A stretch of 26,726 nt of DNA from an uncultured Nitratifractor sp. (GTDB taxonomy: Bacteria > Campylobacterota > Campylobacteria > Campylobacterales > Sulfurovaceae), in NCBI GenBank assembly GCA_964393855.1, contig CAYMUV010000001.1, forward strand, positions 1-26,726. The letters run 5' to 3'. Every line of letters starts with the position of its first letter. Position 1 is the stretch's first letter. Shown here piece by piece: positions 1 through 26,726 of the stretch. The position numbers and the translations under genes were made by a program. The notes below the pieces were generated by a model. It did not search any database and was not told where the DNA came from. It worked only from the letters and a program-made list of their open reading frames with translations.

Positions 1-2
1 AG

Positions 3-677
3 GCACAACTTAGAGGCTATAAAATTGGTAGATTTAGCTTTAATGTAAAAGGTGGTAGATGCGAAAAGTGCCAAGGAGAAGGAAAAATCAAAATAGAGAT
101 GCACTTTTTACCAGATGTATTAGTAGAGTGCGATGCATGTGAAGGAACAAGATACAACGAGCAAACACTAGAGGTAGAGTATAAAGGTAAAAATATATCG
201 CAAGTACTTAATATGAGTGTGCTAGAGGCGATGGAGTTTTTTAAAGCAATACCAGCTATCGCAATAAAACTAAAAACACTTATTGATGTTGGATTAGAGT
301 ATATAACACTAGGGCAAAATGCTACAACGCTAAGTGGAGGTGAAGCACAAAGAATAAAACTAGCTAAAGAGTTAAGTCGAAAAGATACAGGCAAAACTCT
401 ATATATACTAGATGAGCCAACAACAGGCTTACACTTTGCAGATGTAGATAGATTAACAGGAGTTCTTAGACACTTAGTAGAGGTAGGAAATTCCGTAGTA
501 GTAATAGAGCATAACCTAGATATGGTAAAAAATGCCGACTATATAATAGATATGGGACCAGAAGGCGGCGATAAAGGTGGTAAAATAATCGCAACAGGCA
601 CACCACTAGAGTTAGCAAAAAATTATAAAAAGAGCAAAAGTTACACAGGCGAGTATCTAGCAAAAGAGATTTTATAA
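3..677 (+). CDS. uvrA: Excinuclease ABC subunit A, C-terminal part (5' end outside window)
   Basis: The frame is open from base 3 ([27 protein letters not shown]...[12 protein letters not shown], zinc finger), followed by [24 protein letters not shown] and VIEHNLD motifs of the UvrA second ABC domain. Confidence 0.97.
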
Positions 678-680
678 TTT

Positions 681-689
681 TGCTATAAT
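681..689 (+). promoter_or_regulatory. Extended -10 promoter element (TGCTATAAT) upstream of znuC
   Basis: Perfect TGnTATAAT lies 4 nt after the uvrA stop, with AAGGA SD at 696-700 and ATG at 706. Confidence 0.6.
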
Positions 690-705
690 AATAAAAAGGA
701 TTTAA

Positions 706-1449
706 ATGAAGCTATTAGAGGTAAAAGATTTATATTATAAATATAGAAAAGATTTTGTCTTAGATAATATAAACTTTACTGTAAATAGTGGAGATTTTTT
801 TGCAATTACAGGTCCTAATGGTGGTGGAAAATCTACTTTAATTAAAAATATTCTAGGAATTTTAAAACCTACGAAGGGCAAGTTAGAGTTATCTTACGAA
901 GTTAAGAATGGTTTAGATATTGGCTATGTGCCTCAAAATACAAATATAAATTTAGAGTTTCCAATAACTGTATTAGATGTTGTTATGATGGGAAATGGAG
1001 CTAAACATAAAAGATTAAACACTCTACTTAGCTTTAAATATAGTAAATTAGAGATAGAGTGCGCAAAGCATAGCTTAGAAAAGGTGGGTATGGGTGAGTT
1101 TTTGCATACCAAAATAGCAAATCTATCTGGAGGTCAGCGCCAAAGAGTTATGATTGCAAGAGCTATCTGTTCGCATCCAAAACTTTTAATTTTAGATGAG
1201 CCTACTTCTAGTATTGATGTAAATGGACAAAAAGAGATATATACTCTACTTAAAAAATTAAACGAAACTATTACAATCATAGTAGTTACACACGATTTAA
1301 CTGTAATATCTAAATATGCAAATAGAGTACTTTATATTAACAGAAGTGGCTATATGCACGAAATTAACTCTAATAAATTCACACTAAACGAAAAAGAGCA
1401 CTTTTGCGAAGTAGAGCTAATGCAGATGTTAGGAGAGAAAAATGGGTGA
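706..1449 (+). CDS. znuC: Metal (Zn/Mn) ABC transporter ATP-binding protein
   Basis: Walker A GPNGGGKST, Q-loop YVPQ, signature LSGGQ, Walker B LLILDEP and H-loop VTHD; overlaps a ZnuB-type permease. Confidence 0.88.
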   Translation: MKLLEVKDLYYKYRKDFVLDNINFTVNSGDFFAITGPNGGGKSTLIKNILGILKPTKGKLELSYEVKNGLDIGYVPQNTNINLEFPITVLDVVMMGNGAKHKRLNTLLSFKYSKLEIECAKHSLEKVGMGEFLHTKIANLSGGQRQRVMIARAICSHPKLLILDEPTSSIDVNGQKEIYTLLKKLNETITIIVVTHDLTVISKYANRVLYINRSGYMHEINSNKFTLNEKEHFCEVELMQMLGEKNG

Positions 1450-2248
1450 TATACTACAATATACTTTTATTCAAAATGCACTAATGGCAGCTGTTATGGT
1501 TAGTATAATAACAGGGGTTGTAGGCAGCCTTATATCTGTAAATAAAATGACCTTTTTAGCAGGGGGCATTGCACATAGCTCTTATGGTGGAATAGGTTTA
1601 GCTATATATTTTGGCTTACCAATATTCTTAGGAGCATCTGTTTTTGCTACACTTAGTGCTATTGTTATTGCACTTATTAGTTTTAATCAGCGAGAGAGAG
1701 TAGATATATTTATTGGTGTTATATGGGCTGTTGGTATGGCAATTGGTATTATATTTGTAGATTTAACAAGTGGATACAATGTAGATTTAATGAGTTATCT
1801 ATTTGGCTCTATATTGGCAGTAGATTATAACGACTTAACTTTTATGGGAATATTATTAGTTGTTGTAGTACTTTTTATTCATATATTTTATAGAGAAATT
1901 TTAGCAGTATCTTACGATAGCGAATATGCAAGTTTGCGAGGCATTAATTCTAAAGGTTTCTTTATAGCAATTTTAATACTTTCGGCTCTAACTGTTGTTG
2001 TTGCCATTAAGGTTGTAGGTTTAATTTTAGTAATTGCTCTTATGAGCATACCAACATATATAGCAGAACTTATAAGTAACTCGCTTTATGAGATGATGAT
2101 AAAAGCATCTATTATCTCAACTATTTTTACCATAACAGGTCTATTTATAAGTTACGAATTCGATATAACCTCTGGAGCTTCTATTATTATGACATCTGCT
2201 ATATCGATGTTACTTTTTTTAATTTTTAAAAAAGTAAAAGCTGCTTAA
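1442..2248 (+). CDS. znuB: Metal ABC transporter permease (ABC-3 family)
   Basis: Hydrophobic; ABC-3 motifs IAHSSYGGIG, YLFGSILAV, SYDSEYASLRG and VVGLILVIALMSIP; 8-nt overlap with znuC. Confidence 0.9.
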   Translation: MGDILQYTFIQNALMAAVMVSIITGVVGSLISVNKMTFLAGGIAHSSYGGIGLAIYFGLPIFLGASVFATLSAIVIALISFNQRERVDIFIGVIWAVGMAIGIIFVDLTSGYNVDLMSYLFGSILAVDYNDLTFMGILLVVVVLFIHIFYREILAVSYDSEYASLRGINSKGFFIAILILSALTVVVAIKVVGLILVIALMSIPTYIAELISNSLYEMMIKASIISTIFTITGLFISYEFDITSGASIIMTSAISMLLFLIFKKVKAA

Positions 2249-2253
2249 TATTT

Positions 2254-2285
2254 TTCACCATTTCTTCACGCTTTTTATATAGTAT
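2254..2285 (+). promoter_or_regulatory. Direct repeat TTCAC-N6-TTCAC followed 10 nt later by -10-like TAGTAT (candidate OmpR/PhoB-family site)
   Basis: TTCAC at 2254-2258 and 2265-2269 (11-bp period), TAGTAT at 2280-2285 and SD AAGGAG at 2303-2308. The same geometry recurs at 7385-7416 on the minus strand. Confidence 0.5.
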
Positions 2286-2313
2286 TGCAATATATAAATA
2301 TTAAGGAGCAATA

Positions 2314-3162
2314 ATGAAAAGAGTAATTTTACTATTAACTATATTTGCAGCATATGCATTTGGATTTAACTATAATGGCACTTGGATAAACAGAAGCGAC
2401 TCTAGCTATAACGACCCTATTAAATTAGAGATAGAAGGTACAAGAGTACGCCCTAGCATACAAAGAGGGGCAAAAGTATTTACACTAAAGAGCAAACAAG
2501 CTACACAACTTCAATCTGGACTATACGAAGCTTGGGGTTTTGGACCAAAAAATTTAGTACTATATATAAGACCTATAAATAGCAATAAAATAAAAGTTGT
2601 AGAGAAAAAAATCTATACAAATAAGAAAAAGGTTTATACTAAAAGTTTTATCTTTACAAAAAATAGACCAATTCAGAGCATAAGAAAAAGATATATCGGT
2701 AAATTTAGAAGTACTAGCAGATTTAGTGCACTCTCAAGAGTAGTTATAAGAGATGTAGATGGCAAACTATTTGTTAGAGCTTGGAGAAAAACCAGAAATG
2801 GTATAAAACCTTTAGGTGTAGCTAGAGCAAAGCTATATGGTAATAAATTGCACATCTCTTGGAATAGAAGAGGCTTAGTAGTAAATGCTACAATTAGAGG
2901 CTATAACTACAATTCTAGCAATAATAGATTTAGAAATTTAGAGCTAAATTTAAAAGCAACTAATCTAAATAGTGGTTTAACTAATAGGCAAACTATACAA
3001 CTAAAAAGAGGTGTAACACCAATGCCAAAAAGAGAGATTTACTCAAGACCAATAAATAAACCTATGCCTAAACCAATATATACAGCACCAAATCCAAGAT
3101 TAATTCATAAAAGAGTTAAAATTGGACCTGTAGATGTTAATTTAATGATAAATGGATATTAA
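2314..3162 (+). CDS. Exported, highly basic hypothetical protein (probably two beta-rich domains plus a Pro-rich tail)
   Basis: Strong SD; Sec signal MKRVILLLTIFAAYAFG; about 57 K+R versus 11 D+E by hand count; PMPK occurs twice in the tail. No family recognised. Confidence 0.8.
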   Translation: MKRVILLLTIFAAYAFGFNYNGTWINRSDSSYNDPIKLEIEGTRVRPSIQRGAKVFTLKSKQATQLQSGLYEAWGFGPKNLVLYIRPINSNKIKVVEKKIYTNKKKVYTKSFIFTKNRPIQSIRKRYIGKFRSTSRFSALSRVVIRDVDGKLFVRAWRKTRNGIKPLGVARAKLYGNKLHISWNRRGLVVNATIRGYNYNSSNNRFRNLELNLKATNLNSGLTNRQTIQLKRGVTPMPKREIYSRPINKPMPKPIYTAPNPRLIHKRVKIGPVDVNLMINGY

Positions 3163-3189
3163 TAGTAACTACTTAATTTACTATTTTTT
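3161..3189 (+). terminator. Putative intrinsic terminator after the 282-aa gene
   Basis: Stem AATAGTAA (3161-3168) pairs with TTACTATT (3178-3185) around a 9-nt loop, followed by a T run. The stem is AT-rich and weak. A second hairpin CTTTGGGC/GCTCAAAG follows at 3193-3213. Confidence 0.45.
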
Positions 3190-3218
3190 AAACTTTGGGC
3201 TCTTTGCTCAAAGCTTTA

Positions 3219-3227
3219 TGTTATAAT
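3219..3227 (+). promoter_or_regulatory. Extended -10 element (TGTTATAAT) for the 102-aa gene
   Basis: Perfect TGnTATAAT 25 nt upstream of ATG 3253, with AAAGG SD in between. Confidence 0.55.
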
Positions 3228-3252
3228 TTTATAAACTTAATAAAGGTAAATT

Positions 3253-3561
3253 ATGGCATATCAAGAACCAAAAGCAAATAAAGGTAGAGCGCTACTTAGA
3301 ATAGATGCTAAAATAGAATCTACAGATGATGGTTTTTTAATTAAAATCTCTAACAGCGAAACTGGTGAAAAAGTAGAAGTTGATAATGTTAGAGATTATG
3401 CAGAGTATCTTGTAGATAGCGTAAATAAGTCTGCTTGCGACGATTTTGTAGCAAATTGGCTACCATCTCCAAATGCAAAAAGAGCCGATATAGACTTAAT
3501 AGGTATGCAACTTGGAATGATGCAAGAGTGGATGGATAAAGAGCTAAAGTTAGAAGATTAA
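3253..3561 (+). CDS. Hypothetical acidic cytoplasmic protein (102 aa)
   Basis: Own promoter and SD, fills the gap between convergent genes, globular composition. No family recognised. Confidence 0.75.
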   Translation: MAYQEPKANKGRALLRIDAKIESTDDGFLIKISNSETGEKVEVDNVRDYAEYLVDSVNKSACDDFVANWLPSPNAKRADIDLIGMQLGMMQEWMDKELKLED

Positions 3562-3580
3562 GCTTTTTCTAATCTTCTAA
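3550..3580. repeat. 11-bp perfect inverted repeat formed by the last codons of two convergent genes
   Basis: TTAGAAGATTA (3550-3560) and TAATCTTCTAA (3570-3580) with a 9-nt loop; both genes end TTA GAA GAT TA(A/G) = LED*. Confidence 0.85.
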
Positions 3581-4861
3581 GCGAACTCTTACGCTTTTTG
3601 CATGAGCTGTTAAACCTTCGGTATCTGCAATTAGAGCACACTCTTTGCCAATAGCTTTAATCCCTTTTTGGCTAAAGTTTATAATTGAGCTTTTCTTTAA
3701 AAAATGCTCTACACTTAGTGGAGAGTAGAATTTTGCAGTACCTCCTGTTGGTAAGGTATGGTTTGGACCTGCAATATAGTCTCCTATAGGTTCTGGTGTA
3801 TATTCGCCTAAGAATATTGCACCTGCGTGTTTAATGCTATCTAATAACTCCATAGGCTCTTTTGTAACTACTTCTAAGTGCTCTGGTGCTATTTGATTCA
3901 TTAAATCTATTGCCTCTTGCATACTCTTAGTTACAATAATTGCACCTCTTTCATCTATAGATTTTCTAGCAATCTCTTCTCTGCTTAACTCGCCAAGGTA
4001 CTCTTCTACTTTTAGGCTTACATCTTTAGCTAACTCTTCGCTTGTAGTAATTAAGATAGAGCTTGCCATCTCATCGTGTTCTGCTTGGCTTAATAAATCT
4101 ATAGCCAAATAGTTAGCTTTAGCACTCTCATCTGCTAAAATACCTATTTCGCTAGGTCCTGCAATCATATCTATATTAACTTCGCCATAAACTAACTTTT
4201 TAGCAGTTGCAACAAAAATATTACCTGGACCTGTTATAACATCTACCTTTGGAATTGTTTCTGTCCCATAAGCCATTGCTCCAATAGCCGAAGCTCCACC
4301 AACTTTAAATAGATTTTTAACTTTACACAAATGGCACGCTGCAAGCAAAAGCTCATTTAACTCATTATCTGGAGCTGGGGTACAAACTACAATCTCTTCT
4401 ACACCAGCTACAAGTGCTGGAATAACATTCATTAAAAGCGAACTTGGATATGCTGCTTTTCCTCCAGGAATATATAGTCCTGCCCTATCAACTGGTGTTA
4501 CTTTTTGCCCTAAAATTGTGCCATTTTCGTCGCTATCCATCCAAGTTTTTGGCATAAGCTTTTTGTGGTAATCTTCTATTCTGTCATAAGCTAAATGTAA
4601 AGCATCTCTAAGATTTGCATCTATTGAGTCATAAGCTATTTTCATATCTTCTGCTTTAACTTGCAGTTGACTATCCTCTTTAGGCTCCCATCTATCAAAT
4701 CTTGCAATTTGACTTCTTAGTGCCTTATTACCATCTGTTTGTATCTCTTTTAATAACGAAGAGACTATCGAACTTACACCCTCTATATCCATTTTACCAC
4801 GATTTAAAAGCTCTTTAAAATCCTCTTTAAAGTTGCTATCATCTGTTTTAATAATTTTCAT
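3569..4861 (-). CDS. hisD: Histidinol dehydrogenase
   Basis: Motifs GLYIPGGKAAYPSS, DVITGPGN, IDMIAGPSE, QAEHD, APEHLE and GDYIAGPNHTLPTGG. Confidence 0.97.
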   Translation of the reverse strand: MKIIKTDDSNFKEDFKELLNRGKMDIEGVSSIVSSLLKEIQTDGNKALRSQIARFDRWEPKEDSQLQVKAEDMKIAYDSIDANLRDALHLAYDRIEDYHKKLMPKTWMDSDENGTILGQKVTPVDRAGLYIPGGKAAYPSSLLMNVIPALVAGVEEIVVCTPAPDNELNELLLAACHLCKVKNLFKVGGASAIGAMAYGTETIPKVDVITGPGNIFVATAKKLVYGEVNIDMIAGPSEIGILADESAKANYLAIDLLSQAEHDEMASSILITTSEELAKDVSLKVEEYLGELSREEIARKSIDERGAIIVTKSMQEAIDLMNQIAPEHLEVVTKEPMELLDSIKHAGAIFLGEYTPEPIGDYIAGPNHTLPTGGTAKFYSPLSVEHFLKKSSIINFSQKGIKAIGKECALIADTEGLTAHAKSVRVRLED

Positions 4862-5738
4862 CTATATCTCCATATTTTCTTCTATATCTATCTAGCATTG
4901 TACTATTACCAAGTAAACCACCTTGATGAATATACACCAAATTAGAATTAAGTAAATTATTATCTAATAGAGTAATCCATCCTTTAGGGTCATATAAAAG
5001 ATCAAACTCTAAATTTAACTCTTGTCGTAATTCTAACCAAATATGATAAAACTCTTTATATAGTTTACCAAAATGGTACTTTTTTTTGCTATCTATAATT
5101 ATAGGAAAGTAATCTTTAGACTCCTCTAACTCTAAAAATTGCTCTATTAAATACTCTTTAGTGCCAACAGTTGGCGAAGTATATACCCTAAAATTATCAG
5201 CCTTTTCTAGCTTTAAGGCTTTGGATAAAAAAAGTGCTGTTGCTCCTGTACCAGATGGTAAAAAAATATTGTATAATCTATCTCTTCCTAACTGCTTAAT
5301 TAACTCAATAGCTAACTCTTTAACTCCTACAAATGCCTCTTTTTGAGCAATGCCTTCTTTAATAAATAGTGTATTGCTATCTTTTTTCATATTGCTATAT
5401 CCCTCATGCAAAATCATTCCATTATCAAGTGCCATTTTAAAATTGCCTTGGGGATTAGATATTAAATAATCAGAAATATGGTTAGCATAGTAGTAAAATT
5501 TAAGATTAAAAACCTTAGCAAAATAAGAGAGCGAATACATTGCATTTGATTGTATAGAGCCATAAGAGCTAATTGAATCAATATTATTTGGCAGATTATT
5601 TAAGTAGTAAAGAATTTTTCTTGCTTTATTGCCAGATAACTCTTTGTGTATTAAGTCATCTCGTTTTAAAAAAAAATTTATACCTCTAAAGTTATATTTT
5701 TCGATTGGTGTTGGGGTATTAAATTCTATATTTTTCAA
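4848..5738 (-). CDS. PLP-dependent enzyme, ACC deaminase/D-cysteine desulfhydrase family
   Basis: LKRDDLIH..LSGNKARK (PLP lysine), YGSIQSNA, LPSGTGAT and IHQGG. The likely start is TTG at 5738 behind AAGG; the ORF track extends to 5783. Its 3' end overlaps the hisD start and carries the hisD SD (GGAG). Confidence 0.85.
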   Translation of the reverse strand: MKNIEFNTPTPIEKYNFRGINFFLKRDDLIHKELSGNKARKILYYLNNLPNNIDSISSYGSIQSNAMYSLSYFAKVFNLKFYYYANHISDYLISNPQGNFKMALDNGMILHEGYSNMKKDSNTLFIKEGIAQKEAFVGVKELAIELIKQLGRDRLYNIFLPSGTGATALFLSKALKLEKADNFRVYTSPTVGTKEYLIEQFLELEESKDYFPIIIDSKKKYHFGKLYKEFYHIWLELRQELNLEFDLLYDPKGWITLLDNNLLNSNLVYIHQGGLLGNSTMLDRYRRKYGDIDENY

Positions 5739-5793
5739 AAATAGCCTTAAAAATTTATAATAGCACGAAGATAACCGTGCCATATAAAGTTTA

Positions 5794-6870
5794 TTAGAAT
5801 TTATCTATGCAGTTTAACTCTTCGAAAGCTTTTATTACTCTATCTCTCATAGACTCTTCGCCTGCTCTTAGCCATTTTCTTGGGTCATAGTAACCTTTGT
5901 TTGGTTTATCTTCGCCATCAGGGTTACCAATTTGAGATTGCAAGTAGTCTCTATTTTTAGCTTCGTACTCTCTAACACCATTCCAGAATGCCCATTGAGT
6001 ATCTGTATCTATATTCATTTTTATAACACCATAACTAATAGCCTCTTTAATCTCTTCCGAACTAGAGCCACTACCACCATGGAAGACAAACTCTACAGGC
6101 TTATCTTCGTCTAAGCCCTCTTGCTCTTTTATATATTTTTGAGAGTTATCTAAAATTTTAGGCTCTAATTGAACATTACCAGGTTTATAAACACCATGCA
6201 CATTACCAAAACTAGCAGCAATTGTAAAGTTATCACTAATTGCTTTTAATCTTTTATATGCAGTATAAACCTCTTCTGGTTGTGTATAGAGTGCTGCATT
6301 ATCTACATCAGAATTATCTACACCATCCTCTTCGCCACCTGTAATTCCAAGCTCAATCTCTAAAGATAGACCAATTTCGCTCATCTTTTTTAAATACTCT
6401 TCGCAGGTAGCTAAATTCTCTTCTAAAGGCTCTTCTGAAAGGTCAATCATATGAGAACTAAATAGTGGTCTATTGTATACTTTAAAGTACTCTCTACTAA
6501 CATCTATTAAACCATCTATCCAAGGTAAAAGCTTCCTTGCAGCGTGGTCAGTATGTAAAATAACTGGTACATTATAGAGTTTTGCAAGTGCATGTACATG
6601 GCTAGCACCACTAACAGCACCTGTAACTGCGGCTTCTACGCCACTTAAAGATTTACCAGCATAAAAGCTAGCTCCACCATTGCTAAATTGTATAATAACT
6701 GGAGAATTAACTTTTGAAGCTGCCTCTAAAACTGCATTAATAGAGTCTGTTCCAACAACATTTACTGCTGGAATAGCAAAGTTATTATCTTTTGCAAACT
6801 TATAAAGTTTTTTTAAATCCTCGCCCCAAACTACACCAGACTCTACAAAATCAGAGATTTTTTGGCTCAC
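5794..6870 (-). CDS. fba: Class II fructose-bisphosphate aldolase
   Basis: Motifs ILHTDH, HMIDLSEE, EIELGITGGEED, FGNVHG, FHGGSG and KMNIDT; GTG start behind AAGGA. Confidence 0.97.
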   Translation of the reverse strand: MSQKISDFVESGVVWGEDLKKLYKFAKDNNFAIPAVNVVGTDSINAVLEAASKVNSPVIIQFSNGGASFYAGKSLSGVEAAVTGAVSGASHVHALAKLYNVPVILHTDHAARKLLPWIDGLIDVSREYFKVYNRPLFSSHMIDLSEEPLEENLATCEEYLKKMSEIGLSLEIELGITGGEEDGVDNSDVDNAALYTQPEEVYTAYKRLKAISDNFTIAASFGNVHGVYKPGNVQLEPKILDNSQKYIKEQEGLDEDKPVEFVFHGGSGSSSEEIKEAISYGVIKMNIDTDTQWAFWNGVREYEAKNRDYLQSQIGNPDGEDKPNKGYYDPRKWLRAGEESMRDRVIKAFEELNCIDKF

Positions 6871-6880
6871 TAGCTATCCT

Positions 6881-7354
6881 TTATTTAACTATAATTTTTG
6901 CTCTTTTCATCATTTTATCTACAACTTTTTTCTGTCTAAGTTGCATTTTAATCATATTTTTAACTTTAGAAAATGGTACTAATTTTCCTTTTTTCATAAA
7001 TAGTTGCTTGTTATTATTATAAGCTTTTTTAGCTTCAGAATCAGTTACTTTTACACCTCTTGTTTTCTTCGCCATATAAGCATTTGCAATAACAAAATCT
7101 CTCTCTTTTTTAGATAAACTTTTATATGCTGTTTTAATTACTAATTTATCAACAGCCAATCTTTTAATAATCTCTTTTTTATCGCTTGGCTTTAATTGAT
7201 TATATGTAACTTTACCTCTAGTTAAAACTTTAACTAATTTATCAGCCTCTTTAAGTGTAATAGGGTAACCATTAACTGTACCTACTGTTTTAGCTGCAAC
7301 AGAAGTTGCTGCAAGTGTTGAAACTACTGCAAGTGTAGTAATAATTTTTTTCAT
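6881..7354 (-). CDS. Exported PEB4/SurA-like chaperone paralog lacking the parvulin PPIase domain
   Basis: Sec signal. VGTVNGYPIT, VTDSEAKKAYNNNKQLF and VPFSKVKNMIKMQLRQ align by eye with the N- and C-terminal chaperone segments of the adjacent PEB4; the HARHILV...FGYHVI region is absent. Confidence 0.8.
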   Translation of the reverse strand: MKKIITTLAVVSTLAATSVAAKTVGTVNGYPITLKEADKLVKVLTRGKVTYNQLKPSDKKEIIKRLAVDKLVIKTAYKSLSKKERDFVIANAYMAKKTRGVKVTDSEAKKAYNNNKQLFMKKGKLVPFSKVKNMIKMQLRQKKVVDKMMKRAKIIVK

Positions 7355-7384
7355 TAAATCTCCTTAATATAAATTAATATCACA

Positions 7385-7416
7385 ATTATATATAAAATTT
7401 GTGAACAAATCGTAAA
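7385..7416 (-). promoter_or_regulatory. Direct repeat TTTAC-N6-TTCAC followed 10 nt later by TATAAT (candidate OmpR/PhoB-family site)
   Basis: The minus strand reads TTTAC GATTTG TTCAC AAATTTTATA TATAAT, with SD AAGGAG at 7365-7360 and ATG at 7354. Confidence 0.55.
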
Positions 7417-7432
7417 TAATGTCGTTTTGTCA

Positions 7433-8251
7433 CTACTTTATTGTATTTGTTATTTTAGCATCTTTTTTTTCATTATCTACAGCATCTTTTATGCTCTTAC
7501 TAAATTGATCTTGTTTCATTTTAGCGATAATTCTATCTTTTACCTCTTTAAATTCTGCTACACCCTCTGGTTTATGGTCTTCTAAATATATTACATGATA
7601 ACCAAATTGTGTTTTAACAGGTTTTGTAGTGATTTCGCCTTTTTTTAGAGCAAAAGCTGCATCTTCAAACGGCTTAACCATTTGCCCTTTTCCAAAGTAT
7701 CCTAAATCTCCACCATTTTTGCCAGTTGGTCCAGTAGATTTTGATTTTGCAAGCTCGATAAATTTACTCTTTAACTCATCGCCTTTAAGTGCTTTAAGAG
7801 TGTTTATAATATCGTTAGCCTCTTTTTCTGTTTTAACCAAAATGTGTCTAGCATGAACTCTTTCTGGAACTTTAAATTTATCTTTATTGTCTTGATAATA
7901 TTTATTGGCTTCAGAATCGCTAATTAAAACTCTTTTATATAACTTTTTCATCCAACTATTAACAAGTAAATCTTTTTTTACCTGCTCTAAATTCTTTAAG
8001 TAGTCCGCATCTTTTTCGATACCTGCTTTTTTAGCTATTTTTACCATAAGCTCTTTATCTATAAACTTATTTAGCAATTTCTTTTGTTGCTCTTTATTAA
8101 GCTTATCAAAATCTCCACCTTGTTGCTTTAACATAGCATTTATCTCTGCTTTTGTAACTGTAGCTCCATCTACTGTTGCTAAAACATCTGCTGCACTTAA
8201 TGATGATGCAAAAATTAGTGATGCTACCGTAACACTTTTTACTAAACTCAT
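7433..8251 (-). CDS. peb4: Periplasmic parvulin-type peptidyl-prolyl isomerase/chaperone, PEB4/Cbf2 family
   Basis: Sec signal; VHARHILVK, FIELAKSKSTGP, GGDLGYF, MVKPFEDAAF and PVKTQFGYHVIY; lies between nth and fba as in other Campylobacterota. Confidence 0.88.
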   Translation of the reverse strand: MSLVKSVTVASLIFASSLSAADVLATVDGATVTKAEINAMLKQQGGDFDKLNKEQQKKLLNKFIDKELMVKIAKKAGIEKDADYLKNLEQVKKDLLVNSWMKKLYKRVLISDSEANKYYQDNKDKFKVPERVHARHILVKTEKEANDIINTLKALKGDELKSKFIELAKSKSTGPTGKNGGDLGYFGKGQMVKPFEDAAFALKKGEITTKPVKTQFGYHVIYLEDHKPEGVAEFKEVKDRIIAKMKQDQFSKSIKDAVDNEKKDAKITNTIK

Positions 8252-8287
8252 ATTAGCTCCTTAAACTAAATTTGAAAAAATTAATGA

Positions 8288-8297
8288 TAGTATACTA
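8288..8297. promoter_or_regulatory. Palindrome TAGTATACTA giving a TATACT -10 hexamer on both strands between divergent peb4 and nth
   Basis: Perfect 10-bp palindrome. TATACT on + at 8291-8296 and on - at 8294-8289 are each 37 nt from the respective start codon. Confidence 0.45.
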
Positions 8298-8333
8298 GCA
8301 GAATTTAAAAAAGTAGATTAATGATGGAGCAAT

Positions 8334-8999
8334 ATGAGTAAAAAAAGAGTATTAACACCAAAACTTGCAACTAAAAAAGAGATAGAAGAGATAAAAGATA
8401 TTTTTCTAAAACACTACCCAGACTCTGTAACAGAACTAAATTACAGAAATTTATATGAACTTTTAGTATCAGTGATGCTATCTGCTCAGTGTACAGACAA
8501 AAGGGTGAATATTATTACACCAGCACTATTTAAAAAATACCCATCTACAAAAGAGTTATCTAATGCTAATTTAGATGATGTTAAAGAGCTAATAAAGAGT
8601 TGTTCTTTCTTTAATAATAAGGCTAAAAATTTAATTCTTATGGCAAAAATGGTAGAGAGTGATTTTAATGGCGAAGTTCCACTAACACAAAAAGAGTTAG
8701 TTAAATTAGCAGGAGTTGGGCAAAAAACAGCCAATGTTGTATTAATAGAGTATACGGGTGCAAATTTAATGGCTGTAGATACACATGTGTTTAGAGTAGC
8801 TCATAGGCTAGGGTTAAGCAGAGCAAAAAATGTAAAAGATACCGAAGCAGATTTAGTAAAAAAGTTTAAAACCAATCTACACCAGCTACATCAAGCTATG
8901 GTTTTATTTGGTAGATATAAGTGCAAAGCTATCTCACCAGAGTGCGAAGAGTGTATTTTAAAAGAGTATTGCAAAAGTAAAGATAGATTTAAAGCATAA
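8334..8999 (+). CDS. nth: Endonuclease III
   Basis: LVSVMLSAQCTDKRVN, helix-hairpin-helix GVGQKTAN, AVDTHV and 4Fe-4S motif C-X6-C-X2-C-X5-C. Confidence 0.97.
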   Translation: MSKKRVLTPKLATKKEIEEIKDIFLKHYPDSVTELNYRNLYELLVSVMLSAQCTDKRVNIITPALFKKYPSTKELSNANLDDVKELIKSCSFFNNKAKNLILMAKMVESDFNGEVPLTQKELVKLAGVGQKTANVVLIEYTGANLMAVDTHVFRVAHRLGLSRAKNVKDTEADLVKKFKTNLHQLHQAMVLFGRYKCKAISPECEECILKEYCKSKDRFKA

Positions 9000-9014
9000 A
9001 GCAGTTTCTAAACT

Positions 9015-10292
9015 TTAAAAACTATTTACAGCTTTTATTATCTCTTTTACTACTTTATATGTTTTATCTACAGAGTCTAGCTCTACATACTCTCGTTTAG
9101 AGTGTGGATATCTAATATTTGGACCTATAGAGGCAAATTTAACATCTTTTAATTTTTTAGACAAAACACCACACTCTAAACCAGCATGTATAACTTTTTG
9201 GCTAGATTTTCCAAAGAGTTTTTTAATCTCTTTTTCTACCAATTTTGTAAAGTCGTTTATCTCTGGTTTCCAAGCTGGGTATTCATCTTCTATTTTTATA
9301 TTAAAGTTACTCTTTTTAAATATATCTGAAATTTCATTTACTATCATATCTAAACTATCATCGCTCATTGCTCTTGGGGTTACAATAAACTCTATTTGCC
9401 CATCTTTAGAGTTGATTTGAGCTAAATTCACACTTGTTTGAGGAACATTAAACTCTTTATTGTAGCTAATTACACCATGTGGCAATGTATCTATTAAATC
9501 TAAAATTACTTTACTACTTTTAAAGGCTTTTTTATTAATATTTAACTCTTTTACTTTTACATCACTATTAGGGATTAATCTATCTTTAGATACAACTATA
9601 GCCTTAGCATTAGCGGGTATTGAGTTTCTTCTCTCCCCTGCTTCTATAGAAATTAGAGCCTCTATTTTATTCTCTTTTAGATAGTTAGATAATAGCTTAA
9701 TAGCAGATGGAATATTTTTATCTATATCGACTCCAGAGTGCCCTCCTGGTAAATTAAGTAGACTCAACTCGTAAATATCTCCACTAACTTCTACTAACTC
9801 ATCTTTAAAATTAGCAACTATATCTGCCCCACCAGCACAGCCTATATAGACTTCGGCTTCATCTTCGCTATCTAAATTTAGTAGATATTTAGAAGTAATT
9901 AATAGCTCTAAATTTTTAGCTCCTATTAAACCAACCTCTTCATCATTTGTAAATAGAAACTCTGCATCTACTCCATCTTGCATAAGTGCCATCATTATAG
10001 CAATTGCAATACCATTATCTGCACCTAAAGTAGAGTTTTTTGCTCTTAAAATATTACCCTCTTTAATTAATTCTATATTTGGTGCATCTCCCACACATAC
10101 CATATCGTAATGTGCTTGCAAAGATATTTTAGGTTTCTCTTTAAATATTAAAATATTTCCATTATTATCGACTAAATGTTTATAATTTAACTCTTTTGCA
10201 AAATTTACCAAAAAATCTTGCATCTTTTTAGTTTTATAACTGCATCTTGCTACTTTTGCTATTGTAAAAAAGTTATTTAATACTCTATTCAT
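9015..10292 (-). CDS. pepD: M20C family aminoacyl-histidine dipeptidase
   Basis: Motifs LQAHYDMV, LGADNGI, DEEVGLIGA, NLDSEDE, GGHSG, YPAWKP, IHAGLECG and SIGP. Confidence 0.88.
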   Translation of the reverse strand: MNRVLNNFFTIAKVARCSYKTKKMQDFLVNFAKELNYKHLVDNNGNILIFKEKPKISLQAHYDMVCVGDAPNIELIKEGNILRAKNSTLGADNGIAIAIMMALMQDGVDAEFLFTNDEEVGLIGAKNLELLITSKYLLNLDSEDEAEVYIGCAGGADIVANFKDELVEVSGDIYELSLLNLPGGHSGVDIDKNIPSAIKLLSNYLKENKIEALISIEAGERRNSIPANAKAIVVSKDRLIPNSDVKVKELNINKKAFKSSKVILDLIDTLPHGVISYNKEFNVPQTSVNLAQINSKDGQIEFIVTPRAMSDDSLDMIVNEISDIFKKSNFNIKIEDEYPAWKPEINDFTKLVEKEIKKLFGKSSQKVIHAGLECGVLSKKLKDVKFASIGPNIRYPHSKREYVELDSVDKTYKVVKEIIKAVNSF

Positions 10293-10337
10293 AGGTAAAT
10301 CTCCGTAATATTTTTAATATTTTACACAAATTTTGGG

Positions 10338-10343
10338 TATAAT
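10338..10343 (+). promoter_or_regulatory. -10 element TATAAT for the sORF-xpaC-telA-SPFH operon
   Basis: Perfect hexamer 25 nt upstream of ATG 10369, followed by a purine-rich SD. Confidence 0.5.
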
Positions 10344-10368
10344 ACATTAATCTAAAAAGGGGAGAGAT

Positions 10369-10449
10369 ATGAACTACTATAAAATATTTGGTTTAATTTT
10401 TATTATCTATTCGCTAAGTATGGTCATTGGGGGCACATTTAATGGCTAA
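10369..10449 (+). CDS. Putative 26-aa single-pass membrane peptide (not in ORF track)
   Basis: MNYYKIFGLIFIIYSLSMVIGGTFNG*; SD AAGGGGAG at 10357-10364; the stop overlaps the next start (ATGGCTAA, 10442-10449). Confidence 0.55.
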   Translation: MNYYKIFGLIFIIYSLSMVIGGTFNG

Positions 10450-11263
10450 AATTAAGAAGATGAAAATAAAAAGAGTAAAAAAGCCATCTAAAGCTACTGT
10501 TATATATATTTTCTTAATTCCTCTATTTGTATCTACAATAAAAGAGCTATTTGCCAATAACTACTCTCTATTTTTATTAAAATTAATTGGTTTTGGTTTA
10601 ATTTTTGGTTCTATTAAATTAATAGATAAAGGCTTACTTAACGAGTTTAATTACAACAATAGCAATTTAGCTTTAGCCCCAAAGATAAAGTATAAACTAT
10701 TTGGATCAATTGCACTTACAATAGCTCTTTTATTTATAGTATTTACTACCTCTAACCTTACACTTATTAATGGGGTATTTAGTGCTGTTTTAGGTGGAGT
10801 TGGTGCATATATCTACTATGGTAAAGACCCAAGTGTAGATAAATTGCCAAAAGATAAAAGTGCAAACTATAAAAAAATTATCGAAAGTTTAAACGAAGCA
10901 AAAGAGAAACTTAAAAAAATTGAAAATAGCAATCAAAATATAGAAGATAAAAATTTAAAAAGTGCCATAGATAAAACATTAAGAAAAGCACACGATATTT
11001 TAAATACAATCGAGCAAGACCCAAAAGATATTAGTATTGTAAGAAAATTTATGGTTGTATATTTAGATGGTGTTAAAGATGTAATTTCTAAATATAACTC
11101 TATTGATAAAGAGGTATTAGATAGTAGCTACAAAGAGCGTTTAATCTCTTTGCTAGATGATGCAACTAAAAGATTCGATAAAGAGTTAGAGAGGTTAAAA
11201 TCTAACGACCTTTTTGATTTAGATGTACAAATAGATGCCCTTAAAGAGCAATTAAAACATTAA
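10442..11263 (+). CDS. XpaC-family (5-bromo-4-chloroindolyl phosphate hydrolysis family) membrane protein
   Basis: N-terminal hydrophobic segments ending YIYYGKDP, then a helical domain with IEQDPKDISIVRKFMVVYLDG and DLFDLDVQIDALKEQL, directly upstream of telA. ATG 10442 is preferred over TTG 10427. Confidence 0.75.
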   Translation: MAKIKKMKIKRVKKPSKATVIYIFLIPLFVSTIKELFANNYSLFLLKLIGFGLIFGSIKLIDKGLLNEFNYNNSNLALAPKIKYKLFGSIALTIALLFIVFTTSNLTLINGVFSAVLGGVGAYIYYGKDPSVDKLPKDKSANYKKIIESLNEAKEKLKKIENSNQNIEDKNLKSAIDKTLRKAHDILNTIEQDPKDISIVRKFMVVYLDGVKDVISKYNSIDKEVLDSSYKERLISLLDDATKRFDKELERLKSNDLFDLDVQIDALKEQLKH

Positions 11264-11277
11264 AAATAGGAGAATAA

Positions 11278-12417
11278 ATGGAAACTAAAGTTAAAGAGTT
11301 AGTAGAGGCAACAATAGAGAAACAAGATGAAAATTTACCAGCAGTTATTCCAGAAGAAGAGAGCAAATTACAAGAGGCTTTAAATGAAATAGACATTAAA
11401 GATAGAAACTCTGCAATATATTTTGGCTCTAAAGCTCAAGAGAAGTTAGATGATATATCTAATAAGATGCTAGATGGTGTTAAAAACAAAGATACAGGCA
11501 AAAGTGGTGAATTACTTAATAATATGGTAGCTACACTTAGAGGCTTTGATATGGATGAGTTTAATCCAAATAAAAAGCTTCATTGGTGGCAAAAACTATT
11601 TGGGTTTACAAAACCTCTTACAAAATTTGTACAAAAGTACGAAGAGGTAAAAGACCAAATAGATGCAATATCAGATGATTTAGAAAAACATAAAGCAAAA
11701 TTAACAACAGATATAGTAGCCTTAGATAAACTTTATGATGCTAACTTAGACTATTTTAGACAATTAGAGTTATATATAAAAGCTGGCGAAATAAAACTAT
11801 CTGAGCTAAATGAAAAAATTATACCAGAGTATGAGAGCAAAACTAAAGATAGTGATATGTTAAGTATTCAAGAGCTAAAAGAGATAAGAGGTTTTAGAGA
11901 TGACTTAGAAAGAAGAGTTCACGACTTAAAACTATCTAGACAAGTTGCAATGCAAGCTCTACCTAGTATTCGTCTTATTCAAGAAAATGATAAATCTTTA
12001 ATAAATAAAATTGGCTCTACTTTGGTAAATACTATTCCACTATGGCGTAATCAACTTGCTCAAACTGTTACAATTTTTAGAAGCCACGAAGCTGCAAAAG
12101 CTATTAAAAGTGCTAACGATTTAACAAATGACTTATTAGAACAGAGTGCCGAAGGTTTAAGAGAAGCAAATAAAGAAGTTAGAGAGCAAATGGAGCGTGG
12201 TGTATTTGATATAGAGAGTATCAAAAAAGCTAATAATACTCTTATAGAGACACTTAATGATTCTATTAAGATATCTCAACTTGGTAAAGAGGCAAGAGCT
12301 AAAGCAGAAATAGAGTTAAAAAATACAGAAAAAGCTCTAAAAGAGGCTCTTTTAGCAACTAAAGCAAAACAAGAGGCTTTAGATAGTGGTAAACAATTAG
12401 AAACGGATAGCAAATAG
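11278..12417 (+). CDS. telA: Toxic anion resistance protein, TelA family
   Basis: IYFGSKAQEKL, LYDANLDYFRQLELYIKAG, LERRVHDLKLSRQVAMQALPSIRLIQEND and TIPLWRNQLAQ; SD AGGAG. Confidence 0.9.
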   Translation: METKVKELVEATIEKQDENLPAVIPEEESKLQEALNEIDIKDRNSAIYFGSKAQEKLDDISNKMLDGVKNKDTGKSGELLNNMVATLRGFDMDEFNPNKKLHWWQKLFGFTKPLTKFVQKYEEVKDQIDAISDDLEKHKAKLTTDIVALDKLYDANLDYFRQLELYIKAGEIKLSELNEKIIPEYESKTKDSDMLSIQELKEIRGFRDDLERRVHDLKLSRQVAMQALPSIRLIQENDKSLINKIGSTLVNTIPLWRNQLAQTVTIFRSHEAAKAIKSANDLTNDLLEQSAEGLREANKEVREQMERGVFDIESIKKANNTLIETLNDSIKISQLGKEARAKAEIELKNTEKALKEALLATKAKQEALDSGKQLETDSK

Positions 12418-12422
12418 ATAAT

Positions 12423-13292
12423 ATGAAATTTATCGACTGGCTTTTTGGTGACTTATTAGAGAACATTGTCCACAAAGGAGATTTAACTGAACTTGTTTGG
12501 AATGTACCAAATAAAGAGAAAGAGATTAGATACAATACTAAATTAAAAGTACCTAAAGATTTTGTAGCTCTAGTTAAACTAAATAAAGATATTTTAGATA
12601 TTTTAGAGAGTGGTGCTTATAGATTAAATCGTATCTCTTTACCAAATATTGCGCAAGAGCTAGGCTGGAACGAAGAGACAGATGACCCTTTTAATGCTGA
12701 TATTTATTATATAAATAATCTAGGTTTCGAAGTTAAATTTAAAAATGGCTCTCCTATACTTATAAGGGATTTAAGAAATAATATAATTAAACTAAATAGT
12801 AATGGGTTTTTTATCTGTAAAATTATAGATTATAATACTTTTCTCAATCATATTATGTATAAAAAATTAAAACTTGATAATAGTAGTGTATCAGAGTACC
12901 TAGCAAAACTATTTATTGCCTTAATGCCTGATATTTTGGCAAATAGAGTATTACCTCTATCTAAGCTTTTAGAAGAGCACGAAGAGTTTATAAACTTTTT
13001 AATACATTCGTATAATGAAAAACTGAATGAAATAGGCTTACAAATCTCACACTTAACAATTAAAACTACCAATATTGAAGAGAAAAACATATATACAGGA
13101 ATAGATAAAGATAAAAAGAGAGAAAATAAAAATGTCTACTACATAATTCAAAACTCTAAAGAGAGTGGTCCATATACAAAAAGCGATATTTTGTGGATGT
13201 TAGATAATTTCGAATTAAATCCAAATAGCTATATATGGAGAGAGGGCTTAAATAATTGGTTAAAAATCAGGGATTTAATGGATTTTGAATAG
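12423..13292 (+). CDS. Divergent SPFH/Band-7 (YdjI-like) protein with C-terminal GYF_2 domain
   Basis: LVW...EIRYNTKLKV...GAYRL...LP...PFNADIYYIN...PILIRD resembles YdjI-type SPFH; the C-terminal YYIIQNSKESGPYT...SYIWREGLNNW fits the GYF_2 (DUF4339) pattern. Confidence 0.7.
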   Translation: MKFIDWLFGDLLENIVHKGDLTELVWNVPNKEKEIRYNTKLKVPKDFVALVKLNKDILDILESGAYRLNRISLPNIAQELGWNEETDDPFNADIYYINNLGFEVKFKNGSPILIRDLRNNIIKLNSNGFFICKIIDYNTFLNHIMYKKLKLDNSSVSEYLAKLFIALMPDILANRVLPLSKLLEEHEEFINFLIHSYNEKLNEIGLQISHLTIKTTNIEEKNIYTGIDKDKKRENKNVYYIIQNSKESGPYTKSDILWMLDNFELNPNSYIWREGLNNWLKIRDLMDFE

Positions 13293-13314
13293 TTCTATTT
13301 TTTCTTAAAAGAGA

Positions 13315-13686
13315 TTAAGCCTTTTTTGGCTTATTCTCTTTTTTTGTACTATCTTTTTTCTTAGCTTTTTGGCCCATAGCATCAGATTTATCTAGCGTTC
13401 TATCTAAAGTTGATTGAGGTCCAAGCAGTTCTGGGTCTTGCTCTTGGCTATCTAAACTAAATGGCTCCGGTTTTAAACCATATTTATTATCTTTAGTAAC
13501 AACTTTGCTCTCTTCTATAGGTGTAACGATAGTCTTTGCTTGCTCAACTGCAGGTGTAGCCTCGATACTTTCTACAACTGTTACATTATTATCTTTAGGC
13601 TTATTGTCTGGAGCCGGAGAACTCGTAGCAACACAACCAGAAACTAAAAATGAAAAAATAGCCAATATAAAAACTTTAATATTCAC
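13315..13686 (-). CDS. Lipoprotein of unknown function with DPELLGPQ motif (copy A, 123 aa)
   Basis: GTG start behind AAAAGGAG; lipobox LVSGC (Cys18); low-complexity body. Confidence 0.8.
   Translation of the reverse strand: MNIKVFILAIFSFLVSGCVATSSPAPDNKPKDNNVTVVESIEATPAVEQAKTIVTPIEESKVVTKDNKYGLKPEPFSLDSQEQDPELLGPQSTLDRTLDKSDAMGQKAKKKDSTKKENKPKKA
13402..13467 (-). repeat. Coding repeat copy 1 (EPFSLDSQEQDPELLGPQSTLD)
   Basis: 15 of 22 aa are identical to the copy at 14020-14085. Confidence 0.9.
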
Positions 13687-13723
13687 AAACTCTCCTTTTG
13701 TATAAACTTTTTATAGATTTTAC

Positions 13724-13751
13724 TTGACTTTTGTTAAATTTTTGATAAAAT
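13724..13751 (+). promoter_or_regulatory. sigma70-type promoter for thiS
   Basis: TTGACT (13724-13729), N16, then TAAAAT (13746-13751) preceded by TGn (extended -10). Confidence 0.6.
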
Positions 13752-13774
13752 CAAAGATAAAAATAGGGTTAATA

Positions 13775-13975
13775 ATGAATATAGTAGTAAATGGAGAAAA
13801 TTTTGAATTCAAAGAGCCTATAACACTTATAGAGGTTATAAAATCACTAAAGGTAGAAAGCAAAGTAATGGCAGCTGCAATCAACATGGAAATTATTAAA
13901 AAAGATAATTGGACTACACAAAAAGTAGAAGATGGAGACAAAATAGAGTTACTCCACTTTGTTGGTGGAGGTTAA
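13775..13975 (+). CDS. thiS: Sulfur carrier protein ThiS (66 aa)
   Basis: MNIVVNGE...AAAINMEIIKK..W...L/V.DGDKIELLHFVGGG with C-terminal Gly-Gly. The start at ATG 13775 gives the typical length and lies downstream of the promoter. Confidence 0.9.
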   Translation: MNIVVNGENFEFKEPITLIEVIKSLKVESKVMAAAINMEIIKKDNWTTQKVEDGDKIELLHFVGGG

Positions 13976-14466
13976 ATTTTTTTTGCCTCTTTGCTCTCTT
14001 TTTTTACTAATGGATTTGAATCTAATGTAGTTTGAGGTCCTAAAAGTTCGGGGTCACTCTCGTGTTTTTCTATACTATATGGTTCTTTATATACTTTTGC
14101 AACTTTTTTGTGAACTCTTTTTACTCTTTTAGAAGCACTTTTTTTAACAACTTTTTTCTCTTTGCTTTCAACTTTACTTTTAATTTTGCTTTTAATTTTT
14201 TTAGTTACTTTTTTATAGTTATCTACTTTTAAATTCGGTTTAGATGGTGTATATAATACTTTAGGTTGCTCTTTACTTATTGTTTCAACAACTTTAACAT
14301 CATTCGTTGTCGTTACTTTTCGTTGTTTTACAGCTAAAGTTTGTTTTTTATGTAAATTATACTCTTTTAATTTTTTAGCATAGACTCTTTGCTTAATTCT
14401 ATCTACTACACAACCATTCATTGCTATTGAGACAATAACTGTTAAAAGCAAAATTTTTTTGTTCAC
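13972..14466 (-). CDS. Lys-rich lipoprotein of unknown function with DPELLGPQ motif (copy B, 164 aa)
   Basis: GTG start behind AAAAGGAG; lipobox AMNGC (Cys19); the stop overlaps the thiS stop (TTAA). Confidence 0.8.
   Translation of the reverse strand: MNKKILLLTVIVSIAMNGCVVDRIKQRVYAKKLKEYNLHKKQTLAVKQRKVTTTNDVKVVETISKEQPKVLYTPSKPNLKVDNYKKVTKKIKSKIKSKVESKEKKVVKKSASKRVKRVHKKVAKVYKEPYSIEKHESDPELLGPQTTLDSNPLVKKESKEAKKI
14020..14085 (-). repeat. Coding repeat copy 2 (EPYSIEKHESDPELLGPQTTLD)
   Basis: 15 of 22 aa are identical to the copy at 13402-13467; third codon positions differ at several sites. Confidence 0.9.
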
Positions 14467-14511
14467 AAGTGCTCCTTTTTTTACACAATTATATATTAAC
14501 TAATATAAATT

Positions 14512-14862
14512 TTAGTTAAAAATAATGGCAACAATTGCAATTGCGAACTCTTTTTCGTGAGAAATCGATAAAGATGACTCTAAAATGTCAAATCTTTTAC
14601 TCTTAATGGAAAAAAATGGAGCACCTTTACTATTTTTTTCTATAACTATATCTTTAAAACTAAGCTCTTTTCCTATGCCACAACCTAATGCTTTAGATAT
14701 AGCCTCTTTTGCTGCCCAAAAACCTGCAATAGTCTCTACCTTTTTTGCAATTTTAATCTCTTCTTTACTTAAAAATTTAGATAAAAATTTTTCTCCAAAT
14801 TTATCTATAGACTCTTCTATCCTAGATATGCTTACTATATCTGTTCCAACTTTTATTGCCAT
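14512..14862 (-). CDS. acpS: Holo-[acyl-carrier-protein] synthase
   Basis: VGTDIVSISRI, AGFWAAKEAISKALG, GAP and LSISHE; starts 1 nt after the radA stop. Confidence 0.93.
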   Translation of the reverse strand: MAIKVGTDIVSISRIEESIDKFGEKFLSKFLSKEEIKIAKKVETIAGFWAAKEAISKALGCGIGKELSFKDIVIEKNSKGAPFFSIKSKRFDILESSLSISHEKEFAIAIVAIIFN

Positions 14863-14863
14863 T

Positions 14864-16207
14864 TTACATCCAATCTATAATTTTCTCTACACTTTGAGCT
14901 ACATAACATTTTAAATTTAAATCTTCTAAAGGTTTACTAGGAGTTATGGCGTTAGTAAAGCCTTGGGTTTTTGCCTCTTTTAATCTCTGCATCATATTTG
15001 GCACATCTCTAACCTCTCCTGTTAAGCTTACTTCCCCAATAAACATAGTTTTGCTACTTAGCTTTCTATCCCTAAAACTACTAAGTATTGCAGCAATAAT
15101 AGCTAAATCTGCACTTGTCTCTTGCACCTTAATTCCACCTACAACATTTACAAAAATATCATAAGTTCCAAGTGGTAAATCTAATTTTTTTTCTAATAGA
15201 GCTAAAAGCATATTTAACCTATTTGTATCAAAACCTGTTGAACTTCTTTTTGAGTTAGCATAACTTGGAGTAACTAAAGCCTGAACCTCTATAACTATTG
15301 GTCTAGAACCCTCCATAATTATAGTAAGAGCAGAACCTGGCATAAGTGTATCTTTATTAAAAAATCTTTCACTCATACTTTTTGCATCTCTTAAGCCATT
15401 GCTATCCATCTCAAATATACCAACTTCGTTAGTAGAGCCAAATCTGTTTTTAAAACTTCGAAGTAACCTTAAATCGCTATTTGTATCACCTTCGAAATAG
15501 AGAACTGTATCAACCATATGCTCTAAAACTCTAGGTCCTGCAATAGAGCCATCTTTAGTAATATGCCCAATTATAAATATAGGTATGTTTTTAGATTTTG
15601 CAAGTCGCATTAACTCAAATGTTATTGCTCTAACTTGTGTTACAGAACCTGGAGCAGAAGGAACATTATTGTCGTAAATAGTTTGAATCGAATCTATAAC
15701 TATAAATTGATAATCTTTGCTCTCTATCTCTTCTATAACATTTTCCATATTTATCTCTGCTAACAAATATAGATTATCACGATTTGCTCCGAGTCTGTCG
15801 CCTCTAAGTTTAATTTGAGATGCCGACTCTTCACCAGAAACATATAAAATATCTGCTCCTGTAGCTGCTAAATTACCAGCTATTTTTAAAAGCAGAGTAG
15901 ATTTACCAATTCCTGGGCTTCCACCAATAAGTGTTAAAGAACCAGGAACAATACCACCACCTAAAACTAAATCTAACTCTTTTGAATCACTACTAAATCT
16001 TACTACATCTTCGGCTTTTATTTTTGTAATAGGTATTGCCTTAGAGTCACTAATATTTTTAGAAGAACTCTTTTGCAAATACTCTATTTGCTCTTGATTT
16101 AACTCTATTAATGAGTCCCACGAATTACAACTTGGACATTTACCAGACCATCTAGGACTCTGAAAGCCACAATTTTGACACTCAAAAAGTGATTTCTTTT
16201 TTGCCAT
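14864..16207 (-). CDS. radA: DNA repair protein RadA/Sms
   Basis: C4 zinc finger (CQNCG...CPSC), Walker A GSPGIGKST, VSGEES, VIDSIQT, KNRFG and a Lon-like C-terminus. The second ATG (16207) fits the AGGA SD spacing. Confidence 0.97.
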   Translation of the reverse strand: MAKKKSLFECQNCGFQSPRWSGKCPSCNSWDSLIELNQEQIEYLQKSSSKNISDSKAIPITKIKAEDVVRFSSDSKELDLVLGGGIVPGSLTLIGGSPGIGKSTLLLKIAGNLAATGADILYVSGEESASQIKLRGDRLGANRDNLYLLAEINMENVIEEIESKDYQFIVIDSIQTIYDNNVPSAPGSVTQVRAITFELMRLAKSKNIPIFIIGHITKDGSIAGPRVLEHMVDTVLYFEGDTNSDLRLLRSFKNRFGSTNEVGIFEMDSNGLRDAKSMSERFFNKDTLMPGSALTIIMEGSRPIVIEVQALVTPSYANSKRSSTGFDTNRLNMLLALLEKKLDLPLGTYDIFVNVVGGIKVQETSADLAIIAAILSSFRDRKLSSKTMFIGEVSLTGEVRDVPNMMQRLKEAKTQGFTNAITPSKPLEDLNLKCYVAQSVEKIIDWM

Positions 16208-16305
16208 AACCATTCCTATTTTTTAAATACATTAATTAATATAAAATAATATCTTCTATTTTATCTAAAAATAATGAAATTTATAGGTTTATTTTTCTTT
16301 ATTTA

Positions 16306-16314
16306 TGATATAAT
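16306..16314 (+). promoter_or_regulatory. Extended -10 element TGATATAAT for the 662-aa signalling gene
   Basis: Perfect TGnTATAAT followed by AAGGAAGG SD and ATG 16345. Confidence 0.55.
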
Positions 16315-16344
16315 TTATTAAAAAGAAGGAAGGAAGAATAAATT

Positions 16345-18333
16345 ATGAATAAGCCCTTAAAAATGGGTTTAGTTGTTATGTCCATTACTTCGACTCTTGA
16401 AGCAAATGGATTTAATAACTTAACACCAACAATGTGGAATTGGATAGCAGTTGCCGTTTTAACATTACTATTTTTCATACTTTTAATATCAATAATTAGA
16501 GACATCAGAAAGAACAAAAAAAGAATTAATAGCATTTTAGTAAAAAATAAATGTGAATTAAATGCTAATAATAACTATATTAATGACATAAATACTAACA
16601 GAACAGAAAATACACTTAATTTAAAAAATAATATAAAAGAGTTAGAAGAGGATACAACACCTATAAATATTAAAAAACTAGAAGAGACTTACAAAGAGAT
16701 ATACCTTAATAATAAAGAAGAGGAAATATTTTTAAAAGTAACTGCAGATATAGATAAAAGCACTACTAAAGAGTTTAAGTTAAGAGAGTTGTTAAGTCAC
16801 TTAAAAGAGTATAATATAGTTAAACAACCAGGTATCATTACATCTAACCATAATCTTGTAGCTAATGAAGAGATTATTAGTGATATATTCTTTTTATTAA
16901 GTAAACATCAAACAGCTGAACATAGTTATAAAGAACCTAAATTTGATGTAGAGTTAAATGAAAATAGCAACAATTTAATTATTAAAATTGCAAGAAATTT
17001 AAAGTTAAATAGACATATAAATCAAGTATTCCTAAACAGCATAGAGCCAACTTACTCAAATATCTCAAAAAAGTATTATGGAATATATCTTTATTTAATT
17101 AAACGATTAGTCGATAAAATTAATGCTAAACTTATTATTAATAGCAATAAAGAAGAAGAGAGCTACAATGTATCTGTTAGCATACCTGTAGATATTAGAT
17201 ATGAGCAAGTTGTTAGCAGTAAACCAAATATGGTTCTTAAAACAACTAAAAAAGCACTTGTTATTTCAGACGAAGAGAGTGCTTACAAACTTTCTGAATA
17301 TCTAAAAACATTAAATTTTGATGTAGATAAAAAATATACAGAAAAGACAAATAAAGAGATACCTAACTTTATGGATTATGATATTGCTTTTGTAGATAGC
17401 AAGCTATTTGAACCAATTTTAACAGAGTATCTACAAACCATAAAAAAATATTCATCTCTAAAAGTAGTTGCAGTACTTAGTGAAAAAAATAGACTATACC
17501 CTTCTATACTTGTAGATGAAACAATAGATATAGATAAAGTTGATGCTAATTTATATAATAAAATTGGTTTAATATATAATAAAGATATGGTAGAAAAATC
17601 AGATGCTTCTAAAGAGAAAAGCAAGCCAATAGTATCTAACTACAAAAAACCTTTAAGAAAAGGTAGAGTCTTAATTGCAGACGACGATAAAACAAATTTA
17701 CATATTTTAGAATTTATGCTTAAAAAATATAGCATTGAAGTTACAAGTTGTAATGATGGTCAAGAGGTTTTAGATAAACTAAAAGAGAGTGGTTTTGATT
17801 TAATTATATTAGATAGTGTTATGCCAAGACTAGATGGTTATCAAACTATTAAAAAAATTAGAGAAAATGAAAAATATAACTCTATACCAGTTGTTATCCA
17901 CACATCTTTCTCTCTTAAAAAGAGTAGTATGAGTAACATATTTAAATTAGGTTTTGACTCATATTTACCAAAACCATTTAATAAGAAAGATTTAGAATCA
18001 TTACTAGAAAGATATGTAAAAATTAGCAAACTAAAACAAAAAGATAAAACTATAGACAAAGATAGCCTAAAAGAGTTTATAGCAATTTATAGCGAAAGCG
18101 ACAAAATGTTAGAGAGATATATAAAAGAGAAAAGAGACGCTCAAGCTTTAGCCCTTATTAAAGATTTACAAACTATCTCTTCTAAAATTGATGCTAATGA
18201 TTTTGTAAACTCATTAGATAGCATTAAAGATGCAATTAAAAATAATGGCAATTTAGATGACTCTTTAATTTACTCTATGTCAGATAAATTAAAAGAGTTA
18301 AAGAGTAATATAATGAAGAGTCTAAGTGCATAA
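16345..18333 (+). CDS. Membrane-anchored response regulator receiver protein with degenerate HATPase-like, pseudo-receiver and HPt-like regions
   Basis: N-terminal hydrophobic segments. One canonical REC domain (VLIADDD...DLIILDSVMP..DG...HTS...YLPKPF). Remnants of a kinase ATP domain, a second REC and an HPt are seen by eye. Confidence 0.8.
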   Translation: MNKPLKMGLVVMSITSTLEANGFNNLTPTMWNWIAVAVLTLLFFILLISIIRDIRKNKKRINSILVKNKCELNANNNYINDINTNRTENTLNLKNNIKELEEDTTPINIKKLEETYKEIYLNNKEEEIFLKVTADIDKSTTKEFKLRELLSHLKEYNIVKQPGIITSNHNLVANEEIISDIFFLLSKHQTAEHSYKEPKFDVELNENSNNLIIKIARNLKLNRHINQVFLNSIEPTYSNISKKYYGIYLYLIKRLVDKINAKLIINSNKEEESYNVSVSIPVDIRYEQVVSSKPNMVLKTTKKALVISDEESAYKLSEYLKTLNFDVDKKYTEKTNKEIPNFMDYDIAFVDSKLFEPILTEYLQTIKKYSSLKVVAVLSEKNRLYPSILVDETIDIDKVDANLYNKIGLIYNKDMVEKSDASKEKSKPIVSNYKKPLRKGRVLIADDDKTNLHILEFMLKKYSIEVTSCNDGQEVLDKLKESGFDLIILDSVMPRLDGYQTIKKIRENEKYNSIPVVIHTSFSLKKSSMSNIFKLGFDSYLPKPFNKKDLESLLERYVKISKLKQKDKTIDKDSLKEFIAIYSESDKMLERYIKEKRDAQALALIKDLQTISSKIDANDFVNSLDSIKDAIKNNGNLDDSLIYSMSDKLKELKSNIMKSLSA

Positions 18334-18368
18334 CTTAGCCTTTTTGCATATATCTATTTTTACTCCCC

Positions 18369-19238
18369 CTACTCTTCGCCATAAATTTCATCTAAAATTG
18401 AATTAATATACCATTTAACATCGAACTTAATTAAATCTTTTGGTTGCTCCCCTACCCCAATATAATATAGTGGCATTTTAAGTTCGTGAGCAATTGTCAA
18501 AAGAGAGCCTCCTTTAGCAGTACCATCTAACTTAGTAACTATAATTCCATCTATTCCTATCATTTCGTTAAAAGCTTTAGCTTGATTTACAGTAGAACTT
18601 CCTTGAGTACCATCTAATATTAACATTTTTCTATGCGGAGCACCATCTAAGGCTTTATTGGCTACTCTTACCATTTTTTTAAGCTCTTCTGATAAATTAA
18701 CTTGTGTATGCAATCTTCCTGCAGTATCTATAATTACATTATCTACATCTTTTGCAATAGCAGATTTAATGGTATCAAAAACAACTGCAGATGGGTCGTG
18801 CCCCTGTCTTGTAGCAACTATAGGAATATCTAATTTTGCAGCCCATCGGCTTAATTGCTCGATTGCAGCTGCTCTAAATGTATCTCCAGCACCTAGCATA
18901 ACTCTTTTGCCACTCTCTTTATATTGATAAGCAAGTTTAGATATAGTTGTTGTCTTTCCTGCACCATTTATACCTATAATCATCTCTACAAATGGCTTTT
19001 GTCCCTCTGGATATATCCAATTTGCTTTATAATCAAATACAGCTACCAAAGAGTTATAGAGTTGTGTTCTGCTAACTTGATTAGGCAACTGCTCTAGCAT
19101 ACTCTCTATTAACTCATAACTAACATCTGCTTCTAAAAGCAAATCTTCTAATTCATCTTTTTCTACTTTATCTCGTTTAATTTTTTTTGGCTCTTCTTCT
19201 TTAGAGCTACTAAATGCTTTCTTAATAAAACCAAACAT
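18369..19238 (-). CDS. ftsY: Signal recognition particle receptor FtsY
   Basis: GINGAGKTTT, DTFRAAA, DTAGRL and TKLDGTAKGG; NG-domain form. Confidence 0.97.
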   Translation of the reverse strand: MFGFIKKAFSSSKEEEPKKIKRDKVEKDELEDLLLEADVSYELIESMLEQLPNQVSRTQLYNSLVAVFDYKANWIYPEGQKPFVEMIIGINGAGKTTTISKLAYQYKESGKRVMLGAGDTFRAAAIEQLSRWAAKLDIPIVATRQGHDPSAVVFDTIKSAIAKDVDNVIIDTAGRLHTQVNLSEELKKMVRVANKALDGAPHRKMLILDGTQGSSTVNQAKAFNEMIGIDGIIVTKLDGTAKGGSLLTIAHELKMPLYYIGVGEQPKDLIKFDVKWYINSILDEIYGEE

Positions 19239-19326
19239 TTATATCCTTATAGTTATAATACATTTTTTAGATCTTAGCATAGAAGCTATATTCTTTTTAG
19301 CGATTATATCAAAAAAGGCTATAATA

Positions 19327-19887
19327 ATGGATAAAAATAAAATAAAAGATAAATTTAGAAAAGAGGCACTTAAAAATTTAAAAAAAGCAAGAGTTAATAA
19401 TTACAAAAGAGATAAATTAATTACAAAAAGAGTATATAACGAAATAAAAAGAAGCAAAAGTAAAGATATAATGCTATTTATTCCACTAAAAACAGAGCCA
19501 AATATTACCCCACTAATAAAGCTATTAAGAGAAAAAGGGTATAATTTATATGTTCCTTTTATTAATGGAACAAGCTTTAAATTGGTTCCATATAGATTAC
19601 CAATTAAGATAAAAAAATTTAAAATTAAAGAGCCAAATAATTCATATAAAAAAGTAAAAAAGATAGATTTAGCCATTGTTCCTTTGCTAGGAGTTGATAA
19701 AAATTATAAAAGAGTAGGATTTGGCAAAGGTATGTATGATAGATTTTATGAAAAATTTAATAAAAAAATTAATAAAACTATCTTTTTTCAAAGAGATATA
19801 TACTATATTAATAAGGTTGTAACAAATAGCTACGATATTAGTGCGAATGCTATTATTACAAACTCTATAGTAGAAATAGATATATAA
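19327..19887 (+). CDS. ygfA: 5-formyltetrahydrofolate cyclo-ligase
   Basis: EPN, LYVPF, IDLAIVPLLGVD and RVGFGKGMYDRF; upstream of rny. Confidence 0.88.
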   Translation: MDKNKIKDKFRKEALKNLKKARVNNYKRDKLITKRVYNEIKRSKSKDIMLFIPLKTEPNITPLIKLLREKGYNLYVPFINGTSFKLVPYRLPIKIKKFKIKEPNNSYKKVKKIDLAIVPLLGVDKNYKRVGFGKGMYDRFYEKFNKKINKTIFFQRDIYYINKVVTNSYDISANAIITNSIVEIDI

Positions 19888-19915
19888 TTATTTGCTTAAT
19901 AACAAAGGAAGTATA

Positions 19916-21382
19916 TTGATAACTACAATAATAAGTTTTCTATTTTCGGTTTTTGGGGCATTAGTTGGCTGGTTTGCGGCTCAATTTTATGCAAAAAATA
20001 AGTTTAAAGAGTATGAATTAGAAGCAAAAGCTAAAGCTAATGTAATTAAAAATGAAGCATCAGAGATAATAAACAATGCAAAAGAGCAAAGCAAAGAGTT
20101 TGAATTAAAACTTAAGCAACAAGAGCTATCTTTAAAAGATAAAGAGCAAACATTAGAGAGAAAAGCAAGATTAATTAACGAAAAAGAGATACGCTTAGAA
20201 GAGCTTGCTAAAAAACAAGACAATACATTAAATGAACTTACAGAAAAGCTATCTAAAGTAGCATCTATGACAAAAAAAGAGGCAAGAGAACATCTGCTAG
20301 AGCTTCATAAAAAAGAGATAGAATCAGACTTAGCAAAAGAGTCAAGAAAAATGATTAAACTAGCGAAAGAGGAGCAAGAGAAGTTAGCAAACTATATGCT
20401 AGCACAAGCTGTTGCAAGATATGCTGGTGATTTTGCAGGAGAGAGATTAATAAATAGCATTAACCTTCCTAGTGATGAGCACAAAGGTAGAATTATTGGT
20501 AAAGAGGGTCGAAATATTAAGGCACTTGAACAACTATTAGGCGTAGATATAATTATAGATGAAACCCCTGGAGTTATATTAGTTAGTAACTTTAATTTAT
20601 ATAGAAGAGCTATTGCAACAGAGGTAATTAAGCGATTAGTAGAAGATGGCAGAATCCATCCAGGCAAGATAGAAGAGATACACGAAAAAGTACAAAAAGA
20701 GTTTGAGCAAAAGATATTTGAAGAGGGAGAGAGAGTAGTATTAGATTTAGGTCTATACCCTATGCATGAAGAGCTTATAAAATTGATTGGTAGATTAAAA
20801 TATCGTGCAAGTTATGGACAAAATACTCTACTACACTCTCTTGAAGTTGCAAGATTATCTAAAAGTTTAGCTGCAGAGATGGGTGGAGATGAGAAACTTG
20901 CTCTAAGAGCTGGCTTGCTACACGATATTGGTAAAGCACTAACACAAGATTTCGATGGAAATCATGTAGATTTAGGCGCAGAACTTTGTAGAAAATATAA
21001 TGAACACCCTATTGTAATTAATGCAATATATGCACACCACGGACACGAAGAGCCAGTTTCGGTAGAGAGTGCAGCAGTTTGTACTGCAGATATATTAAGT
21101 GCAGCAAGACCAGGAGCAAGAAGAGAGGTGTTAGAGAGCTTTACAAAAAGGGTAAAAGAGCTAGAGAAAATTGCACTAAGCTACAACGGTGTAATGCAAG
21201 CTTATGCTATTAATGCAGGTAGAGAGATTAGAGTATTTATAGACTCTATGGAAGTTAGCGACGATGAACTTGCTCTCCTTACACACAATATTGCAAAAGA
21301 TATAGAAAATAAGCTACAATATCCAGGAGAGATTAAAGTACACGCAATTAGACAGACAAAAGCTATCGAATTTGCAAAATAA
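19916..21382 (+). CDS. rny: Ribonuclease Y
   Basis: N-terminal TM, coiled coil, KH domain (KGRIIGKEGRNI), HD domain (LLHDIGKA, HH, AD.LSAARPGAR) and AINAGREIRV. The likely start is TTG 19916 behind AAAGGAAG; the track gives 19892. Confidence 0.96.
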   Translation: MITTIISFLFSVFGALVGWFAAQFYAKNKFKEYELEAKAKANVIKNEASEIINNAKEQSKEFELKLKQQELSLKDKEQTLERKARLINEKEIRLEELAKKQDNTLNELTEKLSKVASMTKKEAREHLLELHKKEIESDLAKESRKMIKLAKEEQEKLANYMLAQAVARYAGDFAGERLINSINLPSDEHKGRIIGKEGRNIKALEQLLGVDIIIDETPGVILVSNFNLYRRAIATEVIKRLVEDGRIHPGKIEEIHEKVQKEFEQKIFEEGERVVLDLGLYPMHEELIKLIGRLKYRASYGQNTLLHSLEVARLSKSLAAEMGGDEKLALRAGLLHDIGKALTQDFDGNHVDLGAELCRKYNEHPIVINAIYAHHGHEEPVSVESAAVCTADILSAARPGARREVLESFTKRVKELEKIALSYNGVMQAYAINAGREIRVFIDSMEVSDDELALLTHNIAKDIENKLQYPGEIKVHAIRQTKAIEFAK

Positions 21383-21402
21383 ATTTTAAATAAAGGATTA
21401 AA

Positions 21403-21918
21403 ATGAGAAAAATTACATTAGCAATTGCTTTTATAACAGCTACTTTAAGTGCAAATGTTGTACTAGATACAAACTATGGCAAAATAGAGTTAAAACTATT
21501 TCCTAAAGCTGCGCCACTAGCAGTAGAAAACTTTAGAAAATTGACTCAAAAAGGCTACTATAACGGTGTTATATTTCATAGAGTTATTAAAGATTTTATG
21601 ATTCAAGGTGGCGATCCAACAGGCACAGGAATGGGTGGAGAGTCTATTTGGCACAAAGAGTTTAAAAACGAGTATAAACCAAATTTAATTTTTGATAGAC
21701 CATATCTTTTAGCAATGGCTAATCATGGCCCAAATACTAATGGAAGTCAATTTTTTATAACTGTTAAGCCAACTGCTTGGCTAAATGGTGGTTATACAAT
21801 TTTTGGTAAAGTTGTAAAAGGGCAAAAGGTAGTAGATACAATAGACCATGTTCAAACAGGTGCTAACGATAGACCAATAAAACAAGTTATAATTAAAAAA
21901 GCTTACATTACTAAATAA
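21403..21918 (+). CDS. ppiA: Cyclophilin-type peptidyl-prolyl isomerase with Sec signal peptide
   Basis: FHRVIKDFMIQGGD, LAMANHGPNTNGSQFFI and YTIFGKV; signal MRKITLAIAFITATLSA. Confidence 0.9.
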   Translation: MRKITLAIAFITATLSANVVLDTNYGKIELKLFPKAAPLAVENFRKLTQKGYYNGVIFHRVIKDFMIQGGDPTGTGMGGESIWHKEFKNEYKPNLIFDRPYLLAMANHGPNTNGSQFFITVKPTAWLNGGYTIFGKVVKGQKVVDTIDHVQTGANDRPIKQVIIKKAYITK

Positions 21919-22808
21919 TGGACTTAAACAAATTAAGACAAGAGCGCCAAAAGTGGCTCTCTTGGAAAAACATTGCTCCAATTAACGAAGCACTAAATAA
22001 TCTTACTATCCCCAATATAATCGATGTAAAATTAAATGATGCAATCGAAATTAAAATAGAAGATAAAAATTTAGAAGAGATAAAAAAAGTTGCAAAACTT
22101 ATGAAACCTTGGCGAAAAGGTCCATTTAAAATTAACTCTTTATTTATCGATAGCGAATGGAGAAGTTATATAAAGTATAATCTAATTAGACCATACTTTA
22201 ATTTAAACAATAAAGTAGTAGCAGATGTTGGCTGCAATAACGGCTACTATATGTTTAAAATGTTAGAAGATAATCCAAAAAAAATAGTAGGTTTTGACCC
22301 TTCTGCTTTAAACTACTTGCAATTTAAATTTATAGATAGTTTTGTAAACTCAAATATAGTTTACGAAATGCTTGGTATTGAGCATATAGAGTATTATGAA
22401 CATAAATTTGATACAATATTTTGTCTAGGTGTTTTATACCACAGAAGCGACCCTATTGGCTCGTTAAAATCTCTTTATAAATCTTTAAATAAAAATGGAG
22501 AGTTAATTTTAGATACTTTTATGATAGATGGCGACAAAGATATATGCTTAACACCTAAAGAGCGCTACTCTAAAATACCAAATATCTATTTTATACCAAC
22601 AGTTAATGCACTTAAAAACTGGTGCTTTAGAGCTGGATTTAAAGATATAAAAGTTTTAGAAATTAAAAAAACAGATTTAACAGAGCAAAGAAAAACAGAT
22701 TGGATTGATTCGCAAAGTCTAAATGACTTTTTAGATAAAAACAACCCAGAACTAACAACAGAAGGCTATCCTGCACCAAAAAGAGTCTATATAAAAGCCA
22801 TAAAATAG
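21918..22808 (+). CDS. cmoB: tRNA U34 carboxymethyltransferase
   Basis: PWRKGPF, IDSEWRS, DVGCNNGYY, GVLYHR and TEGYPAPKR; TAATG stop/start overlap with the cyclophilin gene. Confidence 0.93.
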   Translation: MDLNKLRQERQKWLSWKNIAPINEALNNLTIPNIIDVKLNDAIEIKIEDKNLEEIKKVAKLMKPWRKGPFKINSLFIDSEWRSYIKYNLIRPYFNLNNKVVADVGCNNGYYMFKMLEDNPKKIVGFDPSALNYLQFKFIDSFVNSNIVYEMLGIEHIEYYEHKFDTIFCLGVLYHRSDPIGSLKSLYKSLNKNGELILDTFMIDGDKDICLTPKERYSKIPNIYFIPTVNALKNWCFRAGFKDIKVLEIKKTDLTEQRKTDWIDSQSLNDFLDKNNPELTTEGYPAPKRVYIKAIK

Positions 22809-22912
22809 CACTTTTACAATATCTTTGCTAAATTTATTATGCTACATTTAGTTATAAAATAAGATTTTTTTATCTATTTTTACCATATAAACTACTATTA
22901 CCCTTTATTATA

Positions 22913-22921
22913 TGATACAAT
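22913..22921 (+). promoter_or_regulatory. Extended -10 element TGATACAAT for the TAXI operon
   Basis: TGn plus TACAAT, SD AAGGAG at 22941-22946 and ATG 22952. Confidence 0.5.
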
Positions 22922-22951
22922 AAAAATGATATTAAATCAAAAGGAGAAAAA

Positions 22952-23905
22952 ATGGTTAAACTAACTAAATCTGTAGTAGCAGCATCAATGCTACTTGTGG
23001 GTTCTGCTTCGGCTTCACAATTTATTACAATTGGTACTGGTGGAGTAACAGGAACATACTATCCAACAGGTGGTGCAATTTGTCGTATGATGAATAAAGA
23101 GAAGAAAAAAACAGGTATTAGATGTTCGGTAGAATCTACTGGTGGTTCTGTATATAATGTTAATACTATTAATGCAGGTGAGCTAGATTTTGGTATCTCT
23201 CAAAGTGATACAGCCTATCAAGCATACAATGGAGAAGGTAAATTTAAAGGTAAAGCTATTAAAGGTCTTCGCTCAGTAATGGCAATCTATCCTGAACTTT
23301 TAGCATTTGTTGTAACTAAAAAATCTGGAATTAAATCTTTAGCAGATGCGAAGGGTAAGCGTGTTAATGTAGACACTCCAGGTTCAGGTACTCGTATGAC
23401 AACAGAGATTGTTTTAAAAGCATTTGGAATTAAAAAAAGTGATTTTAAATCTGTAGATGAACTTAAATCTTCAGAAGGTCCTACACTGCTTAAAGATGAC
23501 CATATAGATGGGTATTTTGCTGTATTTGGACACCCAACTGCAAATATTAAAGATGCTGCAAACTCTGTAGATATCGACTTAGTTCCAATCGACGGTAAAC
23601 CAATAGATGAATTAGTAAAAAAATACCCTTACTATGCAAAAGGTATAATTTCTGGTACATTCTATAAAGGTGTAACTCACGACACTCCAAGTATTGGTGT
23701 AAAAGCTGTTTTATGTACTAAAGATAGTATAGATGAAAAAGTAGTATATGCTTTAACTAAAACTATTTTAGATAACTTCGAAGCATTTAAAAAGCTTCAC
23801 CCAGCATACAAAACTATTACAAAAGAGAGTCTTTTAGATGGTTTAAGTATTCCTCAACACCCAGGTGCTGTTAAAGCATTTAAAGAGGCTGGTATCTTAA
23901 AATAA
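22952..23905 (+). CDS. TAXI-family TRAP transporter solute-binding protein
   Basis: Sec signal; ITIGTGGVTGTYYP, VESTGGSVYNV, GISQSD, LYPE-like AIYPE, PGSG and PQHPGA. Confidence 0.93.
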   Translation: MVKLTKSVVAASMLLVGSASASQFITIGTGGVTGTYYPTGGAICRMMNKEKKKTGIRCSVESTGGSVYNVNTINAGELDFGISQSDTAYQAYNGEGKFKGKAIKGLRSVMAIYPELLAFVVTKKSGIKSLADAKGKRVNVDTPGSGTRMTTEIVLKAFGIKKSDFKSVDELKSSEGPTLLKDDHIDGYFAVFGHPTANIKDAANSVDIDLVPIDGKPIDELVKKYPYYAKGIISGTFYKGVTHDTPSIGVKAVLCTKDSIDEKVVYALTKTILDNFEAFKKLHPAYKTITKESLLDGLSIPQHPGAVKAFKEAGILK

Positions 23906-23913
23906 TTACTTAC

Positions 23914-23985
23914 TAATCTTCGCTATATGCGAAGATTATAGTATCTACTCTAAACTTTAAATAGAGATTAGTGTAGATACTATAA
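23914..23985 (+). other. Two adjacent RNA hairpins between the binding-protein and permease genes
   Basis: TAATCTTCGC (23914-23923) pairs with GCGAAGATTA (23929-23938); TTATAGTATCTAC (23936-23948) pairs with GTAGATACTATAA (23973-23985). Both stems are perfect and end 3 nt before the permease SD. Confidence 0.8.
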
Positions 23986-24000
23986 CAAGAGGAGAAAAGT

Positions 24001-26154
24001 ATGAAAAAAGAGCAACAACACAGAGATGAGTATCTAGAAGATATAGAAAATAGCAACAAAGAGGCTTTAGATAGACTCTCAAAACTAGATGATAAAACTC
24101 CTCCTGACGAAGATAGAATGAACTATGAAGAAGAGTTAATAAGCGAACTAGAAGGTCAAAGAGAATTTGATAAAGGTTCAATATATTGGTGGCTAGTCTC
24201 TGCTGTTGCTTTTGGATGGTCACTTTTTCAACTTGCAGTTGTGGTACATCCTATAAATAGTGTATATATTAGATCAATCCACTTAGCTTTTGCATTACTA
24301 CTTGCATTTATGATTTACCCTATACTTAAAAGACCAAAACTAAGAAAAAAGATAACTTGGTACGACTATATTTTTGCAGTTGTTGCTGCTGTTGCTGCTT
24401 TGTATCAGTGGTTTGCATATAACGATTTAGCAATGCGCTCTGGTGCTTGGACAACAACAGATATTGTAATTGGTGTAATATTAATAGTAGTAATACTAGA
24501 GGGTGCTCGTAGAGTTATGGGGCTTCCACTCCCTTTTATTGCAGTAATGTTTTTAATATATGATATATTTGGTCCTGAAATGCCAGATTTAATTGCCCAT
24601 AAAGCTGTTAGTCTAAATAAACTTATGGGTCAAATGGTACTAACAACAGAGGGGATATTTGGAGTACCATTAGGTGTTAGTTCTGCATTTGTATTTCTAT
24701 TTGTTCTATTTGGTGCCCTGCTAGATCGTGCAGGTGCGGGAGAGTATTTTATTAATTTAGCATATACTTTGCTTGGTAAATATGATGGTGGACCAGCAAA
24801 AGCATCGGTGGCTGCATCTGGACTTATGGGTATAATATCTGGTTCATCAATAGCAAATACAGTAACAACGGGTACATTTACAATTCCTTTAATGAAAAAG
24901 CTAGGTTTTCCAGCACATAAAGCTGGTGCAGTAGAGGTTGCATCATCTGTAAATGGGCAGTTAATGCCACCAATTATGGGGGCTGCTGCATTTATTATTG
25001 CAGAGTTTTTAGGGCTTAGCTATACCGATGTTGTTTTTGCTGCATTTGTACCTGCTTTTACAAGCTATTTTGCCCTATTTTATATAGTACACCTAGAGGC
25101 AAAAAAACAAGGAATAAAGGGCGAAAAAGGACTTGGTAGAGTATGGCCAATATTTATTAAAGGTATCCATTATATAGTTCCAATAGCCTTTTTAATGTAC
25201 ACGCTTATTATTTTAAGACACTCTGCTCAAAGTGCAGCTTTTAATGCAATTATGTTTATGATGTTAATTATGGTAACTCAAAAGCCAATAGCAGCACTTA
25301 TAGAAGGTAAAAAACTAGATTTTTATACTTTAACTAGTGGCTTTACCGATATCGCGCATGGTATGGTTAATGGTGCTAAAAATATGGTTCCAATAGCAGT
25401 TGCTACTGGTGTTGCTGGGCTTGTAGTAGGTTCTGTAACTCTAACTGGTATAGGATTAATCTTAGCAGATGTAATAGACCAGTTATCTCATGGATATATT
25501 ATACTTGTACTGCTATTTACAGCTATTACATCACTAATACTTGGTATGGGGCTTCCTACAACTGCAAACTATATAGTTATGGCAGCACTAACAGCACCTG
25601 TTATTATGCAACTAGCAGGAGATAATGGATACCTAATTCCAGCCATTGCTGCACATATGTTTGTATTCTATTTTGGTATATTAGCAGACGATACCCCACC
25701 AGTAGGAATGGCCGCCTATGCAGCAGCTGGTATAGCTAAATCCGACCCAATAAAAACGGGATTGCAAGGTTTCTTTTATGATATAAGAACAGCAATACTT
25801 CCATTTATGTTCTTCTTTAACAATAAATTGTTACTAATAGAGAGCGTAGATGCCACAGACCCAAATGACCCAGGTAAATGGGTTTGGGTTAGTAATCCAT
25901 TAGAGATTGCAGTTATATTTGCAGGCGCAGTTATGGGTATGTTTGCCTTTACATCTGCTATACAAGGCTACATGGTAACAAAAGTAAATATTATAGAGCG
26001 AATTTTACTCTTGGCTCTAATTCCATTTGCAATGCTACCAAATATCATGGCAGAAAAACTGCATCTAGGAAGTGAATATCTATCGTATGCAATTGCAGCT
26101 GGAATTTATGCGTTTGTATATTTTATGCAAAAGGCAAAAGCTAAAAAAATATAA
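24001..26154 (+). CDS. TRAP transporter fused 4TM/12TM permease (TAXI-associated)
   Basis: SD GAGGAG; many TM segments; GIFGVPLGVS, GGPAKASV, SGSSIAN, GQLMPPIMGAAAF, LGMGLPTTANY and ADDTPPVG. Confidence 0.93.
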   Translation: MKKEQQHRDEYLEDIENSNKEALDRLSKLDDKTPPDEDRMNYEEELISELEGQREFDKGSIYWWLVSAVAFGWSLFQLAVVVHPINSVYIRSIHLAFALLLAFMIYPILKRPKLRKKITWYDYIFAVVAAVAALYQWFAYNDLAMRSGAWTTTDIVIGVILIVVILEGARRVMGLPLPFIAVMFLIYDIFGPEMPDLIAHKAVSLNKLMGQMVLTTEGIFGVPLGVSSAFVFLFVLFGALLDRAGAGEYFINLAYTLLGKYDGGPAKASVAASGLMGIISGSSIANTVTTGTFTIPLMKKLGFPAHKAGAVEVASSVNGQLMPPIMGAAAFIIAEFLGLSYTDVVFAAFVPAFTSYFALFYIVHLEAKKQGIKGEKGLGRVWPIFIKGIHYIVPIAFLMYTLIILRHSAQSAAFNAIMFMMLIMVTQKPIAALIEGKKLDFYTLTSGFTDIAHGMVNGAKNMVPIAVATGVAGLVVGSVTLTGIGLILADVIDQLSHGYIILVLLFTAITSLILGMGLPTTANYIVMAALTAPVIMQLAGDNGYLIPAIAAHMFVFYFGILADDTPPVGMAAYAAAGIAKSDPIKTGLQGFFYDIRTAILPFMFFFNNKLLLIESVDATDPNDPGKWVWVSNPLEIAVIFAGAVMGMFAFTSAIQGYMVTKVNIIERILLLALIPFAMLPNIMAEKLHLGSEYLSYAIAAGIYAFVYFMQKAKAKKI

Positions 26155-26179
26155 AATCAAGAAAGATTTTTCTTGATTT
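26154..26179. terminator. Probable bidirectional terminator between TRAP permease and trpC
   Basis: Perfect 11-bp stem AAATCAAGAAA / TTTCTTGATTT with GATT loop, between convergent genes. Confidence 0.6.
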
Positions 26180-26211
26180 ATTCTACTCAAGGTAAGATAA
26201 AAAAACTCTAC

Positions 26212-26724
26212 TTATAAAACTTTCCCATATTTTAATTTTTGAACAGCTTTTGTAATATCATTTTGTCTCATAAAGTGCTCTCCTACCAAAAAGGCATCTG
26301 CACCTACTGAGCTTAATTCTTTAACCACTTCGTGGCTATCTATACCACTTTCGGCAACTATAATTTTAGAGTTTGGTATTAGTGGGATTAACTTATGGCT
26401 TAGTTGCATATCCATTTTAAATGTCTCTAAATTTCTATGGTTAATACCTATAATATTTGCACCTGCAAATGTAGCTTTTACTAGGTCAATTTTATCGTGT
26501 ATCTCTACTAAAACCTCTAAACCTAAATGGTGAGCATACTCTATTAGCTCTCTTAACTCTTTTCTACTAAGTGCTTTTGCAATTAACAAAATATAGTCGG
26601 CTCCATAAACTAATGCCTCTAAAATTTGATACTTATCTATAATAAAATCTTTTCTTAAAAGTGGCACAGATACATATCTTCTTACCATTCCCAAAAACTC
26701 TTTATCGCCTTTAAACCAGTGTGG
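26212..26724 (-). CDS. trpC: Indole-3-glycerol phosphate synthase, C-terminal part (5' end outside window)
   Basis: The frame is open to the window edge ([28 protein letters not shown]), then [26 protein letters not shown] and AFLVGEHFM. Confidence 0.95.
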
Positions 26725-26726
26725 TT

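Follow-up and report, generated by a model that had tools for sequence, protein, structure and literature searches.

A family of predicted lipoproteins of Sulfurovaceae sharing a conserved short peptide, with one copy divergent from thiS

Two Predicted Lipoprotein Genes on Either Side of thiS

The window, i.e., the whole 26,726-nucleotide stretch of DNA that was analysed, belongs to a metagenome-assembled genome (MAG; 57% complete, 996 kb, 31% GC) and carries two predicted lipoprotein genes on its reverse strand, lipoA (13315..13686, 123 aa) and lipoB (13972..14466, 164 aa). Read together with its orthologs of the same layout (P0004-P0012, P0030), lipoA is a short form of the A subfamily that lacks the C-terminal domain described below, and lipoB, read with orthologs P0016-P0029, is the B subfamily member in the slot downstream of acpS. 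Between them lies thiS (13775..13975, forward strand), which encodes a 66-aa sulfur carrier ending in ...HFVGGG, with matches above cut-off to PF02597 (8.7e-15) and TIGR01683 (1.1e-20, 73.7 bits vs a cut-off of 37.45); the antisense position of thiS between twin genes, put forward in the original prediction, is therefore confirmed. The stop codons of thiS and lipoB overlap (13972-13975), and a sequence scan places a terminator-like hairpin at these convergent 3′ ends (13952..13970, forward strand).

The open reading frames of the twin genes and the 22-aa block that was said to unite them were all reproduced. BLASTP aligns EPFSLDSQEQDPELLGPQSTLD of lipoA with EPYSIEKHESDPELLGPQTTLD of lipoB at 15/22 identical residues (E 2e-10) and finds no other similarity between the two proteins, which bears out the further claim that they are dissimilar outside the motif. 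Among the 22 codons of the block, 10 are identical, 5 differ synonymously, as had been noticed, and 7 differ non-synonymously. The lipoA copy spans residues 74-95 (13402..13467, reverse strand; BLASTP and codon analysis; profile hit 13384-13494), and the lipoB copy, with the extension typical of its subfamily, is EPYSIEKHESDPELLGPQTTLDSNPL, residues 128-153 (14008..14085, reverse strand; BLASTP and alignment; profile hit 13999-14112). As the original prediction had it, both genes start with GTG preceded by AAAAGGAG-N3-TT, and both signal peptides end in Gly-Cys-Val, within a lipobox that reads VSGC-V in lipoA and MNGC-V in lipoB. The linkers are likewise as unlike as claimed, with 55 aa, a net charge of -1 and a pI of 5.2 in lipoA vs 108 aa, a net charge of +29 and a pI of 10.5 in lipoB; the C-terminal tail is basic in both. 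The number of versions in the genome had to be corrected from two to at least three, a third paralog being found on contig C16 of the same genome, where it is interrupted by the contig end right after ...KPEPYSLSSKKRDPELLGPQ; its linker is the longest (~187 residues) and has a net charge of +50.

Conservation of the Motif and Divergence of the Tethers

The original prediction had proposed to follow the motif with a hidden Markov model. A 38-column motif profile, searched against 1.84 billion protein cluster representatives, matched 106 clusters at E<=1e-3, of which 72 also passed E<=1e-10, so the motif is conserved beyond the source genome, and its recurrence in 106 clusters and in the third paralog exceeds chance. 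The consensus is (K)PEP[YF]S[LI]-x5-DPELLGPQ[ST]T[LI]. In 63 distinct DNA versions, E-P-[YF]-S-[LI]-x5-D-P-E-L-L-G-P-Q-x-T shows no or hardly any variation, while its codons vary freely. E, P, S, D and Q, none of them part of the pattern by which the 63 versions were gathered, do not change at all, and their codons differ synonymously in 0.31-0.67 of sequence pairs. Because the codons of invariant residues vary synonymously, the constraint bears on the peptide and not on the DNA or RNA. Judged by this codon pattern, lipoA and lipoB are real genes under protein-level purifying selection centred on the motif.

The matched proteins are small (58-293 aa, one 654-aa low-complexity match excepted), which indicates that the motif is not fused to a large domain. 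It sits 55-190 residues from the lipid cysteine, invariably between the anchor and the C-terminal module, and the linkers around it cannot be aligned and vary in length and charge. The proposal that a short motif is the only element under selection thus stands in part: selection on the motif is strong and at the protein level and the linkers drift, but lipoB also keeps an N-terminal helix (NGC-x-x-DRIKQR) and an LYxPS block.

Word-based homology searches yield two separate ortholog sets, each with its own residues (FSL/QST in A; YSI/QTT...SNPL in B). These residues mark A and B as separate subfamilies, each orthologous throughout the genus, which supports the old duplication that had been supposed. 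The two subfamilies and the third copy carry the same peptide on different tethers. In a 28-sequence alignment, the B subfamily retains the invariant N-G-C, an x-D-R-I-K-Q-R segment, the LYxPS block and the extension ...GPQTTLxSNPL, and D22, I24 and R27 of the lipoB helix are conserved. This basic helix, CVVDRIKQRVYAKKL... (residues 19-50; 14317..14412, reverse strand), is predicted by AlphaFold2 to run from the lipid cysteine, with a mean pLDDT of 92-93 at residues 21-40, the remainder of the protein being low-confidence coil. The lipoB motif itself has a pLDDT of ~61-74 and no regular structure in the model. Lysine-rich C-termini are found in B orthologs, many of which end in K-I or K-G.

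Export Signals and Predicted Lipidation

Lipoproteins were recognized by a positive n-region, a short hydrophobic core and a lipobox of the form [LVI][ASTVI][GAS]-C. The N-terminus of lipoA (VNIK-VFILAIFSFLV-SGC) fits this description in full; its signal peptide and lipobox, VNIKVFILAIFSFLVSGC, were read directly from the sequence (13633..13686, reverse strand). The signal peptide of lipoB (14410..14466, reverse strand) ends in an atypical lipobox (AMNGC), whose N-G-C is invariant across the B subfamily, and the third paralog has LTNC; in both, the core and the cysteine are present and a single lipobox position is atypical (N at -2 and at -1, respectively). Nearly all family members have a signal peptide that leads into [GASN]-Cys, with a core of only 12-14 residues and the cysteine conserved at residues 16-25. 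The variants that are not lipoproteins bear ordinary signal peptides in place of the lipobox, as in one subgroup in which the signal peptide is followed by AYDAHHPDPMsILNG, which makes export the constant feature. Predicted export signals are thus conserved in the family, from which lipidation and a periplasmic location would follow. Judged from E. coli Sec substrates, export is disfavoured by a strongly basic early mature region such as that of lipoB, where it covers the first 18 mature residues. This region and the atypical lipoboxes are the main internal caveats to the predicted lipoprotein reading.

Long Forms with a C-Terminal Domain

Many of the matches outside the source genus are longer and consist of a lipobox, a linker, the motif, a second linker and a C-terminal domain of ~41 residues. 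The consensus of this domain is MTKSECIxxIGxxKFDxYxKKFGGExGAIRRCxILKRL, with two invariant cysteines, which fits an oxidising compartment. An AlphaFold2 model built from a 25-sequence alignment gives the domain three helices at pLDDT 96-98 and leaves the motif (~55-60) undocked and with no regular structure. The domain is restricted to the same GTDB family, where it occurs in five genera, and was found in none of 16 genomes of the source genus; of the 16 that were sampled for the motif, 14 keep it. Docking of the motif on its own C-terminal domain was accordingly ruled out, the motif being undocked in the model and persisting where the domain is absent. Conversely, in genus g3 the gene downstream of acpS keeps the domain, but EVQDDNYSPEYMYP replaces the motif. 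Since g3 has the domain without the motif and the source genus the motif without the domain, the two function independently. It is probable that lipoA, lipoB and the third paralog are truncated derivatives of a longer, likely ancestral form that have retained the motif.

Neither the proteins nor the domain correspond to a described family. No Pfam or NCBIfam family was assigned to lipoA, lipoB, ten long forms or 24 C-terminal domains; a PDB sequence search with the motif and domain profiles returned nothing beyond a chance match to UHRF1 (E=1); and a literature search for PELLGPQ retrieved no papers. The ESM Atlas returned the family's own cluster and nothing informative, including a TraV row at 0.82, which is below the useful range. 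Besides two uncharacterised relatives, fold searches with the long-form model gave only generic matches to three-helix folds (Z<=2.8). A relationship of the domain to the Cys-pair repeat of PsiF, of which the trace was one weak Foldseek row (E 5.1), was rejected, as 0/24 domain sequences match PF07769 at E<=10. The original prediction had recognized no described family, and these searches agree: the family is undescribed and, as a tethered envelope lipoprotein with a small conserved element, is a variant of a known theme.

Two Genomic Slots and a Shared Promoter Region

Among 62 distinct motif proteins with usable flanks, 33 are encoded divergently from thiS at a distance of 81-148 bp, 20 come immediately after radA-acpS with no thiS in the vicinity, and the remaining nine, located elsewhere, are third paralogs, signal-peptide variants or start-codon artefacts. 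The family therefore occupies two fixed genomic slots, A divergent from thiS and B just downstream of radA-acpS. An orphan thiS bracketed by the two lipoprotein genes proved to be general in the source genus. In the window, the genes that mark the B slot span 14512..16213 on the reverse strand (acpS, TIGR00516 5.4e-32; radA, from its translation and the Pfam families at related loci), and the same radA-acpS order is seen at loci L001, L050 and L070-L076 and in g3. A promoter-like site ahead of lipoB, inside the acpS 3′ end (TTGCCA-18-TATATT; 14502..14531, reverse strand), comes from a consensus scan and is not in itself evidence of function.

The outer neighbours of the thiS/lipoA pair vary widely and include type II secretion genes (L002), molybdoenzyme and YARHG genes (L005), NADH-dehydrogenase genes (L052), and ruvX with an M20 peptidase (L054); ThiS of the relatives' pairs is 41-61% identical to the window copy. 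The thiS gene is unlinked to thiG, which lies far away in complete relatives. The position of thiS is not incidental, since the divergent pair survives in many otherwise rearranged contexts. The 88-bp spacer of the window (13687..13774) holds a back-to-back promoter arrangement recognized by promoter scan and by conservation among relatives. On the thiS side (forward strand), the promoter is of the near-consensus extended -10 type, with a -35 element TTGACT (13724-13729) and a TG-extended -10 element TAAAAT (13746-13751). The block ATT(T/C)TAC-TTGAC-N17-(TG)ATAAAAT recurs in most of the 32 distinct spacers of relatives and corresponds to 13717-13751 in the window. Its conserved ATTTTA, which reads TAAAAT on the opposite strand, is likely the -10 element of lipoA (13717-13722, reverse strand, ~30 nt upstream of the lipoA start), in which case the two promoters would abut back to back, without any free DNA separating them. 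A compact promoter region, conserved among relatives, is thus common to lipoA and thiS, and the interleaving of the promoters could by itself account for the rarity with which the pair is separated.

Distribution within Sulfurovaceae

Among 41 close relatives, 14 of the 16 source-genus genomes carry the motif; of the eight other genera sampled from this GTDB family, two have it, and it was found in none of 16 further families of that order. The picture was similar when 301 genomes were sampled across the phylum, the motif being present in 5/12 genomes of the source GTDB family and in 0/289 Campylobacterota genomes outside it. No such gene follows acpS in genera g2, g4, g7, g8 and g27. This distribution suggests that the family arose within its GTDB family, and later losses may also account for absences; the motif-bearing genera look like one clade. 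Because most genera of the GTDB family to which they belong lack these proteins, any partner must be able to work without them. The matching contigs are labelled uncultured "Nitratifractor sp.", "Campylobacteraceae bacterium" and, in one case, "Sulfurovum sp.", and all come from vent or metagenome MAGs. DNA of the region was detected in hydrothermal-vent metagenome runs; no RNA dataset was listed as containing the region or lipoA alone.

A Tethered Peptide Presented to a Periplasmic Partner?

Our leading reading, which we hold tentatively and at somewhat less than even chances, is that the family presents a membrane-tethered short linear motif, on tethers of three lengths, to a periplasmic partner. 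Following Sec export and lipidation at the conserved cysteine, the protein would hang in the periplasm, where the flexible tether would display the motif, which would fold only upon binding, to a conserved protein of the periplasm or envelope. The paralogs would differ in reach and charge (~55 neutral residues, ~108 residues at +29 and ~187 at +50), and such graded versions may allow a single partner to be recruited, regulated or competed for at different envelope depths. From the conservation pattern alone, we infer that the motif is a binding site rather than a processing or modification site. According to the structural models, it is disordered and undocked on the family's own C-terminal domain, and it is retained in the genus without that domain. 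A tethered-peptide ligand for an envelope machine would be compatible with all these data. The broader proposal is more doubtful: that the family is a new class of envelope regulator, composed of a lipid anchor, a disordered ruler and an invariant 20-residue peptide, of which graded paralogs would tune a conserved periplasmic machine in vent Sulfurovaceae and one copy would be wired to thiS by an interleaved bidirectional promoter. As for candidate partners, the GYF_2 domain of a neighbouring SPFH protein was considered as a reader of the proline-rich motif and rejected, since the protein lacks an export signal and the adjacency is limited to the source genus. The conserved neighbours thiS and acpS both encode cytoplasmic proteins and give no clue to an envelope partner.

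Other explanations start from the same features. The lipoproteins may serve as structural tethers or spacers that, like Braun's lipoprotein, connect the membrane with peptidoglycan or with an outer-membrane protein; attachment would be through the motif or the lysine-rich C-terminus, and the tether lengths would set the envelope spacing. The modelled B helix that starts at the lipid cysteine, the lysine-rich ends of B orthologs with their frequent K-I or K-G termini and the graded lengths of the paralogs would all suit such a role, and Campylobacterota are not known to possess Lpp, which was counted in its favour. It is nevertheless unlikely, given that the C-terminal tails are conserved neither in sequence nor in length, that the long forms terminate in a folded domain instead, that Pfam and NCBIfam scans gave no Lpp or OmpA-like match, and that an invariant 20-residue peptide exceeds what peptidoglycan attachment normally needs. 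The motif has also been envisaged as the recognition site of a periplasmic protease or modifying enzyme, by which the C-terminal part (the three-helix domain of the long forms, the basic tail of A and B) would be released or marked. This we regard as quite unlikely: the motif does always lie between the anchor and the C-terminal module, and its invariant Ser, Thr, Pro and Gly-Pro-Gln positions resemble enzyme recognition sites, but in the source genus the releasable part is short, unconserved and of low complexity, and no protease or transferase gene occurs among the conserved neighbours. Taken by themselves, the invariant Ser/Thr and Pro positions suit a modification or cleavage site equally well. 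As to glycosylation, the Campylobacter N-glycosylation sequon (D/E-x-N-x-S/T) was rejected as the basis of the motif, being present within it in some B orthologs only.

A functional link to thiS, in which the A-type protein would act in some envelope process related to thiamine or sulfur and co-regulation would hold the pair together, appears improbable. The divergent arrangement of 33/62 motif proteins despite differing outer neighbours and the conserved interleaved promoter block in the spacer are what one would expect of such a link, as is the joint lack of thiS and the motif in two genomes of the source genus, which may reflect an assembly gap. Against it, ThiS is cytoplasmic and the lipoprotein is predicted to be exported, 20/62 copies follow acpS and have no thiS close by, a scan of 12800-15000 with Rfam gave neither a TPP riboswitch nor anything else above threshold, and the interleaved promoters alone could hinder splitting of the pair. 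Moreover, in Sulfurovum-type genomes thiS sits in a thiO-thiS-thiG-like cluster from which the lipoprotein is absent. The possibility that the proteins are not lipoproteins at all, the hydrophobic N-terminus being an uncleaved anchor and the lysine-rich body and motif being cytoplasmic, is very improbable. The positive-inside rule would indeed place in the cytoplasm segments as basic as the B and third-paralog bodies (+29 and +50), which directly follow the hydrophobic segment, and both lipoboxes are atypical. However, [GASN]-Cys is invariant at the end of the 12-14-residue hydrophobic core, a neutral mature region goes with a standard lipobox in the A subfamily, the signal peptides of sister variants are of the ordinary cleavable type, and a cysteine pair is conserved in the long forms. 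Finally, the chance that the reading frames are spurious or that a DNA or RNA element is conserved rather than a peptide is negligible. Its sole ground is the low-complexity, AT-rich sequence, and it is effectively refuted by the free codon turnover at invariant residues; full-length orthologs in genomes of very different GC content and the Rfam scan, which gave no hit, also speak against it.

The preferred reading, a tethered motif presented to a periplasmic partner, has the merit of a clean signature: the peptide is invariant, the linkers drift, and the paralogs differ mainly in tether length and charge, which makes the idea of tether length directly testable. The family has a narrow taxonomic range, and most of its carriers are uncultured; with its description, >100 clusters of "hypothetical proteins" known from metagenomes of hydrothermal vents acquire a name and a motif that defines them.

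Comparison with Known Systems

Several envelope proteins share part of this design. RcsF has a charged and disordered linker at its N-terminus, the length of which is important for envelope signalling, as well as a folded, disulfide-bonded domain, and is threaded through outer-membrane barrels. It resembles the motif proteins as a lipoprotein with a disordered charged linker and differs by its folded signalling domain; no homology was found. Lpp is an all-helical trimer attached to peptidoglycan through its C-terminal lysine. Like it, the motif proteins are small lipoproteins with a lysine-rich C-terminus and, in lipoB only, a helix from the lipid anchor, but they are mostly disordered, their tails are unconserved and their conserved element is internal. 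In PEP-CTERM signals, a PEP motif precedes a transmembrane helix and an arginine-rich C-terminus. Many family members do have a P-E-P tripeptide with basic residues some distance after it; yet the first proline is not kept in lipoB (YKEPYS), and the long forms do not have the motif at their C-terminus. An exosortase-type sorting signal was rejected, there being no hydrophobic segment after the motif in any member.

LpoB and LpoP are outer-membrane lipoproteins that activate class A penicillin-binding proteins through a folded C-terminal domain (PMC7267771, PMC4458516). They, too, are lineage-restricted lipoproteins whose long disordered tether spans the periplasm to reach a partner (PMC7267771, PMC4458516), to which the motif family would offer a ~20-residue peptide rather than a folded domain. 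A few family members bear an automatic "LpoB" label in JGI. Neither lipoA, lipoB nor the long forms, including the cluster so labelled, match the Pfam LpoB family (PF13036/COG3417) at E<=1. An LpoB-like role was rejected, the PBP1A proteins of motif genomes (G000, G004, G105) and motif-less genomes (G017, G323) being collinear, with no docking insert and with differences only in their disordered C-tails. The JGI label is thus unsupported, as there is neither an LpoB domain match nor a PBP1A docking insert. LptM (YifL) is a small lipoprotein of the LptDE translocon in which a short conserved peptide binds an envelope machine (PMC10567701). The likeness lies in a very small, largely disordered lipoprotein relying on such a peptide (PMC10567701); however, the conserved segment of LptM directly follows the lipid cysteine, and the motif described here lies 55-190 residues away, near the C-terminus. 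Furthermore, the two share no sequence similarity, the motif proteins match no Pfam lipoprotein family, the LPAM_2 type included, and LptM occurs in other taxa.

Until recently, small disordered lipoproteins whose action depends on a short peptide were overlooked, LptM being the one clear case; LpoB, LpoP and RcsF also have a disordered linker, but in these it is the folded domain that acts. Altogether, LpoB/LpoP, LptM, RcsF and Lpp are the closest functional analogues of the motif family; none is homologous to it, and the binding element differs in place and kind. The family would exemplify peptide-acting lipoproteins outside Gammaproteobacteria.

Genomic setting of lipoA, thiS and lipoB

The spacer between thiS and lipoA contains the block ATTTTAC-TTGACT-N16-TAAAAT (window 13717-13751), which is strongly conserved in most of the 32 distinct thiS/lipoA spacers of the relatives and which looks like two promoters placed back-to-back with zero free DNA separating them. 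At the opposite end of thiS, the stop codons of the convergent thiS and lipoB genes share 4 nt, and the final thiS codons make up a hairpin that resembles a terminator, CTCCAC...GTGGAG with a T-rich run behind it (both within window 13952-13975). Convergent with lipoA lie the co-oriented xpaC-like (Halogen_Hydrol), telA and SPFH(Band_7_1)+GYF_2 genes (window 10427-13292), an adjacency found only inside the window's genus (loci L001 and L002). In two genomes of this genus, G006 (99% complete) and G015, the motif and thiS were both not found, meaning either that the whole block is unassembled or that both were jointly lost.

A third paralog

A third motif paralog is encoded outside the window, on contig C16 of the same assembly (G000, C16:1-674, minus strand), where it is interrupted by the contig end. 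It combines an LTNC lipobox, a Lys-rich linker of ~187 aa with a net charge of +50, and the motif. An ABC-exporter gene lies immediately upstream, a setting that differs from the genomic contexts of third copies in relatives. In the G004 genome, a class A PBP-like gene, the second of its kind there and divergent (684 aa), is located ~8 kb away from the third paralog with the motif (C9:12451-12957 and 20938-21036).

Divergent family members

Some family variants do without a lipobox (P0100, P0102, P0107, P0109, P0116 and P0120; loci L073, L077 and L079). Their signal peptide is of the ordinary kind, and the conserved block AYDAHHPDPMsILNG comes after it; at one locus, such a variant adjoins a second protein with HHDPMAILNG. 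The acpS-downstream lipoprotein of genus g3, from the same GTDB family (L081:1748-2131 and L083:2027-2428; also L082 and L087), retains the C-terminal two-Cys domain, while EVQDDNYSPEYMYP replaces the KPEPYSL..DPELLGP of other members. Comparison of SPEYMYP with DPELLGP suggests that EVQDDNYSPEYMYP may be a diverged version of the motif.
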